From: Candidatus Obscuribacterales bacterium
Lineage (GTDB): Bacteria; Cyanobacteriota; Vampirovibrionia; Obscuribacterales; Obscuribacteraceae
Direction: 5' to 3'
DNA length: 64,000 nt
Assembly: GCA_965228855.1 (NCBI GenBank)
Contig: CBDDIJ010000005.1
Coordinates: 64,001-128,000, forward strand
Within the stretch, counting starts at the first letter, position 1; each line of letters begins with the position of its first letter. The notes beneath the pieces are model-generated. The model did not search any database. It had not been told where the DNA came from and worked only from the letters and a program-made list of their open reading frames with translations. Position numbers and translations under genes: made by a program. Below, one piece after another: positions 1 through 64,000 of this stretch.

Positions 1-145
1 TCTTGGTAGTAAGTAGAGGAAAGCCTTCTCTTAGATCGTACTTAGATTGCAAACCGAACATTGATATCGTGCCGGTTCCAGTCCGGTCTTCACGACGCTC
101 ACCGTTTTCCAAAATATATCTAACCAGATCCAAGTACTGCTTCAT
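1..145 (-). CDS. thyA: Thymidylate synthase, N-terminal part (runs off window start)
   Basis: Not in the ORF track. Manual translation from ATG at 145 gives [48 protein letters not shown], which contains the ThyA DRTGTGT and FPLLTTK motifs. Confidence 0.95.
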
Positions 146-479
146 AGTTCACCTCGGGATCTCCCCGCGCACATGTCCAGGGGAGGTCGATCCATATTTT
201 TCGCGACGCAGGAAAAGCGCTCCACGACTGGCTTTCCTTTGTTCATACATTTGCAAGGATAACACGTTTTCCAGGCAGTGATGTCAGCTCATTCGCGATC
301 TCAAGCAGTTAAAACCTATTGAAACCTTTGCTTGTCAACAACAACCTCGATTTCGAGAAACCCTAATCTATATATATTTACTTCAACTATAAATCTAGGA
401 TGAGCAATTCCAGCGATCCGGAAAATGCCGGGTAAGCTAAGTCTTCGTTCAACGGCTTCAATTTGGGAGAAAAACGGAG

Positions 480-2033
480 ATGCTCACAGAGTTTCGCAAT
501 GAACCTTTTACTGATTACAAGCAAAAGGATAACGAAGATGCCATGAGAGCTGCATTCGAGAAAGTCAGAGGCTGCTTCGGCAAATCGCATCCTCTCATCA
601 TCGGTGGTAAAGAAATTACGACCGGAGATGAAATGATCTCGACCAATCCCGGAAATCCCAGCGAAATCGTCGGCAAATTTTCAAAAGCCGGTATGAAAGA
701 AGCTGAACTCGCAATGGACGAAGCGCTCAAAGCATTCGATTCATGGAGCAAAGTAAATCCCACTGAACGCGCTCGATATTTATTCAAAGCAGCGGCAATC
801 ATGCGCGCAAGAAAGCACGAGTTCTCCGCATTGCTCTGCCTGGAAATTGGCAAGAACTGGGCTGAAGCTGATGCAGACACCGCGGAAGCAATCGACTTCT
901 GTGAGTTTTACGGACGAGAGATGATGCGTCTCTCGCAACCGCAGCCGCTTACAGCATGGCCCGGTGAAGAGAACGAATTGAGCTACATTCCGCTCGGAGT
1001 TGGTCTGGTAATACCGCCCTGGAATTTCCCGCTCGCCATCTGCGTTGGCATGACCACCGCAGCAATCGTCAGCGGCAACTCCGTAATATTGAAACCTTCG
1101 AGCGAAACGCCAATGATCGCTTATGCGTTCTGCAAGGTAATGGAAGAAGCCGGTCTCCCGCCGGGAGTGCTCAACTTCGTCCCTGGTCCTGGCGCATCGG
1201 TCGGCGACTTCCTGGTCACTCACGCGAAGACCCGCTTTATCGCCTTCACCGGAAGTAAGGAAGTCGGTCTGCGAATAAATGAACTTGCAGCCAAGCCACA
1301 AAAAGGACAACTCTGGATCAAGCGAGTTGTAGCCGAGATGGGAGGCAAGGATTCGATCGTTGTCGACAAAGACGCCGATCTTGATAGTGCCGCCGATGGT
1401 ATCGTCGCTTCCGCATTCGGATTCCAGGGACAAAAGTGCAGCGCCTGCTCGCGCGCCATCATCGTCGCAGACATCTACGATGAGATGGTCAAGAAAATCA
1501 AAGAGCGCACCGACAAACTGAAAATCGGAAAGTGCGAAGATCGCGACATCAACATGGGACCGGTCGCATCGAAATCAGCCTATGAAAGCATTCTCTCGTA
1601 CATTGAAGTAGGTAAGACCGAAGGCAAAGTAATTTCCGGCGGAGGAAAGGACGAGAGCAACAATGATGGTTTCTTCATCAAACCAACAGTGATAGCAGAT
1701 GTCGCACCAGGAGCCCGTATTTCTCAAGAAGAGATTTTCGGACCGGTTCTGGCCGTCATCAAAGCGAAGGATTGGACCGATGCGATCGATATTGCCAATA
1801 ACACTGAGTTTGGTTTGACTGGCGCGGTTTATTCGAAAAACAGAGCGCATATCGAGCAAGCTCGCCGCGACTTCCACGTCGGTAATTTGTATTTGAACCG
1901 GAAGTGCACCGGTGCGATGGTAGGCGTCCATCCCTTCGGCGGATTCAACATGAGCGGCACTGACTCCAAAGCTGGTGGCAAAGACTATTTGCTGTTGTTC
2001 ATGCAAGGCAAATCGGTGTCCGAGCGCTTCTGA
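480..2033 (+). CDS. pruA: L-glutamate gamma-semialdehyde (1-pyrroline-5-carboxylate) dehydrogenase, RocA/PruA type
   Basis: ALDH motifs PWNFP, FTGS, EMGGKD, FQGQKCSACSR, EEIFGP; family-typical N-terminus (FRNEPFTD) and C-terminus (SGTDSKAGGKDYL). Confidence 0.93.
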   Translation: MLTEFRNEPFTDYKQKDNEDAMRAAFEKVRGCFGKSHPLIIGGKEITTGDEMISTNPGNPSEIVGKFSKAGMKEAELAMDEALKAFDSWSKVNPTERARYLFKAAAIMRARKHEFSALLCLEIGKNWAEADADTAEAIDFCEFYGREMMRLSQPQPLTAWPGEENELSYIPLGVGLVIPPWNFPLAICVGMTTAAIVSGNSVILKPSSETPMIAYAFCKVMEEAGLPPGVLNFVPGPGASVGDFLVTHAKTRFIAFTGSKEVGLRINELAAKPQKGQLWIKRVVAEMGGKDSIVVDKDADLDSAADGIVASAFGFQGQKCSACSRAIIVADIYDEMVKKIKERTDKLKIGKCEDRDINMGPVASKSAYESILSYIEVGKTEGKVISGGGKDESNNDGFFIKPTVIADVAPGARISQEEIFGPVLAVIKAKDWTDAIDIANNTEFGLTGAVYSKNRAHIEQARRDFHVGNLYLNRKCTGAMVGVHPFGGFNMSGTDSKAGGKDYLLLFMQGKSVSERF

Positions 2034-2060
2034 TCGCTGCCATACTGCTTACTTAAATCG

Positions 2061-2089
2061 AGAGGAGATGTTTCGGCATCTCCTCTTTT
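2061..2089 (+). terminator. Rho-independent terminator of pruA
   Basis: AGAGGAGATG-TTTCGG-CATCTCCTCT 10-bp stem followed by TTT, 27 nt after the stop. Confidence 0.8.
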
Positions 2090-2347
2090 GACCTCATGAA
2101 ATCTAGAAAGCGGTTTCAAATTAGCAACAATTGGAGATGCCGACAGAGATATTGACAACAAGCGGACCCATTCGAATCGCTCGATTTCGTTGAGCTAAGG
2201 CTATCGCAGACATAGTCAAGTGATTCGAAGGACGTCCGGATTGGCTTTTGGAGGTCGTTGTTACCTAAAAGGTCTGCTAAACTACATATCCGGTACTTTT
2301 AGTAAGGCAGCCCTAGATGCGGACACGAAACCTGGTGGGAGGATTAG

Positions 2348-2785
2348 ATGGTTGAATCCATTCAACTCATCCGACAAATTGCTGTAAGAGCGATCGTCAC
2401 TGAGAACTTCAAAAACCAGGTGAGCAACGAAATTCAGCGCAACCTTCAGCAAATTGACGCTGAGTTGCAGCAACTCGAATTCAAGGGCAAGCGCGCAGTA
2501 TCCGAAATCGAAAAGCGCTCTCAGGGCGTGATGACCGCCGATGCCCGTGTGCAGATCGAAACTATTCGTGGTCAGGTCGAGCAAGAAAAAATGCGACTGC
2601 TTCAGCTCAAAGAAGAGATGATGGGGCAGAATCAAGCACTTTCCGAGCTTCCGATTGGTAGCGTAGTAACGCAGTTTACGGTTGAAAACCCGGTTGAAGT
2701 CAGAGTCGGCGAGAATATCTTCCAACGTCTCGAAGGCGGTGAGATTCTCGTCAAAGACGGCATCATTCAGGAGATCCGAATTTAG
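2348..2785 (+). CDS. YlqD family protein
   Basis: N-terminal I.L.R.I.V.AIVTE.FK, coiled coil with LQQLEF, C-terminal VEVRVGEN...EILVKDGIIQEIR; SD GGGAGG upstream. Confidence 0.85.
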   Translation: MVESIQLIRQIAVRAIVTENFKNQVSNEIQRNLQQIDAELQQLEFKGKRAVSEIEKRSQGVMTADARVQIETIRGQVEQEKMRLLQLKEEMMGQNQALSELPIGSVVTQFTVENPVEVRVGENIFQRLEGGEILVKDGIIQEIRI

Positions 2786-2810
2786 AAAACGAATTCACCA
2801 GGCGTGTTTT

Positions 2811-2838
2811 GAGGCGACTCCGATCCGGGTCGCCTTTT
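2811..2838 (+). terminator. Rho-independent terminator after ylqD-family gene
   Basis: GAGGCGACTC-CGATCC-GGGTCGCCTT stem (G-U pairs) running into a T-tract. Confidence 0.7.
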
Positions 2839-3092
2839 AGTTACTGCCACTACATATGGTGCCGAAACGGTCATAGTTCGACAGACAGCATCGTCACGCC
2901 GCCGCCGAAAGTAACGCTCGACGATCAAAGATTTGGAAGCACCACCAACGGTGACTATCACTGGAAATATCATCACTGAAACGAGTGCGTCCAAGAGTGT
3001 GTTGTTTACCAAAGAACTAAGGTCCAAGCGAGACTCTTAGGTTTGGCCAGCAGTTGTGCTCGGCTCAAACGTTATTAGTCCTCAAACGTCGA

Positions 3093-3116
3093 GAGGCGGC
3101 TCAATTGAGCCGCCTC
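3093..3116. terminator. Perfect 24-bp palindrome, probable terminator of the sigma factor gene
   Basis: GAGGCGGCTCAATTGAGCCGCCTC is self-complementary and lies 35 nt downstream of the sigma stop; the U-tract is weak. Confidence 0.5.
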
Positions 3117-3151
3117 CAATATCGAGATTCCTGCAAAATCAATGACTCGAC

Positions 3152-4168
3152 TTACTCTTCGAGATAATCCTTCAGCTGGTCGCTAGCCTGAGATTGTCTC
3201 AAAAAGCGAAGTGCTTTGAGTTCAATCTGACGTGTGCGCTCACGAGTAATGCCGACAAGTCTTCCGACCTGCTCGAGCGTCCGTGGCTTTCCGTCATTCA
3301 GACCGAAACGCAGAATCAAGACTTCGCGCTCGCGCGCTGTCAGTACAGACAGCACTTTTCGGACATCGTCCGACATGAGACTTGTCGCAGTCGCGTCTTC
3401 AGGAGTCTTTGAAGACTCATCTTCGACTAGCTCGGCTAGCGTGTTGTCATCGTCTTCGCCATATGGAGTATCCAGCGACAGCGGCGATCGGTTTGCGGCC
3501 AAAATATCTTTGACTTTAGCAAGCGAAACATCCATTTCTTTCGCGAGTTCTTCCATTGTCGGTCTGCGGTCGAGCTTTTGAGACAACGACCGAGTTGCTT
3601 TACGCAGGTTATTGATGGTCTCTACCATGTGAACCGGCACGCGAATCGTTCGAGATTTGTCGGCCAGCGCTCGGGTGATACCTTGTCTTATCCACCAGGT
3701 TGCATAGGTGGAGAACTTGTATCCGCGCTCCGGATCAAACTTTTCGGCAGCGCGGATAAGACCGAGATTGCCTTCCTGAATAAGGTCGAGAAAGGGCAAT
3801 CCACGATTCTGATACTTCTTAGCGACGCTTACGACGAGGCGCAGATTGGCCTGCACGAGCCGCTTCTTCGCCAGAGGATCGCCGGCGGCGACACGACGAG
3901 CCAGCTCGATCTCCTCACTAGCCGATAGAAGCTTTACTCTACCAATAGATCGTAGATAGAATTGAACCGGGTCTTCCGATACGACCACTCCACCGCGACG
4001 CTTGGTCGCGATAGCGACGTTTTCTTCGCCATCATCACTATCATCAAACAAATCATCATCGGCGGAACTCGCCGCGAAATCTGCTCCAGGGAATGAAGGC
4101 ATGAATTCGTCTAGACCGATCTCGTCGGCCATCGGACTATAGTTTTGTGTACTTGCTCTTCTTGCCAT
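3152..4168 (-). CDS. RpoD/SigA-family sigma-70 factor (group 2-like, no full region 1.1)
   Basis: Region 1.2 ([11 protein letters not shown]), region 2 ([34 protein letters not shown]), region 4 (TLEQVG...TRERTRQIE). Start chosen at ATG 4168; the ORF is open to 4234. Confidence 0.92.
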
Positions 4169-4711
4169 TGTGTCCGTGTAGCTTTTCACTACTCTTGGGG
4201 TTGAGAGAAACGTCCTGTTCAGGTGTGGGCACAAAACTTCCGCCCTTGTAAAAAAGCGGTTAACTCATTTTGTCCAAACCCACAAATTGGGGTGACGCCT
4301 TCCCTATTAAAATGTTCCACCCTTTCCCTTGATAACCGGGTTAACCCTAGATCTGTTTTGCATAGTGTTACCATTGCGATCAGCTCAGGCTATTACCGCG
4401 TAAAACGCCCATCTGGTCAGGGTTTTCATTCCCGAACAATGTAGATGTTCAGACGTCACATCCTTATACTTCCATACGACGATAAGCCACGGAACGCCCA
4501 CCAGTACAGTTAACTTACTGAACGTCCCCGAGCATGAGAATCACCCGGGTGATGTTCACCAGTGTCCGTTTTTATCGCTTTCGTCTACTTCAGTAAGCAA
4601 CTTTCTCTGAGAATTGTCTGAAGAACGCAAGCCTGGCGACAATTGAACATTTCAAGCTGATAGTCTTGCCTGGTTACAAGACCGCTTATTCGTACGAAAT
4701 AGGATACAACC

Positions 4712-5926
4712 GTGAGGCATATTCACACAAAAACCAGGGCGCTGCTTGCCTTCGCAGCCTTGCTAGCGATGATTTCGCCCTCTCCGTCAATCGCAGCCGG
4801 CGCTGACGACTACAGTGTCAAACCGACGGCACCCGCCATTAAGACGACGCCAGAATCGACATCCGAACCATCGATGGAGATGCCGGAGATCAAATACGAA
4901 CTCGGCAAACAGCCGTTGAAACAGCATCCGGGAGGCGCCTCCAACGAAGCGACCGCGCTGAACTTTCCGATCTCCAAGGGACTCGCTGGTGTTTCAATGT
5001 TTCTGAAACCAGGCGCCCTGCGTGAGCTTCACTGGCACGCAAACGCGGCAGAGTGGGCGTATGTCATCAATGGTCACTGCAGAATCACCATTATCGATCC
5101 CGAAGGCCATAAGGAAATCAAAGATTTCGGTCCAGGTGACGTCTGGTACTTCCCTCGCGGTCACGGTCACTCAATCCAGGGTATCGGACCGGAAGAGTGT
5201 CATTTCATACTCGTTTTCGACAGCGGTTATTTTTCCGAGTTTGCCACTTTCAGCGCAAGCGATTGGATTGCGCAAACTCCATCCGAAGTCCTCGCGAAAA
5301 ACTTTGGCATGTCTGCCTCGGCATTCAAAGATTTCCCGAAGAAGGAGGTTTATATCAGCCAGGGTCCGGTTCCCACGGCGCTTCCGACGGATCCGCCTCC
5401 GGATAGCGACAATCCGCCGCCCCTCACTCACAAATTCTCACTCGGCGGCAAAATTCCGACTGTCACCGCCGGCGGTAGCATGACGCTTGTAGATCAGAAA
5501 CAATTTCCAATCTCTACCACCATGAGCGGTGCGATTCTGAAGATGAAACCGTATGCGATGCGGCAATTGCACTGGCATCCAAACGCCGATGAATGGCAGT
5601 ATTATATCAAAGGTCGCGCCCGCATGACTGTCTTCGGCTCACAGGGGCGGAAAATCACGAGAGAGTTCGGTCCAGGCGATGTAGGCTATGTACCCATGGG
5701 CTACGGGCATTATCTTGAAACGGTAGGAAACGAAGAGTGTGAGATGCTCGCAGTTTTCAACTCTGGAACCTATCAGGAAATCTCTTTGTCCGAATGGCTC
5801 GCAAACACGCCCAAGCAGTTGCTGGAAACCAACTTTGGAGTTTCTCCCAGCATCATCGATTCGCTTCGAAAGGGGGCAGGTCTGTTCAGCAAGCCGATGG
5901 GACCTGTGAGCATTCCGAACGAATAG
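4712..5926 (+). CDS. oxdC: Oxalate decarboxylase-family Mn bicupin with N-terminal signal peptide
   Basis: Two cupin Mn sites (RELHWH...EW...GHSIQ and RQLHWH...EWQY...GHY); lid FSEFATF; hydrophobic leader LLAFAALLAM...SIAA. Confidence 0.88.
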   Translation: MRHIHTKTRALLAFAALLAMISPSPSIAAGADDYSVKPTAPAIKTTPESTSEPSMEMPEIKYELGKQPLKQHPGGASNEATALNFPISKGLAGVSMFLKPGALRELHWHANAAEWAYVINGHCRITIIDPEGHKEIKDFGPGDVWYFPRGHGHSIQGIGPEECHFILVFDSGYFSEFATFSASDWIAQTPSEVLAKNFGMSASAFKDFPKKEVYISQGPVPTALPTDPPPDSDNPPPLTHKFSLGGKIPTVTAGGSMTLVDQKQFPISTTMSGAILKMKPYAMRQLHWHPNADEWQYYIKGRARMTVFGSQGRKITREFGPGDVGYVPMGYGHYLETVGNEECEMLAVFNSGTYQEISLSEWLANTPKQLLETNFGVSPSIIDSLRKGAGLFSKPMGPVSIPNE

Positions 5927-6785
5927 TTTCAATTCTGTGCGAACCACTATAGATATTGAATCTATCTTCTCTGACAAAACCTACCAGCGTGATGCCGGCT
6001 TCCGAAGCCAGTTCTACGGCAAGACTCGAAGGAGCCCCTACCGCGGCAACCATTCGAATGCCGGCATTTACCCCTTTTTGAATGAGTTCAAAACTGGCGC
6101 GCCCACTGAGAAACAGAATGGACTGATCGAGCGGCACGCTTTTTCGCATCAACATTGCTCCGACGAGCTTGTCGAGGGCGTTATGTCGCCCCACATCTTC
6201 TCTGAGTTCGATTAATCGTCCCGAAGGAGTGAACAGAGCAGACGCGTGAATACCGCCTGTTGTGTCGAAGTCACTCTGCATCAGGCGCACGCTCCGAGAC
6301 ATGGTTGTAAAAACAGTACAATCTACTGTGAAAGAGTCTGATTCCAGGTCCGGTCGCGATAGTAGGCTCGAACAGTTCGGAGCTGAGTTAGAAGCATCAA
6401 CGCGTTTTAAAACGCTTGCAATAGACTTCTTTCCGCATACCCCACAGCTTGAGTTTACATACGAATGTCGTTCCAACCCCTCAAAGGTAAAGGACACACC
6501 GGCTTTGAGCGAGACGACTACGCCGTTGCATTTATCCAGTGTGATTTTATCAATCTGAGAATAGCTTTCAATAATCGACTCTGCAAATAGAAAGCCGGCC
6601 GCGAGTTCGGCATCATTGCCGGGGGTACGCATGGTGACTGCAACTGTTCGGATCTCCCCGTCAAACTCAATCTTTATCTCGAGTGGCTCCTCTACCGACA
6701 AGCTATCGGAACAGGCTTCTAAAGCGCCACCACGGAATTTATGCGTCTCTACCACGACGATGTTTCTGTCGTTTCTTCGCTTCAT
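5886..6785 (-). CDS. fdhD: Formate dehydrogenase accessory sulfurtransferase FdhD
   Basis: VEEPL, TMRTPG.D.ELAAGFL, SSCGVCG, TGGIHA, EDVGRHNALDK, SGRASFEL. Confidence 0.95.
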   Translation of the reverse strand: MKRRNDRNIVVVETHKFRGGALEACSDSLSVEEPLEIKIEFDGEIRTVAVTMRTPGNDAELAAGFLFAESIIESYSQIDKITLDKCNGVVVSLKAGVSFTFEGLERHSYVNSSCGVCGKKSIASVLKRVDASNSAPNCSSLLSRPDLESDSFTVDCTVFTTMSRSVRLMQSDFDTTGGIHASALFTPSGRLIELREDVGRHNALDKLVGAMLMRKSVPLDQSILFLSGRASFELIQKGVNAGIRMVAAVGAPSSLAVELASEAGITLVGFVREDRFNIYSGSHRIETIRSECSQVPSAC

Positions 6786-6795
6786 ATCCCCCCCA

Positions 6796-9117
6796 CTATG
6801 ATTGAATTTCGGATCGAGTTATATCCACGAGAATCTGCTTCATGAGAGGCTGATCGCTCTGCTCGCTGTAGTCTCCGAGCGGTATTAGGACATTTAACTC
6901 AGGCATGTAACCTGCCACGCTTCCTTTCGGAATGTTATATCTGACAGCGCGAAACCCTGATATCGAGCGCGTAGAGCCATCCTTTGCGTAGGAAACGATA
7001 TCAGTCTCATCGAACTCTTCCAAACCGCGACTTTGCATGTCTATTTCGTTCATCAACACCAGTCTCCGAAGGTTGTGAACGCCGCGATAGCGATCGTTGT
7101 TTGAGTACACAGTGGTGTTGAATTGATCGTGAGAGCGCATTGTACAGAGCATCAGCTTCCCGGCTGGTGGCAGAGTATCGCGCAGTGGAACAGCGGAGAA
7201 ATTAGCCTTCCCTGTATCGGTGAGAAACTTCAGTTCTCGAGCGGGCTGAGCGAGCCTGAAACCGAGGGGCTCACGAACGCGCTTGTTGAAATTCTCAAAG
7301 CCGTCAATCGCTTCGGACATCCTATCGCGTATCAAATCGTAATTCCCAACAAACGCTTCCCAGGGCGTATTCGAGGCAGGCATTGTTGCACGCGCGATAC
7401 CAGCGATGATGGCACATTCGGAGCGAAGTTTGTCAGAAGCTGGTCGACGAGTTCCCCGAGAGAGGTGAACCATACTCATCGAATCTTCCACGGTAATCTG
7501 TTGTGGACCAGCTGCCTGTTCGTCGTTTTCCGTCCTCCCCAAACAGGGCAGAATAAGCGCATCTTTGCCGTGTATGACATGGCTGCGATTGAGTTTCGTA
7601 CTGACATGCACGGTCAATGGACAACGCCGCATTGCTTCGAAAGTTTTTTCGGTATCAGGGGTAGCAGAAGCGAAGTTTCCGCCCATGCCGATGAAAACCT
7701 TTACGCGCCCCTCGTACATGGCTTCGATTGTTCTAACCGTATCAAGCCCGTGTTCTCGCGGCGATGTGATACCACAAGCTTGATCCATTTTGGCTAGCCA
7801 CGCCTCAGGCGGCGCGTGGTGAATGCCGCAGGTTCTATTACCCTGAACGTTGCTATGTCCGCGAATGGGAACAGCTCCAGCGCCCTCTTTTCCGAGGTTG
7901 CCGCGCAGTAAAAGAACGTTTACGATTTCTCTTATGGTGTCAACACCAAACTCGTGCTGAGTGACTCCCAAACACCAGCTCATGATCGCGGTTTTCGCCT
8001 GCCGGTAAATCTCTGCAGCTTTTACAATTTCGGCTTTTGAAACGCCTGATTGCTTTTCTATATCCTCCCACTTTGTGCTTTCGCAAACATTCTTGTAAGC
8101 CTCAAAACCGTGCGTATGTTTTTCGATAAATGAAACATCAAGCGCGGAGCTGTCAGATTGAAACTGTTCGAGCAAATACTTGCCAATTCCGCGGATAATT
8201 GCAAAGTCGCCTCCGACGCGAGGTTGTAAGTTCAAGGATGACGTTTTCGTCGATTTGAAAGTGAGCATAGCCATGATCTCGTGAGGCGTGATTGCCTCTG
8301 TGGCTGCAACTTCTATCAGCGGATTAATGTGAACTATTTTCATATCTCGCTCGTTAACGCCGTCACCAAGAGCAGTAAGCATGCGCGGAGCGTTCGTTGC
8401 GACGTTCACACCAATCACAAAGATTGCATCGGTCTTCTGCAAATCAACCAGATCGCAAGTGCCCTTTCCGGTTCCAATCGCCGCACTGAGAGCGCGTCCA
8501 CTCGCTTCATGACACATATTTGAGCAGTCCGGAAGATTGTTGGTTCCGAACTCACGAGCGAACAGCTGATACAAAAAGGTGGCTTCGTTCGATAAGCGCC
8601 CTGATGTGTAGAAACTCGCTTCGTTAGGCGATTCCAGCGAGTTCAAATGCTGAGCAATCAGCTGAAAGGCGTCACTCCAACTGACCGGCACGTAGCGATC
8701 GGTTGTTGCGTTATAGCGCATGGGTTCAGTCAAACGCCCGACGTTCTCCAACTCGAAATCGCTGCATGTTTCCAGTTGCTTTACCGGATGACGTTCAAAC
8801 CATTCTCTATCGCAGCGCTTCTTAGTCATCTCCCAGCTGACGTGCTTGATGCCATTTTCGCAAATGTCCATCCGCAGCCCTTTGCGGTCATCAGGCCAGG
8901 CACATCCGGGGCAATCGAACCCGCCGTTTTCATGATTCATCCGAAAGATTGCTTCGACGCCTTGAACGACCTCTTGCTGTTCAATCAAGACGCGAGCAAC
9001 ACTGAAAGCCGCGCCCCATGCTGCAGCGGGATGTTTGTAGTCTTTCTGCGAAAAATTACGCTTTAGCTTTTTCCTCGCCAATTTGCCTGCAACATCGAGT
9101 GGTTTCTTATCATCCAT
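6796..9117 (-). CDS. FdhF/YdeP-family molybdopterin oxidoreductase (putative formate dehydrogenase)
   Basis: GFDCPGCAW, CENG, YTSGR.SNE, NLPDCSNMCHE, RGHSNVQG, RSHDQFNTTVY; adjacent to fdhD. Start at ATG 9117 follows AAAAGGGA; the ORF is open to 9156. Confidence 0.92.
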   Translation of the reverse strand: MDDKKPLDVAGKLARKKLKRNFSQKDYKHPAAAWGAAFSVARVLIEQQEVVQGVEAIFRMNHENGGFDCPGCAWPDDRKGLRMDICENGIKHVSWEMTKKRCDREWFERHPVKQLETCSDFELENVGRLTEPMRYNATTDRYVPVSWSDAFQLIAQHLNSLESPNEASFYTSGRLSNEATFLYQLFAREFGTNNLPDCSNMCHEASGRALSAAIGTGKGTCDLVDLQKTDAIFVIGVNVATNAPRMLTALGDGVNERDMKIVHINPLIEVAATEAITPHEIMAMLTFKSTKTSSLNLQPRVGGDFAIIRGIGKYLLEQFQSDSSALDVSFIEKHTHGFEAYKNVCESTKWEDIEKQSGVSKAEIVKAAEIYRQAKTAIMSWCLGVTQHEFGVDTIREIVNVLLLRGNLGKEGAGAVPIRGHSNVQGNRTCGIHHAPPEAWLAKMDQACGITSPREHGLDTVRTIEAMYEGRVKVFIGMGGNFASATPDTEKTFEAMRRCPLTVHVSTKLNRSHVIHGKDALILPCLGRTENDEQAAGPQQITVEDSMSMVHLSRGTRRPASDKLRSECAIIAGIARATMPASNTPWEAFVGNYDLIRDRMSEAIDGFENFNKRVREPLGFRLAQPARELKFLTDTGKANFSAVPLRDTLPPAGKLMLCTMRSHDQFNTTVYSNNDRYRGVHNLRRLVLMNEIDMQSRGLEEFDETDIVSYAKDGSTRSISGFRAVRYNIPKGSVAGYMPELNVLIPLGDYSEQSDQPLMKQILVDITRSEIQS

Positions 9118-9251
9118 GCGGATTCCCTTTTGATTGGACACTCGTCCAAAACTCATTATGAATTTGTATATGCCTATCTATTTCCCGCGATTTTTGTGTA
9201 CTAAACAGCTGACAGAATGAGCGTTTCCGGAGAAGTGTAGAAAATAGTATC

Positions 9252-9785
9252 GTGATAGACTGGGATAAGCAGTCAGACGAGAGAGCGGGTATGGTCAAAG
9301 TCGCAGGGTTCTTAATCGCGTTCTTCTCGATCGTCGGCTTCTTAACGATGTCGGCGGCTCGAACGGAAGCGCCTAGAGCCAGAGTACAGACGCCAGTTAT
9401 CGTCTGCACAAAAGAATTGAAGGCCGGCAGCAAAATATCCGCAAACTCGTTTGTGCAGGTGTTACAAGCGGATGTCCCCGTCAATGCAGCGACAGAACCT
9501 GTACATGTCACGGGTATGTACATAAATTGCAACCGCCGAGTTGGCGACAGAATTTACTTACAAGATCTGCTTCATGACCGCTCGAACATCATTGTGTCAG
9601 CCTATAGGACCAAAAGAAAAATCGAGAATGGTGAGGCGCTCAATCTGAGTAATGTTGCACTGGATCGAGCTGCGATCGGTGAGCTTCCACCTGCTTACAT
9701 TTCCAATTGCTCTCAATTCAACTCAAAGTCCGCCGCGCGAGACCTTGATGCCTACAGTTTTTTCGCTGCCGGTGACATAAAGTAA
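9252..9785 (+). CDS. Membrane-anchored SAF-domain protein (FlgA/CpaB-like)
   Basis: N-terminal TM helix, then two SAF-like units (VIVCTKELKAGSKI; TKRKIENGEALNLSNV...AARDL). Confidence 0.6.
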   Translation: MIDWDKQSDERAGMVKVAGFLIAFFSIVGFLTMSAARTEAPRARVQTPVIVCTKELKAGSKISANSFVQVLQADVPVNAATEPVHVTGMYINCNRRVGDRIYLQDLLHDRSNIIVSAYRTKRKIENGEALNLSNVALDRAAIGELPPAYISNCSQFNSKSAARDLDAYSFFAAGDIK

Positions 9786-10036
9786 TGGCAAAGCCAGCCA
9801 TGTGGCTACACTCTTTGCGTCTAAAATCCTCGCTTTTGCAAAAGTGGGAATTCCGAAGAAGTCCGCTAGCGGCCGCGTCCAAAGTCGTGACAGGCGTTCA
9901 CCCTTTGCTCACCGATACGATATTCAACCCTCTCCATCTCCGAACGAAAGACGCTGAGGATGTCGGCAAAAAAACCGACGATCACGCACAGAAAAATGCA
10001 AAGTATTGCGCACCTGGCCATAATTTCAGTTTAGCA

Positions 10037-11080
10037 TCAGCTAGGTCTGATGCTCATATGTTTTTGGCTGGTATGCAGCAAGCGCGATACAGTGGCACCG
10101 CTCATGATACCGCCTAAGCAGACGAAGAGAATGAAGAGGGACGACAATAAAGCGCGATTCCCGTCATCCCAGAGATCCGGTATATTGAAGCCTACAGATA
10201 CGCTAATCAGGGCCAAGTTAAAAGCAACATTTACGAGGTCAAATAGCAAAAATGGAAGGCAGCATAACATAGCCGCAACGATCTTCGAAGACAATTCTTC
10301 TCGTCTAACTAGAGTCGCTGAAGCAAGAGCTGCAGCAAAGATCCCGACGGCGTCTTTAGCGATTTCGAAGCGCCAGGAGGTTGATAGAACTGACAAAAAA
10401 CCAATGCAAACAATGGCGACAATACCGGGTCCAAGAATTCGCGCAGGGTCGACTCGCCGACTCAAAGCTCCCCAAAATTTCGAGCCAAACATTGATACAC
10501 AGAGAAAGCCTGGTAGTGAAAGCAGACCAACAATCATTAAGGGAGCCAGGTAGTCAAGGCTCGAGCTCAAACGTAGTCCTGTTAATGTATCTGTGAGTAG
10601 CATACACGCGAGCAACATCGGAATTGCGGCAAAATTCCAATGAATTGAGCCGCGGAAATGAGATTTCAAAAAGCCGAACGTCAGAGCAAATCCGAATAGA
10701 CCACATAGCAAAAACAAGCCAATGGCAAACATCCATTGTACGGAAACCTCTGCCTTACCCAGAAGCCTCTGTACAACTTCGTATCCATAGTGATATTCAG
10801 CAGAAACGACCGACATTGTTGCACTACCCACGAGAAAAGAAAGTGCAATGGCGACAGTCAGTTTAACTAAATCAATGATTGAAGACAGTTTTGAGCTCAA
10901 ATATTTCTCTTTCAATGGCAATATGTCGAGAACAGGATTCAGTATTGATGCCTCTTCTGCCACGACTGGCGAAAAGGAATCGGATATAGCACCAGGCCCC
11001 GACTTAGACGCATCGGTGTCCGAGGTTGGCCTGAGCTTGGTCGCAGGATCGGCAGGTGTCGTAAATTTGAACTTGCTCAT
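10037..11080 (-). CDS. Hypothetical polytopic membrane protein
   Basis: 347 aa; low-complexity N-terminus followed by about 8 hydrophobic segments; downstream of and co-oriented with ccsA. Confidence 0.65.
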   Translation of the reverse strand: MSKFKFTTPADPATKLRPTSDTDASKSGPGAISDSFSPVVAEEASILNPVLDILPLKEKYLSSKLSSIIDLVKLTVAIALSFLVGSATMSVVSAEYHYGYEVVQRLLGKAEVSVQWMFAIGLFLLCGLFGFALTFGFLKSHFRGSIHWNFAAIPMLLACMLLTDTLTGLRLSSSLDYLAPLMIVGLLSLPGFLCVSMFGSKFWGALSRRVDPARILGPGIVAIVCIGFLSVLSTSWRFEIAKDAVGIFAAALASATLVRREELSSKIVAAMLCCLPFLLFDLVNVAFNLALISVSVGFNIPDLWDDGNRALLSSLFILFVCLGGIMSGATVSRLLHTSQKHMSIRPS

Positions 11081-11134
11081 ATTCTTAACTTAGCAACGTT
11101 ACAAATTGTCTGCTCAAGAGTCCTGAATGACTAG

Positions 11135-12127
11135 TTACTTAAACTGCCCGTAGCTGTGCAGACCGCCGAAGCCCAGTGAGTTGAAACCGAGATAGGTCAG
11201 GAGTGTCAGCAGCAAGCCCACAACAGCAACTACGGCAAGTTTCTCCGGCTTCATGTCTCGGTGAATGCGAAGGTGAATGTACGCAGCGTAGCCGAGCCAG
11301 GTGACGAGAGCCATTGACTCTTTCGGGTCCCAGGACCAGTAGCTGCCCCAGGCGTGGTTCGCCCACAAGCCACCAGTGATGATACCAATAGTTAGTAGTG
11401 GAAAGCCAATGGCGATGCAGCGGTAGGAAACATCGTCATAGGTTTCAGCGAGTTTAGCGTTGACCTTGGAAGCATCGAATTGGTTTAAAAGCTTGAAGGC
11501 AACGACAACGCCGACTAAACTGCTGCCGACAAAGAGGAGCTGAAGCCAATGCACAGCTATCTCGGTGAATGTGCCTAAACCAATCGCGCTCACGGCGAGC
11601 ACTATTGTCGTAACCGCGACAGCAAGCGTTTTACGTCGCCCCGCGGCGAACAATTGCAGGAGCGCTGCAAGACCGGAGAGGAACAGCATAGCGTATGAAA
11701 CGATCAGCGGCGGCACGTGAATCTGGCGCCAGTATGAAACTAGAGCCGGAACCAGAGGTTGAATCTCATGCTGACTCGACGGCAGCCAGCTACCGTACAG
11801 GAAGAACGTAGCTGCGGTCAAGCTGGCGAGCCAACCAAGCTGCTTAATGCCATATGCGCGTGCGATCCATAAGTAACCACCCATGGTGGCCCATGCAAAC
11901 CACAATAGTGACTCGTACAGGTTTGATAAAGGAAACCGCTGAGCCTCAACTCCGCGCGTCACGATTGCGATGGTCAGCGAGAGGAAACCAACAATTAGAA
12001 CGCCGGAGGCGATTTTTAAAAGCAGCTCTTTCTTTCCTCGCAATCCGTTGGAAGCGACGAAAACCCAGAACGACATGACGGATGAAATTCCGGCAGTGTT
12101 TGTTAGTGCTAGCTGAAAGTCCGACAT
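11135..12127 (-). CDS. ccsA: System II cytochrome c synthase, CcsA/ResC subunit (called CcsB in some nomenclatures)
   Basis: FPLSNLYESL, LVPALVSYW..IHV, WWD motif WANHAWGSYWSWDPKE, YIH, C-terminal GLHSYG. Confidence 0.93.
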   Translation of the reverse strand: MSDFQLALTNTAGISSVMSFWVFVASNGLRGKKELLLKIASGVLIVGFLSLTIAIVTRGVEAQRFPLSNLYESLLWFAWATMGGYLWIARAYGIKQLGWLASLTAATFFLYGSWLPSSQHEIQPLVPALVSYWRQIHVPPLIVSYAMLFLSGLAALLQLFAAGRRKTLAVAVTTIVLAVSAIGLGTFTEIAVHWLQLLFVGSSLVGVVVAFKLLNQFDASKVNAKLAETYDDVSYRCIAIGFPLLTIGIITGGLWANHAWGSYWSWDPKESMALVTWLGYAAYIHLRIHRDMKPEKLAVVAVVGLLLTLLTYLGFNSLGFGGLHSYGQFK

Positions 12128-13785
12128 TAGGAGTCTCCTGAATGCGCGTCTGCGCCGGCTGCAACAAGTTTCTCATCGTGAGACGCCGGAGAATTCTCCA
12201 GAGTCTCCGCGAGTCTGTCATTAAATGACTTCGGTTCGCTCTTCGCAGCGGTCACCGCAGGCGGTGCTTGCGGTCCAATTTGCTGCGACAGCGACTCAAC
12301 GAGTTTATCGATCAACTTTTCAAAACCGGTCTTCGCCTTTAGCGATTTACCGCCGATGAATAAATAAGTCCCAGCTGGCTCACGCGTCGCTTCAACACGT
12401 GCGGAAGTCTCAGTCGGCTCATGAGTCGCATTGAGCTTGAGCGTAACATCAGGATCTTCGGTCGCACTCAGCTTCAACGTCACATCAGGATCGGCGACAT
12501 TGTTCAACTTCAACGTCGCATCAGGATCTTCAACAGCGCCAAGCTGTAAAGTTCTATCCGGGTCATCTTCGTTGTCGCTTCGCTGCTCGACGGAAACCCA
12601 GATATGTCGATGCGGAATCGCAGCCAACATTACGCCGACCATGATGAAAGCAAAGGCGATGTAGACAGTGACGAGTCCGGGATCATTCTTATACTGCAGA
12701 CCGGAAACCGGTATCACTCGGTCGAACTTCAATTTCACCGTGCCCAGAGTTACACTCTCTCCAGGCTTGAGTTCGGAAATCAGTTTGGGAGCCTCCCAAT
12801 CAGGACGCTTCGCAAACACGCGCATGGGCGCTGTTGTATCCAGGACGCTAAAAATAAACACCGTGGACTGATCGAGCGGAAGAAACGCAGCATAACGTTT
12901 TCCCATCGGCTGAACTTGCATGCGCTGCGGATGTCCATTGAAGCTTACTTCAACCGCGTCTATCCCCCAACTGGATTGATAGATATCAGTTCCATCATAC
13001 GAGAGCGGGTTGTTGACAGAGATCTCGCCCTGTTTAAGAACTTTGCCTTTCTCGTCGACTACCGAAAGATTTGAATACCACTGTTTGGGTTCGCCGGAAG
13101 GATAGTTTTCACGGCGAGTGCTGTCAACGCGAACGCCCCAGGTCGGCAACTTTCCAATCCACAATTTACTGTGTTGCGAACCGGACATCGACATGGTTTC
13201 GCCTAACAAAACGGGTTGAAAACCGCTGTAGCCGGTCCACGAAGTCACGGTGACGCCTGCGAGCAACGTCAGCAAACCAATATGTGTAATCGTTGCAGCC
13301 AGACGTCCATACTTGCCGGACTCAGCTGTCAAAGATTGCTCGTCCACCTTCACGGTGAACTTCCGCTTCGCCAGCTCGTTTACCACAAACGACATTGCTG
13401 CCGAACTCGAGTAATTTCCGAGGAAAACCTTGCGAGCCACTGGCATGTTTTCAATCTGACGCCCTTTCAAGAACGGCATCACCTGCTTCAACAGCTTGAC
13501 CTTCGGAAAGACTCTCTGAAAGCTGACCGCCACCATATTCAGGGTCAGCATCGCAATCAGGAAGAGAAACCAGGGGCTGTGAAAAATGTCTGAAACGCCA
13601 TACTTGATGAGAAACTTCGCCACATCAGGCGCGAACGCTTCAAAGACCTTCTCTCGTCCAACCACCGCTTCCTGAGGGCACCACGCCCCTATCAAAACAG
13701 TAATCGCCGTCAATGACATAAATGTCACGGCCATCTCCAGGCTGGCGAATACCGATATCTTTTTAGGAGTGGGTTCGTTTGTCAT
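12127..13785 (-). CDS. ccs1: System II cytochrome c biogenesis protein Ccs1/ResB
   Basis: IG..CPQ, DIFHSPWF, THIGL (conserved His), ISVNNPL.Y.G..IYQSSW, SGLQYKNDPG; overlaps the ccsA start. Confidence 0.92.
   Translation of the reverse strand: MTNEPTPKKISVFASLEMAVTFMSLTAITVLIGAWCPQEAVVGREKVFEAFAPDVAKFLIKYGVSDIFHSPWFLFLIAMLTLNMVAVSFQRVFPKVKLLKQVMPFLKGRQIENMPVARKVFLGNYSSSAAMSFVVNELAKRKFTVKVDEQSLTAESGKYGRLAATITHIGLLTLLAGVTVTSWTGYSGFQPVLLGETMSMSGSQHSKLWIGKLPTWGVRVDSTRRENYPSGEPKQWYSNLSVVDEKGKVLKQGEISVNNPLSYDGTDIYQSSWGIDAVEVSFNGHPQRMQVQPMGKRYAAFLPLDQSTVFIFSVLDTTAPMRVFAKRPDWEAPKLISELKPGESVTLGTVKLKFDRVIPVSGLQYKNDPGLVTVYIAFAFIMVGVMLAAIPHRHIWVSVEQRSDNEDDPDRTLQLGAVEDPDATLKLNNVADPDVTLKLSATEDPDVTLKLNATHEPTETSARVEATREPAGTYLFIGGKSLKAKTGFEKLIDKLVESLSQQIGPQAPPAVTAAKSEPKSFNDRLAETLENSPASHDEKLVAAGADAHSGDS
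12433..12564 (-). repeat. In-frame 36-bp tandem repeat (four DPDxTLxL units) inside ccs1
   Basis: DPDRTLQL-GAVE-DPDATLKL-NNVA-DPDVTLKL-SATE-DPDVTLKL at 12-aa spacing. Confidence 0.9.
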
Positions 13786-14537
13786 TCTGGGTTTCCGGAT
13801 TTATTCTTGATCGCGTCGGCCAGGTCTTGCTCGAAAAGCTGAGACGCTTCGTCAAAGTTATTGCGTTGCAAAGCGAGGCATACATCTTCAGAATAGATGA
13901 TTTGACTGATTATTTCCGAAAGGGAGGCATCGTCCAAATCCAGCCTGGCAGCCGTAACTTTCTCAATCACGAAGTCTGCGAACAGCGCGTAGTGATCCAT
14001 GTCACGAACAAAGGCTGCCTTGATGCGACTGATCAGAGCCTTCTCCAGCGCACCAGAAATTCCGTCGGTAGAAACCGAAATTTTGATTTGTCCCCGCCGG
14101 AACCAGCTTGGCAGGACAAAGTCGCTGGTTTGCTTGACCGACGCCTCAGTGCAAAGAACGCCCGCGACTTTCGCAAGTTTAGCAATGCGCTCATTGTCGG
14201 AATAGGAATTCGTGAAAGCAAAGATCAGAAAAAACTCCGACAGGTCGAATTTGCCTTCAAGCAAATCCTTCTGGGTGCCAGTCGAAAGTGACATCTTATG
14301 GCTGTAGGCCAAAGCGAGTTCTTTCATCTCCTCGTCCGGCTTATTCGCGAGCAGTTCGATTGTGGCACCACATTCGATGACACCCCGAATCAACGACAAA
14401 ATGCGCTCGCTATCTCCGACAATGAGAACGCGTTTACCTTCAAGGTTCAAGCCAATCGGAAAAAATCGCTTTCCATCAAGTGAGAGCTTAGAGCCGGGCT
14501 CTTTGACGTTTTGAGATTGTCCCGACTTTCTGGGCAT
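13782..14537 (-). CDS. Precorrin-2 dehydrogenase/SirC (CysG N-terminal)-like protein with degenerate motifs
   Basis: FPIGLNLEGKRVLIVG, SDFVLP...RGQIKISVSTDG.S match the SirC/Met8p layout; the GGGxVA motif is missing. Confidence 0.75.
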   Translation of the reverse strand: MPRKSGQSQNVKEPGSKLSLDGKRFFPIGLNLEGKRVLIVGDSERILSLIRGVIECGATIELLANKPDEEMKELALAYSHKMSLSTGTQKDLLEGKFDLSEFFLIFAFTNSYSDNERIAKLAKVAGVLCTEASVKQTSDFVLPSWFRRGQIKISVSTDGISGALEKALISRIKAAFVRDMDHYALFADFVIEKVTAARLDLDDASLSEIISQIIYSEDVCLALQRNNFDEASQLFEQDLADAIKNKSGNPE

Positions 14538-14547
14538 AGGCTCGAAC

Positions 14548-15618
14548 TCAGGTTGTTCTGGTCATCACATAGTTGGCTAAGGTAGCCAGTCCGTCTTTGT
14601 AAGAAGAATCTTTGATGTCTTTCAAGGACTCAATAGCTTTGTCAGCGTAACTGCGAGCGAGGTCAACCGTTTTCTCGACGCCGCCGTTGTTGCGTATGAT
14701 TGCAAGCGCCTCTTCAGCTCCTGCGTCTTCACAGATTGCGCGAGTGTCGATCAACTCCTTCAAGCGAGCCGAGTTAGAATCGCCCGCTTCGAGGATAAAC
14801 ATCGCAGGTGCAGTGACCACTCCATTACGCAAATCGCTGCCGACCGCTTTGCCGGTTTCTTTCTGAGAACCGGTTATGTCCAGCAAATCGTCGACGATTT
14901 GGAAACAGATGCCTAGGTTGAGACCGTAGTCTTTGAGATTTTGAATGGTTTCGTTCGAGCAGCCGTTCAAGATGGCTCCACTGTGGCTGCCGGCCGAAAA
15001 GAGTGAGGCGGTTTTTCCGACCGATTTCTCGATGTAAGCGTCCCAGTCGACTTTCGTTTGAAACTGTTGGCGCATCTGTTTGATCTCACCAGAGCAAAGA
15101 TCGCCCAGAACCTGACCGTAAATACCGACCACAACCGGGTTCATAATGCGAGCCAGACAAATCGACGCTTGAGCAAACAGCAAGTCGCCCATGAGAACTG
15201 CGATTCGGTCGTTCCACTTCTTATTGATGGTTTCCTGACCGCGACGCACGGAAGCCTTGTCTATCACGTCATCGTGGACGAGGCTGGCAGTGTGAATCAG
15301 TTCGGTCAAAACCGCAAGAATGATGTGCAAGCGGCTCAGCTTACCGGTCTCACGCGCCGTCGCTTTCGAGGAAAGCAAGACGATAAGCGGGCGAATCCGC
15401 TTACCGCCGGCGTGGAAGATTTGCTTGAGCAACTCCTCGACAAATGTGTTGTCGTCAATTAAGTTCGATTTGAGCCAGTCCTCGACCAGCGACATCTCGT
15501 CACTGACGAGATCGAACAGAGAAGATAGTGATGGGGTGCCCGCGATAGTCGCAGACGGGGATCCTTGTGCTGACTTCATAACCCTTCGGTTGTCAAAGAT
15601 ACGGTCTAAGCTTTTCAT
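14548..15618 (-). CDS. Long-chain trans-polyprenyl (solanesyl-type) diphosphate synthase
   Basis: GGKRIRP, ELIHTASLVHDDVID...RRG, GD.L, KTASLF, FQIVDDLLD, GK..GSDL. Confidence 0.92.
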   Translation of the reverse strand: MKSLDRIFDNRRVMKSAQGSPSATIAGTPSLSSLFDLVSDEMSLVEDWLKSNLIDDNTFVEELLKQIFHAGGKRIRPLIVLLSSKATARETGKLSRLHIILAVLTELIHTASLVHDDVIDKASVRRGQETINKKWNDRIAVLMGDLLFAQASICLARIMNPVVVGIYGQVLGDLCSGEIKQMRQQFQTKVDWDAYIEKSVGKTASLFSAGSHSGAILNGCSNETIQNLKDYGLNLGICFQIVDDLLDITGSQKETGKAVGSDLRNGVVTAPAMFILEAGDSNSARLKELIDTRAICEDAGAEEALAIIRNNGGVEKTVDLARSYADKAIESLKDIKDSSYKDGLATLANYVMTRTT

Positions 15619-15829
15619 ATTCAGGTATCTAACGTCAATGTTTTAGCTACTAATCTCAACTAAAATACAAGACTGCGTGCGGGATGAGACGCACTTCATC
15701 CTCTCAAAAAGTGCCAATTTTGTGTCTCAGTTACGAATTAGCCGGTTTGGGATAAGTCGAAAGTTGGCAAGACATGATCGGTGTTTTAGATTGGTAATAT
15801 AGTCATCTCAGCAATTTTGGAGGCAGGTC

Positions 15830-16324
15830 GTGTTTGAGGATTTGAAAAGAAGGCTTCTCTCAGGAGAAATCTCATTCACACAGGCGCTGCCGGAAGCACT
15901 ACCTCAACTCCGCGGGAAAATCACAGACGACAACCTGTTGTGGCTGTCGAGCGAGCTGCAAGGTTACGCCGACGCATTGACGTTTTACCAATCACCGAAT
16001 CACGGGCTTCCCGCTTACCGAGCCGTCCCAGGCGCTTTATACTTGATGAGGCAGGACGGTTCGTTTGAGCCTCTTAACCACCCTTACGCCGCCCGGGACC
16101 GCTTCTTCTTGAGCGCTCCTATTCACTGGCTCGAAGAATTCTCGAACTTGCAAGGCGAGGACTCGCTTGTAGAACTGCAAGAGTTTGGCGCATTCGTCGC
16201 AAAAATGGGTGGAGGAGTTGTCTGCTCCTGCCCAAAATCTGAACTGAAACGCATTATTGCGACCTTCCGCAACGAGTTCATCAAGTTGTTAGACCAGGTT
16301 GATGCCGCTGCAAAGCAAGGCTAG
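15830..16324 (+). CDS. Hypothetical protein resembling the AbiTii domain
   Basis: SD GGAGG plus GTG start; W..SEL.GY...LPAYR.V.G pattern recalled as AbiTii-like. Confidence 0.6.
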   Translation: MFEDLKRRLLSGEISFTQALPEALPQLRGKITDDNLLWLSSELQGYADALTFYQSPNHGLPAYRAVPGALYLMRQDGSFEPLNHPYAARDRFFLSAPIHWLEEFSNLQGEDSLVELQEFGAFVAKMGGGVVCSCPKSELKRIIATFRNEFIKLLDQVDAAAKQG

Positions 16325-16354
16325 CCGCTCGCACCGCATTCAATACCATCCGGT

Positions 16355-18091
16355 TTAATTGTCTGGATCTAAACCATCCAGCATGTTCGCAAAACCGCGA
16401 CCAACCACTTCGCGCATGTTCGACATGGCGCGAAACATCTTCATGTTCGCCGGGTCTTTCAGCACGCGCTGAAAGCGAGGATCTGAAATCACGACCTTAA
16501 ATTCCGGGTCTTTGCAAAGACCTACGAATCGTGGGTCCTTTGATAGTGCCTGCACATTCGGGTTTTTAACGAAGCGACTGACCTTAGGGCTCTTCGGATT
16601 GGTTTTCCAAAGTTTCCATAACTCGGGGCTTCGCACGAACTCCTGCGACATCGGATCATCCCAGATAGTTTTCATTGAAGGGTCATTCCACATCTCCGAT
16701 AACAACGGCTGAAACTTCATGAATCCAGGAGACATAAAGAATGCGCGAGAGTCCGGGTCTGATGACATTCGTCCATGTCTATTGTTGAGAAATGCCGCGC
16801 GCAAGTCAGGGTCTTGCGTCATTTTACGAACCTCTGGGTCCTCGTCTTTCGCCGCTTGATTCAGGATGATTTTGCGCTGAATTTCGGAAAGCTGTTTGTG
16901 ATGACCAGACCTGGATTCGCGAATTCTCTCGTTTACATCATCTTCTATTGGGAATGCGGACCCGGTTTCGAGGTTCGAAATCGCGTCGTATTCCTTGGTG
17001 GCAATGCGCCGCTTCTCACTGTTTCCAGTCAACGAAAAAGTATAAATCCAGATGGGTAGCGCAATTACAATCAGCACTGAAACCATCAACAATCGACGGT
17101 GGGCGGAAGCAAAGTTTCTAGCATTTTGAAGCCAACCATTTGCTGGTTGCGTTTTCTCAATCGACTTACTGAGGTCGATTCGAGAAGTTTCCTCGCCGAA
17201 CAATGATGCGGTCCGCATGTTCTCCTTGTAGCTCTCATACACTTGCTCCAAGCGCTCTTTGAGCTGCAACGCCGATTGATAGCGATCGGCAGGATCCTTC
17301 TCCAGAGTTTTTGCAACAACGTGTTCGAGATCGGCAGGGAAGCTAGTCCCGCAGTCCATCTCATTTAGCAAAGGAGGAATCTCCTCCTGTTGCATCAGAA
17401 TTGTATCCATGTACGTGTCGCCTTGCAGCGGAGCCTTGCCAGTCAAAACTTTGAACATCAAACAGCCGAACGAATAAAGGTCGGATGCTTCAGCCACATC
17501 ATCTCCGCGAGCCTGCTCAGGACTCATGTATAAAGGACTACCGACTCGCACGCCGGTTGAAGTTAATTTCTGATCCTCGCTCTTGAGCTTCGCAAGTCCA
17601 AAATCCACGAGCTGGACATTGCCGGGTGTCTTCTCGCAGAGCATGATATTCGACGGTTTGACATCTCGATGAAGGACTTTGTTGACGTGGGCGTGGTGCA
17701 GCCCGGCGGCAATCTGAATGAATATCGGCAGTGCTTCCTCCACCGGAAGCCTCTTCGAGCGCCGCTGCACGTCTTCCAGACTCTGGGCGCCGACGTAATC
17801 CATGACCAGAAAGAGGTCACCCGTTGGGGTTTGTCCGAAGTCCAGCACCTTAACGATATTGGGATGATCGAGCTTGGCAGCTGTTCTAGCCTCTTGCTGA
17901 AACCGAATAATATTCTCGCGCGACAACCCCGGCAAGAGAATCTTCACAGCCACGAGTTTGTCCAACGTCGTGTCGGTTGCTTGAAAAACCGCACCCATAC
18001 CACCCGCGCCCAGCTTCTTGAGAATCTGGTAGCGGGATACGAATTCCGGAGATTCCGGTGGTAGCGTCGTTCGATGCGGGTAGCTGTTCAT
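16355..18091 (-). CDS. Membrane Ser/Thr protein kinase with C-terminal DP-repeat domain
   Basis: GAGGMG, VAVK, HRDVKPSN, DFG, GSPLYMSPEQ; TM helix LLMVSVLIVIALPIWIYTF. Confidence 0.93.
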   Translation of the reverse strand: MNSYPHRTTLPPESPEFVSRYQILKKLGAGGMGAVFQATDTTLDKLVAVKILLPGLSRENIIRFQQEARTAAKLDHPNIVKVLDFGQTPTGDLFLVMDYVGAQSLEDVQRRSKRLPVEEALPIFIQIAAGLHHAHVNKVLHRDVKPSNIMLCEKTPGNVQLVDFGLAKLKSEDQKLTSTGVRVGSPLYMSPEQARGDDVAEASDLYSFGCLMFKVLTGKAPLQGDTYMDTILMQQEEIPPLLNEMDCGTSFPADLEHVVAKTLEKDPADRYQSALQLKERLEQVYESYKENMRTASLFGEETSRIDLSKSIEKTQPANGWLQNARNFASAHRRLLMVSVLIVIALPIWIYTFSLTGNSEKRRIATKEYDAISNLETGSAFPIEDDVNERIRESRSGHHKQLSEIQRKIILNQAAKDEDPEVRKMTQDPDLRAAFLNNRHGRMSSDPDSRAFFMSPGFMKFQPLLSEMWNDPSMKTIWDDPMSQEFVRSPELWKLWKTNPKSPKVSRFVKNPNVQALSKDPRFVGLCKDPEFKVVISDPRFQRVLKDPANMKMFRAMSNMREVVGRGFANMLDGLDPDN

Positions 18092-18224
18092 TAAACTTCA
18101 ACGCAGCGCCGTAAACTGAGGCTCAAGAAAATTATGCCCCGATTCGACAGATTCCTCGCACAGTGGGCGAATCGAGTTGCTAAAATAGCAGCTTCCAGGA
18201 AGCACCGCACCGAAGAGGGTCGCC

Positions 18225-19436
18225 ATGTCTGCCACCGCGAGCAAAACCAGCACAACGTTAATCGAGCGAATTCAAGAACAGCTTCGGGCCGAATCAATCG
18301 ACGGCTGGCTGTTTTATTACTTCAAGAACAATGACCCGATTGCACTAAGCATCCTGGGTATGATGGAAGGGCACATGACACGCCGCTGGTTCTACTATGT
18401 GCCTGCCAGAGGCGAGCCGGTCAAACTGGTGCACGGCATCGAACTCGACGTTCTCGACGCACTACCAGGCACAAAAGAAGTATATGTCGGTTGGAAACAG
18501 CTGGAGCAGAAGCTGGGAGACATCCTCACCGATGCGAAATCGATCGCCATGCAATACTCACCGAAGAATGCAGTGCCCTATGTCTCGCGCGTCGATGCCG
18601 GCACAATCGAGCTTATTCGTTCTCTTGGAAAAAATGTCGTCACAAGCGGCAACCTTGTTCAAGCATTTGAAGCGAGCTGGTCGGAAGCGCAATTGCAGAC
18701 GCATATCTACGCAGTCGAGAGTCTGCGTAAAATCGTTTTTGAAGCTTTCGCAGAAGTGAAGCGGCTGATCAACAAAGGCGAGGCCGTCAACGAATATGAC
18801 ATTCAACAATTCATTATGGGTAGATTCGACCATTACGAGATGACGACCTATTCGCCACCGATAGTGGCGGTGAATGGACACAGCGGACTACCTCATTATC
18901 AACCAAGCAAAGACGAACATGCCCCAATCAAGAAGGGCGATTTCTTACTGCTGGATATCTGGGCGAAACGTCGCGACGTCCGTGATGCCATATATGGTGA
19001 CATCACCTGGACCGGTTATGTGGGGACGGAAGTGCCGACAGAGTTCGTCAAAATCTTCGACATCGTGAAAGGCGCTCGAGATGCGGCACTAGATCACGTC
19101 AAAGATGCTGTTTCCAAAGGCGAAGTTCTGCACGGATGGCAAGTCGATGAAGTAGCACGTACCTATATCCGCGAACGCGGATATGCGGACTATTTCATCC
19201 ATCGCACCGGTCATTCGATTGGAACTGAAGTCCACGGAAATGGCGCCAATCTGGACAATCTCGAAACCAAAGACGAGAGAGTTTTGATTTATAAACATGG
19301 CTTCTCCATTGAGCCAGGTGTATACCTCAAGGAGTTCGGAGTGCGTTCCGAAATTGATGTCTACATCGAGGAAGGCAAAACGCTCGTAGCGGGCGGTCCG
19401 ATTCAAGAGAAAATTATTCCGATCCTCGCCGACTGA
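18225..19436 (+). CDS. M24-family (Xaa-Pro) metallopeptidase
   Basis: LLD, YGDIT, HRTGH, FSIEPG, GVRSE metal ligands. Confidence 0.9.
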   Translation: MSATASKTSTTLIERIQEQLRAESIDGWLFYYFKNNDPIALSILGMMEGHMTRRWFYYVPARGEPVKLVHGIELDVLDALPGTKEVYVGWKQLEQKLGDILTDAKSIAMQYSPKNAVPYVSRVDAGTIELIRSLGKNVVTSGNLVQAFEASWSEAQLQTHIYAVESLRKIVFEAFAEVKRLINKGEAVNEYDIQQFIMGRFDHYEMTTYSPPIVAVNGHSGLPHYQPSKDEHAPIKKGDFLLLDIWAKRRDVRDAIYGDITWTGYVGTEVPTEFVKIFDIVKGARDAALDHVKDAVSKGEVLHGWQVDEVARTYIRERGYADYFIHRTGHSIGTEVHGNGANLDNLETKDERVLIYKHGFSIEPGVYLKEFGVRSEIDVYIEEGKTLVAGGPIQEKIIPILAD

Positions 19437-19481
19437 ATAGGCATAGCAGATAGCCATTTTGGATAGGCAGACACGCGCACG

Positions 19482-20582
19482 ATGACTGAAAATAGTTTGA
19501 AAACGAGTTCGGTGACTTACTGCAGTTTGAATGAACTGGAAGGTTTGGCGCAGGAGAAGCTGAACCGGATGACGTTCGATTATTACGCCGGTGGCGCCGG
19601 AGATGAGCTGACGCTGCGGGATAACATCGATGCGTTCAACAGGATAAAACTGTTTCCGCGCATGCTTGTCGATTCAAGCAAGTTAAACACGGAAGTCGAG
19701 ATCTTGGGAACGCGATTGGCTAGTCCACTGATGATCGCTCCTATGGCGTTTCAACGTCTGGCACACGAGCATGGCGAAATTGCGATGGCGAGAGCCGCTG
19801 GCAGAGCCGGATGCGGCATGGTAGTCAGCACGCTGGCAACGTCTTCACTGGAAGAGATTGCGGAAGCTGGGTCGACTCCACTGTGGTTTCAACTTTACGT
19901 CTACAAAGATCGGCAGATCACAATTGACCTGTTGGAACGGGCAGCAGCTGCAGGTTTTAAAGCCATCGTTGTAACTGTTGATTCACCGGTTCTCGGTAGA
20001 AGATTTCGAGATATGAGAAACCTTTTCCATTTACCGACTCATTTGAAGTGTGGAAATTTGACCGGCGCACTTCAAAGCATTCCGGTAAAAGAAGGTGACT
20101 CGGGACTTGCAGCGTACATCGCATCGATGTACGACGTGAGTTTGACATGGGAAAGTTTGAGATGGATAACGAAGCAAACTAAATTGCCGGTATTAGTCAA
20201 AGGCGTTTTGAGAGCCGACGACACAAAACTCGCGATTGAAAACGGCGCTGCCGGCATCATCGTCTCCAACCACGGGGGACGCCAGCTAGACACGACGGTC
20301 GCAACAATCGATGCTCTTTCTGATGTGGTCAGAGCGGCAGACGGCGAAGTTCCGGTCATCGTCGATGGTGGCATCCGCCGTGGAACCGATATTCTCAAAG
20401 CTCTGGCATTCGGCGCAAAAGCCGTCCTCGTCGGTCGTCCTATGCTATGGGGCTTAGCACTCGAAGGCGAAGATGGCGTTTATAAAGTGATGGAAACGTT
20501 AAAAGACGAACTTCGCAACGCGCTTATTTTGTCCGGTTATCCCGACGTCACATCTGTGGACAGAAGTCTTCTTGGCTCATAA
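19482..20582 (+). CDS. FMN-dependent alpha-hydroxy-acid oxidase/dehydrogenase (glycolate/lactate oxidase family)
   Basis: DYYAGGA, WFQLY, TVD.P..GRR, SNHGGRQLD, DGGIRRGTD. Confidence 0.93.
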   Translation: MTENSLKTSSVTYCSLNELEGLAQEKLNRMTFDYYAGGAGDELTLRDNIDAFNRIKLFPRMLVDSSKLNTEVEILGTRLASPLMIAPMAFQRLAHEHGEIAMARAAGRAGCGMVVSTLATSSLEEIAEAGSTPLWFQLYVYKDRQITIDLLERAAAAGFKAIVVTVDSPVLGRRFRDMRNLFHLPTHLKCGNLTGALQSIPVKEGDSGLAAYIASMYDVSLTWESLRWITKQTKLPVLVKGVLRADDTKLAIENGAAGIIVSNHGGRQLDTTVATIDALSDVVRAADGEVPVIVDGGIRRGTDILKALAFGAKAVLVGRPMLWGLALEGEDGVYKVMETLKDELRNALILSGYPDVTSVDRSLLGS

Positions 20583-20627
20583 AGCAGGTTTCACAGCATA
20601 GTAAACGGTTAATTTTGCGAGGACAAA

Positions 20628-21572
20628 ATGGCAAAGGAAACAGCACCGCGCATAGTATCACTGATCGCCAGCTCGACCGAAATAATTCACGCACTCGACA
20701 TGGGGAAATACATGGTCGGGCGCTCCCACGAATGCGATTTTCCATTGTCCATAAAGAGCTTGCCGGTCTGTACAGGTCCGAAATTCAATGTTGATGGCAG
20801 CAGCTATGAAATCGATCAACGCGTGAAAGCAATTGTTCAAGAGTCTCTGTCGGTTTATAAAGTATTCGCGGATAAACTGAACGAACTCGCTCCGACCCAC
20901 ATCATAACGCAGGCGCAGTGCGAAGTCTGCGCGGTCAGCCTCAAAGATGTAGAGGTGGCTGTCTGCGACTTGATTACGTCTCAACCGCAAATCGTGTCAC
21001 TTCAACCTGATTGTCTGGAAGATGTGTGGACAGATATTCGAAAAGTCGGTAATGCACTAGATATCCCAGAGAAAGCCGAGATCGTAATCACTGGTCTGAA
21101 ACAGCGCATTGCCGAAGTAAGTGAAAAGGCGCAGGCTGTTTCTAAGCAAGAAGGAAGGAAACGAACGGTAGCGATTATCGAGTGGATTGATCCATTAATG
21201 GCGGCCGGCAACTGGATGCCAGAACTTGTTGATCTCGTAGGCGGCGAAAACCTCTTCGGCGTTGCCGGAAAGCATTCGCCCTGGATGCAGTGGGATGACG
21301 TGGTTCAAAAAGACCCGGATGTCTTAATCGTGACGCCGTGCGGTTTTGACAATGAGAGAACTTTGCAAGAGATGCATTTGATTTCAGGAAAGCCGGGTTA
21401 TGAAAACCTGAAAGCGGTGAAAAGTAAACATGTGTATGTCGCCGACGGCAACCAATACTTCAATCGCCCCGGCCCCAGGCTGGTAGAGAGTCTTGAGATG
21501 ATGGCCGAGTTGATTTATCCGGAAATTTTCGACTACGGTCATAAGGGCACTGGCTGGGTCGAGTTTTCTTGA
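20628..21572 (+). CDS. BtuF-like cobalamin/Fe-siderophore-binding family protein without signal peptide
   Basis: RIVSL..S.TE, VGRSHECDFP, TQAQCEVCAV, EWIDP, FNRPGPRL. Confidence 0.85.
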   Translation: MAKETAPRIVSLIASSTEIIHALDMGKYMVGRSHECDFPLSIKSLPVCTGPKFNVDGSSYEIDQRVKAIVQESLSVYKVFADKLNELAPTHIITQAQCEVCAVSLKDVEVAVCDLITSQPQIVSLQPDCLEDVWTDIRKVGNALDIPEKAEIVITGLKQRIAEVSEKAQAVSKQEGRKRTVAIIEWIDPLMAAGNWMPELVDLVGGENLFGVAGKHSPWMQWDDVVQKDPDVLIVTPCGFDNERTLQEMHLISGKPGYENLKAVKSKHVYVADGNQYFNRPGPRLVESLEMMAELIYPEIFDYGHKGTGWVEFS

Positions 21573-21596
21573 CGTTGAATTTCTGCTATAACTTGG

Positions 21597-22310
21597 ATGT
21601 TTCCAAGGATTCACTTGGCGCTCAGGTATCTAATTTTGCATTATTCAACAATCCTTTTCGACTTTGATGGCACGTTGACGCACTCGCTGCCGATGTGGAT
21701 GCGCGCTTATCAATACGCGCTGTCGCAGTATGGTATCAATCTTGCGACAGAGGAAGTGATCGGCAAATGTTTCTATCGCCCGTGGAGAGATCTCGTCGTC
21801 GACTTTGAACTGCCGTCGATAACCGATTTCGGTGCGCATGTAAATGTCGGTCTAGAAGCGGCAATGCCTGAGGCCGTTCTGTTCGATGACGTTGAGAACT
21901 TTCTGGAAGCCTGCAGACTACGTGGTATCAAACTCGGTATCGTAACCTCTTCCACCAAAAAAGTAGTTCGCACTTTCATCCAGGAGAATAACCTGGAAGG
22001 TTACTTTGCAACAGTAATCACGGCCGATGATATCATCAACTTCAAGCCCCACCCAGAGCCCGTCTTCAAGGGATTGGCAGAAATAGGCGGCACTCCCGAC
22101 ACAAGTCTATTCGTTGGTGACTCATCAGCCGACATGCTCGCCGCGGAAGCTGCCGGCTTGCACAAAGCATTGTTTCTGCCGGATGAACACCTAAGCTTTT
22201 ACGACTTTACCGAGCTGCGCAACCACGAACCGCATCTGGTTTTCCACAAATACTCAGAAATTTTGTCCCGCTTAGAAGCAGTTCCACATGAGACGGCCGA
22301 CACTATCTAG
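21597..22310 (+). CDS. HAD-superfamily phosphatase
   Basis: FDFDGTL, VTS, KPHPE, VGDS..D motifs; exact start uncertain. Confidence 0.88.
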   Translation: MFPRIHLALRYLILHYSTILFDFDGTLTHSLPMWMRAYQYALSQYGINLATEEVIGKCFYRPWRDLVVDFELPSITDFGAHVNVGLEAAMPEAVLFDDVENFLEACRLRGIKLGIVTSSTKKVVRTFIQENNLEGYFATVITADDIINFKPHPEPVFKGLAEIGGTPDTSLFVGDSSADMLAAEAAGLHKALFLPDEHLSFYDFTELRNHEPHLVFHKYSEILSRLEAVPHETADTI

Positions 22311-22397
22311 ACGCGAACATTCAGATCAATTCAGTTCCATTCAGTCTGAGCCCGCGACTTGACATCCGTTCGATCTATAGCTTTTCCTTCAGCATCG

Positions 22398-22474
22398 CCG
22401 ATGCTAGTCCGCTGCCAGTCCGATGCCAGTCCGATGACAGTCCGATGCCGGTCCGATGCCGGTCCGCTGACATA
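22398..22474. repeat. 11-bp tandem repeat, 7 copies (consensus CCGATGCCAGT)
   Basis: ccgatgctagt ccgctgccagt ccgatgccagt ccgatgacagt ccgatgccggt ccgatgccggt ccgctgacata. Confidence 0.9.
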
Positions 22475-22572
22475 CCAACTGCGGCATGACTTCTCATAAT
22501 CTCTCATACCTTGCGGGGAATGGCGACTTAGGGCATGTTACAGGCGGTATCAAAACTTGAGCGCTCCATATC

Positions 22573-22626
22573 GCATGCGGAATAGCGTGCGGAATACGAG
22601 CGTGCGGGACAAGCGCATGCGGAATA
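22573..22626. repeat. Four copies of GCRTGCGGRAYA just downstream of ruvC
   Basis: gcatgcggaata, gcgtgcggaata, gcgtgcgggaca, gcatgcggaata with 0-3 nt spacers. Confidence 0.8.
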
Positions 22627-22646
22627 AGCGCCGGCGCCCCGTGAAT

Positions 22647-23180
22647 CTATGGCTTCTGAACTTCCGCGTTGGTCCGCAACGCGGCGCGCAGCGCAGATGA
22701 CACATCCATGCGGGCATGACAAACGGCAATGGCAATCGCGTCGTTGGCATCATCCGGTTTAATTATCTGCGACAGATTCAGCAGTTTAGCGACAGCTGTT
22801 TGAACAAAAGACTTGTCAGCGCGCCCATGGCCGGTCAGGCAGAGCTTAACCTGCATTGGCGTGTACTCAGCGACTTCATAACCACCAGTTGCGGCCGATT
22901 CAAGAATCACGCCCCGCGCTTGCGAAACAGGAACGAGGGTTTTGGCATTCTTGAAAAAGAAAATAGCCTCGACTGCCACCACATCCGGCTTATACTCATC
23001 TAAAAGTGTGATCATGTCAGCGCGAATCATTGCGAGCCGCTGCGGATTACTCATTGTTTTTGGGGTGGAGATAACCCCCGAAGTTATATATCGATAAGAG
23101 TCACCTTCTCTCTTGTCCACGACACCGAAGCCCACTGCGGCTGTTCCCGGGTCGATTCCCAATATTCGATGAGTCGACAA
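22647..23180 (-). CDS. ruvC: Holliday junction resolvase RuvC
   Basis: ILGIDPG, VAVE, QARG, EYTP..VK, G.GRADK, PDDANDA; all four acidic residues present. Confidence 0.95.
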   Translation of the reverse strand: MSTHRILGIDPGTAAVGFGVVDKREGDSYRYITSGVISTPKTMSNPQRLAMIRADMITLLDEYKPDVVAVEAIFFFKNAKTLVPVSQARGVILESAATGGYEVAEYTPMQVKLCLTGHGRADKSFVQTAVAKLLNLSQIIKPDDANDAIAIAVCHARMDVSSALRAALRTNAEVQKP

Positions 23181-23231
23181 CAGATATCCCTCAAATAACT
23201 CTCAAACAAAGAAGCTCAAGACCGTGTAACA

Positions 23232-24899
23232 TTGACACGTACAGAGAGTAGCCGAAGAGTGTTCAGCAAGCAAGTAGTTAGAGATACCACCGAGCTATTC
23301 GGCAGAAAAACTGCGCTGCAGCGTCTCGGCGTCGGTTATAAACTGCCGGTAGCATTTTTCTTCGGTTGTCTATTCGGGCTGTCCAGCGCCGGTTTCGAGC
23401 TCTGGTGGTTGGCGTGGATAGGTTTGGCACCACTTCTGGTGCTGCTGCGAGGAGTCAACAGCAAATTAGAGGCGGCTTCCGTTGGACTTTCATTCGGCGT
23501 CGGCTATCACGGCGTGTCGCTCTCCTGGTATCTAGGTCTCGGTACTCTCAGCTGGCTAGGGTTCCATGAAATTCTTGGCACCCAAATCAGCATGTTTATC
23601 TGGATTCTCGAATCGCTCCACCAGGCGCTCCTCATTGCCGGCTTTGCCACGCTTGTATATTGCTTGCCGCTGCGCGCCGGCTTCCTTCCAAACATAGAAC
23701 GACCGTTCTTCCCATACTTGTTGTCGGTGCCACTAATCTGGGTTTTTCTTCAGTGGATGATCGCACCTTCAGAGATTTTTGTAGGATTGCCGATAAACCA
23801 ACTCGCCTATTCGCAGTACAAGCAGCTTCCGCTCATTCAACTCGCATCAATCGGCGGCAGTGGCAGCATCGATTTTATAATCGTATTGGTCAATGCCACC
23901 ATCTCCAATCTATTCCTGGAAGTCAGCCATAGTGCGCGTCGACTCGGCGCACGCACAGACAATTTCTCCACCAGATTCGGTGGCTTATTCGATTTCACCG
24001 TCACGATTATCGCTCTAATCGGGATCTGCTCGTGGGGCAACACACGCATCGCGGCGATCAATGAGCGCATCGACGCAGCCACCGCGATGGCACTGGACTC
24101 GCATTCACCGCCGGTCTCAGTTGCAGTCGTCCAGGGCAACGTGACGATCGAAGAAGAGCGGTTGAATATTTCAAAACCAACAGAGATTGCAAAACGCTAT
24201 TCGACACTGTGTGCCAACCTCGGGTCCTCGATGCTTTGTTTGCCCGAAGGAGCGATTAACGCTGCTCAAATGCAGCCTGGCTGCCTGCTAAGTATCCTCA
24301 AAAACATCGTTTTCAAACAAAAGAAAGAAGTCATCGTCGGCACGATTGAAACGCTTCAAAACGGACTCGCGAATGGCGCTGAATTGATCACGCCAGCTCG
24401 TCAGAGCCGTGATTTGTATCTAAAACAACGCCTTGTTCCGCTTGGCGAATTCGCGCCACAGTTTTTCAACGACGAGCGGATTCCCAATCGCGTCCGCAGT
24501 CGCATTCCGGCAAGTCGGGAATCGTACCTGTCTGCACACTCGGCACAACTGGCGAAAAGCCAGTATGGCAAGGTCGGGATGTCGGTTTATATCGAGCTGA
24601 TCTACCCGAAGCTCATCGCCGACGAAGTGCGAAACGGAGCGTCATTGCTTGTAAATGTTTCGAACCTTGCCTGGTTTCACAACGCATCAATCAATCGCCA
24701 ATTGCTGGCGGCAGCGGTGCTGCGCTCAGTGGAAAACGAGCGCTACCTTGTGCTTGCCGCCAACACCGGAATTTCGGCAGTTATTGACCCGACCGGCATG
24801 ATTAACAGTATGTCTTTACCTGGACGGCGTGGAGTGCTCCTCAACACGATACAATTCCTGTACAGTAAGACTCCCTTCAGTAAAATGTGGTGGTTGTGA
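23232..24899 (+). CDS. lnt: Apolipoprotein N-acyltransferase-like protein (catalytic Cys substituted)
   Basis: TM region, LAYSQ, VQGN, LPEG, KQRLVPLGE, SN.AWF, LRSVENER..V.AANTGIS..IDP.G. Confidence 0.85.
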   Translation: MTRTESSRRVFSKQVVRDTTELFGRKTALQRLGVGYKLPVAFFFGCLFGLSSAGFELWWLAWIGLAPLLVLLRGVNSKLEAASVGLSFGVGYHGVSLSWYLGLGTLSWLGFHEILGTQISMFIWILESLHQALLIAGFATLVYCLPLRAGFLPNIERPFFPYLLSVPLIWVFLQWMIAPSEIFVGLPINQLAYSQYKQLPLIQLASIGGSGSIDFIIVLVNATISNLFLEVSHSARRLGARTDNFSTRFGGLFDFTVTIIALIGICSWGNTRIAAINERIDAATAMALDSHSPPVSVAVVQGNVTIEEERLNISKPTEIAKRYSTLCANLGSSMLCLPEGAINAAQMQPGCLLSILKNIVFKQKKEVIVGTIETLQNGLANGAELITPARQSRDLYLKQRLVPLGEFAPQFFNDERIPNRVRSRIPASRESYLSAHSAQLAKSQYGKVGMSVYIELIYPKLIADEVRNGASLLVNVSNLAWFHNASINRQLLAAAVLRSVENERYLVLAANTGISAVIDPTGMINSMSLPGRRGVLLNTIQFLYSKTPFSKMWWL

Positions 24900-25372
24900 A
24901 GATATTGACTACTAAATTCCGAATTCCGCTCATAATGACGCTCCTCGTGACGGCATTCACAATGCAATCTTTGTTTCTGGAAGCGATTGGAAAAATGCCA
25001 ACAGCCACAATTGGAAAAAACATCATCAACCTGGAAGTAGCTCAAACTCCAAAAGAAATCGAGCGCGGCTTGATGGGCAGAACAGCCCTGGACCAGAACA
25101 GCGGAATGGTGTTCCTATTCACTCCGCCACGCGGCGTTCGCTTCTGGATGTACAACTGCTTCATCTCGCTGGACATGATCTTCATCAAAGACGGCAAAAT
25201 TATGCGCATTTGCAAAGACGTGCCACCATGCAAATCGCAAGACCCGACGCAATGTCCGACGTATCCGGAAGGAGAAGACGTTTCCGTCTCTGAAGTTATC
25301 GAGGTCAACGCCGGATACTGTGAAAAGAATGGTATCAAGGAAGGTGACACTGTGAAGTTCGATTTTAAATAA
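24887..25372 (+). CDS. DUF192 family protein
   Basis: LEVA.T...ERGLM.R, GMVF.F, FWM.N...LDMIF, VIEVNAG.....GIKEGD. Confidence 0.88.
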   Translation: MVVVKILTTKFRIPLIMTLLVTAFTMQSLFLEAIGKMPTATIGKNIINLEVAQTPKEIERGLMGRTALDQNSGMVFLFTPPRGVRFWMYNCFISLDMIFIKDGKIMRICKDVPPCKSQDPTQCPTYPEGEDVSVSEVIEVNAGYCEKNGIKEGDTVKFDFK

Positions 25373-26157
25373 TGCGAGAAACCGAGAAGTCCATGGAAGA
25401 TAAGTTCGATATTGTTCAAACAGAAATAGTCGATGGTGTGGGCTGGATAACGCTAAACCGTCCTGGCATGCGCAACGCTATTTCGCACGACATGTGGATG
25501 GCGATTCCAGAAAAGCTTTCCTGGATGCACGACAATGGCGCAAAGGCTGTCGTTTTCTGTGGCGCAGGAGGCAACTTCGCATCTGGTGCCGATCTCGAAG
25601 AGATGGAACAAATCGATAACTACGCTCGCGCACAAACTTTTTGGCATGCGTTGAGTGAAGCTCTCGACTATGTTTATGCTTTTGAACTACCGCTGATAGC
25701 CATGATTGACGGCGCCTGCATCGGTGGAGGCTTATTACTTTCGGTCGCTTGTGATTTGCGATACGCAAGTGCAAATGCCTCCTTCGGAGTACCCGTATCG
25801 CGGCTAGGCATCGTGCTGGACGACGACAATATCGCTCGGTTAACCTACCTGGTGGGACCGGCAAAAGCAAAAGAAATTCTGTTCACCGGAGACGTTATAA
25901 CCGCTCAAGAAGCGCATTCTATCGGACTGGTTAATAAGGTCGAAGATGTTGCAGATCTGCGCGCGACTGTTGAACGTGTTTCAAAACGTATCGCGGAAAA
26001 CGGTTACGCTTCAATCATCGAGTCGAAGCGCTCAGTGCGACGCGCAATGTCGGAAGGCGCTCGCAGTGGGCTTCTCCCGCAACACGAAACCGTCGTCGTC
26101 AGCAGCTATCTGACTTCAGATTTTAGAACGCGCATCAAACGTTTCTTCGGCGACTAG
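25372..26157 (+). CDS. Enoyl-CoA hydratase/isomerase (crotonase) family protein
   Basis: ITLNRP..RNA, FASGADL, G.CIGGG, ACDLR, AKEILFTG, GLVN. Confidence 0.9.
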   Translation: MRETEKSMEDKFDIVQTEIVDGVGWITLNRPGMRNAISHDMWMAIPEKLSWMHDNGAKAVVFCGAGGNFASGADLEEMEQIDNYARAQTFWHALSEALDYVYAFELPLIAMIDGACIGGGLLLSVACDLRYASANASFGVPVSRLGIVLDDDNIARLTYLVGPAKAKEILFTGDVITAQEAHSIGLVNKVEDVADLRATVERVSKRIAENGYASIIESKRSVRRAMSEGARSGLLPQHETVVVSSYLTSDFRTRIKRFFGD

Positions 26158-26173
26158 TCATAGCCTCCGGAAT

Positions 26174-26488
26174 TCAAATTCCCACAAGTTTCCGAAAATC
26201 GGAGACGAATTGGGCTACGTCACTCCAGAGAAAACCTATGACGCCAAACAGAGCGATTAAAATGCCACCGCTTCTCCAAATCTCAGTCCGCCGACGGTCA
26301 AGACATTGATAGCTGCACCTAAGACTATCGGTAAAAGACAATTTGCAGGCTGCAAAGGCGTTTGAGAACAATTGCACGCCCCCATGTTTTCGTACCTGAA
26401 TGAATAAACCTGCCACCAACGCGATGACAGAGACCGCCAAAATCACGAGCGGAAACAGATACAACATCGTGAAGAAGACTTCGTGCAT
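26174..26488 (-). CDS. Small two-TM hypothetical protein
   Basis: Two hydrophobic helices; paralogous to 26542-26745; purine-rich sequence upstream. Confidence 0.6.
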   Translation of the reverse strand: MHEVFFTMLYLFPLVILAVSVIALVAGLFIQVRKHGGVQLFSNAFAACKLSFTDSLRCSYQCLDRRRTEIWRSGGILIALFGVIGFLWSDVAQFVSDFRKLVGI

Positions 26489-26541
26489 AATCCAGGTCCC
26501 ATTACCCCCTTCCCATCGTACTAAAAATCAGCTTGCCTCGT

Positions 26542-26745
26542 CTAACCAAGTGCGATCACGCAGGACCAAACGATAATGAGGATGTTCAGGCAGAACAAAG
26601 TAATTAAGATGCCACCTGTAAGTCCCGGAAGCGCTTTGAAAAACTTGCACCTTTTCGTGAGCGCGGCTGCTAGCGCGATAACAGCGACCGCCGAAATCAC
26701 GAGCGGAAGCAAGTACAGAATAGCGAAGAGAACCTCGAGCATCAT
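26542..26745 (-). CDS. Small two-TM hypothetical protein (paralog of 26174-26488)
   Basis: MLEVLFAILYLLPLVISAVAVIAL vs MHEVFFTMLYLFPLVILAVSVIAL; shared GGILI..F. Confidence 0.55.
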   Translation of the reverse strand: MMLEVLFAILYLLPLVISAVAVIALAAALTKRCKFFKALPGLTGGILITLFCLNILIIVWSCVIALG

Positions 26746-27023
26746 CTCGGCGCAGGAAGATTTACGAAACCTCCACGATTACATAGCGAGGGATGATGCC
26801 GATGCAGCAGATCGCTGGATCGACAACCTGGTCAAAAATTTCGATGTTTTAACGGCAGCCCGGAATAGGGAAGAGGCGCGATGATCTGAAACGTGACTTT
26901 AGAATCATCACTGAAGGTGACTACATCATCATTTATCGCGTGAACAAGAGAACTGACTCCGTCGAAATAGTTCGCGTCGTGCATGGGAAACGCGACCTTC
27001 GGAAAGCCTTATCAGAAGTGTGA
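26741..27023 (+). pseudogene. parE: ParE/RelE-family toxin pseudogene (5'-truncated, frameshifted)
   Basis: Frame A gives SAQEDLRNLHDYIARDDADAADRWIDNLVKNFDVL. After a +1 shift near 26855 the frame reads QPGIGKRRDDLKRDFRIITEGDYIIIYRVNKRTDSVEIVRVVHGKRDLRKALSEV*. Confidence 0.85.
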
Positions 27024-27196
27024 GATCCCGTGAACCTAGCAGCTCGACAATGCGACCATTTGGACTCTCATTTTCCGTTCGCGTTGTTTTCGGCGCCAAC
27101 CAGCGAGAATTGTTTCAATCTAGTAGATTGAAGCTAGAACATTAATCGCCCCAACGCGGGCATAAGTAGATAGAGATAGATCAGCGAGAAACAACG

Positions 27197-29407
27197 TTGA
27201 CGGCATCGGCACCTATCGCGAAAGTCACGCAGAAGCACAAAGATGAGCGCATCATGCGCCACAGCGATCATATGTCGACCGCCGCTTTGTGGTGGAAAGT
27301 TGTCTTTCTGATTCCGATCTGGGGCATTATCCCGGTTGCCATATTCGGTTTCGTGATGACGCAGTTCGGCAGCGTGGTATCCGACATCGGCTACATCGTG
27401 GTCCTGGTATGCGGTTTCGCGTACTTCTTCGAGGACATTCTAAAACGGAAGTTCAAAATCGCAGACGGTGTGCTTTACTACGGATATCAAAGCTGGCAGC
27501 TGAGCAATCTAAAGTCGCTTTCAGTCAGCTATGAGACTGACAAAATCGTTCCTAAAGACCTGATTTTCACCTTTCAAAACGGCGACCTCCAGCCATTCGA
27601 ACTCGCTCGCATAGACGCAAAAGATGTACAGTTCATAGTCAAATATGTCGACAGTCATTATCCTCACTGCATCGTCGATTCGACCCTGCGGACGCTGGCT
27701 CGCTGCCAGGAACTCGGTCCGCGCATGCGCAGCTTCGACGCAAATGTCGAGATTCGTTACAACGCTCACCGTGTGCTGACAGACACGTACAAAGGCTTTC
27801 GCGGTTCGCTCGCGAGTTGGTCGCGATTAGGCCCGATGGTGGCCTGGCTGTGCTTCACTCCGATCTGGATTTCCAGCACTATGTTCTTTTATGTAATTCA
27901 CAAGACGGCGCTGCTCAACAATGAAAGCCTAGCAAAGCAGCTGGCATTAACATCTGCCGAGACTTTGAAGGAAATCACGAACACGCTCCAGGGCGGTGTG
28001 ACAAACATCGCAATAGCCGTAGCAAACCCAGTTGTGGCAATGGTCGCCGCATTTATTTCCGTCTTTCTTTTCGTCAAGGCCGTGAAGAATCTGACGGAGC
28101 CGAACCTGCTTGTTCTGGACTCTAACGGCATCACCTTCTATCAAAGTTTCAAACTTTCACGTTTCAAGCTAAATTGGCTCGGCTGGAACGAAGTCAAAAG
28201 TGCATACATGGACCGCCCGGAAAATTCCCAGCCGGACGACTGGATGGTTGTCTTCAAAGATCAAAACGGTAAGAAACTGCGATCACTGGAATACGCCGCT
28301 CTGGATCCAAGAGGCCGAGCCGATCTTTATGAGAGGCTGAAACATTTCGCACCGGCTTGCACAATAACCGCAGACCTTGCTGAAGCTCTGATGCCACAGC
28401 AGAAAGCCAGCTACACAGAACTCTGGCTTCAATCATTAACCGGGTCACCAAACCGCGACAATCTCGATCCTCTTGAAGCAGGCGACCAGCTCAATCAGGG
28501 TCGATATGACGTGGTTATGAAACTGGGCGTAGGCGGTCAAGGTGCAGCTTACCTCTGTCGGGAAAACGCGGCTCTGGATAAATCACACTGCCAGGATGTC
28601 GTTTTAAAGGAAACAATTTTTCCAATCTTCGTGGAGGATTCGGTTCGCAGGCAAGCGCTGGAACGTTTTGAACATGAAGCTCGCACGCTCAATTTACTGT
28701 CACACGATCATATCGTTCGCTTGCTGGATTATTTTGTAGAGGACCACCGCGGCTATCTAGTACTGGAGCACATTGAAGGCCAAAACCTCCGAGACTACGC
28801 CGGCGGCAAACCGATGGAAGAGAAACAGGTTATAGAACTCGCTCTTCAGATGTGCGACATGCTTGAGTATCTTCATGAAAGAAGAGTGTTACACCGAGAT
28901 TTCACACCGGACAATTTAATGCTTGAGCGCTCTGGCACGCTTAAGCTAATCGACTTCAATGTCGCTCAAACTCAAGCGACCGGGTTGACCGGAACAGTCG
29001 TTGGAAAACATGCTTACGTACCGCCTGAACAATTCCGAGGGAAGCCGGTCCCGGCAAGCGACATCTACGCGATGGGCTGCTCGCTGTTCTATCTTCTGTC
29101 GGGTCACGATCCTGCACCGATTACGCAATCAAAGATCGCAGATGAGCGCCCAGAAATAGGCACCGAAATTGATACCATAATTCGTACCTGCACTAACATG
29201 AAAGCCGAAAATCGCTATCAGGATATCCACGCACTGAGAGCCGACCTGAAGAAAGCGCTTGAACGTTTGGATAAAAACGGAAGCACCGTCACCATCAACT
29301 CCAACTCAGAAGAGCGAGTCAAGGTCGCAGTAAATCAGGGCACCACATCCAATACCAGCGACGAGCAATCTGCTCAGGAGGAGCGCACAAGTTTATGGCA
29401 GAGCTAG
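27197..29407 (+). CDS. Membrane Ser/Thr protein kinase with two N-terminal TM-hairpin modules
   Basis: GVGGQG, VVLKE, HRDFTPDN, DFN, GKHAYVPPEQ; two pairs of hydrophobic helices. Confidence 0.9.
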   Translation: MTASAPIAKVTQKHKDERIMRHSDHMSTAALWWKVVFLIPIWGIIPVAIFGFVMTQFGSVVSDIGYIVVLVCGFAYFFEDILKRKFKIADGVLYYGYQSWQLSNLKSLSVSYETDKIVPKDLIFTFQNGDLQPFELARIDAKDVQFIVKYVDSHYPHCIVDSTLRTLARCQELGPRMRSFDANVEIRYNAHRVLTDTYKGFRGSLASWSRLGPMVAWLCFTPIWISSTMFFYVIHKTALLNNESLAKQLALTSAETLKEITNTLQGGVTNIAIAVANPVVAMVAAFISVFLFVKAVKNLTEPNLLVLDSNGITFYQSFKLSRFKLNWLGWNEVKSAYMDRPENSQPDDWMVVFKDQNGKKLRSLEYAALDPRGRADLYERLKHFAPACTITADLAEALMPQQKASYTELWLQSLTGSPNRDNLDPLEAGDQLNQGRYDVVMKLGVGGQGAAYLCRENAALDKSHCQDVVLKETIFPIFVEDSVRRQALERFEHEARTLNLLSHDHIVRLLDYFVEDHRGYLVLEHIEGQNLRDYAGGKPMEEKQVIELALQMCDMLEYLHERRVLHRDFTPDNLMLERSGTLKLIDFNVAQTQATGLTGTVVGKHAYVPPEQFRGKPVPASDIYAMGCSLFYLLSGHDPAPITQSKIADERPEIGTEIDTIIRTCTNMKAENRYQDIHALRADLKKALERLDKNGSTVTINSNSEERVKVAVNQGTTSNTSDEQSAQEERTSLWQS

Positions 29408-30843
29408 CTGTTAAAGCCACATACGATTCTCCCGGAGTTCCGTCAATCCGAACGCTACTGAAGGGCACCTTTCCAATCTGGGGTCTTGTATTTCCGCTCG
29501 TCACAATCATCGGACTTATTCTTATAGTCGGTACATACATATACTATCCAAGCTCCCGAGATCATGCGGACCTGTTCAAGTGCTTCTTTGTCATTATGAG
29601 TTGCTGCGCGACGGCGCTAATTGGTTTGACCGCAACGCGAGTGTTTTCAAAAAACCAATTGATTGTAGATAAAAGCGGTCTGCGCATGCCGATTATGCTG
29701 GATCAACCGTTTGCATCCATGCAATATTTCAACTGGAAAAACATAAGGCGCTTTGATGTTTCCAACGCGGATAAATCGATGGAGAGGAGAGAGCTTTGTA
29801 TTTTCACAGACAGATTTGCACAACCAATCAAGCTTTTCGTGGACAAACTCGATCCAAGTGAAACAGAACAAATTCTTCTCGCCGTAGAACTATGGAGCAA
29901 CGGATGCGAGGTCGGCGAAAATATCACAACATTGCGCTCCGACATAAAGCAACTGGCAAGTGGCTCCAACGAACTGAGCTACACAGATATGTGGGAGGAC
30001 GAGTTGCGGCGTCGATACTGTCCGACGAATTTTCTACCGTTGGAACCGGGGCGGACCCTGAAAAACGGAACTGTCAAAGTAATTCGCCACCTGGCCCTCG
30101 GCGGTCTGGCGGCAATCTACCTGTGCGATCGTGGGGACGGTAAAGACCTTGTCGTAATAAAGGAAGCAGTGATTCCGGAAGACGCGCAGGAAAGCGTCAA
30201 ACAAAAGGCGAAGGAGATGTTCGAGCGCGAAGCGCAGCTCCTCATGAAGCTCGACCACCCCGGCATCGTCAAAGTGTTCGACTATTTTGTTGAAGGCGGC
30301 CGAACATATTTGATGCTGGAATATTTGAACGGGCAAGATATTCGGCAATACGTCCGGCAAAACGGACAGCAACCGGAACACGTAGCCATTGATTGGGGCA
30401 TCAAAATCGCCTCTATCCTTAAGTACCTGCACGAGCAAGAACCGCCAATCATCCACCGCGACCTGACGCCGGACAATCTGGTCGTCACCGAGGACGGTAG
30501 CATCGTCGTCATCGACTTTGGTGCCGCCAATGAATTCATCGGTCAGGCGACTGGCACACTAGTCGGCAAGCAGGCTTACATTTCGCCGGAGCAATTTCGA
30601 GGGAAGGCAATGATCGAGAGCGATGTTTACGCTTTTGGCTGCACTCTGTATTTTCTTTTGACGGGGAAGGAGCCGGAAGCGCTATCCACTTCGAATCCGA
30701 AAGAACTGCGGCCCGACCTTTCGCCCGAGGTTTGTGAACTGGTCGAATGCTGCACTCAAATGGAGCCCGAAGATCGATATCGGTCAGCCCAACCGCTTAT
30801 TCCGGTCCTGCGACGAATCTCGGCAGCGCAAGCGGGCGTTTAA
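29395..30843 (+). CDS. Membrane Ser/Thr protein kinase (paralog of the upstream kinase)
   Basis: ALGGLA, VVIKE, HRDLTPDN, DFG, GKQAYISPEQ; 13-bp overlap with the upstream gene; SD AGGAGG. Confidence 0.92.
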   Translation: MAELAVKATYDSPGVPSIRTLLKGTFPIWGLVFPLVTIIGLILIVGTYIYYPSSRDHADLFKCFFVIMSCCATALIGLTATRVFSKNQLIVDKSGLRMPIMLDQPFASMQYFNWKNIRRFDVSNADKSMERRELCIFTDRFAQPIKLFVDKLDPSETEQILLAVELWSNGCEVGENITTLRSDIKQLASGSNELSYTDMWEDELRRRYCPTNFLPLEPGRTLKNGTVKVIRHLALGGLAAIYLCDRGDGKDLVVIKEAVIPEDAQESVKQKAKEMFEREAQLLMKLDHPGIVKVFDYFVEGGRTYLMLEYLNGQDIRQYVRQNGQQPEHVAIDWGIKIASILKYLHEQEPPIIHRDLTPDNLVVTEDGSIVVIDFGAANEFIGQATGTLVGKQAYISPEQFRGKAMIESDVYAFGCTLYFLLTGKEPEALSTSNPKELRPDLSPEVCELVECCTQMEPEDRYRSAQPLIPVLRRISAAQAGV

Positions 30844-30872
30844 AACAAGCATGCCGGAGTTTAGCCTACAAT

Positions 30873-30907
30873 AAAGCAGGCGTGAGTATAGACTACGCCT
30901 GCATTTT
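30873..30907. terminator. Probable bidirectional terminator
   Basis: AAA-GCAGGCGT...ACGCCTGC-ATTTT between convergent genes. Confidence 0.6.
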
Positions 30908-30946
30908 AGAGCTTCGCGTCGGGCGAAATCGGTTTAAAACCGAAAG

Positions 30947-31189
30947 CTAGACTTGAATTACGCGTTTGATTTCCGGCAGCGCTTCTTTCAGCGCGCGCTC
31001 AACGCCCATCTTCAATGTCATCGTGGAGCTGGGGCACATGCCGCAGGCGCCGAGGAGATGCACGAAAACTTCGCCGTCTTTGACTTCGACGAGTTCGATA
31101 TTGCCGCCGTCCATCATCAACATCGGACGAAGCTTATCAAGCACTTCTTCAACTTGGGCACGGATGCCGTCTTTCACTTGTTCTGTCAT
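30947..31189 (-). CDS. NifU/NfuA-family Fe-S scaffold protein
   Basis: [26 protein letters not shown]; start at ATG 31189 after GAGG. Confidence 0.92.
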
Positions 31190-31401
31190 TACAAAAGAGC
31201 CTCTTATATTGCGTCTGTGGCGGTCCAACCGGTAATCAAGACCGTTCTAACTATATCTTTTATTATCGCCGAGTTTTCAATATTTAAGAAAATCAACGAA
31301 ATGTCTTAACGCAGCATAAAGAGAATGGGGGATTTCCGGTGGATCGGCTATGCTCTCCACAGCCTGTAAAGCCAATCGCCTACCCAAGGAGCATCAACCT
31401 A

Positions 31402-32424
31402 ATGGCAAAAGTAGCAATTAACGGCTTCGGACGCATCGGACGTAACGTTTTCCGCGCGTACCTCGCCAGCCTTCCGAAAGATTTCGAAATCGTCGCAATC
31501 AATGACCCTTTCCAATCGACCGAGCAATCGGCTCACCTCCTCAAATACGACTCAGTTCTCGGCGAACTCAAGAATGAAGTGAAGCATTCAGCCGATGGAC
31601 TCACAGTCGATGGCAAAACCTACTCTTTCTCAGCAGAGAAAGATCCGGCTAACTGCCCGTGGAAAAAACACAACATCGACATCGTTCTCGAGTGCAGCGG
31701 CGCGTTCACCGATGCTGAGAAAGCCAAAGGACACGTCAATGCCGGCGCTAAAAAGGTATTGATCTCCGCACCGGCGAAGAACGAAGACATCACAGTCGTT
31801 CTCGGCGTCAACGAAAAAGATTACGATCCTGAAAAACACAACATCATCTCTAACGCATCGTGCACCACGAACTGCCTGGCGCCTCTCGCAAAAGCAATCG
31901 ATGATGAGTTCGGTATCGAACATGGTTTGATGACCACCATCCACAGCTACACCCTCGATCAACGCCTGCTCGACACCGGTCACTCCGACCTGCGTCGCGC
32001 CCGCGCAGCAGCTATGTCGATGATTCCTTCGTCGACCGGCGCCGCTAAAGCAATCGGTCTGGTCATGCCGCACCTCAAAGGCAAATTGAACGGATTTGCA
32101 ATGCGCGTGCCTACGCCGAACGTATCGGTTGTCGACCTCGTCGCTACCTGCAAGAAGCCGGTAACCGTCGAAGCTGTCAACGAGTGCTTGAAGAAGGCTG
32201 CTGGAGCTAACCTCAAAGGTTACCTCGGCGTCGCACCGGCACCGCTGGTATCGATCGACTTCCAGGGCAACAAACACTCGTCCATCGTTGACGCTGACCT
32301 CACCATGGTTGTCGGCGAAAACATGGTCAAAGTTCTCGCCTGGTACGACAACGAGTGGGGTTACAGCAACCGCCTCGTCGAGCTCTGCTCGCTCGTAGCT
32401 AGCAAATTGGCTGTCAAAGTCTAG
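31402..32424 (+). CDS. gap: Type I glyceraldehyde-3-phosphate dehydrogenase
   Basis: INGFGRIGR, NASCTTNC, WYDNEWGYS; SD AAGGAG before ATG 31402. Confidence 0.97.
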   Translation: MAKVAINGFGRIGRNVFRAYLASLPKDFEIVAINDPFQSTEQSAHLLKYDSVLGELKNEVKHSADGLTVDGKTYSFSAEKDPANCPWKKHNIDIVLECSGAFTDAEKAKGHVNAGAKKVLISAPAKNEDITVVLGVNEKDYDPEKHNIISNASCTTNCLAPLAKAIDDEFGIEHGLMTTIHSYTLDQRLLDTGHSDLRRARAAAMSMIPSSTGAAKAIGLVMPHLKGKLNGFAMRVPTPNVSVVDLVATCKKPVTVEAVNECLKKAAGANLKGYLGVAPAPLVSIDFQGNKHSSIVDADLTMVVGENMVKVLAWYDNEWGYSNRLVELCSLVASKLAVKV

Positions 32425-32440
32425 TTTGGTTATGTGAAAC

Positions 32441-32475
32441 GGAGGGCGAGGCGCGCAGGTGTCTCGCCCTTCTTT
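32441..32475 (+). terminator. Hairpin/terminator between gap and pgk
   Basis: GGAGGGCGAGGCGC-GCAG-GTGTCTCGCCCTTC followed by TTT. Confidence 0.65.
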
Positions 32476-32585
32476 CATAAAGACCTTTTGAAAAACCGTT
32501 TCCGCCTCATGCGCTAAACCGATTTCGGTCATCGAAAAACTTTCAGAAAAACCCACCAAGACCGGCTCATTAAGGATTCATCTCA

Positions 32586-33830
32586 ATGAAAAAGCAAAGT
32601 ATCGCCAGCGTCAAAGAAGACTTGTTCAAAGACAAACGCGTTCTCGTGCGCGTTGACTTCAACGTTCCCCAAAGCAAAACCGACGGCTCCATCACAGACG
32701 ATTCGCGCATCAGAGCAGCGATTCCAACGATTGAACGTCTGGTAGCAAACGGAGCAAAAGTAATTCTGGTATCACATCTGGGGCGCCCAGACGGAAAGAA
32801 GGTCGAGAAATTGACGTTGAAGCCGGTGGCAACTCGCTTGCAAGAACTGCTCAAAGAGAAGTCCGACGTCAAAGTCGATTTCATTGACGAGACGGTGGGT
32901 CCGGAAGTAGAGAAAAAAGTAGACGGAATGAAGTCCGGCGAAATCCTGCTGCTGGAGAACGTCCGCTTCCACGCAGGCGAGGAGAAGAACGACCCCGAGT
33001 TCGTCAAGCAACTGGCAAAACTCGCAGACGTATATGTCAACGACGCGTTTGGAACCGCTCACCGCGCCCACGCAAGCACAGAAGGTGTCGCTCACCTGGT
33101 TCGTCCGGCACTCGCAGGGATGTTGATGGATAAAGAGCTGAAGATGCTTGGCGCAGCACTGGATGATCCGGCAAGACCAGTGGCATGCATCATCGGCGGC
33201 TCCAAAGTCTCCTCAAAAATCGGCGTTCTCGATAACTTGATTCAAAAAGTAGACATCATCATCATCGGCGGTGCCATGGCGTTCACCTTCCTCAAAGCGC
33301 AAGGGAAGAACGTCGGCAAGTCATTGGTCGAAGATGACCGTATGGAGTATTGCAGAGAGCTGGAGAAGAAAGCGAAGGATAAGGGCGTCCGCATCATTCT
33401 TCCAGAAGACGTAGTTTGCGCCGCAGAAATGAAAGAAGGCGTCGAAAGTAAAACAGTAGACGTAGACAATATTCCTGCCGAGCAAATGGGTCTCGATATT
33501 GGACCGAAATCAATCGCGACCGTGAAAGAAGCACTGGAGCCGTGCAAAACGATTCTGTGGAACGGACCGCCCGGGGTTTTTGAAATTCCTGGTTTCGACA
33601 AAGGGACTAACGAGCTTATCGAACAGCTTATCACTCTGACGCGCAAGGGCGCCAAGACCATCATCGGCGGCGGCGATTCAGTGGCAGCACTCCAAAAGAA
33701 AAACGTCCCCGGCGATGCGCTTACGCACATCAGCACCGGCGGTGGTGCCTCGCTCGAGTTTCTCGAAGGGATTGAACTTCCTGGCGTAGCCTGCCTGGAC
33801 GAAGCGGAAACAGCAGCTAAAGCAAAATAG
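32586..33830 (+). CDS. pgk: Phosphoglycerate kinase
   Basis: RVDFNVP, SHLGRP, LLENVRF, DAFGTAHRAHAS, GGGDS, STGGGASLE. Confidence 0.97.
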   Translation: MKKQSIASVKEDLFKDKRVLVRVDFNVPQSKTDGSITDDSRIRAAIPTIERLVANGAKVILVSHLGRPDGKKVEKLTLKPVATRLQELLKEKSDVKVDFIDETVGPEVEKKVDGMKSGEILLLENVRFHAGEEKNDPEFVKQLAKLADVYVNDAFGTAHRAHASTEGVAHLVRPALAGMLMDKELKMLGAALDDPARPVACIIGGSKVSSKIGVLDNLIQKVDIIIIGGAMAFTFLKAQGKNVGKSLVEDDRMEYCRELEKKAKDKGVRIILPEDVVCAAEMKEGVESKTVDVDNIPAEQMGLDIGPKSIATVKEALEPCKTILWNGPPGVFEIPGFDKGTNELIEQLITLTRKGAKTIIGGGDSVAALQKKNVPGDALTHISTGGGASLEFLEGIELPGVACLDEAETAAKAK

Positions 33831-33848
33831 CTCAAGTCACAACAAACT

Positions 33849-33887
33849 AAAACGGCGCCAGAGTCCATATCCTGCGGCGCCGTTTTT
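33849..33887. terminator. Bidirectional terminator between pgk and yihA
   Basis: AAAACGGCGCC...GGCGCCGTTTTT inverted repeat. Confidence 0.7.
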
Positions 33888-33908
33888 CACTATTTGGAGT
33901 TCCTTCGC

Positions 33909-34544
33909 TTATTCGCCGGACAGCCAGCTCGTGAGCTTTCTCGATAATTCATCGACACCGTCGCCTGTAACAGAGGAGAACGTCTGCGCAGTAACGAGAT
34001 CATCAAGACCCGATTTTTTTAGACCCTGCAGAAGCTGGAAAAGCGTGTTCTGCGCGGCTCCTCGCGAAATTTTATCGGATTTCGTCAAAATCATATGCAA
34101 TGGGCGCTGAGAGTCCAGGGCTCTTTTGAGCAGCATCTTGTCCAGATCTTGCATCGGATTCCGAACGTCCATCACCAGCACCAGACCTTTCAAACACTGC
34201 CTCGCATCAAGGTATTCGGTCAAATGCTCCTGCCATCTTTCCTTCATGGCTTGAGAAACTTTTGCGTATCCGTAGCCGGGCAAATCTACGATTCGATAGT
34301 CGGGAGAGCTTTGCAAGGTGAAGAAGTTGATCAGCTGAGTGCATCCGGGACTTTTGCTTGTCCGTGCCAATTTGCTGTTTCTGGTCAACGAGTTAAGTGC
34401 GCTCGATTTGCCGGCGTTTGAGCGCCCTGCAAACGCAACCTCGGCGCCCTGCTCAGGCGGGCATTGTTTGAGGCTTGGCGCGCTCACTAAAAACTTGGCC
34501 GTATTGAAGTTTACCTTGGTCATTCTGCGAAGCTTATCACACAA
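33909..34544 (-). CDS. yihA: Ribosome-biogenesis GTPase YihA/EngB/YsxC
   Basis: G1 GRSNAGKSS, G3 DLPGYGYAK, G4 TKSDK, G5 FSS. The start may be the ATG at 34523. Confidence 0.93.
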   Translation of the reverse strand: MCDKLRRMTKVNFNTAKFLVSAPSLKQCPPEQGAEVAFAGRSNAGKSSALNSLTRNSKLARTSKSPGCTQLINFFTLQSSPDYRIVDLPGYGYAKVSQAMKERWQEHLTEYLDARQCLKGLVLVMDVRNPMQDLDKMLLKRALDSQRPLHMILTKSDKISRGAAQNTLFQLLQGLKKSGLDDLVTAQTFSSVTGDGVDELSRKLTSWLSGE

Positions 34545-34703
34545 TCCCGTCGACTCCGACGAGGAGGCGCGTTTGCGGTCGACAATCTCTGCTTGTCGAG
34601 AGAAACATTTTAAAATAAAACTTCTTTCTTGTGAAAGGCTCGAAACATCACGGCTGAGGTCGCACCACGATCACATACAAGCTGTTAAGGTTATCTATCA
34701 GGA

Positions 34704-35957
34704 ATGCACAAAAACTCAGATAAAAATAACCCGAAATACAAGATGCACATGGCTCTAGGACTCATGTTCCTTACCATGCTCATCGATTTGATCGGCTTTG
34801 GCATCATACTACCGCTCCTGCCGCTGTATGCGAAACAGTTTGGCGCGAGCGGTCTCACGGTGGGACTGTTGCTCATGTCCTACTCGCTGATGCAGTTCTT
34901 CTTCGCTCCAATGTGGGGGCGCCTTTCCGACAAAATCGGCAGACGTCCCGTGCTCATGATCAGCCTGTGCACATCTGCGATCGGCTATGCCATCTGGGGA
35001 CTTTCGGGCTCTCTTGAGATGCTGTTTCTTTCGCGAATTGTCGCGGGTCTTGGAAACGCCAATCTTGCGGTAGCTCAAGCATACGTCGCGGACGTCACAC
35101 CGGAAGAGGAAAGATCGCGCGGTATGGGCATGATTGGTGCCGCATTCGGTCTCGGTTTCGTCCTGGGACCGGCAATCGCAGGTCTGGCAATCGCTTTCGG
35201 CGTCCATCCCAACATTCTTGGTTTCATCGCAGCAGGATTCAGCTTACTCGATTTGATCTTCACGGCAATTTACCTGCCTGAGCCGGAGCATCGAAAACAA
35301 AACCAACACAATCCGTTTTCCCTTGGCGCCGGATTTTACTTTCAAACACTGGCCAATCACAAGTACACGCTGTCACTGCTCATCATGTTCATATCCACGT
35401 TCGCTTTTGCGAATATGGAAACAACGCTTGTACTGCTGACCAGCGAATACTACAACTTCGACATGAAGCAGAACAGTTATTTGTTCACCGGGCTTGGAAT
35501 CGTGATGGTTTTCGTTCAAGGCGGTTTGATCCGCCGCATCGGCAAGATTTATCCCGATTCGAAATTGATTAGCGTTGGAACCGGTCTGCTCGCGCTCGGT
35601 CTGATTCTCACACCGATAACACACAACCTTGTTGTTTTGTGCATCGCCCTTTGCATTCTTGCCACCGGATCCGGTATCAACAATCCATCGAATTCCAGCC
35701 TGCTCTCTAAGCTCGCGCCCCGAGAGGAAACGGGTGGCGTGATGGGCATCGGACAATCAATGTCCACTCTAGGACGTATCCTGGGGCCAGTAGTGGGCGG
35801 CTATCTTTTCGACACCATGGGCGCAGCCAGCCCCTACTGGGTTGGCGCGGCCGTAATGCTCATCGCATTCGCCTTGAGTTTCAAACTACCCACCATTGTC
35901 AAAACCGACGTCATCAATGCAGCGCCGCAAGTTGCCGAAACATCGGATCAAACCTAG
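34704..35957 (+). CDS. MFS transporter (TetA/DHA1-like)
   Basis: Motif A GRLSDKIGRR, motif C GAAFGLGFVLGP; about 12 TM helices. Confidence 0.92.
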   Translation: MHKNSDKNNPKYKMHMALGLMFLTMLIDLIGFGIILPLLPLYAKQFGASGLTVGLLLMSYSLMQFFFAPMWGRLSDKIGRRPVLMISLCTSAIGYAIWGLSGSLEMLFLSRIVAGLGNANLAVAQAYVADVTPEEERSRGMGMIGAAFGLGFVLGPAIAGLAIAFGVHPNILGFIAAGFSLLDLIFTAIYLPEPEHRKQNQHNPFSLGAGFYFQTLANHKYTLSLLIMFISTFAFANMETTLVLLTSEYYNFDMKQNSYLFTGLGIVMVFVQGGLIRRIGKIYPDSKLISVGTGLLALGLILTPITHNLVVLCIALCILATGSGINNPSNSSLLSKLAPREETGGVMGIGQSMSTLGRILGPVVGGYLFDTMGAASPYWVGAAVMLIAFALSFKLPTIVKTDVINAAPQVAETSDQT

Positions 35958-35965
35958 CGACATTC

Positions 35966-38900
35966 TCAATGAAATTTTGAAACATCAACAAGATCTCGCT
36001 TCTTCCTGTTACCGCGACCAAGTTTTAACGACATGGTATCAAACCACAAATAGAGATCCGGCAAGAGCAATAGCGTTAAAATGCTTGAGCTGATTAACCC
36101 GCCGATGACGACTGTGGCAAGTGGACGTTGCACCTCGGCGCCGGCCGATGAAGAAAACGCCATGGGGACGAAACCGAGACTAGCAACCAGAGCGGTCATC
36201 AGCACAGGTCGCAGTCTGGTCATTGCGCCTTCACGAACGGCAAGTTCTGTTTCCATCTTCGGCTTTAGCTTATTGATGTAGCTGACGAGGACGACACCGT
36301 TCAAAACAGCCACCCCCGAAAGAGCAATGAAGCCGATACCTGCGGAGATGGAAAACGGCATGCCGCGAGCGGCGAGAGCAAAAATTCCACCAACGATTGC
36401 AAATGGAATTCCGGTAAAAATCAGAAGAGCCTGACTGAACGATCCGAACGTCATGAATAGCAATACGAAGATCGAAACCAGGGCAATCGGCACCACCAGC
36501 AGTAGCATATTCGTGGCCCTGCGCAAATTCTCGAATTGCCCTCCCCAGGTTACATAATATCCCGATGGCAGCTTGATATTCTTGTCTATTTTGCCCTGCG
36601 CTTCCTGCACGAATGATCCCAGATCTCGGCCGCGGACGTTGAGTTCAACAACTATTCGCCGACGGCGATCCTCGCGAGAGATTTGAGCGGGACCATCTTG
36701 TACCTTTATGGAAGCAATTTCTGACAGAGGAATGCGTGCACCATTCGGCGCGGAGATGAGCAAGTTTTTCATCTGATTGAGATCATTGCCGGTTTCCTCG
36801 TTCAACCTGACCGTGAGGTCGAAGCGCTTCTCTCCCTCGTAAACTACGCCCGCATTTTTGCCTGCAACGATCGATTGCACTACGTTATTCACGTCTTCGA
36901 CATTTATACCGTAACGAGCAATAGCAGCCCGATTCGGTGTCACTATGAGTTGAGGCAGTCCGGAAACTTGCTCCACCTTAACATCGGCGGCACCCTTCAC
37001 TTTGCTCACGACTTTACTTATCTGCTCGGCCGTTTTCCTTAGCTCATCCATGTCATCGCCGAATACTTTAATTGCGACATCAGAACGAACGCCTGCGATC
37101 AACTCTGAGGTGCGAAGTTCAACTGGCTGCGAAAAGCTGAATACAGCCTGCGGAACACCAGATTCCAATTTCGCCTTCATACGAGAAATTAAGTCGTCTC
37201 TGTCGAAACTGTTGGGCAATTCGGATCGCGGTTTCAATCCGACGTAAATGTCAGCTGTTTCAACACCCATCGGATCGGTCGCGACTTCTGCCCTGCCGAT
37301 CTTTGAAACCACACGTGTAACTTCCGGAAAGGACTTGAGAATTTTTTCGGCGGCAGTTCCATTCGCGATTGATTGTGTCAGTGAAATACTGGGCAGTTGT
37401 TGCATTTGAACGGCAAGAGCGCCCTCATCGAGGCGAGGAATAAACTCAATACCCAGAAGAGGGAACGTCAGGAGGCTCATGAGCAAAACAGAAAAGGCGA
37501 CAGTAAATGTTTGAGCGCGAAATTTCATAACCACGCTGAGTGCTCGCGAGTAAAACTCGCGAAGAACGTGAACGACAACACTGTCCTCCTTCGAAACCGG
37601 CCCGGTCATAACGAAAGTGAGCATCGCCGGAACAAACGTCAAACTCAAAACCAGCGACCCGAGGAGTGCGAACACGATAGTAAGCGCCATCGGTTTGAAC
37701 ATCTTTCCTTCAACGCCGAAGAGACTCAAAATCGGCAAATATACAATCGCGATAATCGACACCGCGAAGACAACCGGTCTTCCAACCTCGATACACGCTT
37801 TTGTAATGATTTTACGGCGCTCCTCGAAGGGAACATCCGGATGAGCCTGGCTCAATCGCCGAACAGCATTTTCGACCACGACGACAGCGCCGTCTACAAT
37901 CAGACCGAAGTCAATCGCTCCTAAACTCATTAAGTTGCCGGAGACTTTGAACGCAGACATGCAAATAGCCGCAAACAGCATAGACAGCGGAATTACAGCG
38001 GCGACAAGCAGCGAGCCACGCCAGTTACCCAGCACCAAAAGCAATACCACGAGTACCAGCAAGGCACCCTCAATGAGATTAGTCTCAATCGTCTTTACTG
38101 TGCGATCGACCAGCTCAGACCGGTCGTAAAAAGGCACCAACTCAAGGTCTGACGGCAGAGACTTTTGAACTTGCGAGACTCTTTTCTTCACCCTCTCGAC
38201 TACGGCGCGCGAGTTTTCACCTTTCAGCATCATCACGATGCCGGCGACTATCTCTCCATTGCCGTCGGCAAGAACAGCCCCCTGACGGACTTCCGCTCCT
38301 TCAACGACATCGCCGACGTCACGTACGAATACGGGAACCCCTTCCTTCCCTGCCTTCACAACGATATTCTCGATCTGTGAAGCTGATTGAGTCAGTCCAA
38401 TTCCGCGCAAAACATATTGCTCGCCACCATGTTCGATGTAAGCACCACCAACGTTCTCGTTGTTGCTAACTACAGCATCGAGCACATCACGAAGAGTCAA
38501 TCCGTAAGCGAGCAAGCGCTGTGGGTCCAGGCGAATCTGATACTGCTTTTTCTGACCGCCGTAGCTGTTTACTTCTGCGACTCCAGGAACGCCCATGAGT
38601 TGCCGGCGAACGTTCCAATCCTGATCCGTCCGCAAATCGAGCGTATTCCGAGACAAGCCCTTCTTGCTGCGTATCTGATATTGATAAATCTCGCCGAGAC
38701 CGGTAGATATTGGACCCATCTCGGGTTTGCCGATGCTTTCAGGAATTTGTTCGCGCACCTTTGTCAGTCGCTCCAGCACCAGTTGTCTCGCGAAATAAGT
38801 ATCGACATTCTCATTGAAGACAACCGTGACGACGGACAAACCGAATTTCGAAACTGAGCGAACATCCGTCACACCGGGCAAACCACTAATTGCGATCTCA

Positions 38901-39106
38901 ACTGGAAAGGTTACCTGGCGCTCTATCTCCAGAGGCGCAAGGGCGGGCGCTGACGTAATCACTTGCACCTGGACGTTAGTTATGTCCGGAACAGCATCAA
39001 TCGGCAGATTTTTCAGGGATAACAATCCTGCCACCGCCATCAGTGCGACCAATAACAGTACGAGAAATCGTCGGCGGATAGAAAGTTTGATGATATTCTC
39101 GATCAT
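35966..39106 (-). CDS. czcA: Heavy-metal efflux RND permease, CzcA-type
   Basis: LPIDAVPDITNVQV, TM4 MSLGAIDFGLIVDGAVVVVEN (DFG..D..E of divalent-cation HME pumps), RLRPVLMTA, GAEVQRPLA. Confidence 0.93.
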   Translation of the reverse strand: MIENIIKLSIRRRFLVLLLVALMAVAGLLSLKNLPIDAVPDITNVQVQVITSAPALAPLEIERQVTFPVEIAISGLPGVTDVRSVSKFGLSVVTVVFNENVDTYFARQLVLERLTKVREQIPESIGKPEMGPISTGLGEIYQYQIRSKKGLSRNTLDLRTDQDWNVRRQLMGVPGVAEVNSYGGQKKQYQIRLDPQRLLAYGLTLRDVLDAVVSNNENVGGAYIEHGGEQYVLRGIGLTQSASQIENIVVKAGKEGVPVFVRDVGDVVEGAEVRQGAVLADGNGEIVAGIVMMLKGENSRAVVERVKKRVSQVQKSLPSDLELVPFYDRSELVDRTVKTIETNLIEGALLVLVVLLLVLGNWRGSLLVAAVIPLSMLFAAICMSAFKVSGNLMSLGAIDFGLIVDGAVVVVENAVRRLSQAHPDVPFEERRKIITKACIEVGRPVVFAVSIIAIVYLPILSLFGVEGKMFKPMALTIVFALLGSLVLSLTFVPAMLTFVMTGPVSKEDSVVVHVLREFYSRALSVVMKFRAQTFTVAFSVLLMSLLTFPLLGIEFIPRLDEGALAVQMQQLPSISLTQSIANGTAAEKILKSFPEVTRVVSKIGRAEVATDPMGVETADIYVGLKPRSELPNSFDRDDLISRMKAKLESGVPQAVFSFSQPVELRTSELIAGVRSDVAIKVFGDDMDELRKTAEQISKVVSKVKGAADVKVEQVSGLPQLIVTPNRAAIARYGINVEDVNNVVQSIVAGKNAGVVYEGEKRFDLTVRLNEETGNDLNQMKNLLISAPNGARIPLSEIASIKVQDGPAQISREDRRRRIVVELNVRGRDLGSFVQEAQGKIDKNIKLPSGYYVTWGGQFENLRRATNMLLLVVPIALVSIFVLLFMTFGSFSQALLIFTGIPFAIVGGIFALAARGMPFSISAGIGFIALSGVAVLNGVVLVSYINKLKPKMETELAVREGAMTRLRPVLMTALVASLGFVPMAFSSSAGAEVQRPLATVVIGGLISSSILTLLLLPDLYLWFDTMSLKLGRGNRKKRDLVDVSKFH

Positions 39107-40497
39107 CAGTTTTCTCCCAATTGATTTTTCAATAGTTTTGATTTCAGCAAAAATGCTCCTTTGGTGGCGATCCGTTCGCCGCTACTCAAGCCACTTTTGA
39201 TCGCTACGAGGGTTCCATATTGTTTTCCGGCCACAACATCGCGTGGTTCAAAATCGCTCTTGCTCTTCTCGACGAAAACAACCGAGCGATCGCCAACTGT
39301 TTGAATAGATTCCGAGGGGACGAAAGTCCCGGAGACTGTTCCTGCGGGGCTAAAAGCAACCTCGACGAACGAACCAACTTTGACTTTATTATCATCGTTG
39401 TCGATCTCGACACGCACTCTGCCGGTGCGCGTGTCCTCGTTTAATCGTGGGTCAATGTAGTTGACCTTGCCTTCTAAAGTCAGCCCGTCAAAACTGATTC
39501 GGGCAGGCATCCCCAACGTGATGCTGCTTATTTTACCTTCGGGAACACTGGCAATTACCCATAATCGTTTTGTATTCGCGATGGTCAGAAGCGGTTTATT
39601 TGCTTCGAAACCGGCTCCGGGGTTAGCTAATCTCTCGATGACAGTGCCGCTTATAGGCGCATGCAACTCAATTGCGGAGATGTCGTGGTGTCTGCCATTC
39701 GATTCATTAGGAAGAGGCGCATCCAGAGCGCGCAGTTCGTCCTCAATGTGTTCCACTTCGGTTTGCGCTGTACTCAGCGCTGCGCGTGCCTCAGCGACCT
39801 CGCGGTTCAGCGAGATGTCCTTTTGGAAGTTGAAGTCCGCCTTTGCACGCTCGTATTCAGCTTCAGCTGCAACCAGATCCTTGCGCGCGCTCAGTCCCTC
39901 ATTGACCAGTTGGCTGATACGAGTCAGCGAAGCCTCGGTTTCCTCGAGCGTCGCTTTCGACTTCAGCAGAGCGACCTTGTTGGCCGATTGGGTCACGCGC
40001 TCCATGTTCTGCCTTGCCAATTTTGCACGCGTGTTGGCTTCGTGAAGTTTACCGTGCAACTCCGCAACTTGCGGACTGTCGATTGTCACCAGCAAGTCAC
40101 CTTTGCGCACCTGGTCACCAAGCGCAACAGCAATTCGACCAACGCGACCGGAAACAAGTGGTGTTATCTGCTGCAGTTGCTCTTGATTCGGCTCAACCAC
40201 GCCAGGTATCACGATATCAGCTGCTGGCGCAGTAGCCATCGCGGGAAGCGCTTTCACACCCGAAGCGATGCGCGTCTGAGCATCAAGCGAAATTAGACTT
40301 GAAGCCACCGCTTCTGGCAGAGAAACCGTTTCCGACGCTCCCGGCTCCGGTTCTTTCTGGCTCTGCAGATTCTGCCATAAGAACAAGGTGGCCAAGGCGC
40401 AGAGCAAGACGACACCAGCGGTGATTGCCCAACTTCTCGAAGTCTGGGTTCCATCGACGGAGCCACGATAGTTTTGAACTTGATTTGGAGCCAGCAC
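39106..40497 (-). CDS. czcB: RND efflux periplasmic adaptor (CzcB-like)
   Basis: N-terminal TM, lipoyl half-motifs (SGRV...GDQVRKGD; APISGTV), TRT..VRV, GL..GERI; SD AGAAAGGAG; abuts czcA. Confidence 0.88.
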   Translation of the reverse strand: MLAPNQVQNYRGSVDGTQTSRSWAITAGVVLLCALATLFLWQNLQSQKEPEPGASETVSLPEAVASSLISLDAQTRIASGVKALPAMATAPAADIVIPGVVEPNQEQLQQITPLVSGRVGRIAVALGDQVRKGDLLVTIDSPQVAELHGKLHEANTRAKLARQNMERVTQSANKVALLKSKATLEETEASLTRISQLVNEGLSARKDLVAAEAEYERAKADFNFQKDISLNREVAEARAALSTAQTEVEHIEDELRALDAPLPNESNGRHHDISAIELHAPISGTVIERLANPGAGFEANKPLLTIANTKRLWVIASVPEGKISSITLGMPARISFDGLTLEGKVNYIDPRLNEDTRTGRVRVEIDNDDNKVKVGSFVEVAFSPAGTVSGTFVPSESIQTVGDRSVVFVEKSKSDFEPRDVVAGKQYGTLVAIKSGLSSGERIATKGAFLLKSKLLKNQLGEN

Positions 40498-40571
40498 AAC
40501 AGCTCTCCTTTCTGATTAGAGACGACAAAAAAAATCGCAAGCGAATGACGCTCGCGAATAGATTCGCGTTT

Positions 40572-40976
40572 CTAGGTCAAAAGGAGTTGGTGTGAGGCAA
40601 CTAGAGTGGAAACTTTTAATGGAGGAGGAGGCGCGCGGGTGCCCTTCACCGCTCCCACATAGTCGGGAATGCGAGCGTAGCCGGCTTCTGGTTGGTAATG
40701 AACTGCAACCACGTCGCAATCGAAAAGGTAAACCGCAGGTGATACCACACTGGAATTTTGGGCGGAACAGCATGTGCTCGAATGCCCGCAGTCCGCGCAA
40801 GTGTCGCCCGAATCGCGAGGAGATAGGTCGATTGCTTGAGACTGGTAACCATTTCCAGTTTGAACATTCTGTTTATAAACATGCGCGACAATCTTCGGAC
40901 ACACGCATGCCGACCCGTTTGTCGCGAGCCACGACAAAACGAACATCAACATTACGACTATGGTTTTGGTTTTCAT
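40572..40976 (-). CDS. Exported Cys/His-rich leader protein with RAPP motif (DUF2946/CruR/CutF-like)
   Basis: Signal peptide MKTKTIVVMLMFVLSWLATNGSA, CVC, CADCGHSSTCC, GTRAPPPP near the C-terminus; 74 nt upstream of czcB. Confidence 0.75.
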   Translation of the reverse strand: MKTKTIVVMLMFVLSWLATNGSACVCPKIVAHVYKQNVQTGNGYQSQAIDLSPRDSGDTCADCGHSSTCCSAQNSSVVSPAVYLFDCDVVAVHYQPEAGYARIPDYVGAVKGTRAPPPPLKVSTLVASHQLLLT

Positions 40977-41131
40977 TTCCGGGAAGATTGGCTCTACATC
41001 TTGATTCATAGCAGATAACTCACAAGCTCGCAACTTCTTTCCGGTAAAAGTTGTGAGCCAGCCGAAACGAAATACCTCATGGATCCCCCTGATGGTAAAA
41101 GGTAATCACCAGTCATAGTCGCAAGGCATCC

Positions 41132-41147
41132 TTGCGTATTTACGCAA
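41132..41147. promoter_or_regulatory. Candidate operator (7-2-7 inverted repeat) upstream of the leader-czcBA unit
   Basis: TTGCGTA-TT-TACGCAA. Confidence 0.4.
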
Positions 41148-41253
41148 ACGCATCGGCGCACTTACACATTCAGTCGCGATTAAGCGTAAGGCACAATGAT
41201 TGCATCGGGACTAACCAACCGGTACCAACCTCCTAAAACCACACAACTGCTCA

Positions 41254-41290
41254 CCGCGTCTCTAAAAACTAACCGCCTTTAGAGACGCGG
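41254..41290. terminator. 13-bp stem-loop, possibly terminating the oxidoreductase transcript
   Basis: CCGCGTCTCTAAA...TTTAGAGACGCGG. Confidence 0.45.
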
Positions 41291-41536
41291 AAATCAGAAG
41301 CCCAATAGAGAACCTAGAGGCTTCGTTCTACGAACCACTACGATTCCCGGAAATCATACGAATTCTGGAATCATTGGAATCCCGGAAACAATCGGAACCC
41401 CTTAAGAATTAACGAGCAACCTCGCTAATCTTAGTTTCTATATATCGAACGACTTTCTATTCTCCACCCACTCACCATGTTCGATACCAGCATCGACGGA
41501 AGGATCAGACTGCAGCAGAGATAAGAGTGACTCGAC

Positions 41537-42496
41537 TCAATTGAGGAGTATTGAGCACTTGATTGCGTCGAGCACTCTCATCTGCTTCAGAGCGTCCTCA
41601 ACATCGAATTCAAGACTGGTATCATTTAAAGCCGCGTTCGAAAAATGATCAAACAGATTGAGATAGTGATTTGCCGCCGGCAACACTATCTCTTCTTCAT
41701 TCAGGAAGATCGAAGCTGTTTCATGGGGCTGCCAGGCCCGCGGGAAATAGATGCGGCCTTTCTCTCCCACAACCTCCAGATCTGTTCGATAAGGGAGATG
41801 ATAACCGGCATCAAAAAGAGCCCGTCCGGATGAAAATTCCATGATGCCACTAATATTGGTATCAACGTCCAGCTCTGCGTGAATGTCTCCACGCGCAAAA
41901 ACATTAGTGGGCTCCTCCGCAAAATAGTATCGCGCCGCACTGACCGGATAGCATCCGACGTCGAGCAAACAGCCGCCTCCAAGCTCTTTGTCCAGCCGAA
42001 TGCCTGTTTTGGCAGTCAGCAGGTAGGTGAATGAAGAACGCACCAGTCTAACTTTTCCGATTGCATCCTGGGCAATTAACTCTTTCGCTTTGCGATGCTG
42101 TGGATGAAACGGCCACATCATCGCCTCCATGACTTTCAGACCGGTACGAACAACCTCTGCCTTAACTCTGAGTAAATCGGTAACGTTAGTCGCAAAAGGT
42201 TTTTCAACTAAAACGTGCTTGCCTTTTTCCATCGCTTTGATCGCCCATTGGCAATGCATTGAATTCGGCAAGGGAATATGAACAGCCTCGATGTCAGGGT
42301 CGTCGAGCATGTGATCGTAAGAGTCATAAATTTCAGGCAGTGAAAACTGCTCGGCAAATTTTTCAGACTTCTCGCGCGTTCGGCTTGCAACTCCGAGAAG
42401 TTCCACAACAGGGGAAAGCATCATCGCCGGAATACTGCGCCGTCGCGCAAATCCTGAGCCGCCGAGCACTCCCCATTTCAACCGCCGCATAATCAA
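41537..42496 (-). CDS. Gfo/Idh/MocA-family NAD(P)-dependent oxidoreductase
   Basis: WGVLG, IPLPN..H, GKHVLVEKP, GGGCLLDVGCY. Confidence 0.92.
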   Translation of the reverse strand: MIMRRLKWGVLGGSGFARRRSIPAMMLSPVVELLGVASRTREKSEKFAEQFSLPEIYDSYDHMLDDPDIEAVHIPLPNSMHCQWAIKAMEKGKHVLVEKPFATNVTDLLRVKAEVVRTGLKVMEAMMWPFHPQHRKAKELIAQDAIGKVRLVRSSFTYLLTAKTGIRLDKELGGGCLLDVGCYPVSAARYYFAEEPTNVFARGDIHAELDVDTNISGIMEFSSGRALFDAGYHLPYRTDLEVVGEKGRIYFPRAWQPHETASIFLNEEEIVLPAANHYLNLFDHFSNAALNDTSLEFDVEDALKQMRVLDAIKCSILLN

Positions 42497-42634
42497 CCAC
42501 CTGCGTTCCGAAGCAGAAGAAAGTCTAGCGTAACGAAAGAGTAGCGTAAATGAAGGCGAAAAAAGAAAGTCTGGTCTGAAAGCAACTCCGCCAGCTTCGC
42601 CCCCGCCAACTCTCTTCGCGACACTTTAGTTTAC

Positions 42635-42775
42635 TTCCCCTAATAGGGGAAACGATTTCACAAGGTTTCGGAGGGTTCCGGGCTGAACATCGAAATGCCA
42701 ATCACCCGAATCCAGCTAGAATCAATCAGTTACAGGGTTTCAAATAATCACATCTCAGTTCCCCTATTGAGGGAT
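42635..42775. promoter_or_regulatory. Two related 17-bp palindromic sites in a divergent promoter region
   Basis: TTCCCCTA-A-TAGGGGAA (42635-42651) and TTCCCCTATTGAGGGAT (42759-42775). Confidence 0.5.
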
Positions 42776-42849
42776 ACGTTTTAAGGAGTGAAAAAGAGGT
42801 AATACGGTCCCCTTCATGTCGTTTCTTTTATCGTGCACTACAATGAAAA

Positions 42850-43977
42850 ATGCGACTTTACTCATTCGATTCAGAGGTCATTTTGATTTCGCAAATCAAA
42901 GCAAGAAAGCTGGTTGCATCAGGCGCGATCACTGTTTTTTCCGCCGCAGTTGCGCTCACCTGCGACGTCGCGCGGGCACAGATCCTGATGGACGGCAAGG
43001 AGATCTCTCAAGGCGCTTACGACGCATTTAATGCTGGACGCAACTTTCTTCATTCCAACAATAATGCAGACGCGGTTGAATCACTTCGGAAAGCTTCCGA
43101 GCTGGCACCAGATAACGCGGACATCCATCATATGTACGCAGTCGCGCTGGCAAAAACAGGTCAATCAGTCGCAGCTATCAATGAGCTCAGGACCGCGCTA
43201 AACTTGAATTCTAATCTTGCCGCAACTTGGGTTACGCTTGGCGGGCTCTACCAATCAACCGGTCAGCTAGATAAGTCGATCGAAACGTTTCGAACTTACC
43301 TGAGTCGCTTTCCGGCAGACCGCGATGCGAAGAAAATAGCAAGCTTGGTTTCGGGGCTTGAAGGCGAGCGTGCAAAGATGATCGCGACATACGGTCAAGC
43401 TGGTCAGCCGCAAGTGAGTGAAACGGATTACTACGTTGAAGTCACTCGCGAAGGGATTATCCGATGGCAGCCGGCGCAGATGCCGCTCAAAGTTTATGTC
43501 ACACCGGGCGACTCTGTGCCAGGTTTTCGACCGCAGTTCGCGGATATTTTGAAACAGTCGTTCGCAGCCTGGAGTCAGGCTTCCAACGGTCTAGTCTCAT
43601 TCGCGCTGGTAGATCGGCCGGAGCAAGCACAAATAATTTGTCAGTGGTCGGATGATCCGAACAAATTTAAAAACATCGCAGAAGCAGGTCATGCGGTGCT
43701 CGATTCGTCGACGAAAACCGGTCTGGTGCGCGGCACGATCACGTTTCTAACGGTTCCACTGGTAGAGCAAAATCCAGTCACGGATAATCGTATGCGACGC
43801 ACCTGCCTGCACGAAATCGGTCACGTGCTAGGACTTGCCGGACATACGGCCAATCCCGACGATGCCATGTTTCACACAATGGGCGTAGCAGACACCTGGA
43901 AAGATCTGACCCAACGCGATGCAAATACTATCGTCAGACTGTACACTCTTAGCTCGGAACAACGCGCCAGCCGCTGA
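42850..43977 (+). CDS. Exported TPR + matrixin-family (metzincin) metalloprotease
   Basis: Signal-like segment, about three TPRs, HEIGHVLGLAGH zinc motif and Met-turn DAMF. Confidence 0.85.
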   Translation: MRLYSFDSEVILISQIKARKLVASGAITVFSAAVALTCDVARAQILMDGKEISQGAYDAFNAGRNFLHSNNNADAVESLRKASELAPDNADIHHMYAVALAKTGQSVAAINELRTALNLNSNLAATWVTLGGLYQSTGQLDKSIETFRTYLSRFPADRDAKKIASLVSGLEGERAKMIATYGQAGQPQVSETDYYVEVTREGIIRWQPAQMPLKVYVTPGDSVPGFRPQFADILKQSFAAWSQASNGLVSFALVDRPEQAQIICQWSDDPNKFKNIAEAGHAVLDSSTKTGLVRGTITFLTVPLVEQNPVTDNRMRRTCLHEIGHVLGLAGHTANPDDAMFHTMGVADTWKDLTQRDANTIVRLYTLSSEQRASR

Positions 43978-44071
43978 ATATGGTTGCGTATGTGGTGTCA
44001 AACGATGGCACTGCAGTCTATTTAAGTGGGCATTGCGGATTTGAAATGAGCGAGGCTGATTCTACATTCGC

Positions 44072-44731
44072 TCAGTTGCTGCGTGGCTCGGGACGAGGCT
44101 TTTGCCAGTGTCGCATAACTTCGGGGAAATCAACCTTGTCGCGCTCGCGAAATGGGTTTAAACCCATTCGCGTCACGAGTGAGTCACCGTCTCTGTTAAT
44201 CTCCTCGAAATTTCTACGCAGATATCTGGCGCCCAGTTCAACAACAGGTTCGCGACCTCCTCTATAAGGACCATTGGAATTTACATATGCGGGCTTGTCT
44301 ATGAATCGATCGAGATACTCGCGCGTGTAGTTAGCTCCACCTCGCCCATGCACAAACAGCATCATCAGACCGGGAAGCACGCCCCGCCGGTCCAGAGCTT
44401 CGTAGACACCTTCCATGTTTGGATGCCCTCGAAGCGCCCCCCAACCTGCGAGCGTCTGGTTTAGCAGGTGATATTTCTGCCCGACGTCATCACTGCCATC
44501 CGCCCAGGCAGTTACAGTTTCCTTCGCAAGCCTCGTCGCATCCTCTTCGTAAAGCTCCGCAAGAAGCTGTCCGGACAAGGGGAATTCGAGGTTATCTCCA
44601 ACCGACCTCACCATGTAATCGGGCAGTAAGCTTTCCAACGGAATGTTCTGACGCAACAACGGATCCGGGAAAAGACGATCCTCATCACTGCGCATTTGAC
44701 GGATTTCTTCAGCACTCAGCCTTCTTTCCAC
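44072..44731 (-). CDS. Hypothetical protein
   Basis: 219-aa ORF with SD GAGGTG before GTG; no family recognised. Confidence 0.55.
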   Translation of the reverse strand: MERRLSAEEIRQMRSDEDRLFPDPLLRQNIPLESLLPDYMVRSVGDNLEFPLSGQLLAELYEEDATRLAKETVTAWADGSDDVGQKYHLLNQTLAGWGALRGHPNMEGVYEALDRRGVLPGLMMLFVHGRGGANYTREYLDRFIDKPAYVNSNGPYRGGREPVVELGARYLRRNFEEINRDGDSLVTRMGLNPFRERDKVDFPEVMRHWQKPRPEPRSN

Positions 44732-44963
44732 GGTTACACCTCAAGAGAAACGACGACTCATTGTGTTTGAGCAACGGCAACCTATGTGCAACTGAAACAG
44801 TTCGAGGTCCGCAAACTAAACATACTGGTGCCAAAGAGCGCAAAAATGCCAAGAGGTGTTACAGCCAGAATAAGATGTTTTAAATGTAAAGCACCCGAAC
44901 CCCGGATGTGCCCTTAAACTGTTATCTGCACAGAAGCGTTCGGCGTTTACTGGAAGAGGCATT

Positions 44964-46403
44964 TTGGGCGACCAATATAAGGAATCACGCAGCTGGAACG
45001 ACGACAAACCCAGCAAGCTCAGACTTGGGTTGTCGATAGCAGCTATAGGTTTGACACTGGCGGCGGTGGCACTCTCGGTCACGTATGTAGCCTTCCCCTG
45101 CAAAGCCGGTCAACAAGACTCCGTCGCTTGTCGCATGGAAAATGCGAAACAGGCTGCTGCCAACGCGCTGTCTTCAGTGCCATTTATTCCTAGACTCGAT
45201 GAACGTATGAACGTGCTCATCATGGGAGTCGATTGGAACGGCGACGACGCCGAGAGGTATCAGGGCAATCGCTCCGACACGATGATGCTGGTTTCACTCG
45301 ATCCTGATCACGATAAAGTAGGAATCATTTCAATTCCTCGCGACAGCCGCGTGTCGGTGGGCCGCCACCTGAGCAAAATAAATCAAGCGCATGCTGTTGG
45401 TGGTCCGGAATATGCCGTTGAGACAGTGAAGAACAATTTCAATGTTCCGGTCGACCATTACGTCGTAGTCGACACGATGGGCTTGAAGGATCTATTCAAA
45501 CTGCTTGGGCCGGTAGAAGTTGTCGTCGAAAAAGAAATGCACTACGAGGATAAAACTTCCGGGCTCAAAATTGATCTCAAACCCGGAAAACAAATGCTCA
45601 CTGCTGAGCAAGCAGAGGGCTATGTTCGCTTCCGAAAAGATGCGTACGCAGATATCGGACGGATGGAGAGACAACAATGGTTTCTTCGCCAGTCACTCAG
45701 CAAGCTGAAAGATCCGACAGTCCTGTTGAAGGCTCCCCAGCTGGTTGAAGCCGGCTACAAATGCGTAAAGACTGACTTGCCGCCTGACAAAATTGCGGCG
45801 ATTATGTCGTTTGTGAAAGACTTGAAGCCTGGATCTGTTTTAACCTCGACACTGCCGGGCGATGGCGCCACCATAGATGGTGTCAACTATTTTATTCTCG
45901 ATGAGAAAGGAACACAAAATATTTTCGAGCGCTTCGCGCTCGTCGCACCGGAGTCACGCAGTCAGCGCCGCGAACGCCGAGAAACCGCTACATACTCGGG
46001 AGACGAAGAAACGCTTCGCAAGAAAACCCGAATCACCATCAGGTACAGAGAAGCGGCGCAGGGTCAGGCCGAATTTATGGCTAATCAACTTAAGGAGCGT
46101 GGATGGCGGGTTCGCACGATTCTCACGCACCTGGACAATGACTGCCAGCACGCGCAAATCAACCTGAATAATCGCAGGGCAACCGCTGAAGTAATATCGA
46201 TGGTGTGCAGCGATTTACCGGAGATATCCGACTGGCCCGTCGTTGTGAAATACGGACAACTGGCGGGCTGCGAACTGTCAGTTGTTTTACCCGGACCGGC
46301 GCACGTCGCCGGAATGCAGGGCACGACAGCAACTGCCGCAGTGCCTCCTAATTCGGAACCTATAAATAGCAATAGCGAAACGCCGCTGATTCAAACTCAG
46401 TAG
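44964..46403 (+). CDS. LCP (LytR/CpsA/Psr) family protein with C-terminal LytR_C-like domain
   Basis: TM, NVLIMGVD, RSDTMML, SIPRD, KIN.A, YVRFR, DIGRMERQQ. Confidence 0.92.
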   Translation: MGDQYKESRSWNDDKPSKLRLGLSIAAIGLTLAAVALSVTYVAFPCKAGQQDSVACRMENAKQAAANALSSVPFIPRLDERMNVLIMGVDWNGDDAERYQGNRSDTMMLVSLDPDHDKVGIISIPRDSRVSVGRHLSKINQAHAVGGPEYAVETVKNNFNVPVDHYVVVDTMGLKDLFKLLGPVEVVVEKEMHYEDKTSGLKIDLKPGKQMLTAEQAEGYVRFRKDAYADIGRMERQQWFLRQSLSKLKDPTVLLKAPQLVEAGYKCVKTDLPPDKIAAIMSFVKDLKPGSVLTSTLPGDGATIDGVNYFILDEKGTQNIFERFALVAPESRSQRRERRETATYSGDEETLRKKTRITIRYREAAQGQAEFMANQLKERGWRVRTILTHLDNDCQHAQINLNNRRATAEVISMVCSDLPEISDWPVVVKYGQLAGCELSVVLPGPAHVAGMQGTTATAAVPPNSEPINSNSETPLIQTQ

Positions 46404-46697
46404 GCTAACTTTCAAAAGCAAAACCAGGCAGGCGAAAGCGCGATTCTAAATCACCCGCCTGGAGTTCGAGAGGATAGCGCGAACACTGCGCTAGGCTAGC
46501 TCAACGAGTTTACAGTTTCAAAATTGCGATCCCGAAAGCGCTGATACCATCACCGTTTCGCCATCCGGCTTATTTTTTCGCGATGGGAATTCTACGCATG
46601 AGGGGGGAAATTCCCCAATTGTTGGAGCTCATGACAAACTCTATGCTCTAAAGCACAACACCCCCTTGGAAGCTGTGACCCGGCAGCGAGGCAAAGA

Positions 46698-46934
46698 ATG
46701 ACAATGTTCAGAGACCCTAGAGATGAAGATCGACTCTGCCAAGTATTAAAGGCATACGTTGAAGAATGGGGCCCGGAAAACGTAATCGTATCCGTGCCAT
46801 CACATTGGAGCGAATACAGCACCAACAGCCTCGGTCGCGTAAGACTGGAATTCGCGACACAAAACACTGTTTCCATCCGAGTCGAATACGACTTCGTGAG
46901 ACTTAAGTACGACGTGGCTCTCCAAGCCGCATAA
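46698..46934 (+). CDS. Small hypothetical protein
   Basis: 78-aa ORF with GAGG upstream and a terminator downstream. Confidence 0.55.
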   Translation: MTMFRDPRDEDRLCQVLKAYVEEWGPENVIVSVPSHWSEYSTNSLGRVRLEFATQNTVSIRVEYDFVRLKYDVALQAA

Positions 46935-46977
46935 CAAAGTTTTATCAGATCCCACGATCTACTTTCCTCCTTGTATT

Positions 46978-47009
46978 GAAGCCCTGTGGTGGGGCTTCTT
47001 TCACTTTTT
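46978..47009 (+). terminator. Rho-independent terminator
   Basis: GAAGCCCT-GTGGT-GGGGCTTC followed by TTTCACTTTTT. Confidence 0.65.
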
Positions 47010-47158
47010 GCGGCAATGCCTCGAGTGCACCGGACAGCAGCTATTCATGCGGCGCGCTGAATGTTTCAAACGAATCTTTCAATCAACACATTGCGAAAGT
47101 AATTTGCTATATTCTAGTAACTCGCTACTGGCCAGCCGCTGTCCATCTCGGCTTTATC

Positions 47159-48541
47159 ATGATTGCGGATTCATACGGAAACACCAAAACTTCATCTTCT
47201 TGCCTCGACCTCGACGCAGTCCTCTGCACGGAGGAACTCGACCTGGCGCCGTCAAAAGAAGCACAGTACAAGCTGGAAGCTGAACTGCTTACCGACCTTG
47301 CCGTTCAACTTGCGGAACAGCCTGAGTCAATTCTGCAAGCTCTCACCGACTTGATTGTTGAAAGATTAGGGTTTCAGTCAGCTGGAGTGAGCTTGCTAAC
47401 TCCGGATCAAAGGGCATTTTATTGGCCGGCGGTTTCGGGAATCTGGGAACCAAATCGCCACGGCGGAACTCCGCGCGACTTCGGACCATGCGGGGACGTT
47501 ATCGATCGCAAAACTCATTTGCTGTTTAAACAGCCGGCGCGCCGCTACCAATACATCAACGAAATGGAGCCACCGATCTACTGGTGCCTGCTGGTTCCTT
47601 TTTATCATTATGACGACCCCGTGGGTACAATCTGGGTGCTCATTCATGATGAGGAAACCCATTTCGATAAAGAAGACCTTCGACTTTTGAAGAGTATCAG
47701 CAAATTCGCCTCCGCGGTTTATGCCCATCAGAGAACTCAGGAAATCGCTATGCATGCGGAGATCGAGTTATCACGCTTAAAAAGAGAACTGAAAATATTA
47801 TCGGAAAACACCGGCGAAGATTTAGAGAGCAGATTGGAATCGGTCGCCGTTGACCTTCTCAAATCAGATGAAGAGCTACGCAGTGTCTCGTTTTTACTTA
47901 CACAGCAGATTCAAGAACCAGCAAAAATAGTTTCCAGTTATTTGAAATTGCTTGCGGTTAGATATAAAGATCGCCTTGGTCCCGACGCTGACGAATTCAT
48001 TGATAAATGCCTTGCCGGGTGCGCCTCAATCACTCGGATGTTGGACGATTTGTGGCATTATACCCGTGCCACCACTCCTGCCGAGATGACGTTCATAAAC
48101 TCCGCTACTTCATTGAACGACGCGCTGACCGAACTGGATGAAATGATCAAATCAACCGAAGCGGTGATACGCAGACCTGATACCATGCCAAACGTCTTCT
48201 CTAATAACGAAAGGTTAACCTACGTTTGGAAAGCGGTAATAGAAAATGCGATCAAATACAGACGCTCAGGAACGAAACCTTCGATCGAAATTTCTATAAG
48301 AGACGAAGATGACGATTGGCTGTTCATCGTTAACGACGAAGGAGTTGGTATCGATATTATGGATACAAAAACGATCTTCAAACCTTTTACTCGTCTGAAC
48401 TCTCGCCCCGACAGTACCGGTTCCGGCATGAGCCTGGCTACGGTGCGTCGCATCCTGGAAGCGCACGGCGGCTCAATCTCAGCAGATACGTCGACAAGAA
48501 GCAGAGCGGAATTTGTAATCCGCCTGCCTCGGGTAGATTGA
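47159..48541 (+). CDS. GAF-HisKA-HATPase sensor kinase-like protein lacking the phospho-acceptor His
   Basis: GAF (TPRDFGPCG...LLVPF...VGTIW), H-box LTQQIQEP, N-box ENAIKY, G1 DEGVGI, F-box IFKPF, G2 GSGMSL. Start placed at ATG 47159, after the terminator. Confidence 0.82.
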   Translation: MIADSYGNTKTSSSCLDLDAVLCTEELDLAPSKEAQYKLEAELLTDLAVQLAEQPESILQALTDLIVERLGFQSAGVSLLTPDQRAFYWPAVSGIWEPNRHGGTPRDFGPCGDVIDRKTHLLFKQPARRYQYINEMEPPIYWCLLVPFYHYDDPVGTIWVLIHDEETHFDKEDLRLLKSISKFASAVYAHQRTQEIAMHAEIELSRLKRELKILSENTGEDLESRLESVAVDLLKSDEELRSVSFLLTQQIQEPAKIVSSYLKLLAVRYKDRLGPDADEFIDKCLAGCASITRMLDDLWHYTRATTPAEMTFINSATSLNDALTELDEMIKSTEAVIRRPDTMPNVFSNNERLTYVWKAVIENAIKYRRSGTKPSIEISIRDEDDDWLFIVNDEGVGIDIMDTKTIFKPFTRLNSRPDSTGSGMSLATVRRILEAHGGSISADTSTRSRAEFVIRLPRVD

Positions 48542-48636
48542 AGTCAAATAACTGTTCCGAGTATTTGCCCAGGACCACTGTTGGTTATATGGTGCAGACG
48601 GAATTCCCAAAAGCAGGAGAAACAGCAGTTCGGCTT

Positions 48637-49758
48637 TTATGCAATCGATGTCATCGCCACAGGCGTCAATACTCCATTCATGACGGTCAAGCTATTTCCG
48701 TCATTGAAGATTGCTTGCAAAGGCATTCCCGTTCTTTTCACTTCTTCCAGCAATTCCACGCTGCGTCTGGCCGTAAGCCGTTTCTCATTAACCATAAACG
48801 ACAGACTGCGCGCCGCTTGCATGACGATCGGATCGACCAACAAGAAATCCGCTAGCACTTCGCCTAAAGAACGTCGGTCTTCCAATGCAATCTCTAGACA
48901 AAACACTATGTCTTCGAGTTGGACAAGATTGGAGCACATGAGCAGATTGCCCAGAGCGCGGTCGTTTGTCGAGATCGGAACCTGGGAGACCAAACGCGCT
49001 TCATGCGTCATACCGTCTGCGACACCATACATGGTGTCAGTGTCTCTCAAGATACTGATCACTGTGAGTACCAGATCGTGATACTGAAGTTTATTGCTAT
49101 TTACCGCCGCCAAACATTCAAGCAATACCTTCAGCAACTGACCGGACATCATATTGTTTTTCATGAGCGCAAATCCGAGCGTCACGCCCCTTGATAGACA
49201 CTCCTGACGAACTGCCAGCAATTCTTGCTGAGAAAACATTCCGCAATTTTCGAGAAGCTCATACAGTCTGAAATTGGAAAATGGATTGCTCGGATGCAAG
49301 CCCAGGTCCCAGAGTGCATCATCAAATTCGATAAAGTGGTGGCATGCGAAAGACAATGCGATCGCTGCGAAATCACGATAGATCGCACCGGCTTCAATAT
49401 ATTGGATTGCCCGTTCCACTGCTCGCATGTCGGAGTGCGAAATGCGACCTGACAGAGAAAGAATCTCAAACGGAGTCAGGTCTCCTTTGCGAGAAACTTC
49501 GATAGCATCGCGCATGACGTGATCGGGCACTATACCTGAGGCTCTGAGCAACCATGACATCAAAGGCTCATCACCGCAAAGTTTTGGAAATCTGGTAAGT
49601 TCGATATTAAACAAGCTTTTGCCCTGACGTGCATTGGTTCGCGACGTCGGATCAGTTTTGGCATTCTCCGCAGCTTCGCTCGTGAACGGGCGGAATATGC
49701 TGTTCAGGTCGTAACCCGGAGGCTCTTTAGGGGATGAGGATGTTAGTGTTGAAAACAT
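48637..49758 (-). CDS. Hypothetical protein with MshEN-like helical repeats
   Basis: RLYELLENCGMFSQQEL, TLGFALMKNNMM, ALGNLLMCSNLV, SLGEVL resemble RLGxxLxxxG motifs. Confidence 0.6.
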   Translation of the reverse strand: MFSTLTSSSPKEPPGYDLNSIFRPFTSEAAENAKTDPTSRTNARQGKSLFNIELTRFPKLCGDEPLMSWLLRASGIVPDHVMRDAIEVSRKGDLTPFEILSLSGRISHSDMRAVERAIQYIEAGAIYRDFAAIALSFACHHFIEFDDALWDLGLHPSNPFSNFRLYELLENCGMFSQQELLAVRQECLSRGVTLGFALMKNNMMSGQLLKVLLECLAAVNSNKLQYHDLVLTVISILRDTDTMYGVADGMTHEARLVSQVPISTNDRALGNLLMCSNLVQLEDIVFCLEIALEDRRSLGEVLADFLLVDPIVMQAARSLSFMVNEKRLTARRSVELLEEVKRTGMPLQAIFNDGNSLTVMNGVLTPVAMTSIA

Positions 49759-50251
49759 GGGGCGTTCTTCGTGGTATGTACTGGCTCGGATACCGATGAG
49801 CTCGCTTGGTGAACGGTGTCGGGGTGGACCGTTTGATTTTGGAACCTGCGCGCGCGCCGTCTAGCACCACATGCAGTGGCACTAAAAGCACGTCGACAAG
49901 ATACCGGATCAGCCGAACCTTGTACATTTGACGATCAGATTATTCAATTTAGATTGGTAATCGGTCGATCAACTTACACGTTTGGCGGAATCAAGCAAAA
50001 CTTCAACCTTAGCAAGTCTTAATATGAATCCAAACGGGATCGAAGTCAATGGGACTCATGGGGAAACTACGTAGTCCAAGAGGGATGAATTTTTGAGCCT
50101 CCACGTGACCACCCCAAAAATATCTTGCTCAAACCTAAAATATCCCCACCAGCAATACATAAGCCGGATCTGGAAAAACCGAGATGCTCTCGCACTACGA
50201 AACGCTGACGCAGGAGTGCATCAAGCGGTCCGCTAACACTGACGGTACCCC

Positions 50252-51412
50252 TTAAAGTTCTATCTCGTGCACGACTTTACGCGAGGCATGGTCGAGGATG
50301 ACGACCTTATGTTTCAGCTTCGGGTATTCCATGCTGAATGCTATTCGCTTCTTCTCGATGCTGTACGGAGCGATTTCGAACCACATTTGAGAATCTTCGT
50401 CCCCATTGGTGACCGAAATAGGTTCCATGTTCTTCAAAGCGTCCTGAAGGTAAAAGTCCGTCGATCGCAGTCTTCGCTGCGAGTTGTTGTCGATTTTCAG
50501 ATCCACTCGCATGACACGACCACCCAAGCCATCCGACACAGCTTTGGAGTTCAAGACCTCAACGTCCAGACCGGCGAGCTGTTTTGGTTTCTTCTTTGGT
50601 GTAGGCTTCGTCGCAACCGGCATAAGCAGGTCTGTGTCGATGTTCATATTAAGGTCATCGCCAGGCTCCAACACGGCAGCCTTGCCCTTCTTCATGGCGG
50701 CGTAGGTGGTGGCGGCGACAGCGCCCAGCGCAGCGCCAGCGGCGAGGTTGTAGCCGTGCATCGAGATGGTTCCGCGAATACCGCCGGTCAACTGATAAGC
50801 GACCATTGTACCCACGATCGCACCACCGGCCGCATAGGAAGCCAGGCGACCGGCTCCCTTGGCCTTACTCTTTCTGGTCGATTTCTTGAAATTGTCAGCT
50901 TGAACACCGAAAGCAAACTTTCGGCCGTCTGGCAGCTTCAATTCTTCAAACTTGATCTTCACCCAGCCCGGACGGTACATCCGCCGCGGCGGCATGATTT
51001 CAGAAACATAGCCGGATAATGTCGTCCCTTCTGGAATTACTCTGTTGGTGTCGACAAAAATATCCTCTGTCGTGGTTGCCGTTATCAGCTGACCTTTCCT
51101 GGCCGGTCGCAATTCACCTTCCAGGTCACGGTCCATCAAGCGAAGACCGGAGGTGGGCACGCTGGTGAGCTTCATCTTGATTGGAGTTCCCTTCGGAACG
51201 CAATATTCAATGCCCCCTTGAAGGGTTAGACCGCCGTCCGGATTGCTCTGACCCGTCACTTTTTTGGTCGGATAGTAATTCTTATCAAGCTCGTGACCGT
51301 CCTGAGAAGGTGAATAGACACGTTCAACAGCCAGGACCGAGAGGGGATTCAACGCGCAAACAAGCGCAGCGGAGAGCGCAACAGCAGCTCTGGTGTTCTT
51401 AAATGTCGACAT
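50252..51412 (-). CDS. Exported protein with TrbI/VirB10-like beta domain and glycine-zipper hairpin
   Basis: Signal peptide; VPKGT, IPEGTTLSGYV...GWVKIKF..L.LPDG; AAGGAIVG...AAGAALG; C-terminal beta-rich domain. Confidence 0.6.
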   Translation of the reverse strand: MSTFKNTRAAVALSAALVCALNPLSVLAVERVYSPSQDGHELDKNYYPTKKVTGQSNPDGGLTLQGGIEYCVPKGTPIKMKLTSVPTSGLRLMDRDLEGELRPARKGQLITATTTEDIFVDTNRVIPEGTTLSGYVSEIMPPRRMYRPGWVKIKFEELKLPDGRKFAFGVQADNFKKSTRKSKAKGAGRLASYAAGGAIVGTMVAYQLTGGIRGTISMHGYNLAAGAALGAVAATTYAAMKKGKAAVLEPGDDLNMNIDTDLLMPVATKPTPKKKPKQLAGLDVEVLNSKAVSDGLGGRVMRVDLKIDNNSQRRLRSTDFYLQDALKNMEPISVTNGDEDSQMWFEIAPYSIEKKRIAFSMEYPKLKHKVVILDHASRKVVHEIEL

Positions 51413-51700
51413 TGAAAGACTTCCTCAACCAAGCGCCAAAGCAACTAATAGAGGCTGCGAGTATATAAGAGTTTCCAATCGGGGGAAAGGCGAGAAAAAT
51501 CATCTTTACATCAAAGCGCCAGTCAGTCACTCATGGCGACGACAGAGATGTCAGGCAGCAGCAATTATGCGACACTAAAATCAACCGCTGCAAATCCTCC
51601 ACAAGAGCGGGCATAAGACCATTGCGAGGGTTCATAATTTGCTGCTAAAAATCTATTGAACCAAATGTTTGCGAACCACTACGATCTAGTCTAGAAAACG

Positions 51701-53587
51701 ATGACTCTAGAAAACGTTAAAACTGAGACAGCTGAAGAGGAAGTCGACGAGCCGACAAGCGAGCAGACCCCCGATAACATAGTTGTGCTCAAGTACGGCA
51801 GTGAGATCATGGATGAGCTTCGGGCGCTGGCTGCCGGTAACCGTCTCTACGAGGCAGTAATCATCGATGTCACTTTGTGCGGTTACATGTTCGCCGCGGA
51901 GAATCTCATAGAAGCCGCTAGACTAGTCAATTCCCTGATCGAAGTAACCGGGGCTCTTATCTTCTTGAGAACAGACAGTGCCACCGCGATCGTTCGAGAG
52001 TCGATCACATCCGCACCATCCATCAGGGTTTTCGAGAGCTTCGCTGAAATTTTCGATTTCTCGCCTCAAGTAACCAAGTTTATAAAGACAACTCTCGGAA
52101 AAGACGCTGGCTTCGAAGAAGGTGGTGCTGACTTGTCTCAGCAGATCTTGCTGGCGGCCGTTCCTTCTTTTACAGAGGCCGGTTTAAGTAAAAAGACAAA
52201 CATTGAACAGGCCGGAAACACAAATCACTTGATGGCGCTTATCGACAACTACAGCCCGGTCGCGGCGATAGCCAGACGTGCCGCTGACAGGCTGACAGAG
52301 AATCAGATACTGGAAGCTCTTAAGGATTTGGAAACGAAGAAGCTCATATTCCCTATATTCGCGAAAGTTCCATTCCTCACAAACTACTTCAAGAGCAGGC
52401 GTTCCTTCACGCTGGAAGAATACTTGATGGGATGCAAAATCCTGAACCAGAGCCAGGTGGATGAACTTTTGCTCGAACTTCAAGGTACCAACATTCGCGA
52501 AAGAATGAACCTTGGAGCACTCGCAGTCAAGCGAGGAAAAATCACTTCGCGCATGCTTGAAATCGCCCTGGCCGACCAGGCGTTCTACGGTCAATCGGAG
52601 GCGAATAAGAGCAAAACGAAGATGTCGTCGTCAGCAACGTCAGCAACCGACGAAGCGAAGGTCCAGTCGCTTGTGGGACACCTTGGTTCCACCGACCCGA
52701 TGAGCCTTTTGCAAAACATGGCCACAAACCGTGAGACAGGGGTTTTGTCGGTTGAAAACCGCGACATGCAGTTTAAAGCTCATTTTGAGACAGGCAAGCC
52801 AGTCCACGCCCGTATTGGAAGACTACACGGCAATAAAGCAGTGATGGAATTTGCTTCGGCGTGGACGCAGGGAATTTTCGTTTTTATCAAACGCGATCCC
52901 TCTGAAGATCTCACGAAGGATACCTGCAAAGTCACCAAAGCACTTGAAAAATTGCTCCTGGACGCGGCGCTCGCGCAGGACAACATGCAAGTCGTCTGGG
53001 GGAAATTGCCGCGCGGAGCCGATTCCGTCCTCGAAAAAGATGAGTCCAAGAAGGAGAAGTTGGAAGGCGATCCGTTGATTGAGCCGAAAGAGAAAAAGCC
53101 TATAACCAAAGCGGAAATGGAATTAGTCAAGCGCGTTTATGAATCATTAGATGGGCTCACACCGCTTTCGCGCATTATCAAGCTTATGGGAGACATCACC
53201 ACATCCGACTTCAGCTGGGCAGTCGGCATGCTTCTTGAATATAATTTAGCGACGGTTCCGGACGGCGATATCGCCGGCCCGATGCAAAAATTCCAAAAGC
53301 TCGTACTTGGGATCCGAGAACATATCGGCAGCGACAGAAACAGCGCCTTCCTTCGCCTCAGCTTCCGCGACTCCCTGGGTTATTCGGGTCGCGCACGCGT
53401 CTTCATCTTGAGTTCTAAAGGTGAGGTCGATGTCGACATGGCGGCGGCGAGATCCGCCAACACCTCGCTATCGACCGTGGTCGCCGACCTTGAAAACTGG
53501 CAGGTGAAGTATATCGAATATGTTTCACAAGACCTGGACAGAGGCGTCCTTCTCAACATTATTCGCTCTGTCCACGAGAGCAGTTAG
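51701..53587 (+). CDS. DUF4388 (PATAN-like) multidomain signalling protein
   Basis: GHLG......LLQ......ETGVLSV......FETGK.VHA......G..AV.....W..G.FVF; upstream LGALAVKRGKIT...LE.AL..Q MshEN-like motif. Confidence 0.7.
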   Translation: MTLENVKTETAEEEVDEPTSEQTPDNIVVLKYGSEIMDELRALAAGNRLYEAVIIDVTLCGYMFAAENLIEAARLVNSLIEVTGALIFLRTDSATAIVRESITSAPSIRVFESFAEIFDFSPQVTKFIKTTLGKDAGFEEGGADLSQQILLAAVPSFTEAGLSKKTNIEQAGNTNHLMALIDNYSPVAAIARRAADRLTENQILEALKDLETKKLIFPIFAKVPFLTNYFKSRRSFTLEEYLMGCKILNQSQVDELLLELQGTNIRERMNLGALAVKRGKITSRMLEIALADQAFYGQSEANKSKTKMSSSATSATDEAKVQSLVGHLGSTDPMSLLQNMATNRETGVLSVENRDMQFKAHFETGKPVHARIGRLHGNKAVMEFASAWTQGIFVFIKRDPSEDLTKDTCKVTKALEKLLLDAALAQDNMQVVWGKLPRGADSVLEKDESKKEKLEGDPLIEPKEKKPITKAEMELVKRVYESLDGLTPLSRIIKLMGDITTSDFSWAVGMLLEYNLATVPDGDIAGPMQKFQKLVLGIREHIGSDRNSAFLRLSFRDSLGYSGRARVFILSSKGEVDVDMAAARSANTSLSTVVADLENWQVKYIEYVSQDLDRGVLLNIIRSVHESS

Positions 53588-53666
53588 AGAAACTAGGTTT
53601 AAAAACAAACTGCGCATAAAACGCTAAAATCTGTGAGTTGAAATCAGCTCTCAATTTGGCAGGTTT

Positions 53667-55796
53667 ATGAACACCAAGAAAAGCAAGTCATTCGTCACCT
53701 CGCTGTCCTATTTTTGCCTGATACCGTCTTTAGTGGCAGGCTCAGCGCTTTTGCAGCCGGCAAAAGCAGAGGAGAACAAAGCGACGGAGAAGCAGGAAAA
53801 GAAAGCCGCTGACAAAGCCGCCAAAAAAACAGAGAAAGACAAAGGCGAAGTAAAAACCTCGAAGCCCGAAAAGAGCAAAGGCGGGGAGAAGACCTCGAAG
53901 TCAGACAAGGTCAAGGGCTCAGGCAAAGAAGCTGATAAAACAGCCGACACAAAGAAGACTCCGTTCAAAGCTCAGGTGGAGCCGCAGCGCCGAAAAATTT
54001 CAACACCGGCTCCAGCCTACCCTGTAAAACTGGCAGTAGCATCGAACCCGAAAACATCAGCTGCGTTGCTGTCTAAACTAGGTTCTGATCCAAGCGATCT
54101 GGTCAGACGTCAGGTTGCTGCAAATCCAAGCTGTCCCCCCGAAGTTCGTAAGCAATTGGCGGACGATTCCGATCAATTGGTTATCGAAGCCCTGTTGAGA
54201 AACCCAACGCCGCTCGACGCAAAATTGCTCTACAACCTGGCCTCGTCCGGTCTGCCGAAAGTTTGTGAAACAATCGCGGCCAACCCAGCGACACCACCTG
54301 CGGTGCTATCTAAACTGGCTCACGGTCATACTCAAACCGAATTCTTGCTTCTCTCACTGGCGCGCAATAAGTCGACATCGCAAGACGTGGTCGACCGACT
54401 CGTCAAAGTAGGAGATCGCCTGGTCCGCACCTTCCTGGCGCGCCAAGCCGGTTTGAGCCTGCCCTCCTACCAAGCGCTGGCTGACGACGGAGACCTCGGC
54501 GTTCGTTCCATGGTTGCTGGAAATCCGTCGGTGCCTCCGGAGGTACTGGCGAAACTGGCCAAGGATCCGAACATGGTCGTCCGCATCGGAGTCGCCGGCA
54601 ACCCGAGCACTCCCCAAGATGCGCTCACCGACCTGGCCTCGGACAAGAGCTGGGAAGTAGAGATGGAAGTAGTGCTGAATCCATCCACTCCGATTAATAT
54701 CGTCGAATCACTCGCGAACGACAAAGAAGAGAAAGTTCGCTGGTCTGTGGCGGCGAATCCGGCGATTCCTGACACCATTTTGCAAAAACTGATCAAGGAC
54801 AAATCGATTCGCGTAAGAACGGCAGTGGCAGCCAATCCCAACACGAGCAAAGAGACGCTGAAGCTGCTCTTTGACAAACCGGAGATTGCAGTTGCTCAAG
54901 TCCTGGCCTCTAGAGCCGATCTTACAGAAGAGGATTTCGGGTCGCTGGCGAAAAATGAATCAGCGCTCGTGCGCTATGTGCTGGCAAACAACGCCGGCAT
55001 ACCGGTGAACGTAGCGAAAGAACTCGCAAAAGATTCTGACTATGCCGTGCGAGCCGCGCTGGCCGCCAACACTTTCCAGAAATCGACGGATAAGGCGGCG
55101 ATGGCAGAGCTTCTGACCGCCCTGGGCAGCGATCAGAATGAAATCGTTCGTCAGGCCCTTGCAACCAACTCGAGCGCACCGCAAAGTGTTCTCACGTTGC
55201 TCGGACACGACAACTGCTCCAACGTATTGAAAGGTTTAGCCGCTAACCCTTCGACGCCTGCGGATACTCTGCTGGTACTTGCAGATTGCAAAGATCTCGG
55301 AGTAAAACAGCAGTTGCTCTTCCGTCGCGACGCCTCTGAAGAAGTGGTCAAGCGAGTTGCCGACGATGCAGACACTGTATTGAAAATAAACCTGGCGTCT
55401 TCGGCGGCGACGAAACCTTATGTGCTGGAGCACTTGTCGACAGACAAAGATCCCTCGGTGCGCGCTGTGGCGGCGGCTCATCCCGCGATGCCCGCCGACA
55501 GTTTGCTGCAGCTGTCCAAGGACAGCAGTCCGATCGTCAGAGCATCGGCAGCAGCAAACCCCTCAGCCAAGGGTGACATTCTCGGCAATCTCTCCGGTGA
55601 CACAGAGGATCGCGTCAGAATTGCGGTCGCCTCCAATCCAGGGGCAGGCGCTGAGATTCTCGGAAAACTTGCAAAAGACCAACGTCCGGAAGTTCGCCGC
55701 GCCGTTGCATCGAATCCGCAAGCGACCGATGATGTGCTACAAACTCTCGCACAGGATGATGTGACGTGGCTCGCAACGCCGGAAGCCGCGCAGTAA
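53667..55796 (+). CDS. Secreted leucine-rich-repeat-variant (LRV/HEAT-like) repeat protein
   Basis: Signal peptide ending in AKA, Lys/Glu-rich linker, then about 24 repeats of consensus L..LA.D....VR..VA.NP.TP. Confidence 0.85.
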   Translation: MNTKKSKSFVTSLSYFCLIPSLVAGSALLQPAKAEENKATEKQEKKAADKAAKKTEKDKGEVKTSKPEKSKGGEKTSKSDKVKGSGKEADKTADTKKTPFKAQVEPQRRKISTPAPAYPVKLAVASNPKTSAALLSKLGSDPSDLVRRQVAANPSCPPEVRKQLADDSDQLVIEALLRNPTPLDAKLLYNLASSGLPKVCETIAANPATPPAVLSKLAHGHTQTEFLLLSLARNKSTSQDVVDRLVKVGDRLVRTFLARQAGLSLPSYQALADDGDLGVRSMVAGNPSVPPEVLAKLAKDPNMVVRIGVAGNPSTPQDALTDLASDKSWEVEMEVVLNPSTPINIVESLANDKEEKVRWSVAANPAIPDTILQKLIKDKSIRVRTAVAANPNTSKETLKLLFDKPEIAVAQVLASRADLTEEDFGSLAKNESALVRYVLANNAGIPVNVAKELAKDSDYAVRAALAANTFQKSTDKAAMAELLTALGSDQNEIVRQALATNSSAPQSVLTLLGHDNCSNVLKGLAANPSTPADTLLVLADCKDLGVKQQLLFRRDASEEVVKRVADDADTVLKINLASSAATKPYVLEHLSTDKDPSVRAVAAAHPAMPADSLLQLSKDSSPIVRASAAANPSAKGDILGNLSGDTEDRVRIAVASNPGAGAEILGKLAKDQRPEVRRAVASNPQATDDVLQTLAQDDVTWLATPEAAQ

Positions 55797-55843
55797 GTTA
55801 AGGTTGGGATCGCGCTGCTCAGGCGGCGACAGAAGAGGAAATA

Positions 55844-57049
55844 ATGAAAGAGGTAGTCATAGTTGATGCGTGCCGCACTCCAATCGGTCGGTATGGTGGC
55901 GCACTTAAAGATGTTCGCGCAGATGATCTGGCAGCGATAGTCATCAAAGCAATCTTAGCGAGAAACAATTTTGATCCGAGTTTGGTCGAAGATGTTCTCA
56001 TGGGGTGCGCCAATCAAGCAGGCGAAGACAACCGCAACGTGGCACGTATGGCACTGCTGCTTGCAGGTCTACCTGTCACCGTCCCTGGTGGTACGGTCAA
56101 TCGCCTTTGCGGGTCCGGTCTAATGGCGATCAACGAAGCGGCCAAGGCGATCCAGGTGGGCGAAGGAGATATCTACATCGCAGGCGGAGTCGAGTCGATG
56201 ACTCGCTCTCCATTCGTCATGGCAAAGCCTGAAGGCGCGTTTCCCCGCGGCGAAATCAAAATGTTTGATACCACTCTAGGCTGGCGCTTCACCAACCCGA
56301 AGCTTGCCGAGATGCACTATCCATACTCGATGGGAGAAACAGCTGAAAACGTCGCGGAGAAGTTCAAAATCTCTCGCGAGGATCAAGACGAGTTTGCGGT
56401 TTCAAGTCAAACGAAATATCGAGACGCGCAAATGAAGGGCTCCTTCAAGTCTGAGATTGTGAAAGTAGAACTGCCTCCCAAGAAAGGCTCCAAAGAACCG
56501 CAACTGGTAGACACGGACGAACATCCAAGACCGGAAACCTCAATCGCCGATTTGCAGAGGTTGAAACCGGCTTTCCGTGAAGGCGGCTCGGTCACGGCCG
56601 GCAATTCGTCCGGTATCAATGATGGTGCCGCAGCAGTTCTTCTGATGTCGGCGGAGAAAGCTAAAGAGCTTGGAGCCAAGCCACTTGCGCGGTTCATTTC
56701 TTCCGGAGTGTCAGGCGTAGATCCGGCGATAATGGGCATCGGTCCAATCGAAGCATCACGCAAAGCGTTATCCAGAGCGAAACTGGAAGTTAAAGACCTC
56801 GACCTGATCGAATTGAACGAAGCATTCGCAGCTCAGGTTCTAGCTTGTCAGAGAGAACTAAAAATCCCGCTCGACAAACTGAACGTGAACGGCGGCGCCA
56901 TCGCCCTCGGACACCCGCTCGGAGCATCGGGAGCACGGATATTGACTACGCTCATCCATGAGCTCAAGCGTACTGAGGGTCGATACGGTCTCGCCAGCAT
57001 GTGCATCGGCGTCGGACAGGGAATCGCTGCTGTTATCGAACGCGCCTGA
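55844..57049 (+). CDS. Acetyl-CoA C-acyltransferase (thiolase, PcaF/PaaJ-like)
   Basis: [41 protein letters not shown]. Confidence 0.93.
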
Positions 57050-57179
57050 GCGCACGTCCGATAAAAGAGTGAGTTTCGCCAACATAAACGATAAGGTTTA
57101 AGTTACGGGCTCAGTCAGGTATAAAATCAAGAGATAAGCAGGCACTACCTGAGAAAGGTTCAGGTGTTTGAAAGGGAAC

Positions 57180-58448
57180 ATGTCCTCCACTTTCAAGTTT
57201 CTTCAGTTGTCCGATGTCCACCTCGATTCCCCTCAGAATCGCGGTGTACTTTCATACTCCTCCGCACAGAGAGCGGCTCGCTATACCGATCTGGTAGAGT
57301 CACTGGTTGGCGCGATGCGTGTGGCCAGCGACCAGAAGGTCGACGCGGTTTTGATCCCGGGCGGTCTTTGGGATCATCGCAGCATACGTGGGGAAACAGC
57401 CGGTACTGTTCTTGAAGCTATCGCGGAGTTGAATGACATACCTGTCTTCATCACGCCTGGTGAAGGTGATCCATACACACTCGACAGCTATTACCACCCC
57501 ACTTTTCTAGCGGCACGCGGCATGAGAAGTTGGCCGAAAAATGCTTTTGTGTTCAACTCGCCTGAGTTTACGACTTTCAAACATCCAAGCCGAGACGACA
57601 TTGCTGTCACAGGCTACGCTCATTTGAGTTCGCGAAAAATTTCCGACAGACTGCTGGGCAGCTATGTAAACCGTGATGATAACGTGACTTTCAACATACT
57701 GCTATTTCACGGATCGCTGGACTCGTATCCTGGAATCGACGGGCATGCAGATAGGATTACTGCGCCATTCTCGGTAGAAGAGCTTGCCGCCCAGCGTTTC
57801 AACTACACAGCCCTTGGACATTTCCATGAATACACGGAATTATGCGATGAAAACGATCAGGTGATCGGGGCTTACTCAGGCTGTTTGAGCGGTCGAAATT
57901 TCGATGAACTCGGTCCGCGAGTTGCAATGTTGGGAACTGTGACCGTCGACGACAACGGTCAGAGTTCAACTTTGCTGGAACCGATTGAAGTGGCAAGCAA
58001 CCGCCTCACTTACCTTCCTATTGATGTATCGGGACTCGACGCAGAAGGGATAAAAGCAGAAATAGAGTACGGGGTTCAAGAACTGGAAATCAGGCCGGAT
58101 GTGGATATCGTGTGCATCAGCCTCGAGGGCACGCACACACCGGACGTGGAGCCTTATTCGATCGCTCAAAAACTCCGCCCCGATTTCTATCACCTTCTGA
58201 TTGTGGATAGAACCAGACCTGATTATTTAGCCGAAGAATACGATCCGCGCACCACCGAATACAAATATCTGGAGAGCATGTTGGAGAAACAGCGCCAGGC
58301 GGAAGCGAAGCGCGCGGAGAATCCGAACGCCGATACATTGAACAATGTTCCGGGATTTCTGATGTCGGCAAAAACGATTGAAGATGCGCTCTACTACGGT
58401 CTCGATGCACTCAAGCGACAAAAGGTAACTCATCGCCATGTGGATTGA
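57180..58448 (+). CDS. SbcD/Mre11 (YhaO-like) metallophosphoesterase with altered motifs II and III
   Basis: SDVHLD, PGGLWD, PGEGD, FHGS, ALGHFH, YSG...GR.FDE.G; overlaps the downstream SMC-like gene. Confidence 0.85.
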   Translation: MSSTFKFLQLSDVHLDSPQNRGVLSYSSAQRAARYTDLVESLVGAMRVASDQKVDAVLIPGGLWDHRSIRGETAGTVLEAIAELNDIPVFITPGEGDPYTLDSYYHPTFLAARGMRSWPKNAFVFNSPEFTTFKHPSRDDIAVTGYAHLSSRKISDRLLGSYVNRDDNVTFNILLFHGSLDSYPGIDGHADRITAPFSVEELAAQRFNYTALGHFHEYTELCDENDQVIGAYSGCLSGRNFDELGPRVAMLGTVTVDDNGQSSTLLEPIEVASNRLTYLPIDVSGLDAEGIKAEIEYGVQELEIRPDVDIVCISLEGTHTPDVEPYSIAQKLRPDFYHLLIVDRTRPDYLAEEYDPRTTEYKYLESMLEKQRQAEAKRAENPNADTLNNVPGFLMSAKTIEDALYYGLDALKRQKVTHRHVD

Positions 58449-61422
58449 GAAGATCACACTTTATGGATTTGGTGGCATCACCAACGAAGAAATTGAGTTT
58501 GGCTCCGACGAACTCAATTTAATTGTGGAGTCCAATGAGTACGGCAAGTCCACTCTGGCTGAAGGAATCTGGGCAACCCTCTTTGATTTTCCGGAACACG
58601 GCAGCAAAGCAGCGATTCAAGAACGCGAACACTTCAAACCGTGGGAAGAAAAAGCACCCTACAAAGCGGTTCTCGAACTGCGAGTCGACGATCGCCCGCT
58701 GCGAATCACCAGAAATTTCGAGAAGAAGGAAGTCGAGGTCTTTGACAGAAGCACAAATCAAGACGTGACCGCCGAGTTCACATCCGGCGGGAAAGACCAT
58801 ACAGATGGTGACACAATAGGCTTTAAGATCACAGGTATGAGTCGCGATCTATTTCGCAACACTTGCCTGCTTGGTCAACGCCATCTCGATGCGCACCATG
58901 TTGGTGGCTCAAGCGACATAGCACCTGTTTTTCAAGGGATGGCGGACACCGCCAGTCCGGTTAGCACCGCCAGTGGTGCAATTGAGTCGTTGAATGAAGC
59001 TCTCCAAGACTACACATTCGCGGGCGCGTCCTCGAAAAAAATGTCTGTCGAAGATGCGATAAAGGAACTGGAGTCAAGCAAAACGGAGCTTCACCAGAAG
59101 CTTGCCCAGATGGACATCGAGTTCCGAAAGACCTCGGAACTTCTAGAGGAGTTGAACTCGCTCGATGAAGCCGTTGAGGGAAGTGAGCCGGTTGAAGTCG
59201 ATCCGACGCTGGCAAGTGAGTTCGACGCTTACCGTTTGGAACTGAAAGAACTGGAACGAAAACTAGAAAACGCGTCGCAGCGGTACGAGCAGAAGTTAAA
59301 GCTGGAGGAGGATTTGCGAGCCATAGACATGGCAGCTCCGATCAGCGCTTCGGCAGCCCTTGCCCTCAAAGACCTGTGGACAAGAAAACAATCGCGCCAG
59401 ACCGATGCAGATCGACTTGCCGAAGATATTGCGCCTCAGCAAGAAGAGTACGAGCGTCTCGAACAGGAGATTCGCGAACGCTACAAAAACTTAGAATCGC
59501 TTACAGTAGATGAAGCAAACAGCATATCCGCTCTGGCAATCAGTCTATACAAGCTGCAGCAAGATCTCAACGATCTTCAGAGACAGCACAAAGAGCAAGC
59601 CGGAATGCATTTGCAGAAGCTTATGGTTTCCAGCAAGCAAGCCGGCGCAGCACTTGATGTGCTCAAGTCGCTTACTAAGGTGGAAATAGAAGAGGCGAAA
59701 AACTATTCTTCGCTTCTAATCATGTTTTACGAGCAGGTTCAAGAAGAACAAAAACGCATTCAAGAAGTCAAATTTAGCATCGACGACATCGAAGAGCGCA
59801 GACGTCACAATCGCAACGCTAACACAGGAAAGATGCTCGGCTGTTTTGTCGCAGCCATAGTTTGCGTCGTGTTTCTGATCTTCTCTCAAGGCGTCAAAGA
59901 GATTCCTCAGATTGCAGTCATTGCAACTGTGTGTGTTTTTCTCCTTGCATTTCTGGCAGGTTTAGTCTTTGCTGGAATGATTTTAAATTTCAGATACTAT
60001 TTAAAGGACGACGCAGCAAGCGCGAGTGAAGAAGAGCAAAAACACAAGAAAGCTCTGGCTGCTGTTAAAACCAAGATTGCCAACCTCGAAAGCAAGCTGA
60101 CGGCTTTAGCGGTAAAAACGGGAACGCCGAACAGAGAAGATCTGATCAGATTTATAAACGAAGCATCGACCCACGAAGACGTACTCTCCGAGCAGGAGAA
60201 CAGAGATCAGTCGCTCGGCAACGAAGAAGCTCGCATGCGAAAAATACAGCGGGACCTAACCTACTTTTTCGACAAAGCCGGACGCGATAGCAGTGTAATA
60301 GATTCACAGCGTGCGATGGATTTATCGCAAGACATCCAGCAGTATCATAAGGAACGAGAGGCGCTAGAAGCGCAGTTTAACGAAATCCGCACGACCCGGA
60401 AACAACTTGATTTTCTTCTTGCAGAAATCGACGATAGCGCACGCGAATTGGAGATTTTGCTGGAGCGCTCCGGGGTGGAGATCGTCAACCAGGACGAAAT
60501 CCAAGACAAGATCAACGAGCTTTTGCAGTCGGATGTCGATAGACAGGCCGTGCAGAACGAAATCGCGAAGATAGACTACGACCTTGCAGGCTACCAGGAC
60601 GCACGCGAAGCGATTACCAATATGGAATTCGAACGTGACGTCATCAAAGACAAAATCCGCAATTTGATTCACGAACATCCGGACCTCCAGCACTTACCGG
60701 AACCCGATGAGTCTGCGCCAAAGAAAGCCGTGCTCCCATGGGGAGCGACACCGGAACCGGTGGCGACAGCGAAGAAAGCGAAAGTCGATAACGGTGCGAA
60801 AAAGGAAGAGCTGCTCGTACAGATCCGCACAGCCATGAACTATCGTGACGAACACTATCTTGAGACGGTCGAAGATCTAGCGAATATAGACCACGAGTTA
60901 ACCTGCGCAAAACGGGCGAAGCTGGCACTTACGATGGCTCGGGACGTGATCTCAAAACTTTCTTCTGAAACCTACGAGGACTGGTCGCAAGAGCTGAACA
61001 AGGAATCGGAGCGGCTGATCTCCCAGTTGAACATGGACATCGAGAGTATGGCTTTCGATCATTCGCTACGAATGGTTTTCAAACTCAGAGGGCATGACCG
61101 CGAATTCAGTTCCCAGGATGTTGCGAAACTATCAACTGGAACTCGCGAGCAAATTCACTGGTTGGCGCGCATCATATTGTCCAGCTTCTTGTCTAAACGC
61201 CAATCACTGCCGATCGTGCTTGATGAGCCCTTCAGTGAAGCTGATGACGCGCGCTTCTTGAGCATGATGCGTTTTCTTATCAACTCTATCGCTCCGCACA
61301 ATCAAATCATCATTTTGAGCTGCCACCACCAACGACACCAGTGGCTGGCATCGCAACTGAGTGCAACCGAGCAAGGCAAACTTTCGTTCCGGGCACGTAA
61401 AGGCGCTCTCTCTATTAACTAG
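58438..61422 (+). CDS. SMC/Rad50-like (YhaN-type) ABC ATPase with a central TM hairpin
   Basis: Walker A SNEYGKST, signature LSTGTREQ, Walker B IVLDEPF, H-loop LSCH; long coiled coils with two hydrophobic helices in the middle. Confidence 0.88.
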   Translation: MWIEKITLYGFGGITNEEIEFGSDELNLIVESNEYGKSTLAEGIWATLFDFPEHGSKAAIQEREHFKPWEEKAPYKAVLELRVDDRPLRITRNFEKKEVEVFDRSTNQDVTAEFTSGGKDHTDGDTIGFKITGMSRDLFRNTCLLGQRHLDAHHVGGSSDIAPVFQGMADTASPVSTASGAIESLNEALQDYTFAGASSKKMSVEDAIKELESSKTELHQKLAQMDIEFRKTSELLEELNSLDEAVEGSEPVEVDPTLASEFDAYRLELKELERKLENASQRYEQKLKLEEDLRAIDMAAPISASAALALKDLWTRKQSRQTDADRLAEDIAPQQEEYERLEQEIRERYKNLESLTVDEANSISALAISLYKLQQDLNDLQRQHKEQAGMHLQKLMVSSKQAGAALDVLKSLTKVEIEEAKNYSSLLIMFYEQVQEEQKRIQEVKFSIDDIEERRRHNRNANTGKMLGCFVAAIVCVVFLIFSQGVKEIPQIAVIATVCVFLLAFLAGLVFAGMILNFRYYLKDDAASASEEEQKHKKALAAVKTKIANLESKLTALAVKTGTPNREDLIRFINEASTHEDVLSEQENRDQSLGNEEARMRKIQRDLTYFFDKAGRDSSVIDSQRAMDLSQDIQQYHKEREALEAQFNEIRTTRKQLDFLLAEIDDSARELEILLERSGVEIVNQDEIQDKINELLQSDVDRQAVQNEIAKIDYDLAGYQDAREAITNMEFERDVIKDKIRNLIHEHPDLQHLPEPDESAPKKAVLPWGATPEPVATAKKAKVDNGAKKEELLVQIRTAMNYRDEHYLETVEDLANIDHELTCAKRAKLALTMARDVISKLSSETYEDWSQELNKESERLISQLNMDIESMAFDHSLRMVFKLRGHDREFSSQDVAKLSTGTREQIHWLARIILSSFLSKRQSLPIVLDEPFSEADDARFLSMMRFLINSIAPHNQIIILSCHHQRHQWLASQLSATEQGKLSFRARKGALSIN

Positions 61423-62561
61423 GGAGTGATGCTGACCGGCGGCTTGGATGTGATCGACTGCGGCAGCGTTATCCGGATGATTGAATTATCTTCTTGCTGG
61501 CTGACGAAGAGATTTCCGCCTGGTCCCAGCGTCAGGTAATACGGCTTTTTAAAATCGGTAGCGATAACCGTCGAAATACCGGCTGGAGTGATGCGAGCGA
61601 CGGTACCGCCCGAGTAGTTTGCCACATAGATGTTGCCACCATCATCAGCAACCAGACCGATCGGACCTTTCAAATGGCCGCCGGTCGCAAAGGTTGAGCG
61701 AGTGCCATCACGACTGATGCGATCGACAGAGTTGCTGTTGAAATTGGCCACATAAAGATTGCCCTGATTGTCGAACGTCAATCCAGACGGTGCATGGAAG
61801 CCTGTTGCGATCACGCGGACCGCTGAGTTTGCGAGGACCGGAGTCGGTTTAGAACCGCCGCTGGTGCTTCCCGTAGCTGGAGGCGTCTGGCTTTGCGTAT
61901 AAGTTCGAGGCGCGGTATTTTGCGGCGTCTGCAGATTTGTTGCTGGCGGCGTATAGGTCTGAGAGGGCGGAGAGTAGCTTTGCGGCGGCGACTGCGCCGG
62001 CGGCTGGTATGTTTGAGCCGGCGGCGACTGAGTTTGCTGAGGTGCCGGACGCGCACTCTCTGTCGTCGAGGGAAGCGCGGTAGGTGTCGTATTTCCGGTC
62101 GCTATTTTCTGATCGCACTCCTGCCCTTTCCGCTGAGCATCCTGGAAATGCACGTTGGCAGGTGCAATTTGATTGAACCATTTTTTCGCTTCGGCATACT
62201 GTCCGAGTCCCATGTTGACCACTCCGAGCTGAAATTGAGCATCGGCATCGGCTGGTTTGACGCGCAATACTTCTTCGAAGCGACTAACTGACTCTTTCAG
62301 TCGACGCTGACTCTGGTACAGAACGCCAAGGTTGTACTGAGCATCTGCAAGGTTCGGGTCAATATCAGTCGCTCGTTTAAAGAAAATAATCGCCGACTCA
62401 GGACTGCCCTGCTTATATGCGTTGAGCCCTAAGTTATACATACTAATCGCGCGAGGGTCCGTGCTCTGGGCGAAAGCAGCTTTCTCGACAAGACCGAGAT
62501 CGGTACCGACCAGGATCGAGCATGCTATCAAAGAAAGGGCGACTCGTTGCAATGGCATCAT
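61419..62561 (-). CDS. Exported TPR + Pro/Thr/Gln linker + NHL-like beta-propeller repeat protein
   Basis: Signal peptide, TPRs (AQYNLG, AQFQLG), low-complexity linker, repeats P.GL..D..GN.YVAN. Confidence 0.82.
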   Translation of the reverse strand: MMPLQRVALSLIACSILVGTDLGLVEKAAFAQSTDPRAISMYNLGLNAYKQGSPESAIIFFKRATDIDPNLADAQYNLGVLYQSQRRLKESVSRFEEVLRVKPADADAQFQLGVVNMGLGQYAEAKKWFNQIAPANVHFQDAQRKGQECDQKIATGNTTPTALPSTTESARPAPQQTQSPPAQTYQPPAQSPPQSYSPPSQTYTPPATNLQTPQNTAPRTYTQSQTPPATGSTSGGSKPTPVLANSAVRVIATGFHAPSGLTFDNQGNLYVANFNSNSVDRISRDGTRSTFATGGHLKGPIGLVADDGGNIYVANYSGGTVARITPAGISTVIATDFKKPYYLTLGPGGNLFVSQQEDNSIIRITLPQSITSKPPVSITP

Positions 62562-62796
62562 CAGCGAACAACTCCTGAAACGTTAACAGGTTCTAGGTTT
62601 CCAGCTCTAGAACCATGACTAAGAAAGACTCGAATACCCGAAATCAAAGCTGGGCCTGTGATTTTATGCCAAAAAAGGGAAGATCGTTTAGCATGGAGGT
62701 ATGAGCCTTCGCTCATAATCGACCCAGAGTTGAATCGATTACCAGAGCAATTTTAGAAGGGTTCATCCTAATTAGCATGAGAGGAAGCCACAGATT

Positions 62797-63273
62797 ATGC
62801 GAACAGTGGGACATATTATTACCTCGGCAGGCGTAGCCGGGGCTAGCTATATGCGCTACAAGTCGAAACCGGCGGCTGTAGCAACGTTCTTAGTCGGCTG
62901 GCTTATCGATCTGGACCACCTGGTCGACTATGTCAAAGCCCACGGCTGGCGCCCCCATTGGGGAAAGTTCGCAGAAGCGGCGCACGAGGACTACTCAGGC
63001 AAGCTGTATCTTCCGTTACATTCTTACGAGCTTCTGGCTCTGTTCTTCTTTCTCTTCAAAGGCCCTACGCGTCAGCCATACCGCGTTGGAATTACCCTTT
63101 CGATTCTCACCCATCTGCTCTTGGACCAGCGCTGCAATCCGGGAAGAAAACCTTCTACATACTTCCTGACGCACCGAATTCGCAAACGATTCGACGCTCA
63201 CGAAATCCTGAAACCCGCTTGCAGAGAGGCGATTGTGGCACGCCGCGCCAGACGCAATCCGAACCAGATGTAG
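62797..63273 (+). CDS. YdjM-like membrane metal-dependent hydrolase family protein
   Basis: GH, DLDH, LHS and H.LLD motifs in the YdjM arrangement; SD GAGGA. Confidence 0.65.
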   Translation: MRTVGHIITSAGVAGASYMRYKSKPAAVATFLVGWLIDLDHLVDYVKAHGWRPHWGKFAEAAHEDYSGKLYLPLHSYELLALFFFLFKGPTRQPYRVGITLSILTHLLLDQRCNPGRKPSTYFLTHRIRKRFDAHEILKPACREAIVARRARRNPNQM

Positions 63274-63313
63274 CTCGCCGCGCCAGACGCAATCAGAACC
63301 CAATGTAGCTCGC
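63241..63313 (+). repeat. 35-bp tandem duplication covering the stop codon
   Basis: 63241-63275 vs 63276-63310, 32/35 identical. Confidence 0.9.
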
Positions 63314-63385
63314 AGAGCACAGCGAAATTCTCACGGGTGCGGTTGAAGACAGTGTCAACCGGGATAAATATCGGGGCGCCATGCG

Positions 63386-64000
63386 CTAGTCGCTTGACTG
63401 TGTTTCGCCGGAAATTGAAATCGGGGTGGGAATCAGCATTGTCGTGTTCTTGCCCTGCGAGACTTCCATTAAGCACTGGAGACGGCGGAGTTGGAATGCA
63501 CCGGGCTCGGCAAAAATAATGTCGGCAGCAGCAGCGAGTTTTGCGGCCGCCTGCAATTCGCCCTCCGCGTTCGTCACGGTGGCGCGACGAAGTCGTTCCG
63601 CCTCTGCTTCGCGAGCCATTGCCCGGCGCATCTGTTCAGGCACCGAAAGATTTTTGAGCTCAACCGACAAAACTTTGATGCCCCAGCGCTCTGTGTCGTC
63701 GTCCAGAGCGGCCTTCATTCGAGTATTAAACTGATCGCGCTCTACCAGCAATTCATCGAGGCTGTAGCGACCAATAACGTTGCGCAGCGTCGCCTGTGCA
63801 AGCTGACCGGTCGACTCGATCGGGTCCTGAACCTTCAAAACGGCTCTGGTAGGGTCCACAACCTGAAAGAAACATACAGCGTTGACCTTGACCATAACGT
63901 TGTCTTTAGTTATGGCATCCTGAGTAGGTATTGCCATTGTGACAACGCGAACGTCGACCTTCTGCGCGCGTTCGATAAAGGGCACAACCAATTTGAACCC
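63386..64000 (-). CDS. SPFH/stomatin-like (slipin) protein, 5' end outside the window
   Basis: VDVR, Q..ITKDNV.VKV, AQATLR.VIG...LDELL, WGIKV, AEAER.RRA....AEGE; frame is open to the window end. Confidence 0.92.
   Translation of the reverse strand, partial: GFKLVVPFIERAQKVDVRVVTMAIPTQDAITKDNVMVKVNAVCFFQVVDPTRAVLKVQDPIESTGQLAQATLRNVIGRYSLDELLVERDQFNTRMKAALDDDTERWGIKVLSVELKNLSVPEQMRRAMAREAEAERLRRATVTNAEGELQAAAKLAAAADIIFAEPGAFQLRRLQCLMEVSQGKNTTMLIPTPISISGETQSSD

Follow-up and report, generated by a model that had tools for sequence, protein, structure and literature searches.

In the window, by which we mean the whole 64,000-nucleotide stretch of Candidatus Obscuribacterales DNA analyzed here, the last 5–10 codons of a small leader open reading frame pair with the Shine-Dalgarno (SD) sequence and start codon of the downstream czcB gene at the base of a long RNA rod. 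This pairing is conserved and co-varies within the leader family, and in folding models only a ribosome within about 6–8 codons of the leader stop codon opens the czcB start site. The best reading is that the leader is a cis-acting sensor that is exported during translation and controls czcBA. We put at roughly 45% the probability that it is a metal-sensing leader resembling CruR and CutF with inverted wiring, in which a stalled ribosome would keep czcBA off and its release would turn these genes on. The locus is a conserved leader-and-RNA switch of an order-restricted family, and its geometry predicts reversed polarity.

Features of the leader–czcBA locus, with positions numbered along the window.
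Feature	Coordinates	Strand	Remarks
Promoter-like site, candidate only	41005..41033	-	TTGCGA, 17 nt, TATGAA; TG before second hexamer; found by eye
Leader ORF, 134 aa	40572..40976	-	ATG at 40976, stop at 40574-40572; putative CutF/CruR-like, order-restricted family
Signal peptide or signal anchor (predicted)	40908..40976	-	About residues 1-23; basic N-terminus, hydrophobicity
CxC motif (C24, C26; residues 24-26)	40899..40907	-	Among 28 aligned leaders, C26 invariant and C24 ≥90% conserved
CxxCxHxxxCC (here CxDCxHxxxCC), residues 60-70	40767..40799	-	Putative metal or thiol sensor
RAPPPP, putative arrest or pause site	40620..40637	-	RAPP at 40637-40626, then 17 codons to stop
Last leader codons, pairing with czcB start region and SD	40577..40598	-	Start strand 40598-40588, anti-SD 40586-40577; MFE and centroid
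Small hairpin	40553..40568	-	Overlaps terminator 5' arm; probably incidental
Terminator-like hairpin (9 bp, 6 G-C) and U8	40527..40557	-	Rod apex, stem 40557-40535; begins 15 nt past leader stop
czcB Shine-Dalgarno AGGAG	40505..40509	-	7 nt before GTG 40497
czcB-like RND periplasmic adaptor, 463 aa	39106..40497	-	PF16576 E 8e-41; TIGR01730 above cut-off
czcA-like heavy-metal RND transporter, 1046 aa	35966..39106	-	TIGR00914 1282 bits vs cut-off 701

The leader and czcB lie on one strand, 74 nt apart, in a leader–czcB–czcA operon without czcC. TIGR00999 was the top match for the czcB product, although its score fell under the cut-off. The top PDB match of CzcA was ZneA at 732 bits (CusA, 655 bits), and Gln, Thr, and Glu in CzcA aligned with the methionine triad of CusA, which we take to be M573, M623, and M672 and which divalent-type pumps lack. 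Because ZneA is the closest solved relative and the CusA methionines are replaced, a CzcA/ZneA-like pump for divalent cations, as in the original prediction, is the better reading of the sequence than a CusA-like pump. Eight pumps of the CusA/CzcA family scored above the cut-off in this genome, which also has an EF-P gene.

The leader had been described correctly, coordinates included, as a 134-residue reading frame with CxC and CxxCxHxxxCC clusters and RAPPPP, with 17 codons after RAPP. Kyte-Doolittle hydrophobicity was 2.7 for residues 6–18 and 2.2–3.6 for the N-termini of all 26 complete orthologues; AlphaFold placed a helix at residues 3–21 (pLDDT about 90) in a model of the whole leader that was otherwise poor (mean pLDDT 58.7, pTM 0.28). 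C60, C63, H65, C69, and C70 were invariant in 28/28 aligned leaders and, with C26, make five invariant Cys and one invariant His; the linkers could not be aligned. The last Cys of the cluster was 43–48 residues from the proline motif in 27/27 leaders found directly before czcB, with 50–55 residues between CxxC and the motif. No Pfam or NCBIfam family matched the leader. The original prediction had looked to DUF2946; the PF11162 HMM gave no match to the leader or to any of 10 aligned members, and a genome search with it gave none at the leader locus at E values up to 10. ESM Atlas returned, as leads only, unnamed small-protein clusters at 0.95, one of them automatically named 'Copper resistance protein'; DUF8199/DUF6769 scored 0.94 and shared few features. 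Codon comparisons of close pairs (synonymous/non-synonymous changes of 11/6, 3/6, and 15/18) indicated purifying selection only weakly.

A profile search matched the leader family in 36 of 107 Obscuribacterales genomes, and the family has 62 representatives among 1.84 billion proteins; a single-sequence homologue search found only three close relatives. In a phylum-wide sample of 401 genomes, the family occurred only in the source genome, and two other matches, among the 400 further genomes, were weak and lay in unrelated frames. A czcB search of 41 genomes yielded 13 places with E < 1e-100. The leader was directly upstream at 11 of these (two cut by contig ends), and a czcC-type gene lay in between at the remaining two, with a family leader ahead of czcC. 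A family leader thus headed the operon at all 13 places, 12 times with [RK]APP. We collected 45 distinct leaders, 27 of which stand directly before a czcB-type start and formed the set used for RNA tests; this set contains near-duplicates and reduces to 16 representatives below 75% tail identity. The 18 excluded leaders were nine KWP/RWP paralogues, four before an AbiEi gene, two before czcC-type genes, two with an uncertain downstream start, and one at a contig end.

The anti-SD sequence CUCCUUUUGA at 40586–40577 pairs with UCAGAAAGGAG at 40515–40505 in the czcB SD region. The segment 40586–40505 folded at –34 kcal/mol (z –6.1; 0/200 shuffles as stable), with an anti-SD/SD helix of 8 bp in the MFE structure and, in the centroid, the 10 bp with one bulge that had been proposed from the sequence. 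This helix is the base of a longer rod: the segment 40600–40490 folded at –43.5 kcal/mol (z –5.8, 0/200 shuffles as stable), and the rod, 40598–40490, includes the czcB GTG region among its paired parts. The hairpin and U8 tract at the rod apex were absent from the original prediction. This terminator-like hairpin folded at –14.8 kcal/mol (z –4.3), and an approximate terminator score was positive in 10/27 orthologues from about six independent lineages.

The small hairpin that the original prediction placed between the anti-SD and SD sequences fared less well: it can form alone (–7.1 kcal/mol; 8/200 shuffles as stable) but was absent from the MFE structure. It could in principle serve as the antiterminator of a classical attenuator, forming when a ribosome stalls at RAPP (on) and being covered by a ribosome at the stop codon, which would let the terminator form (off). 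The overlap with the 5' arm of the terminator, a 5' strand located 4–10 nt past the stop codon, and retention of the hairpin in leader L002 fit that scheme. Against it, the small hairpin is weaker than the terminator, it is broken (–1.3 kcal/mol) in leader L065, whose protein is 92% identical and whose terminator is kept, no equivalent appears in the MFE folds of other orthologues, and the SD would stay closed. We rejected an antiterminator role for the small hairpin and regard attenuation of this kind as highly improbable.

Across the 27 leader–czcB pairs, we found co-varying pairing together with the motif consensus [RK][AS]P[PL], two traits whose conservation the original prediction had made one of its tests. 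A MAFFT alignment of the DNA left the SD columns out of register, and co-variation was judged by recoding and partner-swap tests. First, native tails closed the czcB ribosome-binding site (RBS) better than synonymous recodings in 24/27 pairs; at this locus, 8 of 60 recodings closed it as well as the native tail. Second, the duplex between a tail and its own RBS was stronger than those with swapped partners in 23/27 pairs, near-duplicates included, and among the 16 representatives own duplexes gave –15.3 kcal/mol as against –12.8 kcal/mol for swapped ones (permutation p 0.0005, a significance inflated by kinship). Third, the SD partner lay mostly 8–15 nt ahead of the end of the stop codon, and in L031 and in L056/L079/L080 the pairing register shifted with compensating sequence. 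Finally, codon choice in the tail was skewed: 25/27 leaders had Leu as third-last residue, 21 of them with a CUC or CUU codon (40% genome-wide), and the tail His was coded by CAU in 19/24 (46% genome-wide) and paired with AUG in several folds. An in-frame pairing of the His codon with GUG in the clade of this locus was considered and dropped, as the MFE register was shifted by two bases.

We modeled the effect of translation by moving a ribosome footprint along the leader codon by codon and computing at each step the energy needed to open the czcB RBS; footprints of 9, 12, and 15 nt gave the same picture. Per-base SD pairing probability separated the ribosome states poorly, and opening energies with hand-set start patterns were used. 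Median opening costs for the 27 pairs were 15.7 kcal/mol for free mRNA, 14.4 kcal/mol with the ribosome at the motif, and 8.7 kcal/mol with the ribosome at the stop codon (19.0, 18.5, and 10.4 kcal/mol, respectively, at this locus). A ribosome at the motif gained more than 2 kcal/mol in 2/27 pairs and one at the stop position in 22/27; in L006, L007, and L008 (3/27), RBS access was not gained with the ribosome at the stop. The cost stayed at ~14–16 kcal/mol until the A site was 6–8 codons from the stop and then fell to 7–9 kcal/mol. At this locus, 38 nt separate the A-site proline from the first base that pairs with the SD. This base is, as proposed originally, beyond the footprint of a stalled ribosome, and stalling at RAPP would therefore leave czcB closed. 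As far as equilibrium folding can show, these results exclude CutF-like opening of the SD from the RAPP site.

The motif reads RAPP in 15, KAPP in 10, KSPP in 1, and KAPL in 1 of the 27 czcB leaders. Trp follows it in 13/27, and the tail after it has 12–17 residues (16 in 19/27). RAPP was depleted in the long ORFs of the genome (8 observed vs 23.5 expected; 0.34), whereas KAPP was hardly depleted (0.84 of expectation). RAPP near an ORF end is not rare by itself, as RA[PG]P had 73 matches among 55,382 stop-to-stop segments of the genome, and we consider the RAPP of the leader a non-chance occurrence because it is conserved. That it is an arrest-type motif, as first proposed, fits the 15 RAPP leaders, but Lys, always preceded by Asn, replaces Arg in 12/27, and the motif is missing from nine paralogues and from one czcCBA leader that retain the Cys cluster and tail. 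In ApcA, ApdA, and ApdP nothing can stand in for Arg, since 19/19 substitutions of it weakened arrest, and some substitutions at the Ala of RAPP are tolerated (PMC12992588); RGPP and KSPP variants match the latter. The Lys members would therefore be weaker pauses or a different kind of arrest, and mutagenesis of ApdA and ApdP would not predict arrest by an Arg-less NKAPP. Among proline triplets, APP, PPW, and PPN stall ribosomes strongly, and K or R upstream strengthens stalling (PMC5811046). The motif may thus be an EF-P-sensitive APP/PPW pause instead of a RAPP arrest.

Taken with the folding models, these features suggest how the switch would work if a stall means off. Without metal, the ribosome would pause or arrest at [RK]APP, 16–17 codons upstream of the stop, leaving the rod closed and czcBA off; where the U-tract is good and the polymerase uncoupled, transcription would also terminate at the apical hairpin. 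The Cys/His cluster, 43–55 residues from the peptidyl-transferase center at the stall, would bind metal, with Zn, Co, Cd, and Ni as the probable candidates, and the metal-folded chain would pull the ribosome free, as has been proposed for CruR. The freed ribosome would reach the stop codon, melt the anti-SD helix, and trail the polymerase into the hairpin, so that czcBA would be turned on; antitermination at intrinsic terminators is within the capacity of coupled ribosomes (PMC7858274).

Several observations favor the reading in which a stall means off: the stop position but not the motif lowers the opening cost in most pairs; the Cys-to-motif spacing is fixed (43–48 residues; 45 in CruR) despite an unalignable linker; RAPP is depleted in long ORFs; own tails and RBSs outdo swapped and recoded ones; and family leaders head all 13 czcB operons, 12 of them with [RK]APP. 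An efflux pump, moreover, should be turned on by metal. Other observations weaken this reading. Lys replaces Arg in 12/27 leaders, and KAPP is barely depleted; paralogues without the motif still have the Cys cluster and tail; only 10/27 orthologues have a good terminator, and three pairs show no gain; and L059, a KAPP leader before czcCBA, has a Fur-box-like site that misfits simple metal-excess induction. CutF, the closest exported analogue, is stalled by metal, and the same physics would here turn the pump off. We hold as tentative, at somewhat below even odds, the fuller proposal that arrest keeps downstream genes off at an anti-SD/anti-start helix and a ribosome-proximal terminator, that metal release turns on an efflux pump, and that nearly half of the family arrests at an Arg-less NKAPP.

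The opposite polarity, as in CutF, would have metal lengthen the dwell of the ribosome in the last leader codons and hold the anti-SD open, so that a stall means on, with [RK]APP perhaps acting from inside the tunnel while the ribosome dwells at the tail or stop. Occupancy of the last 6–8 codons by the ribosome is precisely what opens the SD in the folding models, and the prevalent tail of 16 residues and the persistence of a hydrophobic tail in the KWP paralogues and L062, where RAPP is absent, fit this reading. Two unrelated small exported ORFs that head other CzcA/CusA genes of this genome have similar endings, and MFE structures showed no pairing of their tails with the czcA SD. There is also precedent: other uORFs arrest with a stop codon in the A site (PMC10987492), CutF is stalled and not released by metal, and the next gene is on while the ribosome is stalled in the characterized exported RAPP or proline leaders considered here (SecM-type, CruR, CutF). 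RNA pairing, on the other hand, accounts for much of the tail sequence, including the skewed Leu and His codons; tail length varies, and short-tailed members still have a Cys-to-motif spacing of 53–54; and wherever RAPP arrest has been mapped, CruR included, the prolines occupy the P and A sites. We consider stall-on control by the tail rather unlikely, though it is the main rival of the favored reading.

Control without any metal switch is less probable still. The leader would then be a small exported protein with a CzcI-like role that binds metal or forms disulfides, and the rod would couple czcB to leader translation or report the state of export or redox. Its six Cys could make three disulfides, its motif is degenerate in the family (KAPP, KAPL, or absent), and four RAPP leaders precede an AbiEi antitoxin gene and not a metal gene. 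The fixed Cys-to-motif spacing across a divergent, low-confidence linker, a trait of co-translational sensors, and the avoidance of RAPP elsewhere in the proteome argue against a leader of this kind.

Comparison with known systems places the family close to, and outside, several of them. CutF of Rhodobacter capsulatus, which precedes cutO, is a small Sec-exported Cys leader with a proline motif, and its copper-induced stalling melts an SD-hiding stem, a metal-ON arrangement (PMC9973294; bioRxiv 10.1101/2025.02.05.636593). Both systems thus combine a small exported Cys leader and proline motif with a stem-loop over the SD of a metal-detoxifying gene, seen here by folding and co-variation. In CutF, PPP lies 2 residues from the end and stalling opens the SD, whereas here the motif lies 12–17 codons from the end and a modeled stall does not open it; here, too, there are six Cys and a His, a divalent-type RND target, and a terminator-like apex. 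The leader has the size and position expected of CutF-like genes (134 aa, with a limit of <150; a hydrophobic N-terminus; a same-strand downstream neighbor no more than 1000 nt away), but it has no proline beyond residue 119 of 134, leaving none in the last 15 residues where the CutF-like filter requires the motif; only short-tailed members (tail 12–13) have it there.

CruR (Bp2923, DUF2946/PF11162) of Bordetella pertussis resembles the leader in its export signal, CxxC, and RAPP and, depending on the Cys from which one counts, in spacing: in CruR, CxxC is 45 residues from RAPP, conserved within 1–2 (PMC9426467), and here the distance is 43–48 from the last Cys or 50–55 from CxxC. Its arrest was demonstrated in PMC12992588, and relief of arrest by metal has been proposed. 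In CruR, 3 residues follow RAPP (17 in the leader, 12–17 in the family), and the protein acts through Rho-dependent termination to turn off an importer, in place of the anti-SD rod and efflux pump found here; the leader also lacks the PF11162 match of CruR.

The small secretory RAPP/RGPP uORFs compiled by Fujiwara et al. (EMBO J 2025; PMC12992588), together with ApdA and ApdP, are similar in kind. In that compilation, RAPP uORFs outnumber AAPP uORFs before RND periplasmic adaptors (620 vs 148; 16-fold) and before CusA/CzcA (50 vs 7). Among 53 of its 329 such rows, 48 RAPP uORFs before RND adaptors have ≤7 residues after RAPP, in contrast to 12–17 in our family, and two of the five exceptions have a similar hydrophobic tail; the long-tail layout is thus a minority form and not unique to this order. 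With respect to the RAPP arrest class, this locus and 15/27 leaders have the Arg and 12/27 have Lys. CzcI of Cupriavidus metallidurans, compared here by description only, is likewise a small ORF, and lies upstream of an RND operon of czc type; PMC9973294 calls it CutF-like, suggests a metal-sensing regulatory role, and describes it as having no proline motif at the C terminus.

The novelty claimed in the original prediction therefore narrows: metal-ON, SD-hiding CutF and CutF-like or RAPP uORFs before CzcB/CusB-type adaptors are published, with CutF-like genes reported before CusB/CzcB, CusA/CzcA, and OEP genes (PMC9973294). This family, or a stall-off metal leader, was not described in the largely open-access literature searched, though published protein lists may hold members. 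If the favored reading holds, the mechanism works like that of CruR and CutF, yet formal membership in either fails, with no PF11162 and PP outside the last 15 residues. An anti-SD about 30–40 nt past the stall motif makes the family a natural test of arrest peptides as off-switches, and it touches a contradiction, since copper is said to release CruR yet to stall CutF. A cheap test set is provided by the 27 natural variants (RAPP vs NKAPP, tails of 12–17, with or without terminator) and the RAPP-less paralogues. If the tail is a true pause, this would suggest a second, termination-type arrest element common to several leader families.

A promoter consensus scan of the locus gave 0 matches. 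A TTG-17-TGn-xAxxxT-like layout resembling the candidate promoter site in the table also lies upstream of several orthologous leaders.

The Cys cluster of the czcB leader also occurs in paralogous leaders that lack RAPP and carry [KR]WPCxxxYLAKQxLLI, one of them in the same genome (locus L071; table) and others at L064, L070, L072, L073, L075, L084, L085, and L087. These paralogues have a Fur-box-like site ~70-100 nt upstream, and the gene that follows them is methyltransferase-like (PF13489, E 0.002) or belongs to the Fur family (PF01475). Several adjoin the czcB leader in divergent orientation. In the hybrid leader at L059, NKAPP and an RWPC...YLAKQ tail are combined in one ORF, which also has a Fur-box-like site and is followed by a czcCBA-type operon. 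At L054, L057, L069, and L078, RAPP leaders of the family precede an AbiEi antitoxin-like gene (PF13338) in place of czcB; in three cases, the genome has a second leader that is czcB-linked.

Coordinates of leaders, related ORFs, and upstream elements (G000, own genome)
Feature	Location	Strand
Hybrid leader	L059:1453-1869 (G003:C4)	+
RAPP-less paralogous leader	G000:C2:1747611-1747991 = L071:1612-1989	+
Second exported Cys-rich RAPP leader	G000:C3:302771-303199 = L034:1308-1697	+
Small exported ORF 1	G000:C3:3355484-3355825	-
Small exported ORF 2	G000:C5:599207-599602	-
Imperfect 11-bp inverted repeat	window 41058-41048 and 41036-41026	
Weak terminator-like hairpin	window 41287-41274	-
Oxidoreductase gene	window 41537-42496	

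The second RAPP leader of this genome (L034) is unrelated to the czcB leader and has the same long-tail layout, with 12 residues after RAPP and a tail that forms pairs with both the SD and the start of the next gene, whose 152-aa product is secreted, rich in Cys, and unmatched in Pfam. Two interrelated small exported ORFs without a Cys cluster, ending in LWL..[KH].A[LF]L[IC], lie 184 and 243 nt upstream of czcA/cusA genes, from which long structured spacers separate them. In relatives, other RND adaptors (L020, G017:C200; L025, G005:C271) follow His-containing small exported ORFs that lack RAPP and end in YIRLRALLI or LYILKRSLLI.

Upstream of the window leader, an inverted repeat overlaps the promoter-like -35 and is a possible operator; it is also present in the orthologous loci L002 and L065 and was not seen in more distant orthologues. 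Because a weak terminator-like hairpin separates the leader from the upstream oxidoreductase gene, the arrangement suggests that the leader has its own promoter.
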